From positions 7,025-71,024 of the forward strand of contig JARRMY010000001.1 in the NCBI GenBank assembly GCA_037385505.1: a stretch of 64,000 nucleotides of DNA. The letters are read 5' to 3'. The notes beneath the pieces are model-generated. The model ran no database searches. It was given only the letters and a program-made list of their open reading frames with translations, and was not told the DNA's origin. Source of the DNA: Gammaproteobacteria bacterium (GTDB lineage Bacteria; Pseudomonadota; Gammaproteobacteria; Chromatiales; Chromatiaceae). Positions 1-64,000 of this stretch are shown in pieces. Each line of letters starts with the position of its first letter. Positions within the stretch are counted from its first letter, which is position 1. The translations under genes and the position numbers were made by a program.

Positions 1-14
1 CATTCCTGTGTGGA

Positions 15-2237
15 ATGCTCCTGCTGCTTCCCCTCGAGTCGCTTCCCTCGCACGACTGGCTGTTGCTGCTGGTGCCGCTGGCGCTTGTGTCGCTCTGGAA
101 GCGCTTCGGTATCGCCTTCGCCGTCATCGCCGGCTTCTGCTACGCCTGGCTGGACGCGGCCAGCTATCTCGATCGCATGCTGCCTGCCGCGCTCGAGCGG
201 ACGGATCTCCTGGTCGAGGGATGCGTCATCGGTTTGCCGGCGCGCAGCGGCGATGCGGCGCGCTTCGTGTTCGGGGTGGAGGCGATGCAGGACGGGGCGG
301 GGAGGGCCATCCCGTTCGCGGGCAGGATCAGGCTCTCCTGGTATGCGCATGAGCAGGCGTTGCACCCGGGCGATTGCGGGCGCCTCTCCGTCCGCCTCTT
401 CCAGCCACGCGGGTTCAGGAATCCCGGCGCCATGGATTACGAGCGCTGGCTGTTCCAGCAAGACCTGCTCGCGAGAGGCTATGTGCGCGAGAGCACAGCC
501 AACCGGCTGGAAGCCTCCGGAGACCTCTCCGCGGATGCATTCAGGGACCGGCTCAGGGCGCAGGTCCTCGCGCTGGACAGCCCGGCCGCCACGCCAGTCT
601 ATCTCGCGCTTCTGATCGGCGACCGCTCCCTGCTGGACGACGCGAGCTGGCAGCTCTTCAGGCAGACCGGCACCTCCCATCTCGTTGCCATTTCCGGATT
701 GCATATCGGTCTCGTCGCGATGCTGGCCTGGTGGCTGTGCGAGCGTCTCTGGCGCTATGCGGGCTCGATGCCGCTGAGGGTTCCGTCACCCGTTGCGGCT
801 GCCTGTTGTGCAATGATCGCGGCCTTTCTCTATGCGGCCATGGCCGGATTCGCCATACCGACCCAGAGGGCGCTGATGATGACGCTCGTCGTCGTGGCCG
901 CCGTGCTTGCGAGGCGCAACAGCGGGGGGCTGCAGGCGCTCGGGGTCGCCCTCATCGCCGTGCTTGTCCTGGACCCGGGAAGCATTCATTCAGCCGGATT
1001 CTGGTTGTCCTTCGCTGCCGTCACGAGCATCCTGCTGATGATTCGCCGCTATCCCGCCCTGAGGTCATGGCGCCTGCTGATCGCGATCCAGCTTGGCCTG
1101 TCGCTGTTGCTCGTGCCGGTGCTTGCGACCTGGCATTTTCCCGTCTCGCCGCTGGCGCCCTTCGTGAATCTCGTGGCGGTACCCTGGTTTTCGTTCGTGA
1201 TCGTCCCCGGCGTCCTGCTCAGCGCCATCTTCCTGCAGACCGGTCTGCCCGGGCATGAATGGCTTCCTGAAGCCGTCATGTTCCTGATCGACCTGACACT
1301 CGCCGCGCTCGAGCGTGCGGCATCGCCGGGCTGGCTCGTTGCGCTGCCCGAGCTGCCCCTGGCGACTCTGATCGGCAGCATGGCCGGCGGCGCGCTCCTG
1401 CTGCTCGGCAAGGGGTGGCGCATGCGCCTCGCCGGGATGCCATTGCTGGCGCTCCTGCTGTGGCCGGTGCCGCAGGATGAGCTCAGAGTCACCATTCTCG
1501 ATGTCGGCCAGGGAATTTCCGTCGTCGCCGAGAGCGGCGGCAGGGTGCTGGTCTACGATCTCGGCCCGATCTATCCGGGCGGTTTCAACACCGCCGAGGC
1601 CGTGGTGATGCCCTTCCTCGCGGCACGCGGGATCAGCGATGTCGACATGCTCGTCATCAGTCATGACGATAGCGATCACAGCGGCGGATACGAACGCTTT
1701 CTCGAGGAAATCCCGACCGGTGTCCGGCTCTCGGGGCAGCCCGGCGAGTTCGCTGAAGACTTCCGCCACTGTCATGAACAGCCCGCCTGGAAGTGGCAGC
1801 ACGCCAGGTTCGCTTTCCTGCCCGTGCGGCTCGACGATGCGAGCGACAACGATCTCTCCTGCGTGCTGCTGATCGAGCACCCGTCGGCCAGTATCCTGAT
1901 CACCGGCGATATCACGAGGCGGGCGGAACAGGCACTGCTGGAGCAGTATCCACATATCGGGAACATCGATCTCGTGACCATGCCGCATCACGGCAGCCGT
2001 TCCTCCTCATCGCAGGAGTTCGTCAAGCGCCTGCAGGCCGGAGACGTGGTTGCAACCGCCGGCTGGAAGAACCACTTCGGTCATCCCAAGCCGGATGTCG
2101 TGGAACGCTGGGTCTCGACGGGTGCGACAGTCCACGAAACAGCCGCCCAGGGCGCGCTGACGTTCGCAGTGAATAGCGGGGAAGCGAACCGTCTCGATGG
2201 TTATCGATTCACAGATCGGCATTTCTGGCATCGCTAA
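15..2237 (+). CDS. comEC: ComEC/Rec2 family DNA internalization competence protein
   Basis: 740-aa ORF with a multi-TM core and a C-terminal metallo-beta-lactamase-type region (LVISHDDSDHSGG ... TMPHHGSRSS). The first ATG is only 15 nt from the window edge, so the true start may lie upstream. Confidence 0.8.
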   Translation: MLLLLPLESLPSHDWLLLLVPLALVSLWKRFGIAFAVIAGFCYAWLDAASYLDRMLPAALERTDLLVEGCVIGLPARSGDAARFVFGVEAMQDGAGRAIPFAGRIRLSWYAHEQALHPGDCGRLSVRLFQPRGFRNPGAMDYERWLFQQDLLARGYVRESTANRLEASGDLSADAFRDRLRAQVLALDSPAATPVYLALLIGDRSLLDDASWQLFRQTGTSHLVAISGLHIGLVAMLAWWLCERLWRYAGSMPLRVPSPVAAACCAMIAAFLYAAMAGFAIPTQRALMMTLVVVAAVLARRNSGGLQALGVALIAVLVLDPGSIHSAGFWLSFAAVTSILLMIRRYPALRSWRLLIAIQLGLSLLLVPVLATWHFPVSPLAPFVNLVAVPWFSFVIVPGVLLSAIFLQTGLPGHEWLPEAVMFLIDLTLAALERAASPGWLVALPELPLATLIGSMAGGALLLLGKGWRMRLAGMPLLALLLWPVPQDELRVTILDVGQGISVVAESGGRVLVYDLGPIYPGGFNTAEAVVMPFLAARGISDVDMLVISHDDSDHSGGYERFLEEIPTGVRLSGQPGEFAEDFRHCHEQPAWKWQHARFAFLPVRLDDASDNDLSCVLLIEHPSASILITGDITRRAEQALLEQYPHIGNIDLVTMPHHGSRSSSSQEFVKRLQAGDVVATAGWKNHFGHPKPDVVERWVSTGATVHETAAQGALTFAVNSGEANRLDGYRFTDRHFWHR

Positions 2238-2393
2238 AAGCGGGTAAGATACGCGCATATCAAGACCCGTGGGAGAGAAGGTGCTGGAACTCGAGGCCGC
2301 TGGCCGGCCGATGTGCTCGATCGTGACACTGGCGATCAGTGTCAGGCAACGCCGCACGGCCGCAAGAGAACAGGGAAGGGATAACGCGGCTGT

Positions 2394-3389
2394 ATGAAGA
2401 CCCCCGCCTATTTCTGGAAGAAGTGGCATCCTGTGGCGCTGTTGTTGTCGCCCCTGTCGCTGCTGATGTGGGTCGTCGTCGCCATACGGCGGCTTCTTTA
2501 CGACTTGCGCATCTTCAGGGTCCACCGCTGCAGCGTGCCCGTGATCGTTGTCGGCAACCTGACGGTCGGCGGCACGGGCAAGACGCCACTGGTCATCTGG
2601 ATCTGCAATCACCTGAAAAAACTCGGCTACAATCCTGGCGTCGTGCTGCGCGGCTACGGCGGCACTGCCGCGAGCTGGCCACAACAGGTCAGGCGCGACA
2701 GCGATCCGCACGTCGTCGGTGACGAGGCTGTCGTGATCGCCGCCGAGACCGGCTGCCCGGTGTGCGCGGGCCCGGACCGGGTCGATGCCGCGAAGGCCCT
2801 CGTGCAACATGCGCGGTGCGACGTCATCCTCTCAGACGACGGGTTGCAGCATTACGCGCTCGGGCGTGATATCGAGATCGTCGTGATCGATGGCGAGCGC
2901 CGTTTCGGCAACGGCCTGCTGCTGCCGGCAGGGCCGCTCAGGGAGGGCGTCGGCCGCCTCAGGCGGGCCGACTTCATCATCATCAACGGCAACTGCAGCG
3001 ACAACGAGCACTGCATGCAGCAGATGCCCGGAGAGGTGATCAACCTCGAGACCGGCGAGACCATGGCGCTCGAGGAGTGGAGCGGCCGCATGGTGCATCT
3101 CGTATCGGGTATCGGCAATCCGGCGCGCTTCATCGACATGGTCCGTGGAGCCGGCATCGAGACGGATCAGCGCCTCTTCCCGGACCATCACGACTACGGC
3201 CCCGGGGACCTCGAGTTCAACGACGATCTGCCGGTCCTCATGACCGCCAAGGACGCGGTCAAGGTCCGCCCTTTTGCCGACAACAGGTTCTGGTATCTGA
3301 AACTGCGCGTCGATCCATCTGCCACCTTCGTCCACCAGGTGGTCACTGCGCTCATCATGAAACGCGATCATGGACAAAAAACTGCTTGA
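2394..3389 (+). CDS. lpxK: Tetraacyldisaccharide 4'-kinase
   Basis: 331-aa ORF with an N-terminal hydrophobic segment followed by the P-loop [14 protein letters not shown]. Followed by ycaR-like and kdsB genes. Confidence 0.9.
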
Positions 3390-3555
3390 TATCCTCGTCT
3401 GCCCGATTTGCAAGGGGCCCGTGCGCTACGTCAAAAAAGCCGATGAGCTGATCTGTCCGGTCGACAGGCTCGCCTATCCGGTCATCGACGGCATTCCGGT
3501 CATGCTCACGAGCGAAGCGCGGGAGTTGCCCGCCGACGAGGAGATTCCGGAATGA
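3370..3555 (+). CDS. Trm112/YcaR-family small protein (UPF0434)
   Basis: 61-aa ORF with [14 protein letters not shown]...[18 protein letters not shown]. Overlaps the lpxK end by 20 nt and the kdsB start by 4 nt. Confidence 0.8.
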
Positions 3556-4325
3556 GCACTTTCCATATCGTTATTCCGGCGCGCCACGCTTCGAGCCGCC
3601 TGCCCGGCAAGCCGCTGCTCGACATTGGTGGCAAGCCCATGATCCTGCACGTGGTCGACCGGGCGCGCGAGTGCGGCGCGGCGACCATTACCGTCGCGAC
3701 CGATGACCGGCGCATCCACGACATCGTCGAGGCGGCGAATGTCGACGTGCTCATGACGTCTCCGGAGCACGCGAGCGGCACGGACCGACTCGCCGAGGTG
3801 ACCTCTGTGACAGGTTGGCCGGACGATGACATCGTCGTCAACCTGCAGGGAGACGAACCCCTGATGCCGCCCGTCATCGTCAGACAGGTCGCGGAGAACC
3901 TCGACGGCCACGCGCACGCCAGCATCGCCACCCTCTGCACGCCCGTCACGCGTTACGAGGAGATGATCAACCCCAATGCCGTCAAGGTCGTCATGGATGC
4001 CGACGGCTACGCGCTCTACTTCAGCCGGGCGCCGATTCCCTGGTACCGCGACGGGTTCGGCAAGGAGGAGCAGTGGATGCCGAGCATGACCGGCTGTTAC
4101 CGCCACCTGGGCCTCTACGCCTACAGGGCCGGTTTTCTGAAGCGCTACAGCGGCTGGCAGAGCGCCCCGCTCGAACAGTGCGAATCCCTCGAACAGCTGC
4201 GCGCGCTCTGGCACGGCGAGAAGATCCATGTCGCGATTGCCGAAGAGGTCCCGCCGCCCGGAGTCGACACGATGGATGACCTGCAGCATGTCAGGGAGAT
4301 CCTGGGAGGCGGGGATGGCGCATGA
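3552..4325 (+). CDS. kdsB: 3-deoxy-manno-octulosonate cytidylyltransferase (CMP-KDO synthetase)
   Basis: 257-aa ORF with the N-terminal [17 protein letters not shown] motif, in the lpxK-ycaR-kdsB context. Confidence 0.9.
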
Positions 4326-4782
4326 GATCGAGCGCAAGTTTCTCGTCACGGGCGATGCCTGGCGGTCGCTGGCCGACGAGGCGATCCGCATGCGCCAGGG
4401 CTATCTCTCGGAGGACTATGACCGCTCGATCCGCGTGCGCACCGAGAACGACAGGGCCTTCATCAATATCAAGAGTTCGGTCGACGGCATCCACCGCCTC
4501 GAGTACGAGTACGAGATCCCGCTGACCGACGCCGAGGAGATTCTCGATCGCGTCGCGTTGCGGCCGCTGATCGAGAAGACGCGCCATCTCGTTCACCTCG
4601 CCGGGGTCGAGTGGGAGATCGATGTCTTCGAGGGCGACAACGAGGGGCTCGTCGTCGCGGAAGTCGAGTTGCCCTCCGCGGACACGCCTGTCGCGCTGCC
4701 GGAGTGGGTCGGCAAGGAGGTCTCGCACGACCTGCGCTACTACAACGTCTCGCTGCAGAAGCATCCCTACCGCTCGTGGTGA
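4315..4782 (+). CDS. CYTH-domain protein (triphosphate tunnel metalloenzyme / class IV adenylate cyclase-like)
   Basis: The internal ATG at 4315 gives [11 protein letters not shown]..., with the EXEXK motif at the N-terminus. Overlaps the kdsB stop (4323-4325). Confidence 0.75.
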
Positions 4783-6260
4783 GGCGCCTTTTCCTGCTGC
4801 TCGTCTGCCTGGCGACGACGCTGGCCGGCTGCAGCGAACAGCCGCGCGAGGGTATCCGCTTCGGCGTGCAGCAGCTGCCGCTGAATTTCGACCCGCGGCA
4901 GGCGACCGACGCCGCCTCCGAGCGCGTCAACCATCTGCTCTACCGGGGACTGGTGCGTTTCGACGAGACGCGCCTCCCGCAACCCGATCTCGCGACCTGG
5001 CAACGGCCGGAGCCACGGCGCTATCGCTTCACCCTCGAGGCTGACAGCCGTTTCGACGACGGATCCGCCGTCACCGTGCGGGATGTGCTGGCGACCTACG
5101 ACGCCATTCTCGATCCTGAGAACAACTCGCCGCATCGCTCGACGCTCTCCATCATCGAGGAGATGCGCCCGGTCGACGGGAGCACGATCGACTTCCTGCT
5201 CGCGCGCGCCGACCCCTACTTTCCGTCCTATCTCGTCACCGGCATCCTGCCCGCGGAACGCATCGCGAACGGCCACGATTTCAGCAGCAAGCCGATCGGC
5301 AGCGGTCCGTTCCGGCTCAAGGAGCGCGATGCCGGGCGGTTGCTGCTCGAGCGCAAGTCCGACGGCGAAATCCTGAGCCTGCTGCTCGTCAAGGAGCCCA
5401 GCGTGCGCGTCCTGAAACTGCTGCGCGGCGAGATCGACCTGCTGCAGGGCGACCTGCCGCCCTCGCTGGTCGATTACCTCTCCGCGCAGGAGGGCGTGCG
5501 GGTACGCACGGCGCATGGCAGCAACTACACCTACCTGGGGTTCAATCTCGAGGATCCGGTGACGGGCGATGTGCGCATCCGCCGGGCCATCGCGCACGCC
5601 ATCGACCGCGAAGCCATTATCAGGCATGTTTTCAAGGGGCGCGCGCGCAAGGCCGCGGGACTCTTTCCGCCCGAGCATGCGCTCGGCATCGCGGACGAGA
5701 CAGCCATTCGCTTCGATCCGCAGCAGGCAATGGCGTTGCTGCGCGAGGCGGGCTACGGCCCGTCGCGTCCGCTCGAACTGACCTGGAAGACTTCCAGCGA
5801 CCCGTTCCGCCTGCGGCTTGCGACCATCATGCAACAGCAGCTTGCCGATGCGGGCATTCGCGTGACGATCAAGAGCCATGACTTCGGCACCTTCTTCGGC
5901 GATATCAAGTCCGGCAATTTCCAGCTCTACAGCCTCACCTGGGTCGGCCTGAAGACGCCGGACAGTTTCCGCTACATCTTCCACAGCGGCTCGATTCCAC
6001 CCAATGGCGCGAACCGCGGGCGCTATCGTTCATCGCCTGTCGACAGGCTGATAGAATCGGCCGAAAAGGAGGTCGATATCGATGCCCAGGTTCCCTTTTA
6101 CCAACGGCTGCAACGGCAACTCTTGCAGGACCTGCCCTATATCCCGCTCTGGTACGAGGACCAGATGGCCGCCTACAGGCCAGGGGCCGTCAGTGATTAC
6201 GTTCCGCGCCAGGACGGCAACTACGACGGTCTCACCGGGCTGGCGCGTGTCGGACGATGA
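4779..6260 (+). CDS. ABC transporter substrate-binding protein, family 5 (peptide/nickel type), lipoprotein
   Basis: GTG at 4776/4779 overlaps the CYTH stop. Lipoprotein-like signal [17 protein letters not shown]. Length and sequence resemble DppA/OppA-type binding proteins. The upstream part of the 4611 ORF overlaps the CYTH gene and is discounted. Confidence 0.8.
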   Translation: MRRLFLLLVCLATTLAGCSEQPREGIRFGVQQLPLNFDPRQATDAASERVNHLLYRGLVRFDETRLPQPDLATWQRPEPRRYRFTLEADSRFDDGSAVTVRDVLATYDAILDPENNSPHRSTLSIIEEMRPVDGSTIDFLLARADPYFPSYLVTGILPAERIANGHDFSSKPIGSGPFRLKERDAGRLLLERKSDGEILSLLLVKEPSVRVLKLLRGEIDLLQGDLPPSLVDYLSAQEGVRVRTAHGSNYTYLGFNLEDPVTGDVRIRRAIAHAIDREAIIRHVFKGRARKAAGLFPPEHALGIADETAIRFDPQQAMALLREAGYGPSRPLELTWKTSSDPFRLRLATIMQQQLADAGIRVTIKSHDFGTFFGDIKSGNFQLYSLTWVGLKTPDSFRYIFHSGSIPPNGANRGRYRSSPVDRLIESAEKEVDIDAQVPFYQRLQRQLLQDLPYIPLWYEDQMAAYRPGAVSDYVPRQDGNYDGLTGLARVGR

Positions 6261-6745
6261 GTGAGCCGGCGCGCATCGAAATCAGTCTCGCGAGGCAGGA
6301 GCTGGCGCTGCACGAAGCGCACGGCGCTGCCAGCGTCTACCCGGTGTCGACGGCGCGCAATGGACCCGGTGAGCGTATCAACAGCGAGTGCACGCCGCGC
6401 GGCAGGCATCACGTGCGACTCGTGATCGGCCAGGGGTGTCCCGAGAATGCGGTCTTCATCGGCCGCCGCTTCACCGGCGAGCGCTATTCGCCAGCACTCG
6501 CCGCCGCCAGCCCCGGCAGGGACTGGATCCTGACGCGGATCATCTGGCTCACGGGCGACGAGCCCGGCTTCAACAGGGGAGGCGCATGCGATTCGCTGCG
6601 CCGCTTCATCTACATCCACGGCACGCCGGACTCGGAACCCATGGGCATTCCGAAATCGCACGGCTGCATTCGCATGCGCAACAGCGACGTCATCGAGCTG
6701 GCCGCCCGCGTGCGTCCCGGCACCCCGGTGCTGATCAGGGAATGA
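6257..6745 (+). CDS. L,D-transpeptidase catalytic (YkuD) domain protein with no signal peptide
   Basis: 162 aa with the active-site motif HGTPDSEPMGIPKSHGCIRM. No N-terminal hydrophobic segment. ATGA overlap with the binding-protein gene stop, and 1-nt gap to the next permease gene. Confidence 0.75.
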   Translation: MSEPARIEISLARQELALHEAHGAASVYPVSTARNGPGERINSECTPRGRHHVRLVIGQGCPENAVFIGRRFTGERYSPALAAASPGRDWILTRIIWLTGDEPGFNRGGACDSLRRFIYIHGTPDSEPMGIPKSHGCIRMRNSDVIELAARVRPGTPVLIRE

Positions 6746-6746
6746 G

Positions 6747-7655
6747 ATGCTCGCGCGCCTGCTGACATCCCTCGTGACGCTGCTCGGCGTGGTGACGCTG
6801 GTGTTCTTCCTGATCCACCTGATTCCGGGCGACCCCGTCGAGTACATTCTTGGCGACTCGGCGCGTCCCGCCGACCGCGACGCCCTGCGCGCCGAACTCG
6901 GGCTCGACAAGCCCGTGCTGCAGCAGTACGCGGATTACATCGGCGGCCTGCTGCGCTTCGATCTCGGCGCGTCGCTGCACAGCAAGCAGGCGGTGTCGTC
7001 CCTGTTGCTGGAGCGCCTGCCGGCGACGCTCGAGCTCTCCGCCGCGGCTTTCCTGCTCGCCATCCTGATCGCCTTTCCACTCGGCGTGCTCGCGGCGCGC
7101 CGCAAGGGCACGGCCTGGGATTCGGGCGCCATGACGCTCTCGCTGCTCGGTGTCTCCATTCCGAATTTCTGGCTCGGGCCGATGCTGATCCTGCTGTTCT
7201 CGATGTGGCTCGGGCTGACACCCGTCAGCGGCAGGGACCAGCCGGGAGCGCTGATCCTGCCGGCCGTCACGCTCGGTGTCTCGCTCGCCGCCATCCTGGC
7301 GCGCATGGTGCGCAGCACATTGCTGGATGTCCTCAACGAGGACTATATCCGCACCGCGCGCGCCAAGGGCGTCGCGGAAGCGGGGGTTGTCTGGCGGCAT
7401 GCGCTGCGCAATGCGCTGCTGCCGGTCATCACGCTGCTCGGGCTGCAGTTTGGTGCATTGCTGGCCGGCTCCGTGATCACCGAGAAGGTTTTCAGCTGGC
7501 CCGGCGTCGGCCTGCTGCTGATCGAATCGATCCAGCAGCGGGACTATCCCGTGGTCCAGGGGGCCGTGCTGCTGATCGCCCTGAGCTACCTGCTCGTCAA
7601 TACCGCGACGGATCTGCTCTACCGGGTCATCGATCCGAGGATCAGGCGCACATGA
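6747..7655 (+). CDS. ABC transporter permease (DppB/OppB-like)
   Basis: 302 aa, multi-TM, with N-terminal LVTLLGVVTLVFFLIHLIPGDPV typical of peptide-type permeases. Confidence 0.85.
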   Translation: MLARLLTSLVTLLGVVTLVFFLIHLIPGDPVEYILGDSARPADRDALRAELGLDKPVLQQYADYIGGLLRFDLGASLHSKQAVSSLLLERLPATLELSAAAFLLAILIAFPLGVLAARRKGTAWDSGAMTLSLLGVSIPNFWLGPMLILLFSMWLGLTPVSGRDQPGALILPAVTLGVSLAAILARMVRSTLLDVLNEDYIRTARAKGVAEAGVVWRHALRNALLPVITLLGLQFGALLAGSVITEKVFSWPGVGLLLIESIQQRDYPVVQGAVLLIALSYLLVNTATDLLYRVIDPRIRRT

Positions 7656-8452
7656 GCCGGAATTTTGCCATCGCCATCCTGCTGCTGTGGGTCGGAGCCG
7701 TGCTGATCGAACCCCTCTTGCAGACCACGCCGGAGAGGATCCACCTCGAGGCGATTCTCTCCCCGCCGTCATTCGACTATCTGCTCGGTAACGATACGCT
7801 CGGGCGTTCCGTGGCCGAGCGCCTGCTCTCCGGCGCCAGAGTCGCGCTGCTGGTGTCTGTCGTGACGGTGCTGATCTCGGCCGTGGCCGGCACATTGCTG
7901 GGCGCCATCAGCGGCTATGTCGGCGGCTTCACGGACACGATCATCTCGCGCATCATCGACGTCATGCTCGCGTTTCCGGGCATCCTGCTCGCGATCGCGC
8001 TGGCCGCGATTCTCGGTCCGGGCATCGACAACCTCGTCATCGCCATCTCGGTTGTCGGCTGGGTCGGCTATGCGCGACTGGCGCGTGCACAGGCGTTGTC
8101 GCTGAAACAGCGTGAGCATGTCACGGCCGCCATCGCGCTCGGCAGCCGCCAGGGGAGGATCATCCTGCGTCACATCATTCCGCTGATGCTGGCGCCGTTG
8201 CTCGTCGAGGCGAGTTTCGGCATCGCCGCGGTGATCGTGGCCGAGGCCGGCCTCTCGTTCCTCGGACTCGGCGTGCAGCCGCCGCAGGCCTCCTGGGGCA
8301 GCATGATCCGCGAGGGTGCGCAGTTCCTGCTCGTCGCTCCGCATCTCGCCATCTTCCCGGGACTCGCGATTTTTCTCGTCGTGCTCTCGGCCAACCTGTT
8401 CGGCGACTGGTTGCGCAGTCGCCTGGACGTGCGCGAACAGCGGATACCCTGA
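7652..8452 (+). CDS. ABC transporter permease (DppC/OppC-like)
   Basis: The ATG at 7652 overlaps the upstream stop (ATGA). MSRNFAIAILLLWVG..., multi-TM. The part of the 7205 ORF upstream of 7652 is an out-of-frame overlap with the preceding gene. Confidence 0.85.
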   Translation: MSRNFAIAILLLWVGAVLIEPLLQTTPERIHLEAILSPPSFDYLLGNDTLGRSVAERLLSGARVALLVSVVTVLISAVAGTLLGAISGYVGGFTDTIISRIIDVMLAFPGILLAIALAAILGPGIDNLVIAISVVGWVGYARLARAQALSLKQREHVTAAIALGSRQGRIILRHIIPLMLAPLLVEASFGIAAVIVAEAGLSFLGLGVQPPQASWGSMIREGAQFLLVAPHLAIFPGLAIFLVVLSANLFGDWLRSRLDVREQRIP

Positions 8453-8454
8453 TC

Positions 8455-9360
8455 ATGCAGCAGGGCATCCTCGAGCGATTTTCCCCCTACCTGCTGCTGG
8501 TGCTGACGACGCTTTTCTGGGCCGGAAATTTCAACGTTGCGCGCGCCGTCAGCGGTGAGGTGCCGCCACTCGGCCTGTCGTTCTGGCGCTGGATGATCGC
8601 CTCGCTGATCCTGCTGCCGTTCGCACTGGCGCCGATGTGGCGCCAGCGTGCGCACTTTCTCGACAACTGGCGACTGGTCACAGTGCTCGCGGTCTGCGGC
8701 GTCACCCTCTTCAACAGCCTCGTCTATCTCGGCCTGCAGACGACCACGGCGATCAATGCTTCGCTGATGCAGTCGATCAACCCGGTGTTCATCATCGTGC
8801 TGTCGCGGCTCGTGCTCGGCCGCAGGGCCGGCGGCCGGCAATGGACAGGCGTGTTCCTCTCACTGGCCGGCGCTCTCGTGATCCTGACGCGTGGCGATCC
8901 GGCCGTTATCGCCAGCCTGGGCTTCGCCAGGGGGGATCTCGTCGTGGTGCTGGCCGTGCTCGTCTGGGGCACGTACACGGTGCTCTTGAAAAAGCTGCCC
9001 GCGGTACTCCTGGGCCTGCCGCTGCTCGGCTACACGATGGCGATCGGCACGCTCCTGATTCTGCCGTTTTATCTTGCTGAAACGGCACTCGGCTGGCCCA
9101 TGCCGGTGAACGGGACGAGCATCCTCAGCGTGCTCTATGTCGCGATTTTTCCGTCGGTGCTGGCCTATCTGTTCTGGAACCACGCCACCGCACGCATCGG
9201 CCCCGAAAAGACAGGTCACTTCAGCCACCTGATTCCGGTTTTCGGCATCCTGATCGCGACGCTGATTCTCGGCGAGTCGTTCCATGGATATCATTTAGCG
9301 GGGATGCTGCTGGTGGCAGTCGGCCTGCTGCTGGCGAACAGCGGAAAGCGGGCGCGCTGA
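8455..9360 (+). CDS. EamA/DMT-family transporter
   Basis: 301 aa with about 10 hydrophobic segments in two EamA-like halves. Starts 2 nt after the permease stop. Confidence 0.75.
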   Translation: MQQGILERFSPYLLLVLTTLFWAGNFNVARAVSGEVPPLGLSFWRWMIASLILLPFALAPMWRQRAHFLDNWRLVTVLAVCGVTLFNSLVYLGLQTTTAINASLMQSINPVFIIVLSRLVLGRRAGGRQWTGVFLSLAGALVILTRGDPAVIASLGFARGDLVVVLAVLVWGTYTVLLKKLPAVLLGLPLLGYTMAIGTLLILPFYLAETALGWPMPVNGTSILSVLYVAIFPSVLAYLFWNHATARIGPEKTGHFSHLIPVFGILIATLILGESFHGYHLAGMLLVAVGLLLANSGKRAR

Positions 9361-9664
9361 AGAGCGGATCCGGCGCTCGACTGCGCCGATGGTCGGCAGT
9401 CCCGTATCCCGTCAAAACAGGCCTCGCGCGGGCACTCGCGCCTAACTTACTGATTTCAAAAACAACACTGCCAGTGTGGATTCAAGGGATGCCTGCATGC
9501 GTCGTGAATTCTTCAGGAAAACCTGAAAAAAGTGGCATTTATTAGTGAAACAGAGTATTCTAATCGGATCATTGCCGGGCCATATGGTCGGCATAAAAAT
9601 TTAGGTTCACGGTCATGCTTTGCATGGCCTTAATTATGTGGTGAATTAACTCGGAGACCGGATT

Positions 9665-9859
9665 ATGAACCAGACGTATTACGACGCTGTAACAAAGATG
9701 GAAGAGATGGGTGTGAACGAAGAGTACATCCAGGGCTGGCAGGCGGGCTTCCTGCAGAACCCGAAGCGTGAAGAGCAGCGTGTAACTGAAGCTTATGAAG
9801 CTGGTTATGAAGATGGTGAAGAAAAGAGCACTGACAATTTCGCTAACTGGGTCAGCTGA
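9665..9859 (+). CDS. Small acidic hypothetical protein (64 aa)
   Basis: ATG preceded by GGAG, and followed by a clear intrinsic terminator. Noticeably lower GC and different codon choice (GAA, GGT, CGT, GCT) than its neighbours. Confidence 0.55.
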   Translation: MNQTYYDAVTKMEEMGVNEEYIQGWQAGFLQNPKREEQRVTEAYEAGYEDGEEKSTDNFANWVS

Positions 9860-9894
9860 TCGCTGAATATTCGGAATCCACGTGTTTCAACAAG

Positions 9895-9924
9895 GCCTCG
9901 GTAACACCCGGGGCTTTGTTTTTT
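9895..9924 (+). terminator. Rho-independent terminator
   Basis: GCCTCGG (9895-9901) pairs with CCGGGGC (9908-9914), including one G-U pair, and is followed by TTTGTTTTTT. Confidence 0.75.
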
Positions 9925-9938
9925 AACGGAGAACAGCA

Positions 9939-10307
9939 ATGGCAGTCGTCGAACTCACCAAAGAAAATTTCGAAGAGACGATCAACGGCAACGATTTCGT
10001 GATCGTCGATTTCTGGGCACCCTGGTGCGGCCCGTGCAAGTCTTTCGCACCGACTTTCCAGAAGGTATCCGAGGAAAACCCGGACATCGTTTTCGCGAAG
10101 GTGAATACGGAAGAAGAGCAGGAGATCGCCGCGCATTTCCAGATCCGCTCGATCCCGACCCTCATGATGTTCCGCGAGCAGATCATCATCTTCAGCCAGC
10201 CCGGCGCTCTGCCGGAATCGGCCTTCGCGGATATCGTCCAGCGCGCATCCGAGCTGAACATGGCGGACATCCGCAAGCAGATCGAGGAAGAGCAGAAAAA
10301 CGCCTGA
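9939..10307 (+). CDS. Thioredoxin
   Basis: 122 aa with the WAPWCGPCK active site. Confidence 0.9.
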   Translation: MAVVELTKENFEETINGNDFVIVDFWAPWCGPCKSFAPTFQKVSEENPDIVFAKVNTEEEQEIAAHFQIRSIPTLMMFREQIIIFSQPGALPESAFADIVQRASELNMADIRKQIEEEQKNA

Positions 10308-10315
10308 TGCGCACC

Positions 10316-10342
10316 CCGTCCCGGCGGAAATCGCCGGGACGG
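10316..10342. terminator. GC-rich hairpin between convergent genes (probable bidirectional terminator)
   Basis: Perfect 11-bp stem CCGTCCCGGCG / CGCCGGGACGG with loop GAAAT. No strong T-run. Confidence 0.5.
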
Positions 10343-10362
10343 CGGGCAGATTTATCTGGCAG

Positions 10363-11688
10363 TCAGTCGGCGGCCGCGATCTTCGCCTTCCAGTACGCCG
10401 CCTGGTGCTTCACGGCCGCGACGTCGAGCGTCGTGTGCCTGCCTTCCTTGAGCAACTGCCTGCCGTTGATCCAGACATCCGAGACCTGATCGCGGCCTGC
10501 CGAATAGACCAGTTGCGAGACCGGATCGTAGACAGGCCCGGTGGCGAGGTGATCCAGGTTCACGGCAACCAGGTCGGCCGCCTTGCCGGTTTCGATCGAA
10601 CCGGTTCTCGTGTCCAGCCCCAGGGCTCTTGCTCCATTGAGCGTTGCCGCCTTCAGCGTTTCGAAGGCCGGCAGCGCCTGTGCGCTCCTGCCGACAGCCT
10701 TGGCCATGAGCGACGCCGTGCGCATTTCACCGAACATGTCGAGATCGTTGTTGCTCGCGGCACCGTCGGTGCCGAGCGCGACATTGATGCCGGCCTGGCG
10801 CAGTTTCTCCACGGGGGCGAAGCCGCTCGCCAGTTTCATGTTGGACTCGACGCAGTGGATCATGTGCAGACCGGACTCGGCGCAGAGATCGATCTCCTCG
10901 TCGGTCAGCTGCGTCATGTGCACCGCCATGAGCTGCGGGCTCAGCAGGCCCAGACGGTTCAGACGTTCCAGCGGGCGCACGCCGAACTGCTCGAGACTGC
11001 CGACGATTTCGTCATGGGTCTCGTGTACATGCATGTGGATCGGAATTTCGAGCTCGTCGGCCAGTGTGCGAATGCGCCCGAGCGCCGCATCCGAAGTGGT
11101 GTAGGGCGCATGCGGCGCGAAGGCCGTGCTGACGAGTTCGTCGCCGCGGTAGTTGTCGTGCAGCGCGAGTCCCTTGTTGATGTAGTCGTCGGGCCCGTCG
11201 CCCCAGGCTGACGGAAAGTCGAAGACGATGAGGCCGACCGTCGCGCGCATGCCTTCCTGCCGGGCGACCGCCGCCGTGATATTCGGAAAGAAGTACATGT
11301 CGTTGAAGCAGGTGGTGCCGCCACGGAGCATTTCGGCGATGGCGAGGCGCGTGCCGTCCCTGATGAACTGTTCGCCGACCCAGTGCTGTTCGGCAGGCCA
11401 GATGTGCTCGTTGAGCCAGGTCATCAGCGGCAGGTCGTCGGCCAGGCCGCGAAACAGCGACATGGCCGTGTGGGTGTGGGTGTTGATCAGTCCCGGGATC
11501 AGCACATGCGTTTCCAGGCGGTGCTCTTTCCCGGCCGCGTAGCGCTCCCCGGCATCGCCGGAGGGGAGGATGTCAATGATGTCGCCGCCCTTGACGACGA
11601 CGCTGTGATGCTCCAGGTAACGCCGGTCGCCGCTGACGGGAACCACCCAGCGGGCGTGAATCAGTGTGTCTGCGGATCTTTTTTCCAT
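10363..11688 (-). CDS. mtaD: Amidohydrolase, 5-methylthioadenosine/S-adenosylhomocysteine deaminase-like
   Basis: The start at internal ATG 11688 gives MEKRSADTLIHARWVVPV. HTHTAMSLFRGLADD metal-binding motif. Divergent from mtnA. Confidence 0.8.
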   Translation of the reverse strand: MEKRSADTLIHARWVVPVSGDRRYLEHHSVVVKGGDIIDILPSGDAGERYAAGKEHRLETHVLIPGLINTHTHTAMSLFRGLADDLPLMTWLNEHIWPAEQHWVGEQFIRDGTRLAIAEMLRGGTTCFNDMYFFPNITAAVARQEGMRATVGLIVFDFPSAWGDGPDDYINKGLALHDNYRGDELVSTAFAPHAPYTTSDAALGRIRTLADELEIPIHMHVHETHDEIVGSLEQFGVRPLERLNRLGLLSPQLMAVHMTQLTDEEIDLCAESGLHMIHCVESNMKLASGFAPVEKLRQAGINVALGTDGAASNNDLDMFGEMRTASLMAKAVGRSAQALPAFETLKAATLNGARALGLDTRTGSIETGKAADLVAVNLDHLATGPVYDPVSQLVYSAGRDQVSDVWINGRQLLKEGRHTTLDVAAVKHQAAYWKAKIAAAD

Positions 11689-11740
11689 GGTGGCTGGCAG
11701 ATTTGGCACAATACGCGCAAATTCCAACAGGATACCAAAG

Positions 11741-12787
11741 ATGCGTACGCTGATGCTCGACGAGCCCGCCGATCCGAACCAGGCCATCGTCTGGAGCGAC
11801 AACCGGCTGCTGTTGCTCGACCAGCGCGTCCTGCCTGCCGAGGAGCGCTATGTCGAGTTGCACGACGCCCGCGATACCGCCGCGGCCATTCGCGACATGG
11901 TCGTGCGTGGCGCGCCTGCGATCGGCATCACGGCCGCCTACGGCGTCGTGCTCTCCGTCTTGCGGCATGGCGAGGCATGGAGGATGCAGCTGCCGGCGGA
12001 CATCGAGCTCCTGGCCGCTGCCCGGCCGACCGCCGTCAACCTCTTCTGGGCGCTGAAGCGCATGCGTGCCGTCGCCGACGCGATCGAGGGCGCCGATGCG
12101 GCCCGCAGGCTGCTCCAGGAGGCGCGCGCCATTCACACCGAGGACCTGCTCGCCAACCGTCTCATGGGTGATCTCGGGGCGCAGCTCATCACGCAGACGA
12201 CATCCGTGATCACCCACTGCAATGCGGGCGCGCTCGCGACCGGCGGTTACGGCACGGCGCTCGGGGTCATCCGCTCGGCCCATGCGCAGGGCCGGATCGC
12301 GCATGTCTATGCCGACGAGACCCGTCCGTGGCTGCAGGGCACGCGCCTGACCGCCTGGGAGCTGAACCGCGACAACATTCCCGTCTCCGTCATCGCCGAT
12401 TCCGCCGCCGCTGCGCGTATGGCGGCCGGCGGCGTGGGCTGGGTCATCGTCGGTTCCGACAGGATCGCCGCGAACGGCGATGTCGCCAACAAGATCGGCA
12501 CCCTGCAGTTGGCCATCGCGGCGAAGCATTTCGGCGTGAAGGTCATGGTGGCCGCGCCCACCTCGACAATCGATTTCGACATGCCGTCGGGGGAGGGGAT
12601 TCCGGTGGAGCAGCGCGCGCCTGAAGAGGTGATGCAGTGCGCCGGTCAGCGCATCGGCGCGCCGGGCGTGGGCGCCTGGAACCCGGTATTCGACGTGACG
12701 CCGGCGGCGCTCGTCGATGCCATCGTGACCGAGAAGGGCGTCGTCACCCGCCCGACCGCTGGTAAAATGCGCGCCGTCTTCTCCTGA
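11741..12787 (+). CDS. mtnA: S-methyl-5-thioribose-1-phosphate isomerase
   Basis: The ATG at 11741 gives MRTLMLDEP...VWSDNRLLLLDQRVLP. RGAPAIGITAAYG motif of the eIF-2B/MtnA family. Confidence 0.85.
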   Translation: MRTLMLDEPADPNQAIVWSDNRLLLLDQRVLPAEERYVELHDARDTAAAIRDMVVRGAPAIGITAAYGVVLSVLRHGEAWRMQLPADIELLAAARPTAVNLFWALKRMRAVADAIEGADAARRLLQEARAIHTEDLLANRLMGDLGAQLITQTTSVITHCNAGALATGGYGTALGVIRSAHAQGRIAHVYADETRPWLQGTRLTAWELNRDNIPVSVIADSAAAARMAAGGVGWVIVGSDRIAANGDVANKIGTLQLAIAAKHFGVKVMVAAPTSTIDFDMPSGEGIPVEQRAPEEVMQCAGQRIGAPGVGAWNPVFDVTPAALVDAIVTEKGVVTRPTAGKMRAVFS

Positions 12788-12790
12788 GGG

Positions 12791-13168
12791 CTATTCCAGC
12801 AGTTCCCGCATCTGCGCCTCGCCGGCCGGCTGCTGCAGCACGGCGTGGACAGGGAAGAGTTCCCTGAGCTTCTCCACATACGGCATCTCCTGCTTCGTCG
12901 CCAGGAGGATCACCCTGGCGTGCGGTGCGTATTTCGGCAGCGAAGCGAGCATGACGTCGAGGTTACTGAGGTTTACGCCGGCGTAGTTGTTGCCGTAACC
13001 GTAGAAGAACTCGGCGACGATGTAGTCGGGCGCGCGCTTCTTGAGCTGGCTGATGGCCTTGCGCATGCTTTCCACACGCACCTGTTCGAAGCCGAGACTC
13101 CTGTACAGCCCGCCGAAATTCGGATGCGTCGGTGACTCGATGATCGAGAGCAGCAGTCTGTCAGCCAT
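12791..13168 (-). CDS. Stand-alone receiver-fold-like protein (pseudo-receiver lacking the acid pocket)
   Basis: 125 aa. By-eye alignment to CheY gives beta1 LLLSIIES, beta3 DYIVAEFF, beta4 VILLATKQ and beta5 HAVLQQP. Lies 9 nt downstream of the coiled-coil gene. Confidence 0.45.
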   Translation of the reverse strand: MADRLLLSIIESPTHPNFGGLYRSLGFEQVRVESMRKAISQLKKRAPDYIVAEFFYGYGNNYAGVNLSNLDVMLASLPKYAPHARVILLATKQEMPYVEKLRELFPVHAVLQQPAGEAQMRELLE

Positions 13169-13177
13169 GTCGCGGAA

Positions 13178-14629
13178 TCAGGGGCACTCGTCCTGGCGGA
13201 AGTAGTAGTCGTACCTGTGCAGTCTCTGCGTCAGGCTCCAGGCCTTGCTGTGCGACAGGTTCTCGCCCTGCGGGAACACCACCTTGACGTAGAGATCGCT
13301 GCAGTGATCGCGCGAGGATTCCGCCAGCAGTGACTCTGCATCCTCGACGGAGAGCCAGCGAAAGGCGCTGTCCTCGGGGCGTTTCGTCAGGAAACCGTCC
13401 GCGCCATCCTGGCGCGTGTAGCGCATCTCGACAATGTACTTGCCCTGGTTCGTGCGCGCCGGCTTGAAGAGCTTGTCGTACTTCTGTTTCAGGTCGTCAT
13501 ACTCGGTCTCGAGTTCTGTCAGGTTCTGCTGCGAACTCGTGAAGCGCTGGCGGACCTCCTCGATCTCCTGCTGCCGGCTGGCGTAGTCCTGTTGCAGTGT
13601 CTCCAGTCTGGAGGTCGCCTCGGAGAGTTCGGCCTCCTTCCCGGACAGACTGCCTTGCAGCTTGCTGATCGATGCCGTCAGGGTTTCGAGCTGGTTCCTG
13701 AGTCGCTCGGTCTCGCGCTTGAGTTGCGAGCGTTCATCGCCGAGGGCGCCGATCGTCTCCTGCTGTTCCGCGAGGGCGGCATCCTTCTGCTGCGCAACGG
13801 CCCGCGCCTCGGTGAGCAGGTCGTTCGTGGTGGCGATCTGCTCGCGCAGGTTTGCGGCAAGCAGGTCCGATTTCTGCTGTTGCTCCTCGAGGTTGCTGAT
13901 CCGGATGTCGCGTTTCTGCAGCTCGTCCGCGAGCTGGCGATTGTCGCTTTCGAGCTGTTGCCTGCTCTGCTGCATGGCCTCGAGCTGGCTGCGGTATTGC
14001 GCGTTGCTGACGGTCATGCGTTCGAGTTGCGTGCGGGTGGCCTGGAGTTCATTCGTCGTCCGGTCGAGGTCGTCCCGGGTCGCCTCGAGCCTGCCACGGC
14101 TCGCTTCGAGTTGCTGGTCGACCTGCGCCTTCTGCTGCTGCAGCCTGTCGAGCCTGGTTGCGAGTTCATCGCTCCTCGTCGCCTGCTGCTGCAATTGCGC
14201 GGTGGCATTGGCGAGTTCCGCGTTGGTGCTGTCGAGCCGCTCCTGCAGGTTGTCGCGGTTCAGGATCAGCCCGCTCTTCTCGGTCTCGAGGGCCGTGATC
14301 GCCTGTTGCTGGCTTTCGGAGCGCGCGATGAGTTCATCGACGCTGTTCTGCAAGGTCGCGACGATGGCGCGGGTATCGGCGAGCTGTTTTTCGAGCGCCT
14401 CCTTGGCCTTGCCGACCTCGAGGGCCTCGGCGGTCGCCTGGCGCTCCGCCTCGAGTGTGAGCTGCAACCTGTTGACGAGTTCCGTGTTCTTCAGCAGCAG
14501 GATGATCATCGCGAGCAGGAAGATCATGACGATCACGGTCATGATATCCGTGAAGGAGGGCCAGAAACTCTCGTTGTGGTCGTCTCCCTCGCGGTTGAGT
14601 CGCAGGTCGACGAAGCCGCCGTCACTCAT
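13178..14629 (-). CDS. TolR/ExbD/MotB-like Asp-bearing membrane anchor fused to a long coiled coil and a small C-terminal domain
   Basis: 483 aa. N-terminal WPSFTDIMTVIVMIFLLAMIILLL, then about 330 aa of Q/E/L/R-rich heptad-like sequence, then about 100 aa containing the only two Cys residues. The start overlaps the upstream gene's stop by 8 nt. Confidence 0.6.
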   Translation of the reverse strand: MSDGGFVDLRLNREGDDHNESFWPSFTDIMTVIVMIFLLAMIILLLKNTELVNRLQLTLEAERQATAEALEVGKAKEALEKQLADTRAIVATLQNSVDELIARSESQQQAITALETEKSGLILNRDNLQERLDSTNAELANATAQLQQQATRSDELATRLDRLQQQKAQVDQQLEASRGRLEATRDDLDRTTNELQATRTQLERMTVSNAQYRSQLEAMQQSRQQLESDNRQLADELQKRDIRISNLEEQQQKSDLLAANLREQIATTNDLLTEARAVAQQKDAALAEQQETIGALGDERSQLKRETERLRNQLETLTASISKLQGSLSGKEAELSEATSRLETLQQDYASRQQEIEEVRQRFTSSQQNLTELETEYDDLKQKYDKLFKPARTNQGKYIVEMRYTRQDGADGFLTKRPEDSAFRWLSVEDAESLLAESSRDHCSDLYVKVVFPQGENLSHSKAWSLTQRLHRYDYYFRQDECP

Positions 14630-15557
14630 CTTTTTGCGATCCGAGCCTGAAACCGTCGCGCAGGATCTCCTTGACCTCGCTGAGGTCCCGGGGCATGGCT
14701 TCGGTCTGTTTCTTGAAGCTGACGGCCGCCTGCGCCATCGCCTCTTCCATGGACATGAACTGGTTGTGCGAGGCTTCCATCTTCCTGACGAGCTGCTGCA
14801 GCATGCGCAGCAGGCCCGTGAACTCGTAGATAACGTTGTCGTTCGTGACCTGGAACTTGGGTGCCAGGTACGCCGTGGTGGTCTGTTCGATGCCGCTCAT
14901 GAGATTCGTCTGCACGTTCGTCAGCTTCAGGTAGAAATAGCCAAAGTAGAGATAGCAGGCGATGGCCGTCATGGTCGTCGACAGCGCCGTCGACATGCCG
15001 TGGATGACCATGCCCATGCCGCCGGACTCGATGGAGTTCTCGAGCATGTCGGAGGCGCCGAGCAGGGCGATCGAGAGCGAGATGATCGTGCCGAAGACAC
15101 CGAGCAGGATCAGGATGTTGTTGATGAAGCGCGGCAGGTTCACGCGCGTGCTCTCCTGCGCCAGCAGCGCGGAGGCGAGGGCGCCGTGGTTGATGGGCGT
15201 GCGGCTCTCGTAGAGTCGCTGCATGGTAATGTAGCGACGGCTGATCATGCTGCTGGCCGGCACCTCGTGCAGGGGGTTCTGCGGCTCCTCCTGCATGTTG
15301 CGGATGAAACGGCCGAGCGCGCGCTCCTCGCGCGCGTAGCCGATCAGCGACGCCATGATCCGCAAGACGCCGAGCAGGAAGAGAATGACGATTGCGCTGT
15401 TGATGATGATACCGATCGCGGAGAGCGAGTGGTTCAGGTAGATCTCCTGAATATTGCCGAACTGCCATAAAATCAACGCGATTGCGATAGCGCCGAGCAG
15501 CAGCATCTGAATGAGCACCGAGCTGCTGTAACGGCGGCGATACTGAATGATGTCCAA
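14622..15557 (-). CDS. MotA/TolQ/ExbB-family proton-channel-like protein (4 TM)
   Basis: TM3-TM4 segment FINNILILLGVFGTIISLSIALLG...GMSTALSTTMTAIACYLYFGYF. Start is uncertain. TTG at 15557 has GGAGAG 7 nt upstream; the alternatives are ATG at 15599 (longest ORF) and ATG at 15506 (MLLLGAIAIALILW, MotA-like N-terminus). Confidence 0.6.
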   Translation of the reverse strand: MDIIQYRRRYSSSVLIQMLLLGAIAIALILWQFGNIQEIYLNHSLSAIGIIINSAIVILFLLGVLRIMASLIGYAREERALGRFIRNMQEEPQNPLHEVPASSMISRRYITMQRLYESRTPINHGALASALLAQESTRVNLPRFINNILILLGVFGTIISLSIALLGASDMLENSIESGGMGMVIHGMSTALSTTMTAIACYLYFGYFYLKLTNVQTNLMSGIEQTTTAYLAPKFQVTNDNVIYEFTGLLRMLQQLVRKMEASHNQFMSMEEAMAQAAVSFKKQTEAMPRDLSEVKEILRDGFRLGSQKDE

Positions 15558-15605
15558 ACCTGAACTCTCCGGTCGTAAATTCTGCGGAAATAGTATCATA
15601 GAAGC

Positions 15606-16847
15606 ATGCAGCCGATTCCAGGTCACGACATCAACGAAACGCGTACGCATCTGCTCGACTTCCTCGCCGCCGCGATCGCGGCCGTGGTTCCCGAAAGCGG
15701 CGTCAGGGAACGTCTCGAGAGAGAGAAAAGCGCGGCCCCGGGCTTTGCCGTCGCGGCCATTGGCAAGGCCGCCGGCATCATGATGCAAGGCGCGCTCGAG
15801 GCGCTCGGCGATGGCGTGTCAGATACACTCGTCATCACTGCGCCGGCCTACGCGGGCTCTGTGCCCGAAGGCGTCCGCTTCGTGGCCGGCAATCATCCGG
15901 TGCCCGATGCCTCGAGTCTCGCCGCGGGAGCGGCGTTGCTCGATTTCCTGGCAGCGCAGCCGCCGGAAATCGAGCTCGTTTTCCTGATCTCCGGCGGTGC
16001 CTCGGCGATGGTCGAGGCGCTCGAGCCGCATGTCACGCCGGATCAGCTGCAGCAGGCGACAGAGTGGATGCTCGCCAACGGGCTGGATATCCGGCAGACC
16101 AACCTCGTGCGCAAGTGTCTCTCGGCAATCAAGGGAGGCAAGCTGCTGCGCCATTTCGACAACGCAGCGCTGGTGTTGCTGGTCTCGGACGTCCCCGGTG
16201 ACGACCCTGCCGATATCGGGTCCGGACTCTTGTCGCCCGATCCGCGCATTTCGGAGGTGCAGTCGCTCCAGCTGCCGGCGTGGCTGCAGGATGTCGTCAG
16301 GGTCCCGGAAATCCCTGCCGGGCGCGACAATGTCCGGATCGAGATCATCGCCTCGAATGGCATCGCCCGGGAGGCGGCCGCGCAAGCGGCCAGGGAAGCG
16401 GGTTTTCCTGTCGAGGTTCACGCGGACTTCGTCTGCGGCGATACCGGCGAGGTTGCGCGCGAGATCGTGCGCTACCTGCTCGATGAGGCGCCGCCCGGCA
16501 TGCATGTGTGGGGCGGCGAGACCAGCGTCAGGCTGCCGCAGAATCCCGGTACGGGCGGCCGCAACCAGCAGCTCGCCCTGCAGGTCGCGCACCTCATCGC
16601 CGGAAGCGACAACTGCTGTTTCCTGTCGGCCGGAACGGATGGCATCGACGGCCTTTCAGAGGATGCCGGCGCCATCGTCGACGGAGGCACCATCGAGCGC
16701 GGCGAGAGCGAGGGGCTGCATGTCGAGGATGCGCTGGCGCGCGCCGATGCCAATCCTTTCCTCGCCGCCAGCGGCGACCTCATTCATCTCGGCGCGACCG
16801 GCACCAACGTCATGGATATCCTGCTTGCCTGGAAGAGCGACGCATGA
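15606..16847 (+). CDS. Glycerate 2-kinase / hydroxypyruvate reductase family protein (DUF4147 + MOFRL)
   Basis: 413 aa with AVAAIGKAAGIMMQGA near the N-terminus and GGETSVRLP..GTGGRNQQLAL in the C-terminal MOFRL-like part. Confidence 0.75.
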   Translation: MQPIPGHDINETRTHLLDFLAAAIAAVVPESGVRERLEREKSAAPGFAVAAIGKAAGIMMQGALEALGDGVSDTLVITAPAYAGSVPEGVRFVAGNHPVPDASSLAAGAALLDFLAAQPPEIELVFLISGGASAMVEALEPHVTPDQLQQATEWMLANGLDIRQTNLVRKCLSAIKGGKLLRHFDNAALVLLVSDVPGDDPADIGSGLLSPDPRISEVQSLQLPAWLQDVVRVPEIPAGRDNVRIEIIASNGIAREAAAQAAREAGFPVEVHADFVCGDTGEVAREIVRYLLDEAPPGMHVWGGETSVRLPQNPGTGGRNQQLALQVAHLIAGSDNCCFLSAGTDGIDGLSEDAGAIVDGGTIERGESEGLHVEDALARADANPFLAASGDLIHLGATGTNVMDILLAWKSDA

Positions 16848-17650
16848 CGGAACTCTTCGAGGCAGCGGCGCATTGCCTGCGCGAGACGCTTCCTGATGCC
16901 AAGTGCGACTGCACCGTGAGACTGTTCCGGCAGTGGCAGGCGGACGAGGTGACCCTCGGGCCGGACGACAAGGCGATCAGGATCGACGAGCCGGGAAGGC
17001 CGCAGCATCCCGAGCTGGTACACCCGCGGGACCTGCCGCGCCGCTCGCTCGGCAGCGACGAAGGCCGGGCCGCGCTGATTCATGCCATCGCGCACATCGA
17101 ATTCAACGCCATCAACCTGGCGCTCGATGCCATTGTGCGTTTTCGCGGCATGCCGCGCGACTACTACGGCGACTGGCTCAGGGTGGCGGCCGAGGAGGCC
17201 AGCCATTTCCGCCTGCTGTCGAGGCGTCTCGCGACACTCGGTTACGCCTACGGCGACTTCAAGGCGCACAACGGCCTCTGGGACATGGCGTTGCGCACGA
17301 GCGGCAGCCTGCTCGACCGCATGGCGCTGGTGCCTCGTCTCATGGAGGCGCGCGGTCTCGACGTGACGCCAGGCATGATCAAGCGCTTCAGGAAACTCGG
17401 CGATACGCAAACGGTCGCTATCCTCGAAATCATCCTCGAGGAGGAGATCGGCCATGTCGAGGCCGGCACGCGCTGGTTCCACTATCTCTGCGAGCGGGAG
17501 GGTCTCGACCCGGAAGAGAGCTATTTCGACAGGCTGCAGCACTATCTCGGCCGCGATCTCCACTGCCCCGTTCACTACGCGGCACGACTGCAGGCCGGCT
17601 TCTCCGAATCCGAACTCGAACGACTCGAGGAACTATGTACAAGACGCTGA
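16844..17650 (+). CDS. DUF455 ferritin-like family protein
   Basis: The ATG at 16844 overlaps the upstream stop (ATGA). HAIAHIEFNAINLALD and EEEIGHVEAG di-iron-like motifs. Confidence 0.65.
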   Translation: MTELFEAAAHCLRETLPDAKCDCTVRLFRQWQADEVTLGPDDKAIRIDEPGRPQHPELVHPRDLPRRSLGSDEGRAALIHAIAHIEFNAINLALDAIVRFRGMPRDYYGDWLRVAAEEASHFRLLSRRLATLGYAYGDFKAHNGLWDMALRTSGSLLDRMALVPRLMEARGLDVTPGMIKRFRKLGDTQTVAILEIILEEEIGHVEAGTRWFHYLCEREGLDPEESYFDRLQHYLGRDLHCPVHYAARLQAGFSESELERLEELCTRR

Positions 17651-18330
17651 TTTACCTACTTCTTATACCAGCCATGATGTTCGCCGCGCCAGCCGCGGCA
17701 GAAACGACCACTACCGATATCCTCGTCTACCGGGTCGAGCCCCGCGACGATTCGCAGGGCTATCTGGCGCGCGTCATGGTGTCTGGCGAGATGCTGCGCA
17801 TGGACGAGATCGGCGACGGGGCAGTGCCGGGCTACACGCTCTACGACCGCGTGGAGCGTTTGATCCTGAGTGTCGATCCGGAGAGCAGGAGCGTCATGCG
17901 GATCGGGCCAGCCACAGAAACGCCTTCCGACCGCGAGGTCGATTTCAGGGTCGAGAGCGAGACGCTCGAGGAGGCGCCAAGGGTCGCCGGCAAAATCCCT
18001 GTCGAATACACTTATGTCGTCAACGGGGAACCCTGCTTCACACTCATCGCCGTCGCTGGCGAAATGGCCGGCGCCATGCAGGCGCTGCGCGAGATGAGCG
18101 CCGCGCTGGCCGAGCGCCACCGGCGCGTCATCGGTTTGGCGAATGATGTCGATGACTGCAAGATGCCGCTCGATGCTTTCGCGCCGGGACAGGAGTACAG
18201 CCGGGGCCTGCTGCTGAGTTTCGTCGGCAGGAGCGAAGTCCGCCAGCTCGTCGAGTTCCAGCGTGGCATCGAGGTCGACGGCGACCTGTTCGAGGAACCG
18301 CCGGGATATCAGAGTCTGCAGATGCCATGA
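17635..18330 (+). CDS. Secreted hypothetical protein
   Basis: The ATG at 17635 gives a signal-peptide-like MYKTLIYLLLIPAMMFAAPAAA. Overlaps the DUF455 gene by 16 nt. The upstream part of the 16903 ORF is discounted. Confidence 0.55.
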   Translation: MYKTLIYLLLIPAMMFAAPAAAETTTTDILVYRVEPRDDSQGYLARVMVSGEMLRMDEIGDGAVPGYTLYDRVERLILSVDPESRSVMRIGPATETPSDREVDFRVESETLEEAPRVAGKIPVEYTYVVNGEPCFTLIAVAGEMAGAMQALREMSAALAERHRRVIGLANDVDDCKMPLDAFAPGQEYSRGLLLSFVGRSEVRQLVEFQRGIEVDGDLFEEPPGYQSLQMP

Positions 18331-18450
18331 ATCCCTGGTTGTGCCTGCTCACGCCGCGTTATTCGACGGCTGCCGGGTGTATGATGATTCCACTTCCTTG
18401 CCTGTCGGACGGATTTACCCGTCCGCAATGACTTTACCGCGGGTGCGAAC

Positions 18451-19263
18451 ATGACCATCATTGATTCTCATGAAATGGAGACGCTGATTGCCAGGATCAG
18501 GCAGGTTGCAAACCGGGAGTTGATGCCGCGTTTCATGCACGTCGAGCGTCAGCTCAAGCGGGACGGCAGCTTCGTCACCGAGGCGGATCTCGTCGTCCAG
18601 CAAGAGATGTCCACTTACCTCAAACGCCACTGGCCCGACATCCCGTTTCTCGGCGAAGAGATGTCGCCTGCACAACAGCGCGCCCTGCTGGAGTCGGAGA
18701 ACCCGATCTGGTGCCTCGACCCGCTCGACGGGACGACGAATTTCGTCGCCGACATCCCCTATTTCTGCATCTCGCTGTCGCTGATTGCGGGGGGCAGGGT
18801 GCTGACCGGCATCGTCTATGATCCGAACCGCGACGAGTGTTTCTCGGCACGCAGCGGCGAGGGTGCCTGGCTCAACGGCAGCATGATCGAACCGCAGCAA
18901 CAGAGAACATCGCTGACCAGGGCGACGGGGATGGTCGACTTCAAGCGTCTGCCCGAGGCGCTGTCGACACGTCTTGTCACCAGGACACCCTATGCCTCGC
19001 AGCGCAGTTTCGGTTCGGTCGCACTCGATCTCTGCTGGATCGCGGCCGGCCGGTGCGATCTCTACCTGCACGGGCGCTCGAACATCTGGGACTACGGAGC
19101 AGGCCTGCTGATCCTGCAGGAGAGCGGTGGCAGCAGCTGCACGCTCGAGGGCGAGGAGGTCTTCTCGCGCCATCTCGAACCGCGCTCGATCGTCGCGGCC
19201 GGGGAGATGCAGGTCTTCGCCGAGTGGTGCGACTGGCTGGGCGTCACACCACGAGTTCGCTGA
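18451..19263 (+). CDS. Inositol monophosphatase family protein
   Basis: 270 aa with the WCLDPLDGTTNF motif. Confidence 0.85.
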   Translation: MTIIDSHEMETLIARIRQVANRELMPRFMHVERQLKRDGSFVTEADLVVQQEMSTYLKRHWPDIPFLGEEMSPAQQRALLESENPIWCLDPLDGTTNFVADIPYFCISLSLIAGGRVLTGIVYDPNRDECFSARSGEGAWLNGSMIEPQQQRTSLTRATGMVDFKRLPEALSTRLVTRTPYASQRSFGSVALDLCWIAAGRCDLYLHGRSNIWDYGAGLLILQESGGSSCTLEGEEVFSRHLEPRSIVAAGEMQVFAEWCDWLGVTPRVR

Positions 19264-19972
19264 TTCCTTCTGGCGTCACCGAAAGCGCCATCCCCCTCTC
19301 CGGGTGCCATTCGCCCAGTACGATGCGCTCGCACATGCGTCCATCGAGCTCCAGGTGATGGATCGCCTGGCGATGGGTGTGTCCATGAATCAGGCGGCAG
19401 ACGCCGTGCTTGCGCATGACCTCTGCAACGGCTTCTGCATTCACGTCCATGATGTCGGCCGCCAGCAGTGAGGTCGCTTCGCCGCTCTTCTTGCGGTAGT
19501 CGGCTGCGATCATCGCCCGCTCCTCGAGGGGTTTCTGCAGGAACTCCGCCACGAATGCCGGATTGCGCAGGAACGCGCGCGCCTGCTGATAGGCGACGTC
19601 ATCCGTGCAGAGGGTGTCGCCATGCATCAGGAGCGTGGGGGTGCCATGCAAATCGGCGACATGCTCTTCCTCGATGAGGGTGCAGCCGCTCTGCGTGCAA
19701 AAAACCTCGCCGAGCAGAAAATCGCGGTTGCCGTGCTGCAGCAGGATGCGGGTGCCCGAATCCGCCAGGGATTTCAGTCCCGCGCGGATCTGCGCGTAGA
19801 GGGGCAGGTCGTTGTCGTCGCCGATCCAGGCATCGAACAGGTCGCCGAGTATGAACAGCCGGCTGGCCTGCGGCGCGCGCGACTCGAGGAACTCCAGGAA
19901 GCGCGCGGCTGTCGCCGGCTCTTCCGGCGACAGGTGGAGATCGGAGATCAGCAGGATTTCAGGCTTCGACAA
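19244..19972 (-). CDS. lpxH: UDP-2,3-diacylglucosamine hydrolase
   Basis: 242 aa with LLISDLHL and [11 protein letters not shown] calcineurin-like motifs. Sits downstream of ppiB, as in enterobacteria. Confidence 0.9.
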
Positions 19973-20450
19973 CTTCTGCCTTCTCGATCACGATGGGCTC
20001 GACCGGCACATCGGAGTGGCCGGCGCGGTGCGTGGTTTCAACGCCCTTGATCTGCTTGACGACATCCATGCCATCGACGACCTTGCCGAAGACAGCATAG
20101 CCCCAGCCGTCCTGCCCGGGATAGTCGAGGAAACCGTTGTTGCTGACATTGATGAAGAACTGGGCCGTCGCCGAATGCGGGTCCATGGTGCGCGCCATGG
20201 CGATGGTGCCGGCTTCGTTCTTGAGGCCGTTTTTCGCCTCGTTCTCGATCGGCTCGCGCGTCGCCTTCTGCGCCATGTCCGGCGTGAAACCGCCGCCCTG
20301 GATCATGAAGTTGTTGATGACGCGGTGAAAAATGGTGCCGTCGTAGTGGCCGTCGGTGACGTACTGCTTGAAGTTGGCGCTGCTGAGCGGCGCTTTCTCT
20401 TCGTCGAGTTCGATGAGGATATCCCCCATGCTTGTTGTGAATTTGATCAT
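19959..20450 (-). CDS. ppiB: Peptidyl-prolyl cis-trans isomerase B (cytoplasmic cyclophilin)
   Basis: 163 aa with the cyclophilin motifs [15 protein letters not shown] and [17 protein letters not shown]. Confidence 0.9.
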
Positions 20451-20462
20451 GGTGTTTTCCTT

Positions 20463-21122
20463 TCAGTCTGTGAGTAGTGTTATGCGCTCGATGACGACCA
20501 TCTCTTGCGGCGCATCTTTCCTGAACGGTCCTCCGGGACCGGTTTTCGTCGTTGCGATGGCATCGACCACGTCCATCCCGTCGACGACCTGGCCGAAGAC
20601 GGCATAGCCCCAGCCCGCGCCCTTGTTACGGTGATCGAGGGCGGGATTGTCCTTGTGGTTGATGAAAAACTGCGCCGTTGCCGAGTGCGGATCCATGGTG
20701 CGCGCCATGGCGATGGTGCCGCGCTTGTTACCCAGGCCGTTGTCGGCCTCGTTGGGCACGGGATCGCGCGTCTCCCGCTTGTTGTACTCCTTGTCATAAC
20801 CGCCGCCCTGGATCATGAAGTTATTGATCACGCGGTGAAAAATGGTGCCTTCGTAGAAACCGTCCTCGACGTATTGCAGGAAGTTTTCCACGGTTTTCGG
20901 CGATTTTTCCGGGAAGAGTTCCAGCGTGATATCGCCCCTGGTCGTCACGATGACGACGCGGTTTGCCGTTTGCGGTGCGGCCGTTCGGGCGGGTGCGGAT
21001 GCGACGGGGGCGTCCTGGGCCTGAGCGGGTTCGGGGGAAGGCGTACCGCCTCCGGCGGTTTCGGCATTGGCGACACCGCCCGACAGCAGGAACAGGAGTG
21101 CAAAGAGTGCTTTTTTCATCAT
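20463..21122 (-). CDS. ppiA: Peptidyl-prolyl cis-trans isomerase A (periplasmic cyclophilin)
   Basis: The start at 21122 (MMKKALFALLFLLSGGVANA) gives a signal peptide plus a cyclophilin domain. The rest of the 500-aa ORF is antisense to cysS and is discounted. Confidence 0.85.
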   Translation of the reverse strand: MMKKALFALLFLLSGGVANAETAGGGTPSPEPAQAQDAPVASAPARTAAPQTANRVVIVTTRGDITLELFPEKSPKTVENFLQYVEDGFYEGTIFHRVINNFMIQGGGYDKEYNKRETRDPVPNEADNGLGNKRGTIAMARTMDPHSATAQFFINHKDNPALDHRNKGAGWGYAVFGQVVDGMDVVDAIATTKTGPGGPFRKDAPQEMVVIERITLLTD

Positions 21123-21197
21123 CTTCTCCAAAAACAGGGTCGAAAATAATACACTATCAGCCTTCGTGATTTTCCCCGGATTTTGAGCGAGACATTC

Positions 21198-22583
21198 ATG
21201 CTGGTAATCCACAACGACCTGACCGGAAAGAAAGAGGAGTTCGTCCCGATCGAACCTGGCAAGGTGAGCATGTACGTGTGCGGCATGACCGTCTACGATC
21301 TGTGCCATCTCGGCCATGCGCGCGTCATGGTCGTCTTCGACGTCGTCTTCCGTTTTCTGAAAGCGCTCGGCTACGACGTCACCTATGTCCGCAACATCAC
21401 GGACATCGACGACAAGATCATCAACAGGGCCAACGAGAATGGCGAGCCCTTCATGGAGCTGACGAACCGCTTCATCAGCGCGATGCATGAGGATTCCGCG
21501 GCGCTCGGTGTCGAGTCGCCGTCTGAAGAGCCGCGCGCCACCGACTACATGCAGCGCATCATCACGATGATTGAGACGCTCATCGTCCGCGGCCACGCCT
21601 ACGAGGCTGATAACGGCGATGTCTACTATGCCGTCGACAGCTTCCCCGACTATGGCAAGCTCTCCGGCAAGTCCATCGAAGACCTGCGCGCCGGCGCGCG
21701 CGTGGAGCCCGGCGAGGGCAAGCGCGACCCGATGGATTTCGCGCTCTGGAAGGCAGCCAAGCCCGGCGAGCCGGCCTGGGATTCGCCCTGGGGCCGCGGC
21801 CGCCCCGGCTGGCATATCGAGTGCTCTGCGATGTCGACGGACCTGCTCGGCAACCATTTCGACATCCACGGCGGTGGCGCGGACCTGAGTTTCCCGCATC
21901 ACGAGAACGAGATCGCCCAGTCCGAGGGCTGCACGGGCGAGACCTTCGTCAACTACTGGATGCACAACGGCTTCGTGCGCATCAACGACGAGAAGATGTC
22001 GAAATCACTCGGCAACTTTTTCACGGTGCGCGAGATACTGCAGCACTACCGGGCCGAAGAGGTGCGTTATTTCATCCTCACGAGCCAGTACCGCAGTCCG
22101 CTGAACTATGACGAGGAACACCTGCAGAATGCACGCGGGGCATTGACGCGTTTCTACACGTCGCTGCGCGGCATGCCCGCCGGCAACAAGCCTGCCGGCG
22201 GCGAGGAACATGTCGAGAACTTCATGCGCGCCATGAAGGACGACTTCAATACGCCCGAGGCACTGGCTGCGATGTTCGAGCTGGCACGCGATCTCAACAA
22301 GGCCCGCGACGAGGATCCGGGCAAGGCGGCCGGCCTGGCGGCGCAACTCAGGTATCTCGGCGGTATTCTCGGGATCCTGCAGGATGATCCGGAAGCCTGG
22401 CTCAAGGGCGGGGTTTCCCAAGCGGGACCATCCGACGAGGAGATCGAGGCCATGATCGAACAACGCATCCAGGCGCGTGCCGCCAGGAACTGGGCCGAGG
22501 CCGATCGCATTCGCGACGAACTCGACGCCCTTGGCATCGTTCTCGAGGACGGTGCCGGCGGCACGAGCTGGCGGCGCAGCTGA
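21198..22583 (+). CDS. cysS: Cysteine--tRNA ligase
   Basis: The ATG at 21198 gives [19 protein letters not shown]-type motif [15 protein letters not shown] and KMSKS motif. Confidence 0.95.
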
Positions 22584-22623
22584 TGCGCCCGGGTATGCAA
22601 CCAGGAACGAACCAGAGACCTTC

Positions 22624-23841
22624 ATGAGCCCATTCATGCGCCATAACACACACACTGTCCGTATCGGCAATGTCCTGATGGGCAGCGAGCACCCTGTCGT
22701 CGTGCAGTCGATGACGAACACCGCGACCGAGAACGTCGAGGCGACCGTCCGCCAGGTTGCTGAACTCCATCGCGCGGGCTCCGAGCTCGTGCGTATCACG
22801 GTCAATACGGAGGAGGCTGCCAGGGCGGTGCCAGCGATCCGCGAGGGGCTGGAGAGGCTCAATCTCGACGTGCCGCTGGTCGGCGACTTCCACTTCAACG
22901 GCCATCGCTTGCTGACCGACTACCCGGAATGCGCCGAGGCGCTGGCCAAGTACCGCATCAATCCGGGCAACGTCGGCAGCGGGGAGAAGAAGGACGCCCA
23001 GTTCGCGGCCATGATCGAAACCGCCATGCGCTACGACAAGCCGGTGCGTATCGGCGTCAACTGGGGCAGCCTCGACAAGCAGCTCGTGGTGCGCATGATG
23101 GACGAGAACTCGAGGCTCGCGGAACCGAAGGAGGCCGAACTCGTCACGCGCGACATCATGGTCGTCTCCGCGCTCGAGAGTGCGAAACGCGCCGAAGAGC
23201 TCGGCATGCCGCCCGACAGGATCGTCATCTCGTGCAAGATGAGCGGGGTCCAGGACCTGATCGGCGTCTACCAGGAACTCTCCAGGCAGTGCAACTACGC
23301 TCTGCATCTCGGCCTGACCGAGGCCGGCATGGGCTCGCGTGGCATCGTTGCCTCGACAGCGGCGCTGGCGGTCCTGCTGCAGCAGGGCATCGGCGACACC
23401 ATCCGCATCTCGCTGACGCCGGAACCGGGACAGCCGCGCACCCGGGAGGTCGAGGTGGCGCAGCAGATCCTGCAGTGCATGGGGTTCCGTTCGTTCGCAC
23501 CCATGGTGATCGCCTGTCCCGGTTGCGGACGCACGACGAGCACCTATTTCCAGGAGCTGGCCAAACAGATCGAGGACTACCTCAAGCTCAAGATGCCCGA
23601 GTGGCGCGAGAAGCACCCCGGCGTCGAGGAGATGAACGTTGCCGTCATGGGATGCATCGTCAACGGTCCGGGCGAGTCCAAGCATGCCAACATCGGTATC
23701 AGCCTGCCCGGCACCGGCGAATCGCCGGCCGCGCCCGTCTTCATCGACGGCAAGAAATTCAAGACCCTCAAGGGCGAGCATATCGCCGAGGAGTTCAAGG
23801 CGATTCTCGACGACTATGTCGAGACGACTTACCGGGCCTGA
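22624..23841 (+). CDS. ispG: 4-hydroxy-3-methylbut-2-en-1-yl diphosphate synthase
   Basis: The ATG at 22624 gives ...[22 protein letters not shown], with C-terminal CPGCGRT and NGPGE motifs. Confidence 0.95.
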
Positions 23842-23935
23842 ATCCCAACCGGCCCCGGCGCAGAGTGAGCGCAACGTCTGCCAGGGCGAGGGTCAGAGTG
23901 AGGCGTTCAATCGTGCAGACGCAGCTTCCCGATTC

Positions 23936-24460
23936 ATGAGCAGGCCGGTTTCCGATCCAAATCTGCTGACGAGCTTCCCGCCCGTTGTCGGCGACAGGCC
24001 GCACACACTGATCCTGGGCTCCATGCCGGGCGAGCGTTCCCTGCGGGAACAGCGTTACTACGCCTTTCCGCAAAACAGCTTCTGGCCAATCATGGCGCAA
24101 ATCTGCGGTTTTGCTCCCGAGTCCGGTTATGCCGGCAGGCTCAATGCCCTCAAAGCCGCCGGCTTCGCGCTCTGGGACGTGCTGCAGCATTGCGAACGCC
24201 ACGGGAGTCTCGACAGCGCGATTACTGCCGATACGGAAATACCAAATAAAATCATAGAGCTACTTGATAAACATAAAACAATAGACAGGATCTGTTTCAA
24301 TGGCGCCAGGGCCGAAACCAGCTTCCGGCGCCATCTGCTGCGGGACCTGCCGGGTCGGCGGGCATTCACGCTGATCCGGCTGCCCTCGACGAGTCCCGCC
24401 TACGCCAGCATGCGTTTCGAAGAGAAGCTCGAGGTATGGCGGGAATCGCTGCTGCGTTGA
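23936..24460 (+). CDS. DNA-deoxyinosine (hypoxanthine) glycosylase, UDG superfamily
   Basis: The ATG at 23936 gives LILGSMPGERSLREQRYYAFPQNSFWPIM, typical of family-6 UDG. Confidence 0.65.
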   Translation: MSRPVSDPNLLTSFPPVVGDRPHTLILGSMPGERSLREQRYYAFPQNSFWPIMAQICGFAPESGYAGRLNALKAAGFALWDVLQHCERHGSLDSAITADTEIPNKIIELLDKHKTIDRICFNGARAETSFRRHLLRDLPGRRAFTLIRLPSTSPAYASMRFEEKLEVWRESLLR

Positions 24461-24613
24461 GGTCGTTTTCGGGATCCTGCGTGACCTGCGCCCGGTGCCG
24501 GATGACAGGCAATTTCACTACTTTCAGCTGCATCAACAACCGGACGCAGTGCAGCAATCTGGACGCTGGCTGCGCGAATCACGCCAAAAGCCGCACGAGA
24601 GGGCGCAAACCCC

Positions 24614-24641
24614 TTGATTTTCGTGCCGATTTCGCTAGAAT
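24614..24641 (+). promoter_or_regulatory. Candidate sigma70 promoter of rpsF operon
   Basis: TTGATT (24614-24619), 16-nt spacer, TAGAAT (24636-24641). Leaves a 5' leader of about 80 nt. Confidence 0.5.
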
Positions 24642-24724
24642 GCCGCGTTCTTGCGGTCGCTTTCGGCCGCAGTTCCTTGCTTCACCGCCTAAGCGGGAGG
24701 CTGTTTATTCCACAAGGAGCAACA

Positions 24725-25108
24725 ATGCGACACTATGAAATTGTGTTTCTGGTCCACCCTGACCAGAGTGAGCAGGTGTCCGCGATGGTCGAGCGCTATC
24801 GCAAGGGCATCGAAGAGAAGGGCGGCCAGATCCATCGCCTCGAGGACTGGGGCCGCCGCCAGCTGGCCTATCCCATCAACAAGATTCACAAGGCGCACTA
24901 CGTGCTGATGAACATCGAATGCGGTGCCGATGCCCTCGAGGATCTCGAGAGTGCTTTCCGCTTCAATGACGCCATCCTGCGTTTCATGACCATCCGCCGC
25001 GACGAAGCCGTCACCGGACCGTCCCATCTGGTCAAGAAAGAGGAGAAGGAAGAGCGCGCGCCCGCCGCTTCCGATGATTCCAAAAAAGCGTCTCAAGACG
25101 CAGCCTGA
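24725..25108 (+). CDS. rpsF: 30S ribosomal protein S6
   Basis: [18 protein letters not shown] with an acidic C-terminal tail. Confidence 0.97.
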
Positions 25109-25124
25109 TTGAGAGGAGAGCCAG

Positions 25125-25349
25125 ATGTCACGTTATTTCCGCCGCAGAAGATACTGCCGTTTCACCGCCGAGGGCGTCACCGAGATCGACTACAAGGACC
25201 TCGATACCCTGAAGCAGTACATCAGCGAAAACGGCAAGATTGTCCCGAGCCGCATCACTGGCACCAAGGCCAGGTACCAGCGCCAGCTCGCTACCGCCAT
25301 CAAGCGCGCCCGTTATCTGGCGCTGCTGCCTTACACCGACCAGCACTGA
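25125..25349 (+). CDS. rpsR: 30S ribosomal protein S18
   Basis: 74 aa with [40 protein letters not shown]. Confidence 0.97.
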
Positions 25350-25362
25350 TTGGAGCGTCAAG

Positions 25363-25812
25363 ATGGAAGTTATTCTGCTAGATAACATCGCCAACCTCGG
25401 CGGTCTGGGTGACAAGGTCACCGTCAAGGCCGGCTATGGCCGCAACTTCCTGGTCCCCCAGGGACTTGCGCTGCCGGCAACCAGGTCCAACATCGAGGCG
25501 TTCGAGGCACGCCGCGCCGAACTCGAGGAGCAGGCTGCCGAGCGTCTTGCCGCCGCGGAACAACGCAAGGCGAAGATCGACGGCTCCACCGTCACCATCT
25601 CGCGCAAGGCTGGCGACGAAGGCAAGCTCTTCGGTTCTGTCGGCACCGCCGATATCGCCGAGGCCCTGACGGCCGCTGGCATGGACGTCGACAAGGCTGA
25701 AGTCCGCCTGCCCGAGGGCGTCTTCCGTGCAACGGGCGACTATGATGTCGTGATCCACCTGCATGCCGATGTCGATGCCAGCATCACGGTCAGCGTTGTC
25801 GCCGAAGAGTGA
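25363..25812 (+). CDS. rplI: 50S ribosomal protein L9
   Basis: The ATG at 25363 gives [34 protein letters not shown]. Confidence 0.97.
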
Positions 25813-25837
25813 AGCGGTCGTCATGCCGGTCTGAATG

Positions 25838-25865
25838 AAAAAGGCGCCCGCGTGGCGCCTTTTTT
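25838..25865 (+). terminator. Rho-independent terminator of rpsF-rpsR-rplI
   Basis: AAAAAGGCGCC-cgcgt-GGCGCCTTTTTT. Confidence 0.8.
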
Positions 25866-25931
25866 CGTGGTGGGGGTTGCCCTTCGCCTCTCTATGCGCC
25901 TCAGGACTCACGGTCAGGATGGCAGACCATG

Positions 25932-25952
25932 AAAAAAGCCGGCGATGCCGGC
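25932..25952 (-). terminator. Rho-independent terminator (minus-strand orientation)
   Basis: GCCGGC-gat-GCCGGC preceded on the plus strand by AAAAAA, which is a U-run on the minus strand. Lies 17 nt after the stop of the 25969-26157 gene. Confidence 0.65.
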
Positions 25953-25968
25953 TCTGTGAAAGGGCTTG

Positions 25969-26157
25969 TCATCCTCCGGCTGTTCGCTTGAGGATGTCAT
26001 GCTTGTAGGTGCATCGAAAGCCGACGTAGCCTGATGGTTTTTCTTCCATCATCCTGTCGACGAGTTCATCCACCCAGAGGCCTCCTGCGCCATGGATACG
26101 GCGTCGTGGGAGCGCCTGGTTGTTATTCTGTTTTTTCTTTGTTGCCGTGAGAGGCAT
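25969..26157 (-). CDS. Small basic hypothetical protein (62 aa)
   Basis: The ATG at 26157 is preceded by GGAGGA with a 7-nt spacer. MPLTATKKKQNNNQALPRRRIHG.... Has its own terminator. Confidence 0.5.
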   Translation of the reverse strand: MPLTATKKKQNNNQALPRRRIHGAGGLWVDELVDRMMEEKPSGYVGFRCTYKHDILKRTAGG

Positions 26158-26423
26158 TCCGGTTTCCTCCTTCGTCAAAAAATGCCCATCTGCGTGGGCT
26201 TGTATCGTTAGTTAAAGCACGTTTCTCAACCAAGCTAACGTGAATATGGTCTAACTCATTGCTTCTTCGTTATTCTGGATTCCGTGTCTTGCTTTTGACC
26301 GCCGACGAAGAATAGTCCAAAGAATTGCGAATTGCCAATGTTCATGATTGAAATTTTCAAAGGAGCCTGGACGCCTGAACGATCTCTCCAAAAGAGAGCT
26401 TGTCCGGGTGGGTTCCAGTGCTG

Positions 26424-27551
26424 TTATCGTTGGCCTGGCGTACCGGCGTCCTGCAATCTCGACATGAGGTACTCCTGCACGGCCGCCGCATTGCCGCTGA
26501 AGACGATTTTTTTGCTCTTCTTGCCGATCTGGTAGTCGTACATGGGATCATAGTAGTCAACCAGCAGATCGCGGATCCATGCCTTGTGCTGCTGCATTTC
26601 TCCCGTTTCACGGTGCTGCTGCATGGCCGCTGTGATCTCCTCGCCAAGCTTCTTGTGACGCACGCCACCAAGACGTCTGCGGATGCGCCCGAAGCCACGC
26701 ATGACGTAGTCGTGCCAGGAGTGGAACGCATTCTCCGGACCGTGCACAGCGGCGAAGTCGGCGAGCGCATCGACGACGTATTCCTGCCACGTGATCTCGG
26801 TGCGTTCCTCGATGTCGGCCTCGAGTATGACGAAATCGCCCGCCTTGAAGCGCTCGAACAGCGGCAGCGGCAGGTGCACGGAGCCGATGTTCTGGCCTTC
26901 GTCCTCGATGATCAGGGGCGGGTTGCCGCGAGCGCGGTGTTTCAGCAAGGCGATGGAGAGCGCGTTCTCGAAGTCGATCTGCGTCGGCTGCGGAATGGCA
27001 TAATGGCCGAAGGCCGAACCACGGTGGCGCGCCAGTCCCTCGAGATCGATGGTATTCGGCAGCCTGTTCAGGAGCAGGGTCTTGCCCGCGCCCGTGCGTC
27101 CGCCGATCACGAGGGTGTTGACCTCGGCGGCTGCAGCCTCGAGCTCATCGATCAGGAAGCGCCGCAACGCCTTGTAGCCGCCTTCGACACGCGGGTATTC
27201 CATGCCCGTGCGCTCCCTGAGCCACTGCTGGGTCAGCTTCGAGCGCATGCCGCCACGGAAGCAGTAGAGCACGCCGCCAGGGTGCTGTTCGAAAAACCGC
27301 GCCCAGCGATCGATGCGCTCGCTGCGAAGTTCCTCCGTGACCAGTTCCGCGCCGAGTTCGACGGCGGCATCCTGGCCCATCTCCTTGTAGCGAATGCCGA
27401 TCCGGTGACGCTCGTCGTCGTTGATGATGGCGACATTCTCGGAGCGCGGAAAGGCGCCCCGCGAGAATTCGACCGGCGCACGCACGTCGAGCATCGGCAC
27501 GTCCTCCAGGAAGAGGCGCCGGTAGTCGTTCGTGGTCGGCAGCTCGCTCAT
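26424..27551 (-). CDS. selU: tRNA 2-selenouridine synthase
   Basis: 375 aa with an N-terminal rhodanese-like part (MLDVRAPVEFSRGAFP) and the P-loop GGRTGAGKT. Confidence 0.85.
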   Translation of the reverse strand: MSELPTTNDYRRLFLEDVPMLDVRAPVEFSRGAFPRSENVAIINDDERHRIGIRYKEMGQDAAVELGAELVTEELRSERIDRWARFFEQHPGGVLYCFRGGMRSKLTQQWLRERTGMEYPRVEGGYKALRRFLIDELEAAAAEVNTLVIGGRTGAGKTLLLNRLPNTIDLEGLARHRGSAFGHYAIPQPTQIDFENALSIALLKHRARGNPPLIIEDEGQNIGSVHLPLPLFERFKAGDFVILEADIEERTEITWQEYVVDALADFAAVHGPENAFHSWHDYVMRGFGRIRRRLGGVRHKKLGEEITAAMQQHRETGEMQQHKAWIRDLLVDYYDPMYDYQIGKKSKKIVFSGNAAAVQEYLMSRLQDAGTPGQR

Positions 27552-27666
27552 CGCACCTCGGCCAGGGTGTCACCGTGGATACCAGCGCTGCGCGCCATCT
27601 TGCAGCCGCGACCGGAGCCGTGGCCGTATCGGGTCAGGCGGAGAGGGGCAGACGTCATCTCCTGTG

Positions 27667-28044
27667 TCACTCCGTGGTGGGCGTGGCGCCCAGTTTACGG
27701 GCGATCTCCACGATCTGCTCGTCACCCGGATACTCTGCGGGATGTGTCTCCAGCCAGGCTTTCCAGGGTTGATAATGCGGGTGCAGGGCCGGATCCGTAT
27801 TCTGGCAGCCGAGAACGCGCACCGAGGCAAGCGTTTTACCGGAATCGTCCGTGACTTTCCAGGGGCCTTCGCCCGTGAGCGTGCCGCGCACCAGGTGCGC
27901 GGCCTCGTCCGGGGTCGAGAGATTCCAGAAGAGATCCAGGTAGAGCAGGCCCAGTGGATGCGGGAAACAGTGCGCGGCCACCAGCTCGCTGCCGTCGTCG
28001 AAGCGGATGACCAGCGGTGCCCGCATCTCGTCGATGTTCGCCAT
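27667..28044 (-). CDS. Hypothetical protein (125 aa)
   Basis: The ATG at 28044 gives MANIDEMRAPLVIRFDDGSEL. Lies 8 nt after the upstream gene. The remainder of the 424-aa ORF overlaps that gene out of frame and is discounted. Confidence 0.5.
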   Translation of the reverse strand: MANIDEMRAPLVIRFDDGSELVAAHCFPHPLGLLYLDLFWNLSTPDEAAHLVRGTLTGEGPWKVTDDSGKTLASVRVLGCQNTDPALHPHYQPWKAWLETHPAEYPGDEQIVEIARKLGATPTTE

Positions 28045-28052
28045 CTTCCGCT

Positions 28053-28625
28053 TCAGTGGGCGAGTTCGCGCATCTTCGCGAGGACGGCCTGTTCGCGCTG
28101 CGTCTCCGCCTGCTCCTGATCCTTGACCTGGATGGCGGTCTCCCACTCGCCGGTTTCGCCATTGAGCAGCGAAAAGCTGTAGACGCGCCCCTGCTTGAAT
28201 ACCTTCGAGACCTGCTTCTCGGCGGCCTCGCGCAACGCGGGATCCATTCCGAACGGGTCGTCGAGCATCGGCGGCATGCCGAAACTGACTGGCGATGCGC
28301 CTTCCTTGTAGCGAATCTCGGTCGTCGTCATGTCGCCCGAGGTATCCATGTCGATGAGGTCGATGTTCGGCGCACGCGACAGGATATAGGCCGCCATCAT
28401 GCGGCCGAGGTTCTCGTTCCCGGTCTCGAGCGCGGTCAGCAGCTTGTTGGCGACCGCCTGCAGCCGCTGGATCTTGTCGGGATTTTCCACCCAGGTGCGG
28501 CTCATCTGAATGCCCGCATCCATGTCGGCGTCCATCTTGTCGAAAAAGTCGGTCGCCTCCTCGATCAGTTGATCGGGAACATTGAGCGTGTAGAGCTCCT
28601 CTTCGATAATGACTTTGAGTTCCAT
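28053..28625 (-). CDS. Acidic hypothetical protein (190 aa)
   Basis: A clean ORF with normal composition (MELKVIIEEELYTLNVPDQLIEE...). I recognise no motif. Confidence 0.55.
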   Translation of the reverse strand: MELKVIIEEELYTLNVPDQLIEEATDFFDKMDADMDAGIQMSRTWVENPDKIQRLQAVANKLLTALETGNENLGRMMAAYILSRAPNIDLIDMDTSGDMTTTEIRYKEGASPVSFGMPPMLDDPFGMDPALREAAEKQVSKVFKQGRVYSFSLLNGETGEWETAIQVKDQEQAETQREQAVLAKMRELAH

Positions 28626-28690
28626 GGTCTGGTGTCTGTCTGCAATTTTTGTGACATTCTAACGGATATCCCCCTCTATCGGAGAATCGA

Positions 28691-29365
28691 GTGCTACTGC
28701 AAATTCCAGGGCTTTTGAACCGGCCCCAAATCGACAAGATCCACGAGATTACCGGTCGCGCGGGCTTCCAGGATGGCAAGGCGACAGCCGGCGTCGCGGC
28801 CAGACTGGTCAAGAACAACGAGGAGATGACGACCGACGAGCAGGCGCAGCAGCTGCTGAACCGGATTCTCATGAGCAGCCTCGGCCAGCAGCAGCGTTTC
28901 CATCTCGCGGCCATGCCGGCAAAGCTCGCGGATTTCATCATCGCGCGCTACAACCCCGAGATGCACTACGGCGATCATGTCGACGAACCCGTCATGGGTG
29001 GCCCGGGGCCCAAGTTCCGCACGGATATCTCCATGACGGTCTTCCTGACGCCGCCCGAGAGCTATGCTGGCGGCGAGCTCGTCATCAGGACGGCCTTTGG
29101 CGAAAATCGGGTCAAGCTGCCGGCCGGCGACGCCGTCATGTACCCCTCGTCGAGTCTGCATCATGTCGCGCGGGTCACGCGCGGGCAGCGTATTGTCGCC
29201 CTGACCTGGATCCAGAGCCAGGTGCGCGATCCGGCGCGGCGCGAGATTCTCTTCGACCTGGCCACCACGCGCGACCAGCTGCATGAACAGGAATCCGGCA
29301 GCGATCTGCACCAGCGTGTCGATCGCAGTTACGCCAACCTGCTCAGGATGTGGGCCGAGGTGTGA
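28691..29365 (+). CDS. Fe(II)/2-oxoglutarate-dependent oxygenase, PiuC/YbiX-like
   Basis: 224 aa. The N-terminus MLLQIPGLLNRPQIDKI resembles YbiX. HxD...H-type motif region (HYGDHVDE ... SSLHHV). Confidence 0.7.
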   Translation: MLLQIPGLLNRPQIDKIHEITGRAGFQDGKATAGVAARLVKNNEEMTTDEQAQQLLNRILMSSLGQQQRFHLAAMPAKLADFIIARYNPEMHYGDHVDEPVMGGPGPKFRTDISMTVFLTPPESYAGGELVIRTAFGENRVKLPAGDAVMYPSSSLHHVARVTRGQRIVALTWIQSQVRDPARREILFDLATTRDQLHEQESGSDLHQRVDRSYANLLRMWAEV

Positions 29366-30166
29366 TCACTCATCCCGGGTTCCGCCACGCTCGTTCGCGG
29401 ATCTGATCGCCCTGCAGATCTCCAGCGCCGCGTCCAGCAGCCTGGGCGCAGGGCGGTGCATGCGGTTGCTGTCGCTGCGGTAGACCGGCAGTCCGCCGGG
29501 ATTGAATGGCGCGAAGAAGGCGTCATCGCCGATCAGGATCGCGTCTGCCTCGAGCGCATGCAGGTACTCGCGGCTGACACTCGCGGACGCCAGGTCGCCG
29601 ATATCGACCGGGTTGTCGATACCGCACAGTTCAAGTGCATGCGGCAGCAGGTCACGCCTGCCGAGCACGATCAGCGGACGGTTCCAGAGCTGGTGAATCA
29701 TGCGGACCCTTTTGTCGCCCGTGCCGAGCCGCTCCAGGGCCTGGCGCTTCTGTTCGATGTCCCGGATGCTCCGCGCAGCCGCCTCGCCGGTTCCGAGGAG
29801 TTCGCCGAGGCTGCGGAGTTCCTCGACGAGCCCGTCGATGCTCACGGCTCCGGATGCGAATGTGGCGATGCCGCGTTCCTGCAGCCAGGCGAGATCCGAC
29901 GGCCTGATGCCGCTGCTCCAGTAGACCAGCAGGTCGGGTGCGAGACTGATGAGGCGTTCACGGTCGATGCCGGTCACGTCGCCGATGACAGGCAGCTGCC
30001 TGACCGTTTCGGGAAAATCGCTGAATGCCGCGACGCCGACCAGCTGTTCGCCGCCGCCGGCGAACCAGACCAGCTCGGTCGCATGCGGCGAGAGGGTCAC
30101 GACCCGCGCGGACTGCGCGGCCGGCACCCAGCCCGCCAGTGCCAGCAGGAGCAGGAGTCTCAGCAC
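29366..30166 (-). CDS. Periplasmic cobalamin/siderophore-type ABC substrate-binding protein (BtuF-like)
   Basis: GTG start. Signal peptide MLRLLLLLALAGWVPAAQSA followed by RVVTLSPHATELVWFAGGGEQLVGV. Confidence 0.65.
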   Translation of the reverse strand: MLRLLLLLALAGWVPAAQSARVVTLSPHATELVWFAGGGEQLVGVAAFSDFPETVRQLPVIGDVTGIDRERLISLAPDLLVYWSSGIRPSDLAWLQERGIATFASGAVSIDGLVEELRSLGELLGTGEAAARSIRDIEQKRQALERLGTGDKRVRMIHQLWNRPLIVLGRRDLLPHALELCGIDNPVDIGDLASASVSREYLHALEADAILIGDDAFFAPFNPGGLPVYRSDSNRMHRPAPRLLDAALEICRAIRSANERGGTRDE

Positions 30167-30708
30167 AGCCCCGCCATCTCGCGGTAGCGCTGCCAGTCGA
30201 AGGCCGGGCCGGGATCCGTCTTGCGCCCCGGCGCGATATCGCTGTGCCCCGTCACGCGTGCTGCGGTTATGGCGGGATAGAGGCTGCGAATACTGTGCGT
30301 GACCTCCGCCAGGGCAGAGTATTGCGCATCCGTGAACGGCTCTTCGTCGCTGCCTTCGAGCTCGATGCCGATGGAGAAGTCGTTGCAGTTTTCGCGACCC
30401 TCAAAGCATGAGGGGCCCGCATGCCAGGCGCGCTTGTCGAACGGCACGTATTGAACGATGTGGCCATCGCGCCGGATCAGGCAGTGGGCCGACACTTCCA
30501 GCGCATGAATCTGCGCAAAATAGGGGTGTGCATCGGGATCGAGCCGGTTGTGAAAGAGGTCATCGATCCACGGGCCGCCAAACTCTCCCGGAGGCAGGCT
30601 GATGTTATGGATCACGAGAAGATCGATGCCATCGCCATCGGGCCGCTCGTTGAAGTTGGGTGAAGGCGAGTGGCTCACACCCTGCAACCAGCCATCGATG
30701 ATCTTCAC
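30160..30708 (-). CDS. ampD: 1,6-anhydro-N-acetylmuramyl-L-alanine amidase
   Basis: The GTG at 30708 (GTGA overlap with the upstream stop, GGAGG 4 nt upstream) gives VKIIDGWL...SPNFNERPDG..IDLLVIHNISLPPGEFGG. Confidence 0.8.
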   Translation of the reverse strand: MKIIDGWLQGVSHSPSPNFNERPDGDGIDLLVIHNISLPPGEFGGPWIDDLFHNRLDPDAHPYFAQIHALEVSAHCLIRRDGHIVQYVPFDKRAWHAGPSCFEGRENCNDFSIGIELEGSDEEPFTDAQYSALAEVTHSIRSLYPAITAARVTGHSDIAPGRKTDPGPAFDWQRYREMAGLC

Positions 30709-31046
30709 GGCGCCTCCATGGCGGGTCGCCGCAGCGCCGTGTCGATGGCGTCGCGGATCGATTTCGGCGATGGTTGCGGCTGCAGTTCCCGATGAAATTC
30801 GCCGTCGCGGTAGAGATAGAGCGTCGGCAGGTGGAAAAAACCCAGCTCGTTGACGAGGGCAGGGTTCATCTGCGCATCGATCTCGAAGACGGCGACGTCT
30901 GTCCAGGACGCGATGAACTGCTCCAGTGCGCGCCTGAAGGCCTTGCAGGATCCGCAGGCCGGGCTCGTGAAACAGACCAGGGCGACCCCCGGCGTCTCCT
31001 CGAGGGTGTGGTGGTAATTGAACTGGTCCAGAGACGGAAGAGACAT
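30705..31046 (-). CDS. Thioredoxin-family protein
   Basis: 113 aa with FTSPACGSCKAF (CxxC). Confidence 0.7.
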   Translation of the reverse strand: MSLPSLDQFNYHHTLEETPGVALVCFTSPACGSCKAFRRALEQFIASWTDVAVFEIDAQMNPALVNELGFFHLPTLYLYRDGEFHRELQPQPSPKSIRDAIDTALRRPAMEAP

Positions 31047-31096
31047 GTGATCCTGCGTGAATTACAATGGCGCGCCAGGAAATTGCGGAGTTTATC

Positions 31097-31444
31097 ATGA
31101 GTGCGAGAATCACCGACTCGGGACTGAAAATCGAGGATCTTGAAGAGGGCAGCGGGGAAACCGCGACCACCGGCATGACCGTGACCGTGCACTACACGGG
31201 ATGGCTCGAGAACGGGACCAGGTTCGATTCCAGCCTGGATCGCAACGACCCGCTTCAATTCGGCCTCGGACGCGGCATGGTCATCCGTGGCTGGGACGAG
31301 GGTGTCGCCGGCATGAAGGTCGGTGGCAAGCGCAAGCTGACGATTCCGCCGCATCTGGGTTATGGCACAGCCGGCGCCGGCGGCGTGATTCCGCCCAACG
31401 CGACCCTGATCTTCGAAGTGGAGCTGCTCGACGTCGATGGCTGA
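31097..31444 (+). CDS. FKBP-type peptidyl-prolyl cis-trans isomerase
   Basis: The ATG at 31097 has GGAG 7 nt upstream. VTVHYTGWLENGTRFDSS and GVIPPNATLIFEVELL motifs. The longer ORF from 31067 lacks an SD. Confidence 0.85.
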   Translation: MSARITDSGLKIEDLEEGSGETATTGMTVTVHYTGWLENGTRFDSSLDRNDPLQFGLGRGMVIRGWDEGVAGMKVGGKRKLTIPPHLGYGTAGAGGVIPPNATLIFEVELLDVDG

Positions 31445-32291
31445 GACCTTTCCGCTTCCACCACGTGAGACCATCGTCGGCCAGGTCGGGAACGCTCTGG
31501 CCGAGGATATCGGCCCGGGTGACCTGACCGCCGCGCTGCTCGGCCAGGAGCTGCAGGCAACGGCGGTGGTGATCGCGCGGGAGGAGGGCATCCTGTGCGG
31601 CACGGCCTGGTTCGAGGAGGTCTTTCAGCAGGTCGATGCTGAAACCGGCATCGACTGGTTCCGGCACGACGGCGACCCGCTCGCTGTCGACAGCCAGGTG
31701 TGCAGGATTCGCGGTTCGGCGCGATCGCTGCTGTCGGCCGAGCGCGCCGCGCTCAATTTTCTGCAGACCCTGTCGGGAACGGCAACGGTCGTCAACAGCT
31801 ATGTCACGGAAGTCGAGGGCACCGGGGTTCGAATCCTCGACACGCGCAAGACGATTCCGGGCCTGCGGCTGGCGCAAAAATACGCCGTCTTGTGCGGCGG
31901 AGGCGCAAACCATCGCATCGGTCTCTACGATGCCGTCCTGATCAAGGAGAACCATATCCGCGCCGCGGGTTCGATCACGCAAGTGCTGCAGGAGGCGATC
32001 AGGCGTTTCCCGGACGTCGAGATCGAGATCGAGGTCGAATCACTCGAGGAGCTCGCCGAAGCCCTCGATGCGGGCGCCAGGCGCGTGCTGCTCGACAATT
32101 TTTCACGCCACGACCTGGAACACGCCGTCTCCGTCAACCGGGGCAGGGCGCGTCTCGAGGTCTCCGGCAATGTCACGCGCGAGACACTCCGGGCGCTCGC
32201 GGAAACCGGCATCGACGACATCTCCATCGGCGCGCTGACGAAGCATCTCAGGGCCTTCGATTTCTCGATGCTGTTCGTGGATGCGGACTGA
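31437..32291 (+). CDS. nadC: Nicotinate-nucleotide pyrophosphorylase (carboxylating)
   Basis: 284 aa with ILDTRKTIPGLR and VLIKENHI motifs. Confidence 0.9.
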   Translation: MAETFPLPPRETIVGQVGNALAEDIGPGDLTAALLGQELQATAVVIAREEGILCGTAWFEEVFQQVDAETGIDWFRHDGDPLAVDSQVCRIRGSARSLLSAERAALNFLQTLSGTATVVNSYVTEVEGTGVRILDTRKTIPGLRLAQKYAVLCGGGANHRIGLYDAVLIKENHIRAAGSITQVLQEAIRRFPDVEIEIEVESLEELAEALDAGARRVLLDNFSRHDLEHAVSVNRGRARLEVSGNVTRETLRALAETGIDDISIGALTKHLRAFDFSMLFVDAD

Positions 32292-32514
32292 TGGCGGCCG
32301 GTTCTCCCGACCCTTGCTTGCGGCCAGGCAGGCGACACGCGATGCATCCCGGATTGCCCGGCATGGCAGGCAGCCTTGATTTACTGCTACCACCCCCCAT
32401 ATATGGCACCTCGAGGCGTGTCCTTCGGCACGGCATCGATTATCATGCGGGCTCGCAGCAGCAGTCCCGGGCCCGCGCAGGGCTCCAACCACAGCTTTTT
32501 CACTGACAGATTCC

Positions 32515-34092
32515 ATGGCATTTTCCGATGAAGTCGCCGCACGGCGAACCTTTGCGATCATCTCCCACCCCGACGCCGGCAAGACCACGCTGACGGAAAA
32601 ACTGCTGCTGTTCGGCGGCGCGATCCAGCTTGCCGGCACCGTCAAGGGCCGCAAGGCGGCACGTCACGCCACCTCGGACTGGATGGAGCTCGAGAAGGAA
32701 CGCGGCATCTCCGTGACCTCGTCGGTCATGCAGTTTCCCTACAAGGGACACATCATGAACCTGCTCGACACGCCGGGGCACGCCGACTTCTCGGAGGATA
32801 CCTACCGCACATTGACGGCCGTCGACTCCGCGCTGATGGTGATCGATGTCGCCAAGGGCGTCGAGGAGCGCACGATCAAGCTCATGGAGGTGTGCCGCAT
32901 GCGCGACACCCCGATCCTGACGTTCGTCAACAAGCTCGACCGCGAGGGCCGCGAGCCCATCGAGATCATGGACGAGGTCGAGGAGGTGCTGAAGATCCGG
33001 TGTGCGCCAGTGACCTGGCCGATCGGCATGGGCAAGCGCTTCGTCGGCGTTTTCGACCTGCGCTCCGGCACGACGCGCCTGTTCGACACGCGCGAGGGAG
33101 AGCGCAGGCATGCCGGAAAGATCATCCAGGGGCTCGACAACCCGGAACTCGACGAGGCCATCGGCGGCATGGCCGACGAGTTGCGCGAGGAGATCGAGCT
33201 CGTGCGCGGCGCGAGTCATGAACTCGATCTCGAGGCTTATGCCAGGGGCGAGCTGACGCCCGTCTTTTTCGGCTCGGCGATCAACAATTTCGGCGTCGAG
33301 GAACTGCTCGACGCCTTCTCCGCCTATGCCCCCGGCCCGAAGCCACGCGCCGCCGGCAGCCGCACCGTCGAGCCGACGGAGGAGAAGTTCACTGGCTTCG
33401 TGTTCAAGATCCAGGCCAACATGGACCCGGCGCACCGCGATCGTGTCGCTTTTCTGCGCGTCTGTTCCGGCAGCTACAGGAAGGGCATGAAAATGCGCCA
33501 TGTGCGCATCGGCAAGTCGATCCAGGTCAGCAACGCCATCACCTTCCAGGCCGACGAACGCAAGCAGGTCGAGGAGGCTTTTCCAGGCGACATCATCGGC
33601 CTGCACAACCACGGCACGATCCAGATCGGGGATACCTTCACGGAAGGCGAGGAGCTGAAGTACGCAGGCATTCCCTATTTCGCGCCCGAACTGTTTCGAC
33701 GCGTCGTGCTAAAAGATCCATTAAAAATGAAGCAGTTACAGAAAGGAGTTCTTCAACTTTGTGAGGAAGGTGCGACACAGGTCTTCCGGCCGCTCAAGAA
33801 CAATGACATGATTCTCGGCGCAGTCGGCGTTCTGCAGTTCGATGTCGCCGTGCACCGACTGAGGGGAGAGTATGGTGTCGAGGCCATCGTCGAGCCGGTT
33901 TCCGTCGCCACGGCACGCTGGATCGAATGTGACGACGACAAGATGCTCCAGCAGTTCAGAACAAAAAACCATGACAACCTGGCGCTGGATGGCGATGACC
34001 AGCTCGTCTACCTGGCGCCCACGCGCGTCAATCTGAATCTTGCGCAGGAGCGCTGGCCGGATGTGCGCTTCCTGGCGTCCAGGGAGCTTTGA
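32515..34092 (+). CDS. prfC: Peptide chain release factor 3
   Basis: 525 aa with GTPase motifs [24 protein letters not shown] and NKLD. Confidence 0.95.
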
Positions 34093-34139
34093 GAAAAGTC
34101 CGCCGCAAAAGGAGGATAGTGTGATTCCGGTGTGAGCAT

Positions 34140-34227
34140 AAAAAAGGCGCGGCAGGGATGCCGCGCCAAGTACCACCAAAGGAGGATGGAGGAATATACG
34201 CTGATAAAGGAGGAAGAATCAGCGTAT
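34140..34227 (-). ncRNA. Candidate small RNA with three UCCUCC (anti-SD-like) motifs
   Basis: On the minus strand there is an 11-bp hairpin (34195-34205/34218-34228) with loop UCUUCCUCCUUU. This is followed by UUCCUCCAUCCUCC, then a 9-bp GC hairpin (34146-34154/34159-34167) plus UUUUUU. A promoter-like element lies just upstream. Confidence 0.4.
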
Positions 34228-34233
34228 AAGTAG

Positions 34234-34262
34234 ATACTAATATGCTTGATTGGCCAAGTCAA
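34234..34262 (-). promoter_or_regulatory. Candidate sigma70 promoter for the minus-strand sRNA
   Basis: On the minus strand: TTGACT (34262-34257), 17-nt spacer, TAGTAT (34239-34234). Confidence 0.4.
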
Positions 34263-34279
34263 GTTCTCCTGGTTGATAA

Positions 34280-35397
<1,118 letters not shown>

Positions 35398-35398
<1 letters not shown>

Positions 35399-36270
35399 TG
35401 TTCGCGACGCTGTTTGCCATCATCTTCCCGGTCTTCGCGGTCTCGACCCTCGGCTACCTCTATGCGCGCTGGCGTCATACCGAGCTCGGAGACGCCAACC
35501 GCATCAACATGGAGCTTTTCATCCCGGCGCTGATCTTCTCGGTCATGTCGGATCGCAGCTTCGATGTCACGGATTACGGCAACCTGGCGCTCGCGGCAAT
35601 GCTGGTCGTGCTGTTGCCGGGTATCGTCGGCTGGCCGGTCGCAAGACTCATGCGCGTGCAGCACAAGACTTTCGTGCCGCCGCTGATGTTCAACAACTCC
35701 GGCAACATGGGATTGCCGCTGGCGGTCTTCGCTTTCGGCGAGGAGGCGTTGCCGATCGCCATGGTGCTGTTCATGGTGGAAAACACGCTGCACTTCACGG
35801 TCGGCAACTGGATGCTGATCGGCAGGCTGCGGCCGTCACAGCTGCTGAAGTCACCGATGCTCTGGGCGACCTTTCTCGGCATCGCCTTCAACATCCTGGA
35901 CCTCTCCTTGCCCAAACCGCTGAACGACTCCATCAGCCTCGTCGGGCAGGTCGCGATTCCCCTGATGCTGTTCGCGCTTGGTGTGCGGGTCGCCCAGACG
36001 CATATCACGGAGTGGAAACTTGCGATCGTTGCGGCGCTGATCGTCCCTGTGACCGGCATCGGAATCGCGCTCGGCGCCAATGCACTGTTCGAGCTCGGTC
36101 CGCAACAGGCCGCGCAGCTGCTGCTGTTCAGCGTGCTGCCGCCAGCCGTGCTGAACTACATGCTGGCCGAGCAGTTCCGGCAGGAGCCAGAAAAGGTCGC
36201 CTCCATCGTGCTGCTGGGCAATCTCTCGGCGATCGTGACGGTGCCTGCCGTCCTCTATTTCATACTCTGA
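35398..36270 (+). CDS. AEC (auxin efflux carrier) family transporter
   Basis: The ATG at 35398 overlaps the tgt stop (TGATG). MFATLFAIIFPVFAVSTLGYLYARW, about 10 TM. Confidence 0.7.
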
Positions 36271-36277
36271 GTCCGAC

Positions 36278-36805
36278 ATGAAAATCCTGCTGAAAATCCT
36301 CATCACCATCGTCCTGCTTTTCGTCGTCACCGGGCTGCTGCTCCCGTCGCAGGTGCACGTCGAGCGGAGTATCCACATCGATGCGCCGGCGGTGACGGTT
36401 TTTCCCTACCTCAACGACCTGCGGGCATTCAACCGCTGGTCGCCATGGGCTGGCAGGGATCCCGACGCCAGCTATGACTTCTCCGGGGCCGAGTCCGGTG
36501 TCGGGATGAGGATGCGCTGGTACAGCGAGCAGCCCGATGCCGGCAGCGGCAGTCTGGTGATCATCGCCAGCGTGCCGGATGAATCCGTCACGATGGCACT
36601 CGATTTCGGGGACATGGGGCAGGCGCAGTCGACGCTCGCGATTACGCCGGAAGATGAGGGGGCAAGGGTCACATGGTCATTCGACGAGGAGCTCTCCTGG
36701 AACCCGATTCATCGCTGGACCGGACTGGCCATGGAGTCGCTGCTCGGCCCGGATTATGCGCAGGGACTGGCCAATCTCAAGAAGCTGGTCGAAGCCGAGA
36801 GCTGA
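36278..36805 (+). CDS. SRPBCC (START/polyketide-cyclase-like) family protein with N-terminal anchor
   Basis: 175 aa with an N-terminal hydrophobic segment followed by VERSIHIDAPAVTVFPYLNDLRAFNRWSPW. Confidence 0.55.
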   Translation: MKILLKILITIVLLFVVTGLLLPSQVHVERSIHIDAPAVTVFPYLNDLRAFNRWSPWAGRDPDASYDFSGAESGVGMRMRWYSEQPDAGSGSLVIIASVPDESVTMALDFGDMGQAQSTLAITPEDEGARVTWSFDEELSWNPIHRWTGLAMESLLGPDYAQGLANLKKLVEAES

Positions 36806-36835
36806 GCACCGGCCGGCCGGGCGAGCCGGAAGCCA

Positions 36836-38410
36836 TCACCCCTGCGTCTTGTCACCGGAAGAGGCTGAAGCCTCACCGGGCTTGCGCTCTTCGGAGTCTT
36901 CCGCCGGCAATGTCCCGGCCTGCGCCTGCTTTTCTGTAAAGAGGGTTTCCGCAGCGGTCACCGGGTTCTTCTGGAGTTCGACCATGTCGGCGCCCGACGG
37001 ATTCGTGAAGCGGTCATTGAGCTTCTGTACGTAGGTATCGCTGTTCTGACGGACCCTGTGCAGCCGCTTGCGCGTGAAGCCGGTCCAGCCGGCCGGATGC
37101 TTGCTGAAGATCGAGTGCAGCCAGCCGGTGCTCTTTCTGAATGCGCCCGGCAGGTCGAGTCTGTTGCCGAAGGCTTCTGCTGCACGTCTGACCGCACCCG
37201 AGAGGCTTTTGGCCGCCAGCGATCGCATCAGGAAATGAATGACGAGCACGATCGCGGCGATGATGACCAGTGTCAGGGTGATGTCGAGGAGGCCGTCGCC
37301 GGTGGAGAAGGGCAGGCCGAAACCTGTCCCGGCAGCGATCATGCCGCCGACGACCACGCCGGCGACGAGGCTCAGGACAATCGCATCGAGTATCAGGGTG
37401 CGTTTCTTCCAGGTCTCGAGCAATTTTCCGAGTGCGGGAATCGCGCCGGTCTCGATCTCCCTGGCGATATTGTCCAGCGCCGCGACGATGCGGTAGGCGC
37501 GTTCCACCTCGACCTGCTCCATGCGGCTGTGGATTTCGCCGAGGTCGGCGTCGCGCTTGGACTCGAAACGCTGGCGCAGGGCACTGTTGTCGATCGGCAC
37601 GGCGGCATCCGGGCTGTAGATGGTATAGAAACGGCCGGCGGTCAGCCCGCGCTCGCCAAGCGCCCGCTGCCAGGCTGCGACCACTTCCTCGGGGTTGTCC
37701 TCGCGCGCGGCCGTGTCGAGCTGGTTCAGTATGTAGAGAAACTTGCCAGAGTCTGACCTCGAGATGGTATTGGTGACCAGATGATCCAGGGTGTCGCGCA
37801 TTGCGCCGGGCTCCGGATGACGCGCATCGAAGAAGACCAGGACCAGGTCGGAGAGATCGATGATGTGATCCGTGATGCGCAGTGTCGATGTGCGCTGCGC
37901 GTCTGCATCGAAGCCCGGGGAGTCGATCAGGATCTTGCCGCGGATGCGCTCCGCGCTGCAGGTTTTCATCTGCAGGTAGGCATCGATGCGCTTGCCTTCG
38001 CCCTCGGCGACCTCTTCGATGTCATGGCTGATGCGATAGAACGGGAAGCGCGGATCGGAATCGAGCGCGACCCCCGGAAGGGCGTGGCCGGAGGATTCCC
38101 TGCTGTAGCAGATGACCGTGAACTTGTCATCGACGGCCTGGTTCCCGCTTCTTTGCAGTTTCTGCTTTAGAAAATGGTTGATGAATGTTGATTTTCCTGC
38201 AGAAAATGTCCCCAAAACCGAAATTAACGGCCACCAGGTGATTTTGGTCGCGAAGGATTCCTCCCGCTCCAGCAGGCCCGTCTTGTAACCGACCTTGTCG
38301 AGATCCTTGAACGAGTGGATTGCTTCGATAAGCACCGGGTTTTCGTCCTTCAGGTGTTTTTCGAGCTGTTCCAGGCGAGTGGCGATCGGGCTGGTGTGTT
38401 TGGTCATCAT
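36836..38410 (-). CDS. Dynamin-family GTPase with C-terminal membrane hairpin (bacterial dynamin-like protein)
   Basis: P-loop GTFSAGKSTFINHFL, ILIDSPGFDA, VLVFFDARHPEPG. Two hydrophobic helices near residues 375-430. The start is taken at MMTKHT (AGGA 6 nt upstream); the ORF is open to 38449. Confidence 0.7.
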   Translation of the reverse strand: MMTKHTSPIATRLEQLEKHLKDENPVLIEAIHSFKDLDKVGYKTGLLEREESFATKITWWPLISVLGTFSAGKSTFINHFLKQKLQRSGNQAVDDKFTVICYSRESSGHALPGVALDSDPRFPFYRISHDIEEVAEGEGKRIDAYLQMKTCSAERIRGKILIDSPGFDADAQRTSTLRITDHIIDLSDLVLVFFDARHPEPGAMRDTLDHLVTNTISRSDSGKFLYILNQLDTAAREDNPEEVVAAWQRALGERGLTAGRFYTIYSPDAAVPIDNSALRQRFESKRDADLGEIHSRMEQVEVERAYRIVAALDNIAREIETGAIPALGKLLETWKKRTLILDAIVLSLVAGVVVGGMIAAGTGFGLPFSTGDGLLDITLTLVIIAAIVLVIHFLMRSLAAKSLSGAVRRAAEAFGNRLDLPGAFRKSTGWLHSIFSKHPAGWTGFTRKRLHRVRQNSDTYVQKLNDRFTNPSGADMVELQKNPVTAAETLFTEKQAQAGTLPAEDSEERKPGEASASSGDKTQG

Positions 38411-38624
38411 GGCTGTCCTGATGCTTCTGTTTTTGCGGAATTCAAACATACTGTTTACGAATCACAGCTGCAACTCTGTTTTCTGAAGAAAGCCTTGCAG
38501 TGGCGTTGCCAATTGGGCAATACTCCCCATTCTGCGACCGGTTGACCGCCTGTGTCCCGGGGGGCGAAAAATCCGTCTACCTGCAATATCAAAACCAACT
38601 ATTAACCAAGTGGAGAAGTAAGAC

Positions 38625-39020
38625 ATGTCTGCATTGTTTTCCGATGAGTGGATGAAGGGCTTTATGGAAAAGTGGAACGCTGAGGGGGACCTTTCGGGAG
38701 CTCTGGCGGAAATCGGCTTCAACAGCACGATCGGCTACGGTTTTCCGGATGACGGCCAACCTACGGGCGTTCTTGTCGTCGAGAATGGCAAAGCCGTATC
38801 GGCGGGCGCCTACAATGGCGAAGAACTCAACTGGGATATCCGCGCCAGCGATGCGCAATGGAACAAGTGGATCTCCAAGCCGCCCGGCATGATGGGACTG
38901 GGCACTGCCTTTGCCTCGGGCAAGATGAAATTCAAGGTTGGCGACTACAGCGCCATGCTCAAGGATCCCCGCATGGCTGGACCGTTCATCAAGAGTTTTT
39001 CAGTCATGGCGCGCGTCTAA
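38625..39020 (+). CDS. SCP2 sterol-binding-domain-like protein
   Basis: 131 aa. GGAGAAG lies upstream of the ATG. C-terminal GKMKFKVGDYSAMLKDPRMAGPFIKSF resembles SCP2. Confidence 0.5.
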   Translation: MSALFSDEWMKGFMEKWNAEGDLSGALAEIGFNSTIGYGFPDDGQPTGVLVVENGKAVSAGAYNGEELNWDIRASDAQWNKWISKPPGMMGLGTAFASGKMKFKVGDYSAMLKDPRMAGPFIKSFSVMARV

Positions 39021-39175
39021 GAATCAAGCCATTGCTTTTGATTCTTCAAGAAATATAAAATAGCGGGCGCACAATGCGCCCGCACAAGGCTTGTTTTCCA
39101 CTCGTTACGGTGGCTTCCTGTTTGTATTCCATTCATTTGGGACAAGCCCATGCAATCAATACCGGAGTAGTGGTA

Positions 39176-40294
39176 ATGCCCAGAAAAAACCTGCTGTTGT
39201 TGGCCACAATAGCATTCCTTAGCGGACCGGCACTGGCTGCCGACGAGACGCAACCCGGCGTAGACACGGACAAGTGGTACAAGGTTGTGGCAAGCGGCGG
39301 TGGCGTTACCGTCTCCCTTGGCGGTTCCGTTATTCCCTTCAAGGAGGTGACGCTGGCAGCCCAGCTTCCCGGTCGCGTCAAGACGATCGCCGGCAGAGAG
39401 GGCGATGAGTTCCGCACCAATGACCTGCTGATCACGATCGACGATCGAGAGTTGCTCGCGCAGCGCAGCGCAGCGATGGCGCAGCTGGCGACGGCGCAGG
39501 CTGAAATCCAGAACGCCCAGGTGCAATACACCCGCGAACTCTGGTCGCCGCGCTCCAGGTCGGCCATGGGCGGCATGGGCATGCCCAACCTGTTTGACCA
39601 GATGTTCTCGCGCCCGATGGGAGATACCTTCGGCGATACCGATTCCGACGCCGAACGTCACGCGGATCTCTACTCCTCCGGCACCCGCATCCAGCAGGCG
39701 CAGAACTCCGCCTTGCGCGCCCAGGCGGAGATCCAGGCCATCGATTCCAAGCTCCGCGATGCCACAAGCCTGGCCCCATTCGACGGCGTGATTACCAAGA
39801 AATTTGTCGAGGTCGGTGACACGGTTCAGCCAGGCCAGCCCATGCTTCAGTTTGCAAATATTGATTATTTACAAGTGGTTGTAGATGTTCCTTCGCGTAT
39901 TGCTGCAGGTCTGAAGGAGGGCGAGATGCTCAACGCGGAATTCGAACTCATCGACAAGGATATTCCCGTCAGGATCGCCCAGGTCTTCCCGATGGCCGAC
40001 ATCGTCAGGCACACGGTCAAGGTCAAGTTCGACATCCCGCAGGGGATCTCCAGGCCCGGCGCCTACGTCAAGGTCAAGGTGCCCGATTACACGGTCAGTT
40101 CGCACGGAATCGTCAAGATTCCGGCCTCCGCCTTGCAATACCGCGGCAGCCTGCCAGGTGTCTATGTCAAGGGACCAAACGGGGAAGAGCAGCTCAGGCT
40201 CGTGCGCATCGGAGAGAAGAGCGGCGACGAGGTGACGGTACTCTCGGGCTTGCAGGTCGGTGACGAGATTCTGCTAAATCCCCCGATTCGCTGA
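39176..40294 (+). CDS. Efflux RND transporter periplasmic adaptor subunit (MFP)
   Basis: The ATG at 39176 gives the signal-like MPRKNLLLLATIAFLSGPALA. Biotinyl-lipoyl-like and coiled-coil hairpin segments, with a beta-barrel C-terminus. Confidence 0.8.
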   Translation: MPRKNLLLLATIAFLSGPALAADETQPGVDTDKWYKVVASGGGVTVSLGGSVIPFKEVTLAAQLPGRVKTIAGREGDEFRTNDLLITIDDRELLAQRSAAMAQLATAQAEIQNAQVQYTRELWSPRSRSAMGGMGMPNLFDQMFSRPMGDTFGDTDSDAERHADLYSSGTRIQQAQNSALRAQAEIQAIDSKLRDATSLAPFDGVITKKFVEVGDTVQPGQPMLQFANIDYLQVVVDVPSRIAAGLKEGEMLNAEFELIDKDIPVRIAQVFPMADIVRHTVKVKFDIPQGISRPGAYVKVKVPDYTVSSHGIVKIPASALQYRGSLPGVYVKGPNGEEQLRLVRIGEKSGDEVTVLSGLQVGDEILLNPPIR

Positions 40295-40396
40295 TCGCAG
40301 TGCAGGGAGTCAGCTTGTCCCTCACTGCCATGACATCATAATAAGGAGACGGAGCAGACACTGCTCCGTTATCCATGCCAAGAGGATTGCGGTCGA

Positions 40397-43300
40397 ATGA
40401 GCCAGCAAGATGCCAGTAAACTGGATAATCTCGACGAACTGAACGACGCTGAACTCGGCCTTGCCGGCCGCATGGCGAAGTTCTTCATTAACTCTCCGCT
40501 TTCGCCGCTGCTCTACCTGGCGATGCTCATGATGGGGATCATGGGCTATGCGCTGATCCCGCGCCAGGAGGATCCGCAGATCTCCGTGCCCATGGTCGAT
40601 CTGAGAATCCAGTATCCGGGCGCATCCGCCAAGAAGGTCGTCGACCTGGCGATTTCTCCGCTCGAGCGCATCATGAGCGAGATTCCCGGCGTCAAGCACG
40701 TCTATTCGGCCTCGATGCGCAACGAGGGCATGGTCACCGTCCAGTTCGAGGTCGGTGAAGAGATGGGGCCGTCCCTGGTCAAGGTCAACGACAAGCTCGA
40801 CTCCAACCGCGACAAGATGCCTCCCGGTGTCGCCTTCCCGAAGGTCGACGCCATCGGTATCGATGATGTTCCCATCGTCACCCTGACCTTGTGGTCCAAG
40901 GATCTCGACAACGACGGCGTGCCCGACGTGGACGACAGCCAGCTCAGGATGCTGGCCCAGGAGGTGTTGCAGAACCTCAAAACCCTGCCGGATACCAGCA
41001 AGGGCTATATCGTCGGTGGGCGCAGGGAAGTCGTCAAGGTCGAAGTGCTGCCGGAGATCCTGGCCGGCTACGGTATCAGCCTGCGCCAGGTTGCCGGCGC
41101 GATCAAGACGGCCAACTCCGAATTTCCTGTCGGCATGATCGAGAGTGGGGGCACCAGTCAGCTCGTTGTCAGCGGCTCATTTCTCTCCTCGCCCGAGGAT
41201 ATCGGCGAGATCATCATCGGCAATTTCAACGGCTTGCCCGTGCGCGTGCGCGACGTCGCCAACCTGGTCCAGGGACCCGAAGACGCGAAACACCTGGTCT
41301 CCTACTACACGGGCGAAGCGGCCAATTTCGGCAAGAATGAGGATGCACAGCCTATCAGCCGTGTCGATGGCGCGCCGGCTGTGACGATCGCCATCGCCAA
41401 GAAGGAGAAAACCAACGGCGTTACCGTCTCCAACAATATCAAGGAACGCATCGAGGATCTCAAGGGACGACTGATCCCGACGAACGTCGATTTCGCCATT
41501 ACGCGTGACTATGGAGAGACGGCCAACAACAAGGTCAATGAACTGCTTTTCAAGCTCTTCATCGCAACCGGCCTCGTGACCGTGCTCGTGCTGCTGGCTT
41601 TTCGCGCCTTCAAGCCGGCGATCGTCGTTACCCTTGTCATTCCCGTCGTGCTGCTCATGACCATCTTCGTGGGTCTCATCTGGGGCATGACCATCGACCG
41701 CGTCAGCCTGTTCGCGTTGATTTTCTCCATCGGTATCCTCGTTGACGACGCCATCGTGGTCGTCGAGAACATCTACCGGCGATGGCTCGAGAATGGCAAG
41801 ACCGACCTGGCGACCGCGGTCGATGCCGTGCGGGAGGTCGGCAACCCGACGATTCTTGCCACCTTCACGGTCATCGCAGCGTTGCTGCCGATGGCTTTCG
41901 TCAGCGGCATGATGGGTCCCTACATGTCGCCGATACCGAAACTGGGTTCGGTCGCGATGATCATCTCGCTGTTCGCGGCTTTCGCCTTCACGCCCTGGAT
42001 GTCACGAATGAAGCTGTTGCTGCCCTCGATGAAATATCTCGAAACGGCGGAAAAGCGCGAGCACAAGGAGGCCGAGAAACTCGAGGGTCTCTACCGCAGG
42101 ATCCTCGGCCCCATGATCGATCACCCCGGCAAGCGCAAGCTCTTCAACCTCGTGCTGTGGAGCATGCTGATGCTTGCCTGCTCGATGTTCTATTTCAAGT
42201 CCGTGCCGGTCAAGATGCTGCCACTGGACAACAAGCCTGAATTCACAGTCGTACTCGACATGCCCGAGGGCACGGCGCTGCCGGATACGGCAAATGTCGC
42301 CTCCATGATCGCGCTACGCCTGCGCAGCATCGAGGAGGTCACAGCGATCCAGACCTACATCGGCACAGCCAAGCCCTTCGACTTCAACGGCATGGTGCGC
42401 CACTACTACATGCGCCAGTATCCCTGGCAGGCCGAGGTACAGATCCAGCTGCTCGACAAGGCGGTGCGCAAGAAAAACGACATGCGCACGAGTCACCAGG
42501 TCGCAGTCGATACACGCCAGATCCTGACAGAGTTGCTGTCCGATATTCCTGCGCAATTCGCAGTCGTCGAGATGCCACCGGGACCGCCGGTTCTGCAGTC
42601 CGTCGTCGCGGAAGTCTATGGGCCGGATGCGGACACCCGCCGCAAGGTCGCGGAAGACCTGACCGAGTTCTTCCATCAGGCCGAGAGCCTGCGCGATGTC
42701 GACAACTACATGATGGATGATGTGACCTACTGGCGCTTCGAAACGCACAAGGACAAGGCGCAGTTGCTCGGCATCACCCAGGAGCAGATCAACGAGAATC
42801 TCATGATGGCGTTCGGCAGCCAGCCGCTCGGCGACGTCAAGTCGCCTGCTGGCAAGGAGCCGGTCAACATCATGCTGCAGCTGCCGTTTGCCGAACGCGC
42901 ACAGGTCGCGCGTCTCGGCGACCTGCCGATCACCTCGGGGCAGAACAACACCGTTCCGTTGCGCGAACTGGGCAACTTCATCGAGGTCAAGGAAGACGAC
43001 ATCATCTATCACAAGGATCTGCGCGGCATCGAGTATGTCGTCGCCGATGTTGGCGGCCGGCTGGCGGCGCCTGTCTACGGCATGATGCAGGTTCAGGATA
43101 TCCTGAAGGAAGAAGCCTACAAGACTCCCGACGGCCAGTATCTGCTGAACAACATCGAGTGGATGGGTCCGCCGTCGGACGACACCAAGTCCGCATTCGA
43201 GTGGGCCGGTGAGTGGACCGTGACCTACGAGACCTTCCGTGACATGGGCGGCGCCTTCATCGTTGCGCTTGCGCTGATCTACTTCCTCGTCGTGATCGAG

Positions 43301-44416
43301 TTCAAGAACTTCCGTATCCCGGCCGTCATCATGGCGCCGATTCCGCTGACGCTGCTCGGCATCATCCCGGCTCACTGGGCTTACCACAACGCAGAGTTTA
43401 CGGCCACGTCGATGATCGGCTGGATCGCACTTGCCGGCATCATCGTGCGTAACTCCATCCTGCTCGTCGATTTCACCATTCAGGAAGTCCGTGGCGGAAC
43501 GCCTCTCGAGGAAGCTGTCATCCGCGCCTGCAAGACCAGAACGAGGCCGATCATCATCACTGCTCTGGCGCTGGTGGGCGGTTCCTCTGTTATCCTCTCC
43601 GACCCGATCTTCCAGGGCATGGCGATCTCTCTGGCGGCTGGCGTGATGGTTTCGACCATCCTGACGCTGATCGTCATCCCGCTGGGCACCGTCAAGGCGC
43701 GTGATGCGCTCTATCAGGTTGCCGGCATCGAGCCGCATGGACGCGTCACAATCACGGGCAGCTCTTCAGGCGGCGGGGGCGGCGGAGCGGCCGCCAGCGA
43801 AGAGCCTGCACAACCGAAAAAGAAGCTCTCTGACAGGGTGATCCCGATCTGGTCGGCGTTCATCAGCATCGTCTTCGCGCTCATCAGCATCGTGACTGCC
43901 ATCGTTGGCTGGATTTTCGGCTTCTTCAGGAAAAAGGAGAAACCCGCGCCGGCAGCCCCCCCGGCACCTGCGCCGCGAGCACAACCGGAACCGGCCCCGA
44001 AGCCTGCCCCTGAAGCCGCACCGGAACCCGGCGCGGAAACTGTGACAAAACCGGAAGCCGCCGGTGCGGTCGAACCGGAGGCCGGGACCGCGGCAGAGGA
44101 GGCGCTTTTTTCACAGGAACCGCTCGCGCGTGAAGCAACCCCCGAGGTTAAACCTGCTCCGCCGGCAGGCGCAGAGAAACCCGGTCCCGTTGCCGACAGG
44201 TTTGATGAAATACTCGAAACAGGCCAGGCTTCCGAGGAAGACCTGGACCTGATATCTGCACCGATTCGACCTGCCAAAGAGCAGGCATCACCAGAGGACA
44301 AGAAAGCCGGTTCAATACTACCGGAAGGTTTGGAGGAGCATGAGCACAAGCCGCGCAAGCGTCGGGGCATCCGGCTGCGCGACACATCTTCCGACTCTGA
44401 TGATGGTTTGAATTGA
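40397..44416 (+). CDS. RND efflux permease (AcrB/AcrD/AcrF superfamily) with a C-terminal extension of about 240 aa
   Basis: Continuous 1339-aa ORF. N-terminal FFINSPLSPLLYLAMLMMG and 12-TM RND organisation to about residue 1100, then a Gly/Ser linker, one more hydrophobic segment and a Pro/Ala-rich acidic tail. An alternative start is at 40472. Confidence 0.85.
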   Translation: MSQQDASKLDNLDELNDAELGLAGRMAKFFINSPLSPLLYLAMLMMGIMGYALIPRQEDPQISVPMVDLRIQYPGASAKKVVDLAISPLERIMSEIPGVKHVYSASMRNEGMVTVQFEVGEEMGPSLVKVNDKLDSNRDKMPPGVAFPKVDAIGIDDVPIVTLTLWSKDLDNDGVPDVDDSQLRMLAQEVLQNLKTLPDTSKGYIVGGRREVVKVEVLPEILAGYGISLRQVAGAIKTANSEFPVGMIESGGTSQLVVSGSFLSSPEDIGEIIIGNFNGLPVRVRDVANLVQGPEDAKHLVSYYTGEAANFGKNEDAQPISRVDGAPAVTIAIAKKEKTNGVTVSNNIKERIEDLKGRLIPTNVDFAITRDYGETANNKVNELLFKLFIATGLVTVLVLLAFRAFKPAIVVTLVIPVVLLMTIFVGLIWGMTIDRVSLFALIFSIGILVDDAIVVVENIYRRWLENGKTDLATAVDAVREVGNPTILATFTVIAALLPMAFVSGMMGPYMSPIPKLGSVAMIISLFAAFAFTPWMSRMKLLLPSMKYLETAEKREHKEAEKLEGLYRRILGPMIDHPGKRKLFNLVLWSMLMLACSMFYFKSVPVKMLPLDNKPEFTVVLDMPEGTALPDTANVASMIALRLRSIEEVTAIQTYIGTAKPFDFNGMVRHYYMRQYPWQAEVQIQLLDKAVRKKNDMRTSHQVAVDTRQILTELLSDIPAQFAVVEMPPGPPVLQSVVAEVYGPDADTRRKVAEDLTEFFHQAESLRDVDNYMMDDVTYWRFETHKDKAQLLGITQEQINENLMMAFGSQPLGDVKSPAGKEPVNIMLQLPFAERAQVARLGDLPITSGQNNTVPLRELGNFIEVKEDDIIYHKDLRGIEYVVADVGGRLAAPVYGMMQVQDILKEEAYKTPDGQYLLNNIEWMGPPSDDTKSAFEWAGEWTVTYETFRDMGGAFIVALALIYFLVVIEFKNFRIPAVIMAPIPLTLLGIIPAHWAYHNAEFTATSMIGWIALAGIIVRNSILLVDFTIQEVRGGTPLEEAVIRACKTRTRPIIITALALVGGSSVILSDPIFQGMAISLAAGVMVSTILTLIVIPLGTVKARDALYQVAGIEPHGRVTITGSSSGGGGGGAAASEEPAQPKKKLSDRVIPIWSAFISIVFALISIVTAIVGWIFGFFRKKEKPAPAAPPAPAPRAQPEPAPKPAPEAAPEPGAETVTKPEAAGAVEPEAGTAAEEALFSQEPLAREATPEVKPAPPAGAEKPGPVADRFDEILETGQASEEDLDLISAPIRPAKEQASPEDKKAGSILPEGLEEHEHKPRKRRGIRLRDTSSDSDDGLN

Positions 44417-44421
44417 GGACA

Positions 44422-44934
44422 ATGCAACGAGCGTATAGCGTTCTGATTTTCGGGCTGATGGTGATTCTCAACGGTTTTGCACATGGGCAAAACAGCTACG
44501 AATTTGACGGGACAGTTTACAAGTTCAGGCAGCAGGGCGATGTCCAGAGTCAGCAAGCGCCTGTCAGGGACCAGGCTGCTGAAACGAGTCGTCCCCAGCC
44601 GCAGTCCGAGGCCGACATGCTCAGGCAGCTCGAGGAGCAGGGGTATGTCTTCAGGCCCATGCGCAAGCGTAAAACGCTCGATGATCCTCCCGTGAACAGA
44701 GAGGCGGCCAGAACGAACCAGGGGGACGAGTACCAGGCATGTCCGACGCCGGAGGCGGCGCAGAGAATGCCGCAGGCCAATCCGGTCAACCCGGTCAACC
44801 CTGTTCAGATTGCGCCCGGAATGGCGCAACCGCCGCTTGGATATCCGTACACCTATCCATCGCCGTACAGCTTTCCCTATCCGTCCGGCGGCTTTACGCC
44901 GTTTCCCGGAGGATTTGGTTATCCGCGCTGGTGA
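44422..44934 (+). CDS. Secreted low-complexity Q/P-rich protein with aromatic-Pro-Gly C-terminus
   Basis: The ATG at 44422 lies 5 nt after the RND stop. Signal-like MQRAYSVLIFGLMVILNGFAHG. NPVNPVNPV repeat. Ends GYPYTYPSPYSFPYPSGGFTPFPGGFGYPRW. Confidence 0.55.
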   Translation: MQRAYSVLIFGLMVILNGFAHGQNSYEFDGTVYKFRQQGDVQSQQAPVRDQAAETSRPQPQSEADMLRQLEEQGYVFRPMRKRKTLDDPPVNREAARTNQGDEYQACPTPEAAQRMPQANPVNPVNPVQIAPGMAQPPLGYPYTYPSPYSFPYPSGGFTPFPGGFGYPRW

Positions 44935-44978
44935 AAGGGAAGAGCCTGCAGCCGGAAAAAGAGAAGAGGAAATAATCA

Positions 44979-45620
44979 ATGATCACTGTCATCGGAAGCC
45001 TGAAGGGCGGGTCTGGCAAGAGTACTGTTACCTTCAACCTGGCTGTCTGGCTGTCTCTCTCGGGTCAGCGCGTGCTCGCCATCGACCTCGATCCGCAGGC
45101 GACTCTGACGGACGTCGCCTATGTCAGGGCTGAAGAGGGATACAAGCCGCCGATCAAGGTGATCGGCCGGCGCGAGTGGGCAGCCGGTATCGATTACAGT
45201 CAATATGACGAGGTGCTCATCGATGTCGGCACGGCGGACATGGAATCCCTGAAGAAGGCCCTGCTCAGTGCCGACAAGATTGTCGTGCCGGTCCCACCGA
45301 GCCAGGCCGATGTCTGGTCGACCCAGCGCTTCACGCGCTATGTCTCATCGATCGTCTCCAGGCTCCCCAAGCCACCGGAAATCTGCGCCTTCATCAACCG
45401 TGTAGACATGCAGACAGCAGCCAACGAATCCTACGAAACCGCAGCAGCGCTCGTCAGCCTGCCCGGCATCCGTTTCCTGATGCCACGCTTGTCGCAACGG
45501 CCTGTCTTTCTTCACTCTTTCAGTGAAGGGCTGGCGGCGATGGAGCTGGACCCGCGCGATCCCGGCGTTCGCGAGTTCAATGCGCTCGCTGCCGAGCTTT
45601 ATCCTCACCTGATTCGCTAA
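44979..45620 (+). CDS. ParA/MinD-superfamily ATPase (small ParF/MipZ-like)
   Basis: 213 aa with the deviant Walker A SLKGGSGKST. AGAGGA lies upstream of the ATG. Confidence 0.8.
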   Translation: MITVIGSLKGGSGKSTVTFNLAVWLSLSGQRVLAIDLDPQATLTDVAYVRAEEGYKPPIKVIGRREWAAGIDYSQYDEVLIDVGTADMESLKKALLSADKIVVPVPPSQADVWSTQRFTRYVSSIVSRLPKPPEICAFINRVDMQTAANESYETAAALVSLPGIRFLMPRLSQRPVFLHSFSEGLAAMELDPRDPGVREFNALAAELYPHLIR

Positions 45621-45672
45621 GAATTATTGATAATCTCCTGTTCTGACGGAAATTACCTGTAATTTTCATTAA

Positions 45673-45701
45673 TTGACACCTGTCGGTTTATATATTAAAT
45701 T
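45673..45701 (+). promoter_or_regulatory. Candidate sigma70 promoter
   Basis: TTGACA (45673-45678), 17-nt spacer, TAAATT (45696-45701), in an AT-rich gap upstream of the Met-rich gene. Confidence 0.45.
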
Positions 45702-45733
45702 GAATTGTTGTATGTTTTCGATGGGTGACGGGA

Positions 45734-46180
45734 ATGAACGAGAAAGAGAGTCGCGAACAAAAAGAGATCAATCGGTGGGAGCTGATTGTCTATCCGTCGC
45801 TGTTCGCTTTTGTCATTCTTGCGGCTTACGGCTTCTACCTGATCTACAACCTGGCACGCGACGTCCATTTCCTGGCTGTCAGTGTCGATACCAACATGAC
45901 GGTCCTCGCCGGCGACATGCAGACCATGGCCGCCAACATGGGCGAGATGACGGCCAATGTCAGGACCATGGCCGTGACGATGGATTCCATCGACCAGACG
46001 GTGCTGACGCTCAAACCCATGCTGGCCAATCTCAACAACATGGATCAGAGCATGCGCGCGATGAACCAGGACATCCGTCAGATCAGCCACACAGCCTACT
46101 ACATGGGTCACAACGTGGGTAACATGAGCCAGGGCGTCCGCAAGATGTCCAATCCCGTGCGCATGTTCATGCCCTGGTAG
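45734..46180 (+). CDS. Single-pass membrane protein with methionine-rich heptad domain
   Basis: A TM segment (WELIVYPSLFAFVILAAYGFYLIY) followed by 98 aa containing 16 Met at 3/4/7-residue spacings. The start may be ATG 45734 or GTG 45725. Confidence 0.55.
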   Translation: MNEKESREQKEINRWELIVYPSLFAFVILAAYGFYLIYNLARDVHFLAVSVDTNMTVLAGDMQTMAANMGEMTANVRTMAVTMDSIDQTVLTLKPMLANLNNMDQSMRAMNQDIRQISHTAYYMGHNVGNMSQGVRKMSNPVRMFMPW

Positions 46181-46185
46181 GTCGC

Positions 46186-47097
46186 TTGGCGACACTCGTC
46201 CCGCAGCAACGGCTCGTCGTTGCGATCTCGTCCCGGGCACTCTTTGATCTCGACCAGTCACACCGGATTTTCGAAGAGCAGGGTATCGATGCCTACTGCC
46301 AGTACCAGATCGAACACGAAGACGAAGTGCTCCTGCCGGGCATCGCATTTCCACTGGTCAAAAAACTGCTGGGTCTGAACCTGATCCTGAAGGATCAGGC
46401 AAAAGTCGAAATCGTCCTGCTGTCGAGAAACAGCGCCGATACGGGCCTGAGGGTCTTCAACTCCATCCACCACCACGGCCTCGAGATCACCCGTGCCGCC
46501 TTCACCGGCGGTGAGAGTCCGTTCGACTACGCCAGGGCGCTCGGTGCGCACCTCTTCCTCTCGGCGAATGCCCTGGATGTTCGTCAGGCGCTCGATTCCG
46601 GCATGGCTGCCGCCACGATCATGCCGGGGCTCGACACCTCTGCATTCAGGGGCAAGGATGACCTCTTGCGCATCGCATTCGATGGCGATGCCGTCCTCTT
46701 TTCTGACGAGGCCGAGAGGATCTACCAGGAGCAGGGGCTCAAGGCATTCGAGGAAAGCGAGAGGGCATCAGCGAAAAACCCGCTTCCCGGAGGTCCCTTC
46801 AAGCAATTCCTCTCCGTACTCCACAGGATCCAGACGATGTTTCCGGCGGACGCCTCCCCTATACGGACGGCGTTGATCACGGCGCGTGGCGCGCCAGCGC
46901 ACGAGCGCGTCATCAGGACACTCCGCTCCTGGGGTATTCGCATCGACGAAGCGCTTTTTCTTGGTGGCATGGAGAAGAGCGGTTTTCTGAAAGCCTTCGG
47001 GGCGGATATCTTCTTCGACGATCAGCCCAGTCACTGCGAATCTGCCAGCAAGCATGTTCCGACCGGGCATGTGCCGCAAGGCGTCACGAATCGATAG
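46186..47097 (+). CDS. 5'-nucleotidase family (cN-IA-like, HAD-type) protein
   Basis: 303 aa with LVVAISSRALFDL and RIAFDGDAVLFSDEAE motifs. TTG start in the ORF track. Confidence 0.55.
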   Translation: MATLVPQQRLVVAISSRALFDLDQSHRIFEEQGIDAYCQYQIEHEDEVLLPGIAFPLVKKLLGLNLILKDQAKVEIVLLSRNSADTGLRVFNSIHHHGLEITRAAFTGGESPFDYARALGAHLFLSANALDVRQALDSGMAAATIMPGLDTSAFRGKDDLLRIAFDGDAVLFSDEAERIYQEQGLKAFEESERASAKNPLPGGPFKQFLSVLHRIQTMFPADASPIRTALITARGAPAHERVIRTLRSWGIRIDEALFLGGMEKSGFLKAFGADIFFDDQPSHCESASKHVPTGHVPQGVTNR

Positions 47098-47098
47098 C

Positions 47099-47122
47099 AG
47101 CGCCGGCTTTTCTGCCGGCGCT
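47099..47122. terminator. Bidirectional terminator hairpin between convergent genes
   Basis: Perfect 9-bp stem AGCGCCGGC / GCCGGCGCT with loop TTTTCT. Confidence 0.6.
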
Positions 47123-47136
47123 GTTCCTCTCTGCCC

Positions 47137-48159
47137 TCAGCCGGCCTGAACCCGCACCGCGACGGGTATTTTCGATGCTTTTCCGGCTATCTCGATGACA
47201 AACCTCGGCATGAGATAACCGGGCAGCCTGTCGCGCAGGCGCTCTTCGAGCCACCGGGCGGCCGCTGGTGGGGTGTAAAAGTGCGCGCTCCCGGCCACCC
47301 TGTCGAGCTGGTGGATGTAGTAGGGCAGTACGCCGGCGTCGAAACCCCGTGTGCAGAGTGCCTCCAGCGTCGCCACGTCGTCATTGACACCCTTCAGCAG
47401 CACGGCCTGGTTCAACAGCTGTACTCCCGCTCTACGCAACAGGCGGCAGGCGGCGTCCGTCTCGGGACTGTATTCGTTCGGATGATTGACATGCAGCACC
47501 AGGGTGACCGGGAGCCGGAACCCGGCGAGAGAGGCTGCCAGTTCCGGCGTGACTCTCTCCGGCAGCACCGTCGGCATGCGGGTATGGATGCGCAGCCGCC
47601 GGAGGTGCTCCAGTCCCTGCAGCTGTTCAAGCAGCTCTGCGAAACGCCCGTCGGAGAGCGTCAGGGGATCGCCGCCGCTGAGGATGATCTCCTGAATCTC
47701 CTTCGAGTCGAGTTGCGCGAGGGTGTCGTCGGACAGGACACGCTCGAGCCGCTGCTCCCGGTAGGGAAAGTGGCGCCGGAAGCAGTAGCGGCAATGGATG
47801 CCGCAGGCGCCTGTGACGATGAGCAGGACGCGGCCATGGTACTTGTGCAGCACCCCGCGCGTGTTGACCGCGCCGAGGTCGCCGACCGGATCGGCAACAA
47901 AGCCTTCGGCGTGCTGGCGTTCCGATCCCGTGGGTAACACCTGCAGCAGCAACGGGTCATTCGGGTCGCCGCGGCGGATGCGCCCGGCGAAGGAGAGAGG
48001 CACCTTGAAGGGGAACTCCGAGTCGGGATCGACACCACCGGGAATATCGGAAGCGGCGGTGCCGAGCCACTCCAGCAGCTCGCCGGCATCGGCAAAGCCC
48101 GTTGCCATCCGCTGTTGCCAGTCAGGCGTATTTGGTATCTGTCGCGTTCGCGTTATCAT
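47137..48159 (-). CDS. epmB: EF-P beta-lysylation protein, lysine 2,3-aminomutase-like radical SAM enzyme
   Basis: 340 aa with the [11 protein letters not shown] radical-SAM cluster motif. Divergent from efp. Confidence 0.9.
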
Positions 48160-48189
48160 AGTGGTTTGTGTCTAATTCCCGAGGACAAG

Positions 48190-48762
48190 ATGGCAACCTA
48201 CAATACCAACGAATTCCGTGGTGGTCTCAAGATCATGCTCGATGGCGATCCATATTCCATCATCGAAAACGAATTCGTCAAACCCGGAAAAGGCCAGGCC
48301 TTCAACCGGGTGAAGATCCGCAACCTCAAGAGCGGGCGCGTGATCGAGAAAACCTTCAGATCCGGCGAGAGCGTCGAGGCCGCCGATGTCGTGGATCTCG
48401 ATCTGCAGTACCTCTACAACGACGGCGAGTTCTGGCACTTCATGCATCCCGACACCTTCGAGCAGTACCAGGCCGGCGAGACAGCCGTCGGCGATGCGGT
48501 CAACTGGATCAAGGAGCAGGACATCTGTTCCGTCACCCTCTGGAACGGCGAGCCGCTGAGTGTCGAGGCCCCGAATTTCGTCATCCTGAAAATCGTCGAG
48601 ACCGATCCGGGACTCAAGGGCGACACCTCCGGCGGTGGCGGCAAGCCGGCGACGCTCGAGACAGGTGCCGTGGTCCGCGTTCCACTGTTCGTTCAGATCG
48701 ACGAACTCATCAAGGTCGACACCCGCAGTGGTGAGTATGTATCTCGCGCCAAGGAAGAATGA
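48190..48762 (+). CDS. efp: Elongation factor P
   Basis: The ATG at 48190 has GAGGA upstream. [19 protein letters not shown]...VKPGKGQAF (modifiable Lys loop). Confidence 0.97.
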
Positions 48763-49730
48763 CAGCCTGGCGGCCATCGGCCTCGCTGGAGATGCTCAGG
48801 GACAGGGCCCTGCTGCTGTCGCAAGTCAGGCAGTTCTTCGCCGAGAGGGACGTGCTCGAGGTCGACACGCCCGTCCTCTCGCACGCTGCCAATCCCGATG
48901 CCGCCATCGACTCGATCCACGCCCTGGTCAGTCCTGCGGGAGGAAGTGAGGCCTCCCTGAACTGCTACCTGCAGACCTCCCCGGAGTTCTCCATGAAACG
49001 CCTGCTCGCCGCAGGCTCCGGCCCGATCTATCAGTTGTGTCATGTCTTTCGCGATGGCGAGTCGGGCCGCTGGCACAATCCTGAATTCACCATGCTGGAA
49101 TGGTATCGTCCCGGTTTCGATATGCAGCAGCTCATGGACGAGGTCGAGACACTCATGCGCGAGCTGCTGCCAGCTTCGAGCGGTCCGGCAGAGCGCATCG
49201 ACTATCACACGCTTTTCAGGCGCTGTACCGGCGTCGATCTCAGGCGCGCTTCGGCAAGCGAGATCCGGCGGCTCGCGGCAGACTACGGCGTCGTCCTGCC
49301 AGAACGGAATCCCGATGAAGGCCTGGTGGAGATCCTGTTCGATCTCGCGACGGAGTCCTGGATGCGCGAGCGCGAGGGGGTTATCGTGCACCAGTTTCCA
49401 TGCTCCCAGGCCGCGCTGGCCAGGCTCCGGGATGACGACCCCTCCGTCGCACTGCGATTCGAGTATTACTACCGCGGCGTCGAGCTTGCAAACGGCTTCC
49501 AGGAGTTGTCCGAGCCGGTCGAACAGCAACGGCGCTTCAATGCCGAGAACAGCCTGCGCGAGCGCCTCGGGAAACCGCGCATGCCGCTCGACGAACATTT
49601 CATTGCCGCACTGCGGCACGGTCTGCCCGATTGTTCGGGCGTGGCCGCAGGCATCGATCGCATACTGATGCTGCGCAACCGGCGCAACGAGATTGCGGAT
49701 GTCCTGGCATTTCCCTTCTCCCGCGCATGA
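48759..49730 (+). CDS. epmA: EF-P--(R)-beta-lysine ligase
   Basis: 323 aa with a class II LysRS-like catalytic core ([20 protein letters not shown]). Overlaps the efp stop. Confidence 0.9.
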
Positions 49731-49752
49731 CGACCAGAGGATCAACTGAATC

Positions 49753-52377
49753 ATGGTAATACGTCTAATTATCAAGGGGCTGGCCGCGATCCTGCTGCTG
49801 ATGCTGCTCGTGGCTGTCGCCGTGATCGCGCTCTTCGATCCCAACGACTACAAAAAACAGATCGAAGCGGCTGTCGAGCAGACGACCGGCCGTCCCCTGG
49901 CCCTGAATGCGCCGCTGGAGTGGACCCTCTATCCCTGGCTGGGCATGCGCACAGGCGACGTGACTCTTGGCAACAGTAAGGGATTCGACGAGGGCCATCT
50001 GCTGTCGGCGCAACAGGCCTCCTTGCGGGTCAAGCTGCTGCCGCTCCTCAAGGGCGAACTCGTCACCGATACCGTGCTCCTCGATGGCGCAGAGATTCAT
50101 ATGCAGGTGAGGGAGGACGGCAGGGATAACTGGTCCGACCTCTTCACAGGCAAGGGCGGGGAACCCGCAGGCGCAACAGACACCAGTCTCAGGCGTATCA
50201 ACATCAACGGGACGGATATTCGCAATTCCGTCATGACCTACGCAGATCGCACGACGGGTCGTGAATACCGTCTCGATATCAGGCAAGCCCAGACCGGGAT
50301 CATCGACATGGAATCACCGATCCCGCTCACACTCGACATGACACTTTCGGGAACCGGCGTGCCTGCAACCAGCATCCTCTTCAACGGAAGCGTGACTACG
50401 GATCTTGCTCGCCGCTCGTGGAGCATTGCCAACCTCAAGTTGACCCTGACACCCGACAAGCAGCCCGCGCTGCGGCTGCGCGGTGGTATCGAGGTCGATA
50501 TGCAGGCCCGGACACTCCTGCTGAGCGACTTTCGCCTGGAGCGGGAGCAGGCGCTCGCATCGGGAGAGCTTCTTCTGCATGGCTTCGAAGGCATCCCGTC
50601 GATGCGCGGCCACATCCTGTTGCGCGACTTTGTCCCGGGTGCCATCCTGGCGCTTGCCGGCGATCACGCCTTGCATGACCCGCTCATGCATCTGCCGTTC
50701 TCCGGAAGTCTCCGGTTCGAGGCTGACAGGAACAGCATGAAGGTTCCCGCTTTCGACCTGAGTGTCGATGGCGAAAGGTTTTCCGGCAGTCTCGACGCGT
50801 CCTCGCTGGACCCGTTGCATGCCAGCTTCAGGCTGGATGCCGGCAACCTCGATCCCGACAAGTATCTTTCGCGGGAGCAGGCACACGACACGGCGAACGG
50901 TGGGGAGGGTGTCGCATCGATCCCGGCACAGGCGCAGATGCGGCTGACGGGAGACGTGAGGATCGCGTCCGTGAAACACGGCGCTCTGCAGGCCAAAAAC
51001 ATCGCCTTCGCTCTGGATCATCAGCGGAATGTCATGAAGCTCGACAGGCTCTCCGCCGATGTGCTCGGCATTCCCGTCACTGGAGCAGTGACGCTGTCGG
51101 ATCCTGCCGGTCGGATCAGTTATGCGGGAAGCCTGAAGCTCGCGCGTTTCAATCCCGTCTCCGTCATGAAGGAGCTTGGTATGGTGGCACCCGTCACCCG
51201 TGACGACAAGGTGCTGTCGAGCGCTTCGGGAAGCATCGAGTTCGCCGGAGACCTGCAGCATGCCCGCCTGACGAGCCGCGGCTTTCGTATCGACGACTCC
51301 ACCATCTCCGGCAGCCTGACCCTGAAGGACTTTGCCGATGCGTCATATGGCTTCGATCTCGACATCGACGCCATCGATCTCGATCGCTACCTGCCACCCG
51401 CAGGCGGTCCCGCCGACGGCGGTTCATCGGGTGATGCACGAGAGGCACTTCGCCTGCCGGAACTCTCTGGTCGCGTCGCGATCGGGATGCTCGAGGTTGC
51501 GGATATCCGGCTCGGGGACTTCACGACCGCCATTGAGGCCGCGGGTTCCAGGCTGCGGCTCGCGGAGATGTCCGGTCGCCTCTATGAAGGGAGTTTCAGC
51601 GGTGACATCCGGCTCGACGCAACGGACAGCCTGCTGTCGTGGACTGCGAACGAGACGTTCACCGGCGTCTCAGCGGGGCCGCTTCTGAAAGCCCTGGCTG
51701 ACAGCGACAGGCTGAGCGGAACCCTGGACATGCAGAGTTCGCTGAGCGGCAGCGGGACGAGCATGGAAGAGATCCTCTCAAGTCTCAGCGGCACGGCCAG
51801 TTTCGATGTCCGCAATGGCTCCATCAGGGGCGTCAACATCGCGCGGGCATTGCGCGAGGTCAAGGCAAGACTCCGCGGCGAACCTGCCGGCGATGGTGAG
51901 GGCGGCGAGCAGAAAACCGATTTCACCCGACTGCAGGGGACTGCCACGATCAGGAACGGCATCCTGACCAACAGGGATCTCGTCGCCAAGTCGCCTTTTC
52001 TGCGCGTGACGGGTGACGGCAGCATCGATCTCGGTGCCGGCAGGATGAACTACCTGACCAATGTGAAGGTCGTCAAGACCGGCGAGGGGCAGGGCGGGAA
52101 GGAGTTCCCGGAACTCGAGGGATTGATCATCCCGCTGCGCATCGAGGGCCCGTTCAACAACCTGAGTTATTCCCCGGATATCGAGTCGTTACTCGGGGGG
52201 CGCGCGGCGCAGGAATTCGAGAAACAGAAAGAGGAACTCCGGGAGATGGCAAGAGAGCGACTCGGAGAGCGACTCGGGCGCGAAGAGGAAGATGCCGGCG
52301 AGAACAGCGGGAAGAGTGCCGGCGAGGGACTCGAGGAGGAACTCGGGCAGACACTCCTGGAGGGCCTCGGACTCTGA
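49753..52377 (+). CDS. AsmA family protein
   Basis: 874 aa with an N-terminal anchor MVIRLIIKGLAAILLLMLLVAVAVIALF and a long beta-rich body. C-terminal part similar to AsmA. Confidence 0.75.
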   Translation: MVIRLIIKGLAAILLLMLLVAVAVIALFDPNDYKKQIEAAVEQTTGRPLALNAPLEWTLYPWLGMRTGDVTLGNSKGFDEGHLLSAQQASLRVKLLPLLKGELVTDTVLLDGAEIHMQVREDGRDNWSDLFTGKGGEPAGATDTSLRRININGTDIRNSVMTYADRTTGREYRLDIRQAQTGIIDMESPIPLTLDMTLSGTGVPATSILFNGSVTTDLARRSWSIANLKLTLTPDKQPALRLRGGIEVDMQARTLLLSDFRLEREQALASGELLLHGFEGIPSMRGHILLRDFVPGAILALAGDHALHDPLMHLPFSGSLRFEADRNSMKVPAFDLSVDGERFSGSLDASSLDPLHASFRLDAGNLDPDKYLSREQAHDTANGGEGVASIPAQAQMRLTGDVRIASVKHGALQAKNIAFALDHQRNVMKLDRLSADVLGIPVTGAVTLSDPAGRISYAGSLKLARFNPVSVMKELGMVAPVTRDDKVLSSASGSIEFAGDLQHARLTSRGFRIDDSTISGSLTLKDFADASYGFDLDIDAIDLDRYLPPAGGPADGGSSGDAREALRLPELSGRVAIGMLEVADIRLGDFTTAIEAAGSRLRLAEMSGRLYEGSFSGDIRLDATDSLLSWTANETFTGVSAGPLLKALADSDRLSGTLDMQSSLSGSGTSMEEILSSLSGTASFDVRNGSIRGVNIARALREVKARLRGEPAGDGEGGEQKTDFTRLQGTATIRNGILTNRDLVAKSPFLRVTGDGSIDLGAGRMNYLTNVKVVKTGEGQGGKEFPELEGLIIPLRIEGPFNNLSYSPDIESLLGGRAAQEFEKQKEELREMARERLGERLGREEEDAGENSGKSAGEGLEEELGQTLLEGLGL

Positions 52378-52380
52378 GGC

Positions 52381-53208
52381 CTACTTCTCCGCGACCAGGT
52401 AGCAGATCCAGCCGGCATCCGCGTCGGCGCTCGTGACAATCTCGAAGTCGCCGTCACTTTCACCGTCCTCGTCATAACCCTGCCACCAGGTCGTGACACG
52501 GCGAAAACCTGATTCCGCCAGAATGTCACGGATCTCGGGCAGGGTCCACAGTCGCCAGTCGTAGCGAAACGCCTGTTCCATGCGCGTGCCGTCGGGGAAA
52601 TCAAAATGGATATTGCAGACCAGGCCGTTGTCGACAGGGTTGAAGCTTTCCTGCTCCCAGACGTAGGTGAAGCGATAGCCATCTTCCTCGATCTCCCGCT
52701 CCTCGGTGACCTCCTGAAAGGCTTCATAGCCGCCGTAGGCGTCCAGGAAGAGAATGCCGTCATCGGTCAGCGACTTGCAGGCACGCCTGAAATAGCGCTT
52801 CAGTGTGTCGCGCTCCTTGAACAGCCAGTAGCTGAAATTCATGGCTGCGATGGCGTCCGCTTTCTCCGTTTTCACCGTGAGCACGTTCTTGTTGTGCAAT
52901 GTGACGCGGCGCTGTTGCGCCTTTCCGAGTCTGGCCAGGTGGTGTTCTGTCCCCCATTCGAGTACGTCCTGGTCAAGATCCACGCCGATCGCCCGGTTGC
53001 GAGGGTGTCTGCTGACCCATTCGCAACAGACCGCGGCTGTCCCGCAGAAATCCTCCCGCAACAGGCGCGCACTGCGTTTTCTGAAGCGCTTGAAGGTGTT
53101 CTCGATGAACTCCACCTCGGCTTCCGGGCACTGCACCGAATACTCGTAGAGCTGATGTTTGTGGAGGGTTCCGGCCCTGGAAATCCTGCGTTTTTTGTTC
53201 TTCGACAT
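52381..53208 (-). CDS. Class I SAM-dependent methyltransferase
   Basis: 275 aa with LLREDFCGTAAV (motif I-like) and AIGVDLD. Confidence 0.65.
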   Translation of the reverse strand: MSKNKKRRISRAGTLHKHQLYEYSVQCPEAEVEFIENTFKRFRKRSARLLREDFCGTAAVCCEWVSRHPRNRAIGVDLDQDVLEWGTEHHLARLGKAQQRRVTLHNKNVLTVKTEKADAIAAMNFSYWLFKERDTLKRYFRRACKSLTDDGILFLDAYGGYEAFQEVTEEREIEEDGYRFTYVWEQESFNPVDNGLVCNIHFDFPDGTRMEQAFRYDWRLWTLPEIRDILAESGFRRVTTWWQGYDEDGESDGDFEIVTSADADAGWICYLVAEK

Positions 53209-53397
53209 CGTCAGTCAAGCCGCTCTGGTTTGTCGCTGTTCGGAGAATGATTTTCGGCCGAATGCGGCCAGCGGCTATTGTGACACCAACACACGGGATG
53301 AGACAGCATATTTCTGACGCTGCATGGAGTTAAGGAGGAAATCGGCGACTCATGGCTATATAATGCCGGCAATCCTCAACGATAGCGGGAGAGTGTT

Positions 53398-53634
53398 TTG
53401 GAAACAGAAGCCATAGTTGATCTCATCAGGGCGGGCCTGCCTGGCGCCGATGTCAAGGTGACCGGTGATGGGCGCCATTTCGAAGCAGTCGTTGTCAGTC
53501 CCGATTTCGAGGGCAAATCCCTCATTCAACGTCACCGCATGGTCATGAATACGGTGCAACAACAGATTGCATCCGACGAGCTGCATGCACTCTCGATCAA
53601 GGCTTACACTCCCGGGCAGGCTGCAAACTCCTGA
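53398..53634 (+). CDS. ibaG: BolA family protein (IbaG-like)
   Basis: The TTG start has GGGAGAG 4 nt upstream. VTGDGRHFEAVVVSPDFEGKSLIQRHRMV...HALSIKAYTP. Confidence 0.8.
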   Translation: METEAIVDLIRAGLPGADVKVTGDGRHFEAVVVSPDFEGKSLIQRHRMVMNTVQQQIASDELHALSIKAYTPGQAANS

Positions 53635-53670
53635 GTCAGCGACAGCATCCATGCCCGAGACCGACAGCCT

Positions 53671-54219
53671 GTGAGTCTTCTGCGCCAGATCCCGAATGTC
53701 ATCAGCGTCTTCAGGATACTGCTGGTTATCCCGATCATCGTGCTGATGCTCAGGGAAGAGTACGCACAGGCGCTGATCCTGTTTGCAGTGGCCGGGGTTT
53801 CGGATGGTCTCGACGGCTTCCTTGCGAAGCGCTTTCAATGGCAGACCTGGATCGGCGGCGTGCTCGATCCGCTCGCCGACAAGGTGCTGCTGGTCTCCAC
53901 CTTTCTTGCCCTCGGATGGCTCGGACGCCTGCCCTGGTGGCTTGTGGGGCTGGTGTTCCTGCGTGACCTCGTTATTGTCGCCGGCGCGCTCATTTACCAC
54001 TACCGCATCGGCAAGGTCAATGCAGAGCCGACGATCATCAGCAAGGTCAACACCTTCATGCAGATCCTGCTGGTGCTGGTCGCCATGCTGGCGCAGATCT
54101 TCGCCTTGCCCGCGCCGCTGGTCACAATCCTCATCTACCTCGTCGCCGTGACGACCGTTATCAGTGGCCTCGATTACGTCATCAAGTGGGGCAGGAGGGC
54201 CAGCGTTGTTCACAAGTGA
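53671..54219 (+). CDS. CDP-alcohol phosphatidyltransferase family protein (PgsA-like)
   Basis: GTG start. IPNVISVFRILLVIPI, and a DG(x)2DG(x)2AR...G(x)3DPxADK-type motif (SDGLDGFLAKRF...GGVLDPLADK). Confidence 0.8.
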   Translation: MSLLRQIPNVISVFRILLVIPIIVLMLREEYAQALILFAVAGVSDGLDGFLAKRFQWQTWIGGVLDPLADKVLLVSTFLALGWLGRLPWWLVGLVFLRDLVIVAGALIYHYRIGKVNAEPTIISKVNTFMQILLVLVAMLAQIFALPAPLVTILIYLVAVTTVISGLDYVIKWGRRASVVHK

Positions 54220-55297
54220 ATCCCAGCGCTGGTATGTGCTCGCACTGCTCCTGTTCACAGGCTGGCTGCTGTATCTGCTTTCGCCGATCCTGACGCCCTT
54301 TGTCGTCAGCGCGCTGCTTGCCTACCTTGGCGACCCGCTCGTCGACCGGCTCGAGGCCCGCAAGATCAGGCGCAGTGTCGCCGTGACCATCGTTTTCGTG
54401 CTGATCCTGCTGCTCATGCTGATTCTCGCGATCGTGATCATGCCGCAACTCGAAAACCAGATCAGCAAGCTTGTGAAGCAAATCCCCCTCTACATCGAAT
54501 GGACCAGGACGACACTGCTTCCCTGGGTCGAGGAGCGTTTCGGCCGATACATCAACCTGCCCGATATGGAACAGCTGCAGCTGCTGCTCTCGGAGAACTG
54601 GAAAGAGGCGGGCGGCACCATTCTGGGCATGCTCGACAAGATCTCGCAGTCCGGATTCACGCTGCTCGGCTGGGTGGCCAACATCGTGCTGATCCCGGTG
54701 CTGACGTTCTACCTGCTGAGAGACTGGGACCGACTCGTGTCAGGTATCCATATTCTGCTTCCACGTTCGATCGAGCCCACGGTTGCACGGCTTGCGAGTG
54801 AATCCGACGAGATGCTCGGTGCCTTCCTGCGCGGCCAGATTCTCGTCATGGCCGCACTTGGTATCATCTACACCACAGGCCTGACGATTGTCGGTCTCGA
54901 TTTTGCGCTGCTGATCGGCATGCTCGCCGGCCTTGTGAGTTTCGTTCCCTACCTCGGACTCATCATCGGCATCCTGCTGGCCGGTATCGCCGCGATCATG
55001 CAGTTCAAGGGGATCGAGATGCTGCCGTGGGTGGTGCTGGTCTTCATCGCCGGCCAGCTCGTCGAGGGCATGTACCTGACACCGAAATTCGTCGGCGACA
55101 GGATCGGCATGCATCCGGTCGCGGTGATTTTCGCGATCATGGCCGGCGGACAGCTCTATGGTTTTTTCGGCATCCTGCTGGCGTTGCCGATCGCATCCGT
55201 GGCCATGGTCCTGGTGAAACATGCCGTCGAGCATTACCGCACAAGCGGTCTCTACATCGGCAATCAGCCAGCGTCCGAGATCATCGACAGGGATTGA
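54206..55297 (+). CDS. AI-2E family transporter (PerM/YhhT-like)
   Basis: Multi-TM protein. The ORF is open from 54164, and the start is uncertain (TTG 54206 chosen to limit overlap with the upstream gene). Confidence 0.7.
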   Translation: MFTSESQRWYVLALLLFTGWLLYLLSPILTPFVVSALLAYLGDPLVDRLEARKIRRSVAVTIVFVLILLLMLILAIVIMPQLENQISKLVKQIPLYIEWTRTTLLPWVEERFGRYINLPDMEQLQLLLSENWKEAGGTILGMLDKISQSGFTLLGWVANIVLIPVLTFYLLRDWDRLVSGIHILLPRSIEPTVARLASESDEMLGAFLRGQILVMAALGIIYTTGLTIVGLDFALLIGMLAGLVSFVPYLGLIIGILLAGIAAIMQFKGIEMLPWVVLVFIAGQLVEGMYLTPKFVGDRIGMHPVAVIFAIMAGGQLYGFFGILLALPIASVAMVLVKHAVEHYRTSGLYIGNQPASEIIDRD

Positions 55298-55967
55298 CGC
55301 AGGAAGGGAATCGTCAGCTTTTGCTTGGCGGCGAGCGAGCGCCTGTCGAGTTTTTCCATCAGCGCCACGAGCTCGTGCACATCGCGTGAATAGCGTCTCA
55401 GCAGGTAATCCGCTGCGTCCCCGTTCATCGCCATGCCTTTCTCATCGGCAATCTGCAACAACAGCTGCCGCTTCCCCTCGTCATCCAGGGGCAACAGCTG
55501 GTAACTCGCGCCCCAGGCCAGGCGTGAATGCAGATCCGGCAACTCCACTGGCAGTTGCGCCAGGCTGCAGTCGCTCGCGATCAGCAGCCGGCCGTCGCGT
55601 TCACGGACGCGGTTGTAGAGATGGAACAGCGCCTCCTCCCAGGCTGCATCACGGGCAATCCGCTCAATATCATCGATGCAGACAAGGTCGTATTCCTCCA
55701 GATCGGCGAGCATTCGGGTATCGAGAGACGCCTGATCCCTCATCGACAGGTAGATTGCCTGCAGGCCTGCTTCGGCTGCGGCGTTCGTTGCGGCAAGCAG
55801 GAGATGCGTCTTTCCACAGGCCTTGCCCCAGAGGTAGATGGCGTTTGCTACCGGTTCCGTGACGAGCCGCTGCGTCGCGACCAGCGCTTTGTCGTTGCCC
55901 TTCTCGATGAAGTTGACGAATGACGGTCTGCGCGTACGCGAGAGTTTCAGCGTGAACTGTCGTGACA

Positions 55968-55968
<1 letters not shown>
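55264..55968 (-). CDS. hda: DnaA regulatory inactivator Hda
   Basis: 234 aa with an AAA+-like region IYLWGKACGKTHLL and a DnaA-homology region. The 3' end overlaps the convergent gene by 34 nt. Confidence 0.8.
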
Positions 55969-57237
<1,269 letters not shown>

Positions 57238-57349
57238 CTTTCCGTTTCCGTCCTGAATTCAGGTAGCGAAATATTGTAACTGAAGCATGCAAAAAATCAG
57301 GATTTCATTGTAGTATCACTGTCATGACTCGCGCTGGTGAGATTTTTTT

Positions 57350-57835
57350 ATGAATGGATACCTGATTGCCCTGCTTTTGCTGTTATCGATGCCGGTCTCG
57401 GCAAGCATGCAGCCAGAAAATGATTTATTATTGAATGACTTGGAAAACAGACTTCATAAACTAAGTGAATACCGTGGCAAGTGGGTCGTGGTGAACTACT
57501 GGGCCACGTGGTGTTCGCCATGCCGTGATGAAATACCGGACCTCGTCGATTTTCATGAAAAACACAAGGCGGACAAGGCCGTGGTGCTCGGCGTCAACCA
57601 CGAGTACGCCACGCTTGGTGAGCTCAGGAAATTCAAGAGAGAATACCAGATCACCTATCCGCTGCTGAGGTCGTCACCCGTCAATCCAGGCATCGTCGGT
57701 GTCATCCAGGGATTGCCCACAACCTTCATTGTCACCCCCGATGGTGCCGTTGTTGCCTATGAGAGCGGCCCGGTCACAGCAGACATGATCGAGGCCTACA
57801 TCGAAACCTTCGAGAACGATCAGGAGCAAAAATGA
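57350..57835 (+). CDS. Periplasmic TlpA/ResA-like thiol:disulfide oxidoreductase
   Basis: 161 aa with a signal peptide and the WATWCSPC active site. Confidence 0.8.
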   Translation: MNGYLIALLLLLSMPVSASMQPENDLLLNDLENRLHKLSEYRGKWVVVNYWATWCSPCRDEIPDLVDFHEKHKADKAVVLGVNHEYATLGELRKFKREYQITYPLLRSSPVNPGIVGVIQGLPTTFIVTPDGAVVAYESGPVTADMIEAYIETFENDQEQK

Positions 57836-58377
57836 CCCATCGAGTTCTGTTGCCGGCTTTTTTCCTGCTCTTTGGAGCTCTCGCGCAGGCAGTCGAGTTG
57901 CGCGATCCCGGCTCCTACTTCTTCAGCGAGACATTCGGTGACATGACCGAAGAGATCGACAATGCAATCGACGAGGATAAAAAAGCCATTCTCATCATGT
58001 TCGAGATGGACGAATGTCCCTATTGCCATCGCATGAAATCGACTGTCCTGAATCGCAAGGATGTCCAGGAATTCTTCAGGGAGCATTTCCTGATCCTGAG
58101 CATGGACGTCGAAGGCGACCAGGAGATGACCGACTTCAACGGCGAGACGACGGTCGAGAAGGATTTCGCCCTGAAACAGTTCCGCGTCCGCGCAACCCCC
58201 GTCTTCCAGTTCATCGACCTCGAGGGCCAGCCGATCAAGCGTGCGCGCTTCACGGGTGCGACCGGCAGTGCCGAGGAATTCATGCTGCTTGGGCAATATG
58301 TCATCGACAAGGAGTACGAAAAGATGTCATTCACCAGGTACAAGCGGGAGCGGCTCAAGGACGAGAACAACAGCTGA
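57832..58377 (+). CDS. Periplasmic thioredoxin-fold protein (CPYC)
   Basis: 181 aa with a signal peptide and FEMDECPYCHRMK. ATGA overlap with the upstream gene. Confidence 0.65.
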   Translation: MTHRVLLPAFFLLFGALAQAVELRDPGSYFFSETFGDMTEEIDNAIDEDKKAILIMFEMDECPYCHRMKSTVLNRKDVQEFFREHFLILSMDVEGDQEMTDFNGETTVEKDFALKQFRVRATPVFQFIDLEGQPIKRARFTGATGSAEEFMLLGQYVIDKEYEKMSFTRYKRERLKDENNS

Positions 58378-59345
58378 TGCTGCGCCCTTATCGCTCCCTG
58401 GCGCTGGTCGTGCTGGCATTTCTCTGGCTGACAGAGACGCTACGGGCAGAGCCGCTTCCGAAATATCTCACGCTCGAAACGGCGCTTTCCTTCGTCGACG
58501 AGCAGCATCCCGGAGTCAGGCTTTCAGGCAAGGAGCAACTCGCACGCAGGCTGCGCGCCTGTCTCGAACCCGCGAGTGCGCTGATCAATACCCCTTTGCC
58601 TGACTCGCAATGCGGCTACTGGCACTTTCTCTCCGCCAGGCAGCAACAGCAGTTGCTCGTCATGCGGCGTTTCTTCGACGTTGCCCTGGCCGACAAGGCA
58701 GCCGCGCGAGACAACGAGGCCATGGCGATCGGATTCATCGACTTCGACCGGGCAAGCCGGCGCATGGAACTCGGGCAGGTCTCTGAAATCGAGGTCGCGG
58801 AACTCGATACCCTCTACCAGGAAGTCCGCAGTCGTACGCTCGCGAGCCAGGCGCTTCAGCGCAGCGCACGCTCGCTGCTGGCGATCGCCATGAACCGGCC
58901 GAAATCCTTTGTCGAGGAAGTGAGGATCCCGGATCTGAAAAAATTCATGGAGTGGAAAAAACCGGCTGACGAACAGAAACTCCACGAGACCATCGCGCAA
59001 AACAACCCTGTGCTCGCGAATATTGCGGAACTGGCTGACGAGGCGATGGGCCAGCTGGCTTCGCAGTATCTGCGTCACGCCGCGCTCGAGCTGCTGCTGG
59101 CGATCGACATCCACCAGGCGCATCGCCAGCAGGCGGATGTTCACATGCATTACCGCGACCTCTATCTCGACAGGAGCCGCACGCTCTACGAATTCGAGGT
59201 CAAGGCCGATCTCGGCGACGCCATGACGGCCCAGACGGCGTCACGTGTCGAGAAGATGGAGGCCGACTTCGATCTCGTGATGGCGATTGCAACCCTGCAG
59301 ATGCTGCAGGGGAAAACACTGGATGAACTCTTCGATGAAAACTAG
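58377..59345 (+). CDS. Short TolC/outer-membrane-efflux-protein-like protein
   Basis: The ATG at 58377 (TGATG overlap) gives a signal peptide followed by LTLETALSFVDEQHPGV. Two OEP-like helical repeats, but only 322 aa. Confidence 0.5.
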   Translation: MLRPYRSLALVVLAFLWLTETLRAEPLPKYLTLETALSFVDEQHPGVRLSGKEQLARRLRACLEPASALINTPLPDSQCGYWHFLSARQQQQLLVMRRFFDVALADKAAARDNEAMAIGFIDFDRASRRMELGQVSEIEVAELDTLYQEVRSRTLASQALQRSARSLLAIAMNRPKSFVEEVRIPDLKKFMEWKKPADEQKLHETIAQNNPVLANIAELADEAMGQLASQYLRHAALELLLAIDIHQAHRQQADVHMHYRDLYLDRSRTLYEFEVKADLGDAMTAQTASRVEKMEADFDLVMAIATLQMLQGKTLDELFDEN

Positions 59346-60102
59346 ATCGCTTTTCCTGCTGATTCTGCTGCTTTTCCACCTGCCGGCATATGCCGAAGAA
59401 CTGCGCGCCAGGCTCGAGTGGGCGCACACCGTCGATCTGCGTGCGTTCGAGAGCGGCGTCGTGCAGCAGGTCAACGTCCTCGAGGGACAGAGTGTCAGCA
59501 AGGGCGATGTGCTGATCAGTCTCGATCCGCGCGACTTCGACCTGACGATCCAGAGCGCCAGGGCCAAGCTGAAGCAGGCTGAAGCGGTTCTCGACAAGGC
59601 AGCGCGCGAGCTGGAGTGGGAGACAGAGCTTTACGACCAGGGCCTCATCTCCAGCAACGAGCTGCGGGACCACACCATTGCAAATCTCGACGCCGAGGCA
59701 CGCGTCGAGGAGGCGAAGGCGGCGCTCGCCACTGCCGAGCTTGCCAGGGAGCGAGCGGTCATCAAGGCTCCGTTCGACGGTGTTGTCACCGCTATCCGCT
59801 CCTGGCAAGGGCAGGTGGTTCTCAAGACGCTGCAGCAAGATCCATTGATCGAGATGGCGGAGGGTGGCCGCATGGTTGCCAGAACGCGGGTTTCAGCGAG
59901 CAGTATCGGCAAGTACGAGTCCCGGCAGCCCGCCCGGGTTCTGATTGGCGACCGCTGGCGGGACGGCTATATCTATCGCATCGGCACCATTTCCGAGGGT
60001 GTGCTGGAGCAGGGTGTCGCCTATGCAGTCGATATCATGTTCAGTCTCGAGAACGGCGAAACCATGCGCCCGGGCCACTTCTGCACGGTCAAGATCCTGT
60101 GA
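59335..60102 (+). CDS. Short HlyD/MFP-like periplasmic adaptor protein
   Basis: The ATG at 59335 gives a signal peptide. Lipoyl-like half VQQVNVLEGQSVSKGDVLISLD, a coiled-coil hairpin, then IKAPFDGVVTAI. Confidence 0.65.
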   Translation: MKTRSLFLLILLLFHLPAYAEELRARLEWAHTVDLRAFESGVVQQVNVLEGQSVSKGDVLISLDPRDFDLTIQSARAKLKQAEAVLDKAARELEWETELYDQGLISSNELRDHTIANLDAEARVEEAKAALATAELARERAVIKAPFDGVVTAIRSWQGQVVLKTLQQDPLIEMAEGGRMVARTRVSASSIGKYESRQPARVLIGDRWRDGYIYRIGTISEGVLEQGVAYAVDIMFSLENGETMRPGHFCTVKIL

Positions 60103-60368
60103 ACTGTATCCGTTGCCTGGTCGAGGGACGCGTCCAGGGCGTCTTCTTCCGTGCTGCGACCAAGCAGGAGGCGGACCGGCTGGGCATCGCCGGACATGCC
60201 GTCAATCTTCCCGATGGCAGGGTCGAGGTCGTTGCGCGCGGCACCGAGGATGCGCTCGGGCGACTCAGGCGTTTTTTGCACGAGGGGCCGCCACAGGCCT
60301 CAGTGACCGCCGTCAGTTGCGCTCCCTGGCATGCCGACAGCGTTCGGGACGGCTTCAGAACCGGTTGA
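60099..60368 (+). CDS. acyP: Acylphosphatase
   Basis: GTG start (GTGA overlap). VEGRVQGVFFRAATKQEA...NLPDGRVEVVARG. Confidence 0.85.
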   Translation: MNCIRCLVEGRVQGVFFRAATKQEADRLGIAGHAVNLPDGRVEVVARGTEDALGRLRRFLHEGPPQASVTAVSCAPWHADSVRDGFRTG

Positions 60369-61076
60369 ATGCAGCTTCCGGAACTGACAGACGGGCGCCT
60401 GTTGCGCCGTTACAAGCGTTTTTTTGCCGATGTGGAACTCGACGACGGGACGCAAGTCACGGCGCATTGTCCGAACACCGGCAGCATGCGTTCCTGCCTC
60501 GCCCCGGGTGCGCCGGTCCAGCTCAGCTTTCATGACAACCCGCGCAGAAAACTCCAGTGGACACTCGAGCGCATCGACATGGGCCACGGCTGGGTCGGCG
60601 TCAACACCCACATTGTCAACAGTGTCATCGCGGAGGCACTGCAGCAGGGAAGGATCCCGCAACTCGCGGGCCACAAACGGCTCAAACGCGAAGTCAGGAT
60701 CGAACTGCCCGGCCATGAACCCGCGCGGCTGGATATGGTGCTGGATGACGAATCGCCCGACAGTGTCTATATTGAAGTAAAAAATGTCACCTTGTTGGAT
60801 GATGGTTTTCTTCAATTTCCGGACGCTGTCTCGAAGCGCGCACTCAAGCACTTGAGATTGTTGACTGATCTGGCCGACAACGGACATCATGCCGTGATCC
60901 TGTTTGCCATCAACAGGCCGGAGGGGCGCTGTTTCCGGCCTGCGCGCGAGATCGATCCGGATTATGCCCAAGCACTGGAGACCGCCCTGGAACATGGCGT
61001 TTCCGTTATTCCGATCAGGCTCATCCATCGACAACGGGAGATTGTCACGGGAGCCCCAGTGGAATACACACGATGA
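60369..61076 (+). CDS. sfsA: Sugar fermentation stimulation protein A (DNA/RNA nuclease SfsA)
   Basis: 235 aa with LLRRYKRFFADVEL...AHCPNTGSM. Confidence 0.85.
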   Translation: MQLPELTDGRLLRRYKRFFADVELDDGTQVTAHCPNTGSMRSCLAPGAPVQLSFHDNPRRKLQWTLERIDMGHGWVGVNTHIVNSVIAEALQQGRIPQLAGHKRLKREVRIELPGHEPARLDMVLDDESPDSVYIEVKNVTLLDDGFLQFPDAVSKRALKHLRLLTDLADNGHHAVILFAINRPEGRCFRPAREIDPDYAQALETALEHGVSVIPIRLIHRQREIVTGAPVEYTR

Positions 61077-62008
61077 CTCTGACCGAGTTACGCTATATCG
61101 TCGCTGTTGCCAGGGAAAGACACTTCGGAAGGGCAGCGGAAGCCTGCTTTGTCAGCCAGCCGACACTGAGTGTTGCCGTGCGCAAGCTCGAGGAGGAACT
61201 CGCGGTTCCGATCTTCGAACGCGGCAAGGGGGAAGTGACCGTCACTCCGACTGGCGAGCAGATCATAGAGCAGGCACAACGCGTCCTGGAAGAAGCCAGC
61301 AAGATCAATCAGCTGTCAGAGCAGGGGAGAGACCAGCTCGAGGGTCCTCTGCGCATTGGCGCGATTCACACCGTCGGGCCCTACCTCTTCCCGGACCTGG
61401 TCCCGACGCTCGTGCAAATGGCTCCGAAAATGCAACTCGCGATCGAGGAGAATTTCACAGCCGTCCTCACGGAGAAGCTCAAGAATGGCGATCTCGATAT
61501 CATTCTCATCGCCGAGCCCTATAATGAACCTGGCATTCTGACGCTGCCGCTCTATACCGAACCCTTCGTCGCGCTCCTGCCGGCTGAACATGCACTGGCT
61601 TCGAAGGAGGCGCTCGTGACATCGGATCTTGCGTCGGAAACTGTGCTCCTGCTCGGCAGCGGACACTGTTTCCGTGACCAGGTGCTGAAGTTCTGCCCCG
61701 AGTGCCGCCGGCAGACCGGCCTGTTTGGCAACGCGATCCAGAACAGCATCGAGGGCGGCTCACTGGAGACAATCCGCTACATGGTCGCATCCGGACTGGG
61801 AATCACCATCCTGCCTTGCACGGCAACAGCCGTGGAGAGGTTTAGACAACGTCTCGTGACAGTGCTGCCGTTCGAAAACGAGGAGCCTTCAAGGACCATA
61901 GCGCTCGCGTGGCGCAAGAGTTTTCCTCGCCAGGAGGCCGTCGAACTCATCGCGGACGCCATCCGCGATAACCTGCCGGCCTGCGTACACGCCCGGGAAA
62001 CGGACTGA
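61073..62008 (+). CDS. oxyR: LysR-family hydrogen-peroxide-responsive regulator OxyR
   Basis: 311 aa with an N-terminal HTH LRYIVAVARERHFGRAAEACFVSQPTLS and the redox Cys pair in GSGHCFRDQVLKFC. Confidence 0.85.
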   Translation: MTLTELRYIVAVARERHFGRAAEACFVSQPTLSVAVRKLEEELAVPIFERGKGEVTVTPTGEQIIEQAQRVLEEASKINQLSEQGRDQLEGPLRIGAIHTVGPYLFPDLVPTLVQMAPKMQLAIEENFTAVLTEKLKNGDLDIILIAEPYNEPGILTLPLYTEPFVALLPAEHALASKEALVTSDLASETVLLLGSGHCFRDQVLKFCPECRRQTGLFGNAIQNSIEGGSLETIRYMVASGLGITILPCTATAVERFRQRLVTVLPFENEEPSRTIALAWRKSFPRQEAVELIADAIRDNLPACVHARETD

Positions 62009-62089
62009 TCCCCCTGATCCGGGGCTGAGCGGCGAGTACAGCAGTTGCCGGGTGTCTCAGCGCCTGGCGCCGCAAGCGTTACTCCGCTG

Positions 62090-63481
62090 CTAGAGGTTGT
62101 AACTCTCCCCGAATTCCGGCATTTCGACACTCGTGCTGTCCGGCAGCAGGGTGGCAAACCGCTCCATCGCCTCCTCGTCGCCATGGACAAGAATCGTTCG
62201 CTCGGGCGTTTTCATGCTGCGGAACCAGGCCAGCAACTCTGCCTGATCGGCATGCGCCGAAAAACCGCTGATGGTGTGGATACTGGCGCGCACCTGGATC
62301 TGTTCGCCGAAGATCTGAACCTCTTGCGCGCCATCGATGATGCGCCTCGCGAGCGTTCCTCTCGAGGCGTAACCGACGAAGATCACGCTCGACTCCTCGC
62401 GCCAGAGGTGCTGCTTGAGGTGGTGACGAACGCGGCCTCCGGTACACATGCCCGAACCGGCCAGGATCACGGCCCCGCCACGCAGCCTGTTGAGCGCAAT
62501 CGATTCTGCCGTCTCGCGGGTGAAATGCAATCCAGGCAGGTGGAAGGGATCTCGCCCCTCGTGAAACAGGGCCGCAACCTCCGGCTCGTAGCACTCCGGG
62601 TGACGCTCGAAGATCTCGGTCGCCGAGATTGCCATCGGGGAATCGAGAAATACCTGCAGCGACACCGGCAAGCGTTTCAGCTCTACGCCCTCGCGCAGGT
62701 AATAGAGCAGTTCCTGCGCACGTTCCAGCGCGAATGTCGGGATGATCACGTTACCCCCGCGCTCCATGGTGTCATGGATCAACGTGTAGAGTTCGTCGAT
62801 CGTCGGCTTCAGTTCCTTGTGCAGCCGGTCGCCATACGTCGTCTCCATGACGACGACGTCGGCGTGTGCGGGCGTCACGGGGTCCCTCAGAAGCGCCCGA
62901 CCGGCGTTGCCGAGATCGCCCGAGAACAGCAGGGTTCGCTGCCTTCCATGCTCTGCCAGCTCGAGGTAGATGCTCGCAGAACCCAGAATATGGCCGGCGT
63001 CGTAAAAGGTGGCGCGTATGCCGGGCGCCAGCTGCAGGGGCGCGTTGTATTCGGCGGTGCGCCCGAAATGCTCCGTGCTGTTGAGGGCATCCAGCACCGT
63101 GTAGAGTGGCTCCGGCCTGGACCTGTGACCATGACGCGCGCGCCGGCGCGCATGATAGCTGGCTTCCTCCTCCTGCAGGTGAGCCGAATCGAGCATCACC
63201 AGCCGCATGAGTTCGCGCGACGCGGCCGTGGTGATGATCTCGCCGCGAAAGCCACGCTTGCTGAGCAGCGGAATGCGTCCGCAGTGATCCAGGTGCGCAT
63301 GGGTCAGCAGCAGAAAGTCGATCGACGCCGGGTCGAAGCCGAAGTCCTCGCTGTTTTCCTCGACCAGCTCACGGCTGCCCTGGTAGAGGCCGCAGTCGAC
63401 CAGGATGCGATGGCCTGCGCATTCGACCAGGTGGCAGGAACCCGTGACATTGCGGTCCGCGCCATGAAAGGAGATTTTCAT
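62090..63481 (-). CDS. MBL-fold beta-CASP hydrolase (RNA-metabolising metallo-beta-lactamase)
   Basis: The ATG at 63481 gives MKISFHGADRNVTGSCHLVE, with LLLTHAHLDHCGRIP. The upstream part of the 611-aa ORF is discounted. Confidence 0.8.
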   Translation of the reverse strand: MKISFHGADRNVTGSCHLVECAGHRILVDCGLYQGSRELVEENSEDFGFDPASIDFLLLTHAHLDHCGRIPLLSKRGFRGEIITTAASRELMRLVMLDSAHLQEEEASYHARRRARHGHRSRPEPLYTVLDALNSTEHFGRTAEYNAPLQLAPGIRATFYDAGHILGSASIYLELAEHGRQRTLLFSGDLGNAGRALLRDPVTPAHADVVVMETTYGDRLHKELKPTIDELYTLIHDTMERGGNVIIPTFALERAQELLYYLREGVELKRLPVSLQVFLDSPMAISATEIFERHPECYEPEVAALFHEGRDPFHLPGLHFTRETAESIALNRLRGGAVILAGSGMCTGGRVRHHLKQHLWREESSVIFVGYASRGTLARRIIDGAQEVQIFGEQIQVRASIHTISGFSAHADQAELLAWFRSMKTPERTILVHGDEEAMERFATLLPDSTSVEMPEFGESYNL

Positions 63482-63500
63482 TCGGTTGTTCCCCCGTTGA

Positions 63501-64000
63501 CTATTGATCTGTGTAGAGCGGTGTGCCATTTGCGACATGCCACTGCCTGATGCTGTTCCAGATCTCTTCTGCCGTCTCGGCATACCAGAAGAGCTCGCGG
63601 TCCTCCTCGTCGATGACACCCTCGTCGGCAAGGAAATCAACATTGAATGCCTGCCGCCAGTATTTCTCGCCGACGAGCACGATCGGAATCGGCCTGATCT
63701 TGCGTGTCTGCACGAGCGTGAGCGTCTCGAAGAGCTCGTCGAAGGTGCCGTAACCGCCGGGAAAGACCACGAGTGCGCGCGTTCGCAGCAGGAAATGGAG
63801 TTTGCGCAGGGCGAAATAGTGGAAGCGAAAGCAGAGTTCAGGCGTGATATAGGGATTCGGATACTGCTCGTGCGGCAGGTTGATGTTGAGACCGATCGAT
63901 TTGCTCCCCGTATCGTAGACGCCACGATTTGCGGCCTCCATCATGCCGGGCCCGCCGCCTGTCATCATGACCAGGCGCAAGTCATCCGGCCCGTCGCCGC
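63501..64000 (-). CDS. LOG-family nucleotide 5'-monophosphate nucleosidase (PpnN/YgdH-like), 3' part only
   Basis: PGGYGTFDELFE motif plus a C-terminal extension. The reading frame runs off the window end, so the start is not seen. Confidence 0.65.
   Translation of the reverse strand, partial: GDGPDDLRLVMMTGGGPGMMEAANRGVYDTGSKSIGLNINLPHEQYPNPYITPELCFRFHYFALRKLHFLLRTRALVVFPGGYGTFDELFETLTLVQTRKIRPIPIVLVGEKYWRQAFNVDFLADEGVIDEEDRELFWYAETAEEIWNSIRQWHVANGTPLYTDQ

Follow-up and report, generated by a model that had tools for sequence, protein, structure and literature searches.

To our knowledge, ion-driven 5:2 motors are the only route by which inner-membrane energy reaches the flagellum, the outer membrane, the gliding machinery and a phage-defence system in Gram-negative bacteria, and we know of no newly recognised branch of these motors that did not bring a new output. 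A gene pair from a Chromatiaceae genome, gene 1 and gene 2, encodes candidate A and B subunits of this class. The pair shares with MotAB and PomAB an N-in A subunit with a 2+2 arrangement of transmembrane segments (TMs), a gene order of A then B with an overlap, and a B subunit whose N-terminal helix carries the essential Asp in a W..(F/Y)(A/T)D(F/I)M context. Unlike these stators, it has no OmpA-like domain, no recognisable plug and no flagellar context, and its cytoplasmic domain is much smaller. ExbBD and TolQR supply the top structural matches for gene 1, and the TM2/TM3 motifs of TolQ align with it in register. ExbB and TolQ have three TMs and gene 1 has four, the ExbD/TolR periplasmic fold was not detected in gene 2 by Pfam, by hhalign or among the Foldseek top 50, and no gene for a TonB/TolA-type third subunit, for TolB or Pal, or for a TonB-dependent receptor was found in the conserved neighbourhood of the pair.

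The closest sequence match for the gene 2 helix comes from ZorAB (PDB: 8qyd, 8vvi, 8vvn), and the Asp residues align. The structural matches of gene 1 include ZorA, the polar filter residues are 37 residues apart in both (T157-T194 in gene 1, Thr147-Ser184 in ZorA), and in both the A subunit runs on into a helical cytoplasmic tail. In contrast, ZorA has three TMs, its pentameric tail reaches ~70 nm, and a peptidoglycan-binding domain terminates ZorB. In our pair it is the B subunit that bears the long coiled coil, the tail of the A subunit being short, and no wall-binding domain is present. Zorya systems also combine a ZorA tail of ~500 aa with ZorC/ZorD, ZorE or ZorF/ZorG genes alongside, whereas gene 1 encodes 311 aa and the pair stands among housekeeping neighbours in core-genome synteny, with no ZorC, ZorD or ZorE.

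The likeness to GldLM and PorLM is a functional analogy, namely a 5:2 motor with an inner dimer that reaches through the periplasm towards the outer membrane as a long shaft. The sequences are unrelated; GldM consists of four globular domains of ~18 nm in total with no coiled coil, and the system belongs to Bacteroidota, where it works with type IX secretion and the gliding machinery. Two uncharacterised protein types are also similar. The PRK09039 'peptidoglycan-binding protein' is B-like, with a MotB-type helix and a non-canonical periplasmic part, and in pairs of a TolQ-like and a TPH-vWA protein the latter joins the Asp helix to another kind of output domain (PMC12204202). The C-terminal domain of gene 2 differs from these in being neither OmpA-like nor vWA.

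Layout of the locus and gene 1

The window, the whole 64,000-nucleotide stretch of contig JARRMY010000001.1 analysed here, carries three co-directional ORFs on its minus strand, at 12791-13168 (125 aa, gene 3), 13178-14629 (483 aa, gene 2) and 14622-15788 (the maximal ORF of gene 1). Genes 1 and 2 overlap by 8 nt, with the gene 2 ATG at 14629-14627 and the gene 1 TGA at 14624-14622, and a 9-nt gap (13169-13177) separates gene 2 from gene 3. The ORF map and its translations agree in this with a preliminary description of the locus, including the TM3-TM4 peptide and the WPSFTD28IMTV motif quoted there. The flanking genes that it named mtnA and glycerate kinase are an IF-2B/MtnA-family gene and a DUF4147+MOFRL glycerate-kinase-type gene. 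The features are as follows.

15565-15570, minus strand: Shine-Dalgarno-like GGAGAG, 7 nt upstream of the gene 1 TTG (read from the sequence)
14622-15557, minus strand: gene 1, putative A subunit, 311 aa, TTG start (ORF, start codon, weak PF01618 match, AF2, Foldseek, topology)
14940-15131, minus strand: gene 1 TM3-loop-TM4, aa 143-206, putative channel core (alignment, conservation, hhalign, region of the Pfam and PADLOC ZorA matches)
13178-14629, minus strand: gene 2, putative B subunit, 483 aa (ORF, adjacency to gene 1, family architecture)
14492-14566, minus strand: gene 2 TM (transpore) helix, aa 22-46 (alignment, ZorB profile match, MotB/TolR alignment)
14546-14548, minus strand: codon of gene 2 D28
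13466-14488, minus strand: gene 2 coiled-coil stalk, aa 48-388 (no Pro, heptads, coiled-coil family matches)
13181-13465, minus strand: gene 2 C-terminal globular domain, aa 389-483 (alignments, AF2, Foldseek)
12791-13168, minus strand: gene 3, small soluble alpha/beta protein, 125 aa (ORF, relatives, no family match)

The start of gene 1 had been left between 15506, 15557 and 15599. We place it at TTG 15557, a position on which the Shine-Dalgarno-like hexamer, the homologous N-termini and the 311-aa NCBI annotation agree. The protein has four TMs in the 2+2 layout proposed before, although the cytoplasmic loop between TM2 and TM3 is ~72 aa long and not ~85 aa. Counts of Lys plus Arg per loop (3 / 0 / 9 / 0 / 12) indicate an N-in topology. 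TM4 is followed by a helical C-terminal tail of ~105 aa with an invariant L..GFRL at its end. The TM3/TM4 region is ~90% conserved across the family in a per-region comparison, and the family alignment reveals an invariant G153-V-F-G-T157 and G187-M-S-T-A-L-S-T-T195 in the core. The invariant Thr/Ser residues on the last two TMs are T157, S189, T190, S193, T194 and T195.

A profile search with Pfam PF01618 (MotA_ExbB), which the preliminary description had proposed, returned no match above the cut-off for gene 1 (17.3-17.5 bits, E=0.004, gathering threshold 22.9 bits), but 23 of 25 relatives match the profile weakly (E<0.1, best E 6e-4, all sub-threshold), and a distant homologue has PF01618 on record as a weak match. 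Only one relative met in the searches bears a family name, the NCBI 'MotA/TolQ/ExbB proton channel family protein'. In hhalign comparisons with single E. coli sequences, TolQ aligned at E=0.003 and a probability of 10%, with GVFGT/ALSTT falling on GLFGT/ALIAT, and MotA and ExbB gave no match. A search of PDB sequences with the gene 1 family profile did not retrieve any A subunit; its matches were coiled-coil noise confined to the C-terminal helix.

The AF2 monomer model of gene 1 (pLDDT = 76.9) has the A-subunit fold of TM hairpins, cytoplasmic helices and two last pore-lining TMs. Chains of ExbB, TolQ, ZorA, PomA and MotA make up ~45 of its 50 top Foldseek matches in the PDB, at modest scores (best E=1.5e-3, probability up to 1.0, TM-score by target 0.40-0.56). 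The Foldseek result and the consistent sub-threshold Pfam matches support the earlier assignment of gene 1 as a MotA/ExbB-type channel. We conclude that it is a putative divergent member of the MotA/TolQ/ExbB/ZorA superfamily whose sequence scores fall under every curated threshold.

Gene 2, from membrane helix to end domain

The product of gene 2 begins with a conserved N-peptide on the cytoplasmic side and a single TM that contains Asp28; an extended coiled coil comes next, and a C-terminal domain of a new kind closes the protein. The same architecture is found in family representatives. W23, P24, F26 and D28 are invariant in the N-terminal family alignment. Substitutions among 150 family representatives are D to N in one (P0311) and T27 to A in several, and the motif is otherwise kept. 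A profile of the N-terminal part matches ZorB chains in the PDB (8vvn_B 5.1e-7, 8vvi_A 2.6e-5, 8qyd_F 3.2e-4), and D28 falls on the essential Asp of ZorB, on MotB D32 and on TolR D23, in line with the ExbD/TolR/MotB context ascribed to it earlier. NCBIfam matches to the same part are ZorB1 (8e-7) and PRK09039 (4e-9), both far under the curated cut-offs; the latter covers aa 13-185 at 36.8 bits against a cut-off of 305 bits.

The coiled coil after the TM, previously estimated at ~330 aa, spans 341 Pro-free residues (aa 48-388) with a periodicity of 3.5 residues and is covered by coiled-coil family matches in Pfam, NCBIfam and PADLOC. It would measure ~50 nm if fully extended. Across the family this segment varies between 103 and 418 residues (~15-62 nm, typically ~28 nm), almost always in steps of whole heptads. 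In 77 of 79 loci the spacer has a length that leaves a remainder of 5 on division by 7, as it does in 89 of 107 diverse representatives, and heptad quantisation is also evident when only distinct lengths are counted (p ~3e-11). A spread of ~15-62 nm is hard to reconcile with a simple ruler matched to a periplasm of constant width. DNA tandem repeats were considered as the origin of the long coil, and none were found in the sequence.

At the C-terminal end the coiled coil gives way to a conserved globular domain of ~95 aa. It starts at an invariant P-A-R, ends with D-Y-Y and consists of three beta strands, a helix, a strand and two helices. A Cys pair (C443/C482) co-varies within it in the clade of this locus. 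An exhaustive representative search recovered the domain in 311 clusters at 50% identity, invariably at the C-terminus. Its AF2 model (pLDDT 85, pTM 0.75) has only weak RNase-H-like/uS11 matches in the Foldseek top 50. Pfam gave no match, and none of Pfam, a PDB profile search and Foldseek reveals a recognisable binding function. An OmpA-like wall binder was rejected on the basis of Pfam, NCBIfam (no OmpA match) and the Foldseek top 50 (no OmpA-like chain). The order of strands and helices also suggested an ExbD/TolR fold, which received no support from Pfam (ExbD, PF02472, in 1 of 26 sequences at E=0.19), from the PDB profile search, from hhalign (TolR E=0.41, ExbD E=0.68, both non-significant and in the same helix-strand-helix register) or from Foldseek, where ExbD/TolR chains are not in the top 50. 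The preliminary description had gene 2 run into a coil rather than an ExbD or OmpA-like end; neither of these was matched, but the coil does carry a conserved end domain.

Distribution of the pair and the place of gene 3

The A+B pair is conserved in hundreds of sulfur-oxidising gammaproteobacteria, and a genome scan found at least 584 stretches in species genomes that encode a relative. Genes 1 and 2 are adjacent in 81 of 82 loci. They are part of the core genome in free-living and symbiotic sulfur oxidisers, including Thiodiazotropha, Sedimenticola, tubeworm symbionts and Chromatiales. The surrounding genes form a conserved housekeeping synteny (MtnA, amidohydrolase, glycerate kinase, DUF455, inositol monophosphatase, LpxH-like and PPIase genes), and the neighbourhood comparison revealed no conserved partner gene beside the pair. 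Pfam, NCBIfam and PADLOC contain no match above their cut-offs and literature searches returned no description of the pair, so the earlier statement that it corresponds to no described system stands.

The pair could be a Zorya-like anti-phage sensor, in which a ZorAB-type core perceives envelope damage and signals to effectors encoded elsewhere. ZorB chains are the nearest sequence relatives of the gene 2 helix, PADLOC reports ZorB1 at 5e-7 and ZorA1 at 9e-4, and gene 1 ends in a short helical tail. The PADLOC matches are, however, confined to the TM regions, the tail has ~105 aa against ~500 aa in ZorA, and gene 2 has no wall-binding domain. None of ZorC, ZorD and ZorE lies close by, housekeeping genes with conserved synteny flank the pair, and a mobile or defence context was rejected after a comparison with 72,556 plasmid and 50,697 phage records gave no match. 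We regard this reading as very unlikely.

An auxiliary or alternative flagellar stator is hardly credible. The four-TM, N-in topology does resemble MotA/PomA, the gene 2 helix aligns to MotB, and one relative (L002) has flagellar genes within 8 kb. Against these stand the lack of an OmpA-like wall-binding domain on gene 2, a cytoplasmic loop of only ~72 aa with no match to MotA, and a window and conserved neighbourhood free of flagellar genes. In agreement with the preliminary description, tblastn of E. coli MotA/B, TolQ/R/A, ExbB/D and CheY/A/W/B against the window found nothing at E<=0.01.

Gene 3 is probably co-transcribed with the pair at this locus. It had been described as the third component of a module, a receiver-like protein that lacks the acid pocket, and as a pseudo-receiver it could regulate the cytoplasmic face of the motor or be driven by it. 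Several observations are compatible with such a unit, namely the 9-nt gap, which suggests co-transcription, and a spacing of 6-20 nt after gene 2 in 7 of 8 informative loci of the closest clade. The clade with gene 3 is also the one in which stalks are longest and the Cys pair occurs, two sources name gene 3 homologues response-regulator-like, and the beta-alpha pattern of the protein would suit a flavodoxin-like fold.

The distribution of gene 3 speaks against this. The preliminary description had made the trio depend on its conservation as a unit in relatives, and gene 3 adjoins gene 2 in only 7 of 82 loci; the trio as a unit therefore falls. Gene 3 is not beside the pair in the other 75, nor in one locus within the near clade (L009), and homologues at 60-66% identity occupy four unrelated neighbourhoods. 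Its family is widespread and unnamed, with 2317 relatives. The receiver fold was likewise not confirmed: Pfam Response_reg (PF00072) matches 1 of 36 relatives at E=0.06, a single-sequence hhalign comparison with CheY has a probability of 0.6%, Pfam and NCBIfam contain no family match for gene 3, and no CheY-like ORF was found for the receiver profile in the window or in loci L001-L085. By eye, E11-S12, E53 and Q/H before P114 occupy the positions expected for the acid-pocket residues of a receiver (DD, phospho-Asp, Thr/Ser, Lys). We conclude that gene 3 is a clade-specific neighbour and not a conserved component of the module, and we consider a functional three-gene unit quite unlikely.

A proposed envelope motor

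Taken together, the fold search, the sub-threshold Pfam matches, the ZorB match and the adjacency in 81 of 82 loci point to gene 1 as a channel and gene 2 as its Asp-bearing partner. With moderate confidence, we propose that they supply both subunits of a so far undescribed branch within the ion-driven 5:2 motors, the class of MotAB, PomAB, ZorAB, ExbBD and TolQR. By analogy with these, gene 1 would form a ring of five within the inner membrane, enclosing two copies of the gene 2 N-terminal helix. Ions (protons, or else Na+) could cross by way of Asp28 of gene 2 and the conserved Thr/Ser residues of TM3 and TM4 of gene 1, and their passage would drive a relative rotation of the gene 1 pentamer and the gene 2 dimer.

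The pair may instead be no motor at all, in which case gene 2 would serve structurally, as a spacer or tether in the periplasm, and gene 1 as its membrane chaperone or anchor, with no ion-coupled movement. A stalk that in most members is about as long as the periplasm is wide, the lack of an output partner among the neighbours and the high divergence of the A subunit would fit such a role. Against it stand the invariance of the B-helix Asp and the 90% conservation of TM3/TM4 with their Thr/Ser residues, as these residues matter only for ion coupling, and the motif is kept in the 150 representatives despite the few exceptions given above. We find this reading improbable.

As a 5:2 motor, the pair probably acts on the envelope. 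The periplasmic part of the B dimer is predicted to form a continuous parallel coiled-coil stalk with two ~95-aa domains at its tip; we infer the periplasmic location from the homology to N-in B subunits and from the co-varying Cys pair in the end domain. Stalk and tip would most likely reach a partner in the cell wall or the outer membrane. The stalk could be an anchor that lets the pentamer turn, like the wall-binding domains of MotB and ZorB. It could instead be a shaft that transmits motion outward, as proposed for GldM, which forms a periplasmic shaft in a 5:2 motor (PMC9389320). B-like helices fused to new periplasmic domains are likewise known elsewhere (PMC12204202).

We speculate further, as a doubtful possibility, that the pair represents a new gammaproteobacterial family of proton-driven motors. 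In these, the dimeric axle would be extended as a rigid, register-preserving coiled-coil shaft with a new tip domain and carry rotation or tension from the inner membrane through the periplasm to a target at the wall or the outer membrane without an adaptor of the TonB/TolA type. If this is true, the Proteobacteria would have an equivalent of the GldM shaft that is built in an entirely different way.

The A+B branch sits under the curated cut-offs of Pfam and NCBIfam, and its putative axle subunit carries a coiled coil of tunable, heptad-stepped length. It thus offers a simple two-gene system in which to ask whether the inner dimer of 5:2 motors can act as a shaft, and it may indicate an unknown envelope process in sulfur-oxidising gammaproteobacteria.

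Genomic setting of the locus

The three minus-strand ORFs of the preliminary description are present, with the 8-nt overlap between the ATG end of gene 2 and the TGA end of gene 1 and a 9-nt spacing between genes 2 and 3:

12791-13168, minus strand, gene 3, ORF of 125 aa
13178-14629, minus strand, gene 2, ORF of 483 aa
14622-15557, minus strand, gene 1, ORF of 311 aa with a TTG start
7 nt upstream of the gene 1 TTG, minus strand, Shine-Dalgarno-like sequence GGAGAG

Gene 1 starts at the TTG at 15557, based on the GGAGAG, the equivalent first residue in homologues and an NCBI entry of 311 aa, identical to gene 1 and assigned to a Gammaproteobacteria MAG, with this same start. A glycerate-kinase-type gene (DUF4147 and MOFRL) runs divergently from 15606. 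The 48 bp separating the two start codons (15557-15606) mean that both promoters must sit within neighbouring coding sequence, where a simple sigma-70 scan found none. The flanking genes are housekeeping genes that encode an amidohydrolase, an IF-2B/MtnA-family isomerase, a DUF455 protein, an inositol monophosphatase family protein, an LpxH-like phosphoesterase, a cyclophilin, a thioredoxin and an EamA protein. A tblastn search with E. coli MotA/B, TolQ/R/A, ExbB/D and Che proteins returned no match in the window, in line with the earlier remark that it lacks flagellar and Tol-Pal genes. The divergent glycerate-kinase/DUF455 cluster also includes a conserved 231-aa protein (17635-18330) with no Pfam match. 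Its N-terminus is hydrophobic and resembles a signal peptide by eye, and its synteny is kept in 34 of 80 loci.

A conserved pair and its distribution

What is conserved is not a trio but an A+B gene pair belonging to the 5:2 motor class (MotAB, PomAB, ZorAB, ExbBD, TolQR). At least 584 stretches encoding a gene 1 relative turned up in a scan of the genome collection; the best 80 of these are from Chromatiales, Sedimenticolaceae, Candidatus Thiodiazotropha, tubeworm and lucinid symbionts, and Thiolapillus. No relatives were found in plasmid and phage collections. Immediately downstream of gene 1, 81 of 82 loci encode the gene 2 N-terminus, and 79 of 82 go on to the gene 2 C-terminal domain; the missing cases are contig ends. 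Upstream, synteny extends to divergent genes for DUF455, glycerate kinase, LpxH and PPIase, which keep their place in 43-58 of 80 loci. Downstream, no gene is universal among the 80. In 33 of 80 loci, from Thiodiazotropha and relatives (e.g., locus L001, 10039-11108), gene 2 is succeeded on its own strand by one or two genes for Slp outer-membrane lipoproteins (PF03843), which the window lacks. They could hint at an outer-membrane partner or reflect clade synteny alone. One gammaproteobacterial pair (locus L009, JAIVTC010000131.1, 292-2845, 67% identity) occurs in a 'Candidatus Bathyarchaeota archaeon' MAG, whose contig is probably mis-binned.

The proposed three-gene unit did not hold. Just 7 of 82 loci have gene 3 directly after gene 2, and these all belong to the closest clade (gene 1 at least 64% identical). 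Locus L093 shares the local synteny with gene 3 seen in the window's clade, and L009, inside the closest clade, lacks gene 3. With 2317 clusters, the gene 3 family is large; it is also highly conserved, shares an invariant AEFFYGYGNNYAGVN.SNLDV motif and lacks a family name and any Pfam or NCBIfam model. Homologues at 60-66% identity occur in four differing, unrelated contexts, and the family occupies at least five gene neighbourhoods in all. Its description as receiver-fold-like is unproven: no significant link to receiver domains was found, and the sole pointers are two automatic source names.

Membrane subunits of the predicted motor

Gene 1 encodes four transmembrane helices arranged 2+2 with the N-terminus inside, according to hydropathy and charge distribution, and a predicted cytoplasmic C-terminus of ~105 aa. 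The layout is as originally drawn, but the predicted cytoplasmic loop between TM2 and TM3 spans ~72 aa rather than ~85. The Pfam MotA_ExbB profile matches gene 1 below its cut-off (E = 0.004, 17.5 bits versus 22.9), a weak match that recurs in 23 of 25 relatives and is already on record for one distant homologue. PADLOC ZorA1 matches at 9e-4. A family profile retrieved no A subunit from PDB sequences, and hhalign against single E. coli proteins returned TolQ only (E = 0.003, probability 10%), with GVFGT of gene 1 on GLFGT and ALSTT on ALIAT. With an AlphaFold model built from 25 relatives (pLDDT 76.9) as query, ~45 of the 50 best Foldseek matches are chains of ExbB, TolQ, ZorA, PomA or MotA. 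The earlier assignment to MotA/TolQ/ExbB channels is supported, and the decisive evidence for this superfamily placement is structural. In topology, MotA is nearest.

TM3 and TM4 are ~90% conserved and carry invariant T157, S189, T190, S193, T194 and T195; T157 and T194 lie as far apart as the filter residues Thr147 and Ser184 of ZorA. The C-terminus holds an invariant L..GFRL (14625-14660, given as aa 299-304) at the tip of a predicted cytoplasmic helix, a candidate docking site.

The first ~75 residues of gene 2 match three solved ZorB structures in profile searches (8vvn_B, 5.1e-7; 8vvi_A, 2.6e-5; 8qyd_F, 3.2e-4). D28 aligns with the ZorB Asp and, in hhalign, with MotB D32 and TolR D23, which bears out the proposal that it occupies the ExbD/TolR/MotB Asp position. 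W23, P24, F26, D28, V32 and F37 are invariant, and the short predicted cytoplasmic peptide is likewise conserved (F6, L9, R10).

Stalk, tip and relation to known motors

Gene 2 continues into a coiled coil, as previously recognized, but ends in a conserved ~95-residue domain that had been overlooked. Residues 48-388 contain no proline, show a 3.5-residue periodicity and match coiled-coil families only. We measured stalk length as the distance from the TM end to the P-A-R motif that opens the C-terminal domain; it is 341 in the window. Across 79 loci the lengths are 173, 180, 187, 194, 201, 250, 292, 376, 390, 397, 404 and 418, plus two exceptions; 77 of the 79 fit 5 mod 7. The same holds for 89 of 107 representatives differing by >50% (103-408 residues), and a further 10 show the +4 offset of a classical stutter. 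The chance probability of this pattern is ~3e-11 for distinct lengths. Stalk length therefore evolves freely, in whole heptads only, the signature of one continuous, register-preserving coiled coil of ~15 to 62 nm (median ~28 nm). No DNA tandem repeat was found behind the stalk.

The C-terminal domain begins with an invariant P-A-R and ends with D-Y-Y. An exhaustive search found it in 311 clusters at 50% identity, always C-terminally, in proteins of 270-550 aa. Of the 150 clusters listed, 110 also carry the Asp helix motif at the N-terminus, and most of the remaining 40 seem to be fragments that have lost the N-terminus. The model, a confident one (pLDDT 85, pTM 0.75), runs three strands, helix, strand, two helices. 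Foldseek returns only weak RNase-H-like and uS11 folds (E >= 0.04), with no OmpA-like or ExbD/TolR chain in the top 50; Pfam, PDB profile search and hhalign gave nothing significant. C482 (13184-13186) and C443 (13301-13303) co-vary, both being present in the window's clade and neither elsewhere. Their co-variation suggests a disulfide, and the pair would fit an oxidising, periplasmic location of the domain.

By sequence comparison, the pair is closest to ZorAB. The long A tail of Zorya is missing, as are ZorC, ZorD and ZorE, so the pair is not Zorya; nor is it MotAB, since it lacks an OmpA-like domain and flagellar context. The missing TolA- or TonB-type partner likewise sets it apart from Tol and Ton. 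What marks the pair out is that its axle subunit bears a coiled-coil stalk and a new tip domain. Functionally, the GldM periplasmic shaft (PMC9389320) is the closest precedent, and recent work describes B-type helices fused to other periplasmic outputs too (PMC12204202). We infer that genes 1 and 2 encode a motor driven by ions; its stalk and tip may hold it to the envelope or else pass motion on to the envelope. The pair is a variation on a known motor class rather than a categorically new system.

What the first reader, a model, noticed from the sequence alone, without database searches (positions are those of the whole stretch)
13178..14629. TolR-like anchor and TolA-like rod in one polypeptide, with the only two cysteines in the terminal domain
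If the topology follows MotB/TolR (N-terminus in), everything after residue ~47 is periplasmic.

Residues ~50-385 (nt ~13475-14482) are almost uninterrupted Q/E/L/A/R heptad-like sequence. As a single helix this would be far longer than a periplasm is wide, which implies a hairpin, a bundle or an oblique rod.

The last ~100 aa (nt 13181-13474) form a distinct domain. It holds the protein's only two Cys residues (..RDHCSDLY.. and the terminal ..QDECP), which fits a disulfide in an oxidising compartment. It also contains ENLSHSKAWSLTQRL, which by eye resembles a degenerate OmpA/MotB peptidoglycan-binding helix (N..LS..RA..V...L) with Arg replaced by Lys.

An Asp-bearing stator anchor carrying its own TolA-sized spacer is an architecture I do not recognise.
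Basis: partly seen in the sequence, partly recalled or inferred. Interest (0 to 1): 0.7.

Follow-up and report, generated by a model that had tools for sequence, protein, structure and literature searches.

The report
Motor axle protein with long rod
This gene encodes the central "axle" subunit of an uncharacterised ion-driven membrane motor related to the flagellar, Tol and Ton motors; the axle continues without a break into a roughly 50 nm coiled-coil rod tipped by a small new domain, an arrangement not described for these motors.

Summary
Window 13178-14629 (-) encodes a 483-aa protein with three parts:
- a MotB/ZorB-type N-terminal membrane helix, whose Asp28 aligns with MotB Asp32;
- about 48 heptads of coiled coil in one unbroken register;
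- a folded C-terminal domain of about 95 aa holding the only two cysteines.

The gene overlaps by 8 nt an upstream gene whose predicted fold matches ExbB/TolQ/ZorA/MotA. This A-B pair occurs in about 430 species-level genomes, mostly marine sulfur-oxidising Gammaproteobacteria.

Rod length varies from about 24 to 70 heptads. It almost always changes by whole heptads: the Asp-to-domain distance is the same modulo 7 in 162 of 182 members.

There is no OmpA HMM or fold match, and the key Arg position is Glu in most members. The tip is a family-specific beta-beta-beta-alpha-beta-alpha domain with weak, recurrent resemblance to the TolR/ExbD periplasmic domain. The cysteine pair is present together or not at all (9 both, 0 single, 233 neither), so it is lineage-specific.

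Best reading: a new two-gene variant of the 5:2 motor family whose B dimer is itself a rigid periplasmic rod. It is a new variant of a known kind. The function is inferred, not shown.

The parts
14622..15557 (-). A subunit gene (311 aa from TTG 15557; an ATG at 15599 would give 325 aa). It has four predicted membrane helices and a C-terminal helix of about 65 aa ending in an invariant GFR motif.
   Evidence: - AlphaFold2 model pLDDT 80. In Foldseek against the PDB, almost all of the top 50 matches are ExbB, TolQ, ZorA, PomA or MotA, probability about 1.
- Pfam MotA_ExbB E 0.0055. hhalign against E. coli TolQ E 0.0032 and against ExbB E 0.012, over the GxFGT / ALxTT helices.
- Invariant T171, S203, T204, S207, T208, T209 (325-aa numbering).
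- A GGAGAG sequence lies upstream of TTG 15557.
14622..14629 (-). 8-nt overlap (ATGAGTGA) between the A stop codon and the B start codon
   Evidence: Sequence read directly. A lies immediately upstream of B in every locus where upstream DNA is available.
13178..14629 (-). B subunit gene, 483 aa (the finding)
   Evidence: ORF. An identical protein is annotated as hypothetical in a Gammaproteobacteria MAG.
14489..14629 (-). B residues 1-47: short cytoplasmic tail with invariant DLRLN, then the membrane helix ESFWPSFTD(28)IMTVIVMIF
   Evidence: This is the most conserved stretch of the family. It matches ZorB/MotB profiles and MotB D32.
14546..14548 (-). Codon of Asp28, the putative ion-binding residue
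   Evidence: Translated. Invariant in 20/20 aligned members. Aligned with MotB Asp32.
13466..14488 (-). B residues 48-388: conserved juxtamembrane helix running without a linker into about 48 heptads of coiled coil (~50 nm if straight)
   Evidence: One heptad register across residues 60-394, well beyond shuffled controls. Family length changes are in whole heptads, and the register is fixed relative to the Asp.
13181..13465 (-). B residues 389-483: family-specific C-terminal alpha/beta domain (strands 24-33, 36-42, 50-53, helix 54-67, strand 72-77, helix 86-97 in fragment numbering, then the conserved YDYYF)
   Evidence: - AlphaFold2 pLDDT 86.8.
- The profile finds 378 clusters among 1.84 billion representatives, and in the 150 best listed the domain is at the C-terminal end, followed by at most ~30 residues.
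- No significant PDB or Pfam relative.
13301..13303 (-). Codon of Cys443
   Evidence: It is present only together with the C-terminal Cys in the family.
13184..13186 (-). Codon of Cys482
12791..13168 (-). 125-aa ORF starting 9 nt after the B stop codon. Probably a third operon gene in this clade only.
   Evidence: Homologues sit directly downstream of B only in the window's own clade. No known family.

Best explanation
Genes 14622-15557 and 13178-14629 encode the A and B subunits of an uncharacterised two-gene member of the MotAB/ExbBD/TolQR/ZorAB superfamily of ion-driven 5:2 motors. The finding is the B subunit.

**Shown**
- B has a MotB/ZorB-type Asp-bearing membrane helix.
- A has the ExbB/TolQ-type fold, with the conserved Thr/Ser positions on its last two membrane helices.
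- The two genes are always adjacent and overlap.
- B continues from the membrane helix, with no flexible linker, into an unbroken heptad coiled coil. The register of that coil is fixed relative to the Asp, and its length changes between species by whole heptads.
- B ends in a conserved domain that is not OmpA-like.

**Inferred**
- Five A subunits surround two B subunits.
- The B N-terminus is cytoplasmic, so the two B chains leave the A ring as a parallel two-stranded rod in the periplasm. The rod would be about 25-30 nm in most family members, roughly the width of a Gram-negative periplasm, and about 50 nm here.
- The tip domain, possibly a displaced TolR/ExbD-type domain, docks on a wall- or outer-membrane-proximal target.
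- Ion flow at Asp28 turns the A ring relative to the B dimer. Because the rod is a rigid in-register extension of the axle, the motor is mechanically coupled to that distant site. In effect B combines the jobs that TolR and TolA, or ExbD and TonB, share between two proteins.

Whether the rod mainly transmits force or torque outward, or mainly holds the axle still while the A ring turns, is not decided by the data.
For: **B N-terminus**
- NCBIfam ZorB1 8.3e-7, and PRK09039 3.8e-9 over residues 13-185.
- PADLOC ZorB 5e-7.
- PDB ZorB chains 8vvn, 8qyd and 8vvi, identified as Zorya structures in PMC11890865.
- hhalign against E. coli MotB E 0.0085, with D28 on D32.

**A subunit**
- Foldseek top 50 almost entirely ExbB/TolQ/ZorA/PomA/MotA.
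- hhalign against TolQ 0.0032 and ExbB 0.012.
- Lys/Arg are confined to the N-terminus, the loop between helices 2 and 3, and the C-terminus, with none in the two short loops. This gives MotA-like topology.

**Pairing**
- A lies directly upstream of B in all loci with upstream sequence, out of 87 loci, with an 8-nt overlap.

**Rod**
- One register over residues 60-394, 99% of windows against at most 47% in shuffles.
- Asp-to-RPAR distance is 4 mod 7 in 162 of 182 members, and the register relative to the Asp is the same in 176 of 182.
- No Pro in the coil.
- The 14-residue length difference between two relatives is a single tandem duplication.

**Tip and distribution**
- Confident model. In the 150 best hits listed the domain is at the C-terminal end.
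- The Cys pair is present together or not at all, 9/0/233, and 253 of 266 members have no Cys.
- 433 species-level genomes carry the family.
- Precedent for a B-type Asp helix fused to a periplasmic effector: PMC12204202.
Against: - No experiment and no complex model. Stoichiometry, topology and strand orientation of the coil are all inferred.
- Rods of 43-73 nm, in this clade and in Solemya symbionts, are far longer than a normal periplasm. Strains of one symbiont differ by 84 aa. This fits poorly with a rod that must exactly bridge two fixed layers.
- No conserved outer-membrane or wall partner gene is found beside the pair. The neighbours look like housekeeping synteny.
- The tip has no statistically significant relative, so its binding target is unknown.
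- The A subunit has strongly conserved cytoplasmic parts and an invariant C-terminal GFR motif, which could mean the real output is cytoplasmic.
Confidence: 0.55

Rival explanations
1. Anchored stator with a cytoplasmic output. The tip domain binds peptidoglycan, as reported for TolR and MotB, and simply fixes the B dimer. The A ring is what turns, and its C-terminal helices do the work in the cytoplasm, as a short version of the ZorA tail. The rod is only a tether.
For: - The A subunit's cytoplasmic loop and its C-terminal helix tip (invariant G316, F317, R318) are highly conserved.
- ZorA chains are among the Foldseek hits, with the longest alignments at 274-302 columns.
- The tip shows weak TolR/ExbD-like signals.
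- A clade-specific cytoplasmic 125-aa protein, or a response regulator, follows B in some lineages.
Against: - A 25-73 nm rigid rod is unnecessary for reaching the wall, which lies much closer to the inner membrane (general knowledge).
- Strict preservation of register along the whole rod suggests that its mechanics matter.
- No peptidoglycan-binding signature was found.
Confidence: 0.25
2. The coil folds back on itself as an antiparallel hairpin or four-helix bundle, so the tip domain sits on top of the motor as the TolR/ExbD domain does. The coil is then a protrusion, not a spacer.
For:
- The commonest family lengths differ by 14 residues (193, 207, 221), which could mean one heptad per arm.
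Against: - No register break, no Pro, and no conserved Gly-rich turn anywhere in residues 60-394.
- The 14-residue difference between P0023 and P0028 is one contiguous tandem duplication, not two symmetric insertions.
- Solemya symbiont repeats are tandem 14-mers.
- Steps of 7 residues also occur (200, 214).
Confidence: 0.1
3. One reading: the C-terminal domain is a degenerate OmpA/MotB-type peptidoglycan-binding domain stabilised by a disulfide.
For: - From LS onward the window matches the OmpA helix motif as LS..KA..L...L, and the family consensus N-xx-LS-xx-EA has the same spacing as N..LS..RA.
- The strand-loop-helix arrangement around the motif is compatible.
Against: - No PF00691 hit in 91 domain sequences, even at E up to 10.
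- No OmpA-like chain in the Foldseek top 50, although many are in the PDB.
- The Arg position is Lys here and Glu in at least 90% of aligned members, and the preceding TD is FP.
- The domain ends right after the helix, so it lacks the last two strands of the OmpA-like fold.
- The Cys pair is in only 9 of 242 members.
Confidence: 0.05
4. A Zorya-like or other anti-phage sensor built on a ZorAB-type motor.
For: The best sequence matches of the B N-terminus are ZorB models and ZorB structures.
Against: - Scores are far below the family cut-offs: 28.7 bits against a 400-bit cut-off.
- A is 311 aa, with no long tail.
- There is no ZorC/D/E/F/G-like gene nearby.
- The pair sits in conserved housekeeping synteny across genera, not in variable islands.
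Confidence: 0.03

Closest known systems
TolQ-TolR-TolA (Tol-Pal motor) and ExbB-ExbD-TonB
   Same: - The A fold is closest to ExbB/TolQ in Foldseek.
- The B subunit has an Asp-bearing single membrane helix.
- The B tip has the same order of strands and helices as the TolR periplasmic domain, with weak ExbD Pfam hits.
- A long helical periplasmic element is present.
   Different: - There is no separate TolA/TonB gene. The long helical element is part of B itself and is a canonical heptad coiled coil, not the Ala/Lys-rich or Pro-rich spacers of TolA/TonB.
- A has four membrane helices, not three.
- No tolB/pal/cpoB or TonB-dependent receptor context.
Flagellar MotAB/PomAB stator
   Same: - The B membrane helix motif W..F.D.MT aligns with MotB, D28 on D32.
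- Four-helix A topology.
- Adjacent overlapping genes.
   Different: - No OmpA-like domain, and no plug-plus-flexible-linker.
- A lacks the large cytoplasmic torque-generating domain.
- Not in a flagellar gene cluster.
ZorAB (Zorya)
   Same: - Best-scoring profiles and solved chains for the B N-terminus.
- A long coiled coil is attached to the motor.
   Different: - In Zorya the coiled coil is the cytoplasmic tail of ZorA (five strands). Here it is on B (two chains) and is predicted to be periplasmic.
- No peptidoglycan-binding domain of the ZorB type, no effector genes, and no defence-island context.
GldLM / PorLM (type 9 secretion and gliding motor)
   Same: By analogy only: the two-copy central subunit forms a long periplasm-spanning shaft thought to carry motor output to the outer membrane (my knowledge of the published structures).
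   Different: - No detectable sequence or fold relation.
- GldM is built of globular domains, not a coiled coil, and uses a different charged-residue arrangement.
Asp-helix-vWA fusion proteins next to tolQ-like genes (PMC12204202)
   Same: A TolR/ExbD-like Asp-bearing helix is fused directly to a periplasmic effector, paired with a TolQ-like gene and with no separate TolR. These were proposed to couple the motor directly to the outer membrane.
   Different: - The effector there is a vWA domain, and those genes usually come in heterologous pairs.
- Here there is a single B gene, a coiled-coil rod and a different tip domain.
NCBIfam PRK09039 'peptidoglycan-binding protein' (NF006543/NF006542)
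   Same: The profile matches residues 13-185 (E 3.8e-9), that is, the membrane helix plus the start of the coiled coil. So a MotB-type anchor followed by a coiled coil is already an annotated architecture.
   Different: - Going by its name and my recollection, that family ends in an OmpA-type domain and has a much shorter coil. I did not verify this here.
- The score is far below the family cut-off (36.8 against 305 bits).

Membership tests
MotAB/ExbBD/TolQR/ZorAB superfamily (5:2 ion-driven motors) | A subunit with the MotA/ExbB/TolQ membrane fold | tested here: met
   - Foldseek top 50 almost all ExbB/TolQ/ZorA/PomA/MotA, probability about 1, E 2e-3 to 0.3.
- hhalign against TolQ 0.0032 and ExbB 0.012.
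- Pfam MotA_ExbB only E 0.0055, below the cut-off.
- An HMMER profile of the A family found no ExbB/TolQ/MotA/ZorA chain in the PDB at E up to 10.
MotAB/ExbBD/TolQR/ZorAB superfamily (5:2 ion-driven motors) | B subunit with one N-terminal membrane helix carrying a conserved Asp near its cytoplasmic end | tested here: met
   D28 is invariant and aligns with MotB D32. ZorB profiles and chains match residues 12-80.
MotAB/ExbBD/TolQR/ZorAB superfamily (5:2 ion-driven motors) | Conserved Thr/Ser on the last two A helices facing the Asp | tested here: met
   Invariant GVFGT171 and S203, T204, S207, T208, T209, aligned on TolQ/ExbB GLFGT and AEAL.AT. That these residues face the Asp is inferred.
MotAB/ExbBD/TolQR/ZorAB superfamily (5:2 ion-driven motors) | Adjacent, co-transcribed A and B genes | tested here: met
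   A is directly upstream of B in all loci with upstream DNA, with an 8-nt overlap here.
MotAB/ExbBD/TolQR/ZorAB superfamily (5:2 ion-driven motors) | A5B2 stoichiometry and ion-driven relative rotation | not testable with these tools
   No multimer prediction or experiment was available.
OmpA-like peptidoglycan-binding domain (PF00691) | Match to the OmpA family profile | tested here: not met
   No hit in the full protein or in 33+58 C-terminal domain sequences at E up to 10.
OmpA-like peptidoglycan-binding domain (PF00691) | Beta-alpha-beta-alpha-beta-beta fold like the MotB-C, Pal or OmpA C-terminal domain | tested here: not met
   The model is beta-beta-beta-alpha-beta-alpha and ends after the second helix. 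No OmpA-like chain appears in the Foldseek top 50.
OmpA-like peptidoglycan-binding domain (PF00691) | Conserved Asp and Arg of the TD...N..LS..RA motif that bind the peptide stem | tested here: not met
   The Arg position is Lys462 here and Glu in at least 90% of aligned members. TD is replaced by FP.
TolR/ExbD periplasmic domain (PF02472) | Match to the ExbD/TolR profile | tested here: inconclusive
   - 1 of 33 and 6 of 58 domain sequences hit PF02472 at E 0.009-0.08, below any cut-off.
- hhalign against E. coli ExbD gives E 0.12 and against TolR E 0.05-0.5, always on the same strand-helix elements.
TolR/ExbD periplasmic domain (PF02472) | Same fold as solved TolR/ExbD periplasmic domains | tested here: inconclusive
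   H. influenzae TolR (2jwk) is at rank 43: probability 0.84, TM 0.46/0.62, rmsd 3.6 over 81 columns, E 0.26. Ribosomal uS11 and RNase-H-like folds score similarly.
Tol-Pal / Ton systems | Separate TolA/TonB-type transducer gene with the motor genes | tested here: not met
   No recurrent third membrane-protein gene was found among neighbours in 83 loci.
Zorya anti-phage system | ZorA with a long C-terminal tail, ZorB with a peptidoglycan-binding domain, plus ZorC/D, ZorE or ZorF/G | tested here: not met
   - A is 311 aa, and B has no such domain.
- The 125-aa protein downstream of B has no PADLOC hit.
- Neighbours are housekeeping genes.
- ZorB1 scores 28.7 bits against a 400-bit cut-off.
Flagellar MotAB/PomAB stator | OmpA-like C-terminal domain, plug plus flexible linker, flagellar gene context | tested here: not met
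   - No OmpA domain.
- The coil starts directly after the membrane helix.
- The context is MOFRL/DUF455 and methionine-salvage genes.

The most novel reading that the evidence does not exclude
The B dimer is a rotating or tension-bearing drive shaft. The membrane axle of a 5:2 motor would be extended, rigidly and in register, as a two-stranded coiled coil across the whole periplasm to the outer membrane. It would deliver proton-motive energy there without any TonB/TolA-type partner. This would be a third, self-contained way of energising the outer envelope, found in chemosynthetic symbionts and their free-living relatives. It would also be a natural handle for watching a 5:2 axle turn.
Probability: 0.2. 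Interest if true: 0.85.

Novelty: new variant of a known kind. Interest (0 to 1): 0.6.

Why it matters
The 5:2 motors (flagellar stator, Ton, Tol, gliding/T9SS, Zorya) are under intense structural study. Open questions include which part actually turns, and how motion in the inner membrane reaches distant targets.

In all well-studied members, the B subunit is joined to its periplasmic domain by a short flexible linker. This family instead has a long, stiff, register-preserved coiled coil fused directly to the axle helix. That gives three things:
- it suggests a motor that carries its own transducer;
- it provides a natural length series (24-70 heptads) for testing how distance and phase matter;
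- it provides a built-in lever arm that could be labelled at the tip to observe axle rotation directly.

The family occurs in about 430 species, including the cultured Sedimenticola selenatireducens and the sulfur-oxidising symbionts of lucinid and Solemya clams, so it is testable. I found no paper describing it in the held library.

Tried and rejected
- **OmpA-like tip: rejected**.
- **HMM profile of the tip against PDB sequences:** only chance-level hits, thioesterase I and Naa60 at E 0.1-0.5.
- **Full-length profile against the PDB:** swamped by myosin and tropomyosin coiled-coil hits, so uninformative.
- **Foldseek of the tip against viral structures:** nothing.
- **HMMER profile of the A family against the PDB:** nothing. 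Only fold search and hhalign detect the relationship.
- **Pfam MotB_plug:** only E 0.12 for a Sedimenticola member and no hit for the window protein.
- **Tandem repeats in the window's coil DNA:** none, so the extra length here is not a recent duplication.
- **The 125-aa downstream protein:** no family, and the profile against the PDB found nothing. My guess of a receiver-like fold rests only on a PhoB hit at E 0.21.
- **A conserved outer-membrane or wall partner gene next to the pair:** none found. Recurrent neighbours are DUF455, MOFRL, an exported 231-aa protein, LpxH-like, cyclophilin and TsaB, which look like synteny.
- **A TolR/ExbD profile built from fetched loci:** too few homologues were present.
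- **Literature searches** for this architecture found no description.
- **One protein homologue search was left unused:** its top hits would have been family members or close E. coli relatives.
Full report
**What is there**

Window 13178-14629 (-) is an ORF of 483 aa. Its start codon overlaps, by 8 nt (ATGAGTGA), the stop codon of an upstream ORF on the same strand. A 125-aa ORF follows 9 nt after its stop.

The protein has three parts:
- **Residues 1-47:** a short tail and one hydrophobic helix, ESFWPSFTD(28)IMTVIVMIFLL.
- **Residues about 48-388:** 61% Q/E/L/A/R, with no proline.
- **Residues 389-483:** a separate domain containing the only two cysteines, C443 and C482.

**The coiled coil is real and unusually regular**

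A simple heptad-phase scan (hydrophobic a/d positions, 28-residue windows) puts residues 60-394 in one register. There is only a one-window blip. 99% of windows share the register, against a mean of 27% and a maximum of 47% in 300 shuffles of the same residues. Written out as heptads, 40 of the 48 leucines of residues 50-385 fall at a or d. If straight, about 335 residues at 0.1485 nm each give about 50 nm.

**The N-terminus is a MotB/ZorB-type axle helix**

- Residues 12-80 match NCBIfam ZorB1 (8.3e-7) and PADLOC ZorB models (5e-7).
- They also match the solved ZorB chains 8vvn, 8qyd and 8vvi, which PMC11890865 identifies as Zorya type I/II structures.
- A family profile aligned with E. coli MotB gives E 0.0085, with Asp28 on MotB Asp32.
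- NCBIfam PRK09039 'peptidoglycan-binding protein' matches residues 13-185 (3.8e-9). A MotB-type anchor followed by a coil is therefore not unprecedented.
- All these scores are far below the families' own cut-offs. Pfam MotB_plug is only marginal.

This is a distant relative, not a member of any of those named families.

**The partner is an ExbB/TolQ/MotA-type protein**

The upstream gene most likely starts at TTG 15557 (311 aa, GGAGAG upstream, same as the NCBI call). It has only a weak Pfam MotA_ExbB hit, and an HMMER profile finds nothing in the PDB.

Its AlphaFold2 model (pLDDT 80) tells a different story. Almost all of the top 50 Foldseek matches are ExbB, TolQ, ZorA, PomA and MotA. hhalign against E. 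coli TolQ and ExbB aligns the GxFGT and ALxTT helices (E 0.0032 and 0.012). The Thr/Ser positions on those helices are invariant.

Lys/Arg are confined to the N-terminus, the long loop between helices 2 and 3, and the C-terminus. The two short loops have none. This gives a MotA-like N-in, four-helix topology. By homology it places the B N-terminus in the cytoplasm and everything after residue 47 in the periplasm. That topology is inferred, not measured.

**A conserved family**

The B protein has hundreds of relatives. A profile of the tip domain finds 378 clusters (at 50% identity) among 1.84 billion representatives. In the 150 best hits listed, the domain is at the C-terminal end, followed by at most ~30 residues.

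A scan of one genome per species finds 433 genomes. Among the 80 best loci that were listed, these are Gammaproteobacteria, plus some Zetaproteobacteria. The gammaproteobacterial groups seen include:
- Chromatiales and Sedimenticolaceae
- Candidatus Thiodiazotropha and the Solemya symbiont
- Thiotrichales and Thiohalomonadaceae

The cultured Sedimenticola selenatireducens carries it. In all 87 loci examined, wherever upstream DNA exists, the A gene sits directly upstream of B. No third gene is universal.

**The rod changes length in whole heptads**

Family members range from about 300 to 631 aa, and nearly all the difference is in the coil.
- The distance from the Asp to the conserved RPAR motif at the start of the tip is 4 modulo 7 in 162 of 182 members.
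- The heptad register relative to the Asp is the same in 176 of 182.
- The median member has 94% of its coil in one register.

The sequences are related, so these are not independent trials. Even so, many distinct lengths occur (179, 186, 193, 200, 207, 214, 221 ... 428, 512). The common lengths (193, 207, 221) correspond to rods of about 25-30 nm. From general knowledge, that is about the width of a Gram-negative periplasm.

The window's clade and the Solemya symbionts have 43-73 nm rods. Two Solemya symbiont strains differ by 84 aa through 14-residue tandem repeats. The window's own coil has no DNA tandem repeat.

The conserved juxtamembrane residues (N48, L51, L55, T58, E62) continue the same pattern, so there is no flexible linker between axle helix and rod. 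MotB's membrane dimer has itself been modelled as a coiled coil (PMC10659934). Here that coil appears to run on outside the membrane.

**The tip domain**

AlphaFold2, using a 75-sequence alignment, gives a confident model (pLDDT 86.8, pTM 0.75). It has three strands, a helix, a strand and a helix, followed by the conserved YDYYF.

The search results were:
- Foldseek finds nothing significant in the PDB or among viral models.
- No OmpA-like structure is in the top 50.
- No OmpA Pfam hit occurs in 91 domain sequences.

The OmpA reading is therefore rejected.

The only recurrent hint is TolR/ExbD:
- H. influenzae TolR (2jwk) appears with probability 0.84 and TM 0.62 on the target.
- Pfam ExbD is hit weakly by 1 of 33 and 6 of 58 members.
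- hhalign against E. coli TolR and ExbD repeatedly aligns the same helix-strand-helix elements, including the terminal LH, at E 0.05-0.5.

The order of strands and helices is the same as in TolR. This is suggestive only. If it is true, the protein is a TolR/ExbD-like B subunit with a long coil inserted between helix and periplasmic domain.

**The cysteines**

Of 242 members with both motif positions, 233 have neither cysteine, 9 have both and none has only one. 253 of 266 family proteins have no cysteine at all. The nine belong to the window's clade and the Solemya symbionts, so this may reflect only one or two evolutionary events.

The perfect co-occurrence supports a disulfide, and hence an oxidising compartment, in this lineage. 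It is not a defining feature of the family. I could not measure the distance between the two cysteines in the model.

**Context**

The pair sits divergently from a tight operon of three genes:
- a MOFRL/DUF4147 protein (15606-16847),
- DUF455 (16844-17650),
- an exported 231-aa protein (17635-18330).

DUF455, often with the others, is in that position in about 30 of 83 loci across genera. Other recurrent neighbours (LpxH-like, cyclophilin, TsaB) look like housekeeping synteny. Genes downstream of B are lineage-specific:
- the 125-aa protein in the window's clade;
- two Slp lipoproteins in Thiodiazotropha;
- a response regulator and a GGDEF protein in Sedimenticola.

Nothing suggests a defence island.

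**Mechanism**

The following are shown:
- both subunits belong to the superfamily;
- they are always paired;
- the Asp and the Thr/Ser positions are conserved;
- the rod is continuous and keeps its register;
- the tip is conserved and not OmpA-like.

The rest is inferred. Five A subunits would surround two B subunits. A parallel two-stranded rod would extend into the periplasm. The tip would dock on a wall- or outer-membrane-proximal target. Ion flow would turn A relative to B, and the rod would couple that motion, or the anchoring, to the distant site.

I favour the view that B combines the TolR and TolA roles. PMC12204202 has proposed an analogous idea for Asp-helix-vWA fusions.

The main rival is that the tip merely anchors B while the A ring's conserved cytoplasmic helices are the output, as in Zorya. 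The very long and strain-variable rods argue against a precise bridge, and that remains unexplained. A fold-back hairpin is disfavoured, because there is no break in register and a length difference seen between two relatives is a one-site tandem duplication.

**Novelty**

Searches of the held literature found surveys of MotAB and ExbBD homologues (PMC12505986, PMC12204202, PMC9389320) but no description of a B subunit with a long coiled coil or of this tip domain.

It is a new variant of a known kind of machine.

Noticed in passing
window 12791-13168 (-): A 125-aa ORF starts 9 nt after the B stop codon. Homologues sit directly downstream of B only in the window's own clade, which is also the clade with the longest rods (B of 430-530 aa). 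It has no Pfam, NCBIfam, PADLOC or PDB relative. The best PDB hit is the PhoB receiver domain at E 0.21.
   Followed up: partly
window 15606-18330 (+): A tight operon of MOFRL/DUF4147 (15606-16847), DUF455 (16844-17650, 4-nt overlap) and an exported 231-aa protein with no known family (17635-18330, 16-nt overlap). It is divergent from the A-B pair. DUF455, often with the other two, holds this position in about 30 of 83 loci across genera. Whether this is a functional link or only synteny is unknown.
   Followed up: partly
L006/L007 6001-7644 and proteins P0007-P0009: Solemya velum symbiont strains carry B proteins of 547 and 631 aa. The 84-aa difference is six 14-residue units, and a 42-nt tandem repeat is detectable in the DNA. 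Rod length therefore varies within one symbiont species.
   Followed up: partly
L004 7094-8181 (and 13 other Thiodiazotropha-type loci): Two Slp-family outer-membrane lipoprotein genes lie directly downstream of B on the same strand. They could be a lineage-specific outer-membrane partner, or only neighbours.
   Followed up: no
L001 7217-9171: In Sedimenticola the genes after B encode a response regulator with a faint CheX-like hit, and then a GGDEF protein. This hints at a possible regulatory link to c-di-GMP signalling in that lineage.
   Followed up: no
L015: A contig labelled 'Candidatus Bathyarchaeota archaeon' MAG carries this proteobacterial A-B pair at 57-76% identity to the window proteins. 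It is probably a binning contaminant.
   Followed up: no
window 14622-15599 (-): The A gene most likely starts at TTG 15557 (GGAGAG upstream, 311 aa, same as the NCBI call), not at ATG 15599 or the TTG at 15788 of the mechanical ORF. That leaves only about 48 nt between the divergent start codons.
   Followed up: yes
A subunit residues 313-318 (325-aa numbering), window about 14646-14663: The extreme C-terminus of the A subunit carries an invariant L...GFR motif at the end of a helix of about 65 residues. This suggests a conserved cytoplasmic contact of unknown partner.
   Followed up: no

Follow-up and report, generated by a model that had tools for sequence, protein, structure and literature searches.

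We identified, in the window (the whole stretch of 64,000 nucleotides that was analysed), a four-gene cluster whose third gene, g3, encodes a true TolC relative that has no beta-barrel and is a member of a TolC subfamily of its own, small in size. The gene is accompanied by g4, which encodes a dedicated adaptor, and by two thioredoxin-like genes, g1 and g2. We propose, with a probability of about 0.6 for the reading as a whole, that the barrel-less g3 protein and its adaptor form a soluble, pump-less periplasmic assembly that is linked to Sox chemistry. The ancestral form of the module is widespread in soxB-carrying, sulfur-oxidising Gammaproteobacteria.

The four genes occupy positions 57350-60102, all on the plus strand, with signal-like N-termini and overlapping stop and start codons, as described in the initial annotation. 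The first, g1 (57350..57835, 161 aa), encodes a TlpA/ResA-like thiol:disulfide reductase with a WCSPC motif (C55/C58), and g2 (57832..58377, 181 aa) a Thioredoxin_2-type protein with CPYC (C62/C65). The barrel-less TolC-subfamily protein is encoded by g3 (58377..59345, 322 aa, with Cys62 and Cys79), and g4, encoding a short soluble adaptor, ends at 60102 and starts at 59323 (259 aa) or 59335 (255 aa), depending on which of two ATG codons is chosen. The overlaps are 4 nt between g1 and g2 (ATGA), 1 nt between g2 and g3 (TGATG), and 11 or 23 nt between g3 and g4, according to the g4 start. Judged by eye, each N-terminus runs from a basic to a hydrophobic and then to a small-x-small segment, and outside the N-termini no hydrophobic 19-mer in the four proteins reaches a Kyte-Doolittle value of 1.6. 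On the same strand, the GTG start of an acylphosphatase gene (60099..60368; Pfam Acylphosphatase, E 4.5e-21; no signal peptide) overlaps the g4 stop, followed without gaps by sfsA (60369..61076; TIGR00230, 209 bits, above cut-off) and a gene for an OxyR-like LysR regulator (61073..62008; 246.8 bits with the OxyR model, under its cut-off of 329). The same sfsA/OxyR-like order stands behind the acylphosphatase gene in two other loci (L002 and L004). Upstream of g1, arsC and a wrbA-like gene lie on the minus strand. A promoter and terminator scan of 56800-62300 gave nothing usable: the two promoter-like sites, both weak, lie within sfsA, and the nine terminator-like sites are weak as well.

Profile searches agree with g1 being TlpA-like and g2 a second thioredoxin-fold protein. 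In Pfam, the g1 product matched AhpC-TSA with an E-value of 1.7e-20 and Redoxin with one of 7.3e-13; its best sequence relatives in the PDB were ResA (E 1.4e-18) and TlpA (E 6e-15), and its CxxC was conserved in all 31 aligned homologues. The g2 product matched Thioredoxin_2 (E 1.4e-18; residues 48-150, 67.6 bits, cut-off 27) and Thioredoxin_7 (E 5e-10), and its 915 homologues carry the sole name ‘thioredoxin family protein’. Neither protein reached the cut-off of a curated NCBIfam model, g1 scoring 89 bits with ResA (cut-off 170) and 67.6 bits with TlpA (cut-off 230). The closest PDB relative of g2 was 4fyb, deposited as ‘DsbC’ (E 1e-7); no DsbC/DsbG-type dimerisation-domain family was matched in Pfam at E <= 0.1, and the protein is only 181 aa long. 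Its CPYC is what we take to be the DsbG/ScsC motif. No Sox-named model or PDB chain appeared among the matches of g1 and g2, and SoxS was not among the PDB sequence matches of g2 at E <= 0.01. A DsbD gene lies 3’ of the adaptor gene in loci L060 and L080, and the window’s genome has one DsbD. We also considered a copper role of the Cus or Scs type, prompted by the CPYC motif, cutA-dsbD in L080 and arsC, and rejected it, having found nothing specific in its support; the adaptor homologues have no conserved Met, His or Cys cluster.

The initial annotation had described the g3 product as TolC/OEP-type yet too short for a barrel, and both parts of that description were borne out: the protein is homologous to PF02321-bearing proteins (E 1e-41 to 1e-35) and its model is all-alpha, so that it is neither a complete TolC protomer nor a protein without OEP homology. 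Searched directly, g3 gave no Pfam OEP match at E <= 0.1, no NCBIfam family (the TolC model included) and no PDB sequence match at E <= 10. Its 246 homologues comprise short forms of about 293-377 aa without PF02321 and long forms of 413-521 aa with it. The representative clusters recovered by an exhaustive phmmer search with g3 numbered just 482 at E <= 1e-3 and, with the stricter limit of E <= 1e-30, just 70; a protein atlas look-up returned only clusters without names and of similar lengths. Long forms of the subfamily scored 83 bits with the TIGR01844 TolC model (cut-off 225), and the canonical TolC of the window’s own genome, a separate gene, was not matched by g3 even at E <= 0.01.

Mature g3 has 298 residues compared to 401-422 in its full-length relatives, making it about 105-120 aa shorter. 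The short and long proteins align along the entire helical part, and two blocks are absent from g3. In the AF2 model of one long form (P0093, pLDDT 88.3) the strands lie at residues 66-75, 88-101, 275-286 and 295-302; the residues without a g3 counterpart are approximately 50-67, 87/91-113/117 and 266-331, and all four strands fall within the segments missing from g3. The AF2 model of g3, a monomer from an alignment in which half of the rows are long forms, has a pLDDT of 91.3, a pTM of 0.87 and no strand longer than three residues. It aligned with TolC (9tg4_A) over 257 residues (Z 21.4, rmsd 2.6 Å), its best Foldseek matches were TolC (E 5e-6), and its 29 highest-ranking structural matches, with Z from 12.8 to 21.4, were without exception outer-membrane factors; the first unrelated match had Z 7.2. 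The protein consists of two internal repeats with a Gly-containing conserved turn per helical hairpin; L132, G133 and S136, together with D278, L279 and G280, are invariant or nearly so and sit in both helix-turn-helix turns of the model. The Cys pair and the sequence strings first quoted for g3 are present, and the Cys62...Cys79 loop occupies the place of the first beta-hairpin.

The partner of g3 is similarly reduced, and the earlier description of an adaptor without a membrane-proximal domain or transmembrane anchor proved correct. The g4 product passed the NCBIfam model TIGR01730 (RND_mfp) with 129.3 bits against a cut-off of 94.9 and matched HlyD_3, Biotin_lipoyl_2 and HlyD_D23 in Pfam. 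Residues 26-258 (of 259) correspond to model positions 16-244 of 322; the lipoyl, hairpin and beta-barrel domains are present, and the chain ends after the beta-barrel domain, the membrane-proximal domain being absent. The most hydrophobic 19-residue stretch (KD 1.59) lies within the N-terminal signal-like segment, which appears cleavable at AYA|EE, and no hydrophobic anchor follows. The only cysteine is residue 254, with none near the N-terminus and no lipobox; a lone C-terminal Cys is found in 9 of 11 adaptor rows of the window’s clade. The median mature length of 79 homologues is 235 aa. The protein belongs to a family of its own, with members of about 250-263 aa, and matches ordinary adaptors only at E >= 1e-12; its PDB sequence relatives are MexJ, MacA and AcrA. 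Most homologues have Arg at both of the hairpin positions that are W99 and Q106 in g4, a substitution that could reflect altered docking.

The four-gene arrangement is more than a chance association, and the genes were syntenic elsewhere. Of 11 close short-form loci, nine have the thioredoxin-TolC-adaptor order and two begin at a contig end; the 26 long-form loci have it without exception. The adaptor gene follows the TolC gene in 78 of 80 loci, the remaining two stopping at a contig end. Among the partners of the TolC-like gene, g2 is the best conserved: it lies upstream in 26/26 long-form loci and immediately upstream in 54 of 60 loci found through g2 itself. In a class-wide sample of 20 genomes it is immediately 5’ of the TolC gene in 18 and, in 20/20, shares the strand of that gene at a distance of no more than 3 kb. 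Downstream of the adaptor gene, an acylphosphatase gene is present in most loci (14 of 20 in the class-wide sample). The Chromatiaceae depart from this pattern: in 5/5 genomes the acylphosphatase gene directly follows the g2 orthologue, and the TolC/adaptor pair sits at a separate locus with varied neighbours. Because the pair is found there away from the thioredoxin gene, its linkage to the redox genes in one operon could reflect shared history and not shared function.

This Chromatiaceae arrangement favors a reading in which the operon joins two halves of unrelated function, with g1 and g2 serving the upkeep of periplasmic cysteines and the TolC/adaptor pair doing something else. The arsC, sfsA and OxyR-like genes also travel with the region, suggesting plain synteny. 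The targets of g1 and g2 might be, for example, Sox carriers or cytochrome maturation, like those of alphaproteobacterial SoxS and SoxW, and a periplasmic reductive branch of SoxV, SoxW and SoxS for sulfur oxidation is on record, going by the titles of works cited in PMC10451225. Against this stands the position of g2 directly upstream of the TolC gene in the three samples given above, often with overlapping codons. Gene order that is kept over a wide phylogenetic span usually reflects co-function. We regard this reading of unrelated halves, the suggested Sox or cytochrome targets included, as unlikely.

The initial annotation had connected the thioredoxin pair with the cysteines of g3, and here the comparison of short and long forms did not fit. 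At least two cysteines are present in the mature part of 55/55 short forms examined, and the long forms have none (44/46) or one (2/46). Two groups with good support, one of 12 rows and one of 43, make up the short forms. All 12 rows of the first group, the window’s clade, have the loop Cys pair; in the 43 Chromatiaceae rows the pair joins the loop and the last helix, placing the second Cys elsewhere. A single loss of the barrel is suggested by the second deletion, whose boundaries are identical in both groups; the second Cys, differently placed in the two, suggests two losses or else separate later repair. Trees of 81 and 101 rows did not resolve the three groups, support for the short forms on one side being 80 and then 0. 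Since long forms without Cys adjoin the same thioredoxin genes, the thioredoxins are older than the Cys pair and are found in its absence, and the pair is probably a structural staple rather than their target.

A scaffold under redox control, in which the TlpA-like protein and the CPYC protein switch the conformation or assembly of g3 by reducing or isomerising Cys62-Cys79, is consequently unlikely in our judgement. The constant loop pair in the window’s clade, the thioredoxin genes directly upstream with overlapping codons (9/11 loci, two cut by a contig end) and the lone C-terminal Cys of the clade’s adaptors (9/11 rows) are all consistent with it. However, the long forms keep both thioredoxin genes and 44 of the 46 have no Cys, and in Chromatiaceae the Cys pair is elsewhere (43 rows) and the g2 orthologue is unlinked (5/5 genomes). 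The proposed coupling of the scaffold to disulfide chemistry is supported by the operon synteny and not by the Cys comparison, 44 of 46 long forms being without Cys and the Chromatiaceae thioredoxin gene unlinked.

A sample of 400 genomes of the class contained 83 carriers of the TolC/adaptor family. Carriers of the family had soxB in 79/83 cases compared to 70/317 genomes without the family, a count made over related genomes and not independent evidence of mechanism; dsrA was present in 61 of the 83 carriers. The window’s genome has both dsrA and soxB, the latter on another contig (C6); in the genomes for which both positions were given, soxB and the module were not neighbours. A more specific version of the sulfur link, which we consider quite improbable, would make the module an energy-independent duct for handling sulfur. 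In the long form, the CPYC and TlpA-like proteins would act on Sox-derived sulfane sulfur or polysulfide, loading or releasing it into a free-hanging adaptor-TolC funnel, which would vent it through the outer membrane. With the barrel deleted, in the window’s lineage and in Chromatiaceae, this duct would become a closed and soluble cage of TolC(3)-adaptor(6) composition, and the cage would keep sulfur in the periplasm or nucleate it there. Chromatiaceae store sulfur in the periplasm. If true, the cage would be the first free periplasmic assembly made from efflux-pump parts.

Conventional tripartite efflux or secretion, with the pump gene elsewhere and g3 held at the outer membrane by other means, would account for the TolC tunnel fold of g3 and for a g4 that passes a curated RND adaptor model. 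It is common for a TolC gene to lie away from the genes of its pumps, as in E. coli. However, all four barrel strands of g3 are gone, with no lipobox or hydrophobic segment in their stead, and this loss of the whole outer-membrane pore argues against an ordinary efflux pump. In addition, g4 has no membrane anchor of the kind found in EmrA and HlyD, and the window’s genome has a separate canonical TolC. The membrane-proximal domain that g4 lacks has been linked to the recognition of RND and ABC transporters, according to the available text of a review (PMC4446572). The earlier statement that no ABC, RND or MFS gene is attached was borne out in the window flanks (arsC, wrbA-like, acylphosphatase, sfsA and OxyR-like genes, with no transporter gene) and in the 16 related loci scanned: none was present among 31 neighbour ORFs of six Chromatiaceae loci or 44 of ten long-form loci, so that relatives likewise gave no sign of an adjacent cognate pump. 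We consider conventional efflux very unlikely. The suggestion of an envelope-spanning scaffold is unlikely as well, the part that crosses the outer membrane being gone and neither g3 nor g4 having an inner-membrane anchor. That g3 is a truncated, non-functional TolC gene heading for loss, as its missing 110 or so residues (the membrane domain included) and its lack of a Pfam OEP match might suggest, is extremely improbable given an intact frame in 55 loci of two deep groups, in-frame deletions with the same boundaries, invariant turn motifs, a confident model, a Cys pair gained in every short form and an adaptor gene kept beside it.

Our preferred reading, a soluble pump-less assembly linked to Sox chemistry, would start from an ancestral module of the order (TlpA-like)-Trx(CPYC)-TolC-adaptor-(acylphosphatase), with a complete TolC (four strands per protomer), an adaptor without membrane-proximal domain or anchor, and no adjoining pump. 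In the window’s lineage and in Chromatiaceae both TolC beta-hairpins would have been deleted, and a Cys pair would have arisen near the deleted end. Mature g3, soluble as far as can be judged by eye, would be a periplasmic alpha-tunnel, probably a trimer stapled by a DsbA-made disulfide, and may still dock, tip to tip, with a ring formed by the soluble adaptor. Such a complex would be incapable of export across the outer membrane and would not be driven by an inner-membrane pump, which suggests a periplasmic holding or conduit scaffold. The two thioredoxin-like proteins would form a DsbD-fed reductive branch that leaves the g3 Cys pair alone, is encoded in the same operon and probably acts in the same process, one linked to periplasmic sulfur chemistry of the Sox type.

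By definition, the proteins of the TolC family are exit ducts in the outer membrane. A conserved poreless TolC with its adaptor suggests that the helical tunnel and its docking end can have a periplasmic function of their own. The pump-less thioredoxin-TolC-adaptor cluster as a whole may matter more: it occurs in about one-fifth of the genomes sampled from the class and is nearly confined to soxB carriers. Research on sulfur oxidation gains a testable candidate with which to fill an unassigned periplasmic step, be it sulfur release, sulfur retention or cysteine repair, and efflux research gains a natural experiment on the role of TolC and adaptors without a pump. We found no curated family and no paper describing this cluster, nor any paper on a TolC homologue without a barrel; the word ‘barrel-less’ together with TolC was met only in the available text of an MlaD paper (PMC10665443), and the mentions of TolC in PMC7787665 and PMC6504805 concern other genes.

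Compared to known systems, g3 shares with TolC, OprM and CusC (PF02321) the periplasmic alpha-helical tunnel, the equatorial region and the adaptor gene that follows, and differs from them by the absence of barrel strands, the presence of a Cys pair and the lack of a pump gene nearby. The closest structural parallel is provided by the CusC mutants 4k7k and 4k34 (Z 15.7 to the g3 model), in which, as far as the available descriptions go, the helical part is folded and the transmembrane barrel unformed; those proteins are engineered and retain the strand sequence, whereas g3 has lost the sequence itself and is conserved in nature. With AcrA, MacA and MexJ (TIGR01730), g4 shares the lipoyl, alpha-hairpin and beta-barrel domains but not the membrane-proximal domain, the lipid or the transmembrane anchor. 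EmrA and HlyD have an N-terminal helix in the inner membrane, and their partners are MFS or ABC pumps. They are likewise adaptors without a membrane-proximal domain (for EmrA, according to the available text of PMC4158417), and g4 differs from them in having only a cleavable-looking signal and no pump gene beside it. Finally, g1 and g2 resemble the proteins of the SoxV-SoxW-SoxS branch, TlpA/ResA/CcmG and DsbG/ScsC in being periplasmic CxxC proteins of the thioredoxin fold, presumably fed by a reductase of the DsbD/CcdA type, and they differ from the SoxV-SoxW-SoxS branch in that their genes lie outside any sox cluster.

The four genes of the cluster lie on the forward strand and are joined throughout by overlapping stops and starts. 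The first, g1 (57350-57835), encodes a TlpA/ResA-type CxxC protein, and its end shares the bases ATGA with the start of g2 (57832-58377). The gene of the TolC relative, g3 (58377-59345), has 1 nt in common with g2, and the adaptor gene g4, which ends at 60102, overlaps g3 by 23 nt if read from the ATG at 59323 or by 11 nt if read from that at 59335. An acylphosphatase gene, a conserved downstream neighbour on the same strand, begins with a GTG at 60099 within the g4 stop; sfsA follows on that strand at 60369, the first base past the acylphosphatase stop, and a forward-strand OxyR-like LysR gene (61073-62008; 246.8 bits against the OxyR model, cut-off 329) starts within the sfsA stop. Judged from these overlapping or abutting stops and starts, the seven genes (57350-62008) may constitute one transcription unit. 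The LysR regulator contains a Cys...Cys stretch, GHCFRDQVLKFCPEC, at the place where OxyR has its redox pair. Of the downstream genes, that of the acylphosphatase, a cytoplasmic enzyme, accompanies the module most faithfully, though the module's own products are periplasmic. Upstream of g1, on the opposite strand, are arsC, named by profile scan, and a wrbA-like gene, a small membrane-protein ORF and an hda-like gene, all named by eye. A signal-like N-terminal segment was recognized by eye in each of g1-g4, and a hydrophobicity scan found no second hydrophobic stretch in any of them.

No Pfam model, NCBIfam model or PDB sequence matched g3. A homologue search recovered 246 homologues, the close ones being 293-377 aa in length and lacking any recorded Pfam domain; homologues of 413-521 aa with PF02321 (OEP), some of them named TolC family in their source, began at E 1e-41. 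Alignments showed that two blocks common to all of these long forms are missing from the short forms. We compared monomeric AF2 models of g3 and of a 429-aa long-form homologue, P0093. The P0093 model (pLDDT 88.3) has four strands, at 66-75, 88-101, 275-286 and 295-302, as expected of a TolC protomer. All four are inside the parts missing from g3, the residues without a g3 equivalent being about 50-67, 87/91-113/117 and 266-331, with limits that vary with the alignment. The g3 model (pLDDT 91.3, pTM 0.87) is all helix save two 3-residue bridges in the equatorial region, and its single low-confidence loop, residues 67-77, lies between the two Cys. The model matched E. coli TolC with a Z of 21.4 and an rmsd of 2.6 A over 257 residues, in agreement with Foldseek, and outer-membrane factors made up the whole of the 29 best structural matches, whereas the next unrelated structure had a Z of 7.2. 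Among the residues that are invariant over 71 sequences, long and short alike, are L132-G133-S136 and D278-L279-G280; in the g3 model they make up both helix-turn-helix turns of the periplasmic end. Therefore the adaptor-facing end is conserved and the membrane end is dispensable.

An exhaustive representative search with g3 gave only 482 clusters at E <= 1e-3. In a separate comparison g3 did not match the canonical TolC of its own genome, and a long form of the subfamily scored under the curated TolC cut-off. By these comparisons the g3 subfamily is compact and well separate from ordinary TolC. In a protein atlas, one of the nearest clusters by features was a 348-aa 'TolC family' cluster in which 90% of the members carry OEP and the phylum represented most often is Deinococcota. 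Further TolC relatives of unusually small size may occur beyond the g3 subfamily.

The Cys pair distinguishes the short forms from the long. Among 101 aligned family members (55 short, 46 long), at least two Cys were counted in the mature part of all 55 short forms, one of which has four; 44 of the 46 long forms have none and the other two have one. In the window's group (12 rows) the loop standing in place of the first hairpin contains both Cys (C62 and C79 of g3); in the Chromatiaceae group (43 rows) that loop contains one, and the second is on the final helix, aligned with g3 residue 299. Because the pair is confined to barrel-less proteins and the two groups place it at different positions, it reads as a structural staple, a disulfide that would form between its two Cys. 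The initial annotation had proposed a scaffold coupled to disulfide chemistry. Taken as a redox switch in which the thioredoxins act on the g3 Cys pair, this link fits the window's clade and does not extend beyond it; the g3 pair is probably not the substrate of g1 and g2, because the long forms have no such pair.

As for the thioredoxin-like proteins themselves, g1 matched Pfam AhpC-TSA (E 1.7e-20) and its best PDB relatives were ResA and TlpA structures, with scores below the cut-offs of the curated ResA and TlpA models. By Pfam, g2, which carries CPYC, belongs to Thioredoxin_2; over many lineages its homologues show 60-68% identity and bear generic names only. A single DsbD is encoded in the window's genome, on a different contig from the module, and the g1/g2 pair probably receives its electrons from DsbD.

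We scanned relatives at one genome per species (271 relatives, 80 loci kept), taking the longest frames as ORFs, so that ORF lengths are upper bounds and gene starts approximate; quoted lengths are based on alignment. Of the 80 loci, 78 have the adaptor gene after the TolC gene, and the remaining two stop at a contig end. Eleven loci resemble the window in short form and neighbours, nine with g1-g2-g3-g4 and two starting at g3. A long TolC occupies the same g2-TolC-adaptor frame in 26 loci, with titles of Thiodiazotropha, Sedimenticola, Thiohalobacter, Thioalkalivibrio and Ectothiorhodospiraceae. Short TolC and adaptor alone were found in 43 Chromatiaceae-type loci (Thiocapsa, Thiocystis, Halochromatium, Lamprocystis and others). 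Cultured bacteria with this unlinked short pair include Thiocapsa roseopersicina, Thiocystis violacea and Halochromatium salexigens (L044, L051, L016), and Guyparkeria, Halothiobacillus and Thiohalobacter thiocyanaticus (L101-L125, L073) are cultured bacteria with the long cluster. Trees leave either one or two losses of the barrel. Three loci (L007, L037 and L063) are gammaproteobacterial-type cluster contigs in MAGs labelled Bathyarchaeota, Bdellovibrio bacteriovorus and Nitrospirota; their rows nest among gammaproteobacterial rows in the tree, and they are probably mis-binned.

The family was present at E <= 1e-10 in 83 of 400 sampled genomes of the window's class, and most of the matches split exactly at the hairpins missing from the query, which marks them as long forms. 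We examined 20 of these genomes and all had g2, long TolC and adaptor on one strand, with g2 adjoining the TolC gene in 18 and about 2.4 kb away in two. Twelve of the 20 also have g1, and 14 have the acylphosphatase gene. Scanning with a divergent g2 yielded 60 named loci, Guyparkeria and Halothiobacillus among them; 54 have g2-TolC-adaptor, five are cut at a contig end and one (L108) has no detected adaptor ORF. In five Chromatiaceae genomes the g2 orthologue (52-63% identical) is away from the TolC/adaptor pair, with the acylphosphatase gene directly behind it; judging by gene order, the pair evidently moved out of a thioredoxin-[TolC-adaptor]-acylphosphatase frame. This split supports the view that g1/g2 and TolC/adaptor are merely syntenic and share no function, against which stands an adjacency conserved across the class. 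The g1/g2 pair probably serves the same process as the TolC/adaptor assembly.

The adaptor g4 passed a curated RND adaptor model (129.3 bits, cut-off 94.9). The match covers profile positions 16-244 of 322 and reaches the last residues of the protein; therefore the membrane-proximal domain is absent. Long-form adaptors (median 235 mature residues) likewise have neither membrane-proximal domain nor anchor. At hairpin positions where Arg is found in 68 and 73 of 79 adaptor homologues, g4 has W99 and Q106, and a lone C-terminal Cys (C254) is restricted to the window's clade (9 of 11 rows); these residues may reflect co-adaptation with the barrel-less partner.

A Pfam scan of neighbour ORFs at module loci found no ABC, RND or MFS transporter among 31 ORFs of six Chromatiaceae loci or 44 ORFs of 10 long-form loci. 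Against a conventional pump whose transporter is unlinked stands the lack of barrel, membrane-proximal domain and anchor. Recurring neighbours are redox-related or of unknown role. DsbD directly follows the adaptor gene in two Ectothiorhodospiraceae-type loci (L060:2842-5082 and L080:8770-11354, the latter with cutA before DsbD). A 708-aa ORF matched by g1 directly precedes g2 at L087:3827-5953 and may be a DsbD-like or fused protein, and a YeeE/YedE-type 'Sulphur transport' protein precedes g2 in L063. A BrkB/YihY-family multi-pass membrane protein, the only recurring inner-membrane neighbour seen among the scanned loci, is encoded upstream of the g1-like gene in four Sedimenticolaceae-type loci (L078:4412-5683, L079:4132-5469, L064:2628-3911 and L072:976-2184), adjacently in two. 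Immediately upstream of the short TolC/adaptor pair, the Thiocystis, Thiocapsa and Lamprocystis loci (L034:5996-6817, L041:5575-6846 and L054:5588-6487) have a divergent gene for a META-domain protein. That g3 is a decaying remnant conflicts with a short form conserved in 55 loci and with the gain of a Cys pair.

The module is characteristic of Sox-type sulfur oxidizers. The window's genome carries dsrA and soxB. In the 400-genome sample, soxB was found in 149 genomes and dsrA in 122; the 83 family-bearing genomes account for 79 and 61 of these, respectively, and soxB occurred in 70 of the 317 without the family, all counts coming from related, non-independent genomes, so that the Fisher p-value was given no weight. 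Wherever the positions of both were listed, soxB did not adjoin the module.

We assign a probability of about 0.6 to the overall structural and evolutionary reading, a soluble barrel-less TolC/adaptor assembly derived from a pump-less duct. The g3 protein would be exported, released into the periplasm and disulfide-stapled, would form the usual trimeric alpha-tunnel, and would bind a ring of the equally soluble g4. Such an assembly can cross neither membrane and has no energy source, and therefore cannot be an efflux pump. Ancestors with the long form would have had this unanchored adaptor hanging from an outer-membrane TolC, which suggests a duct supplied from the periplasm, not by a pump. 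That it was specifically a sulfur duct is improbable. A search of an open-access collection of papers turned up neither a barrel-less TolC nor the module cluster. Compared with TolC, g3 is a homologue from which exactly the barrel strands are missing, with the rest of the fold, the conserved turns and the adaptor partner kept.
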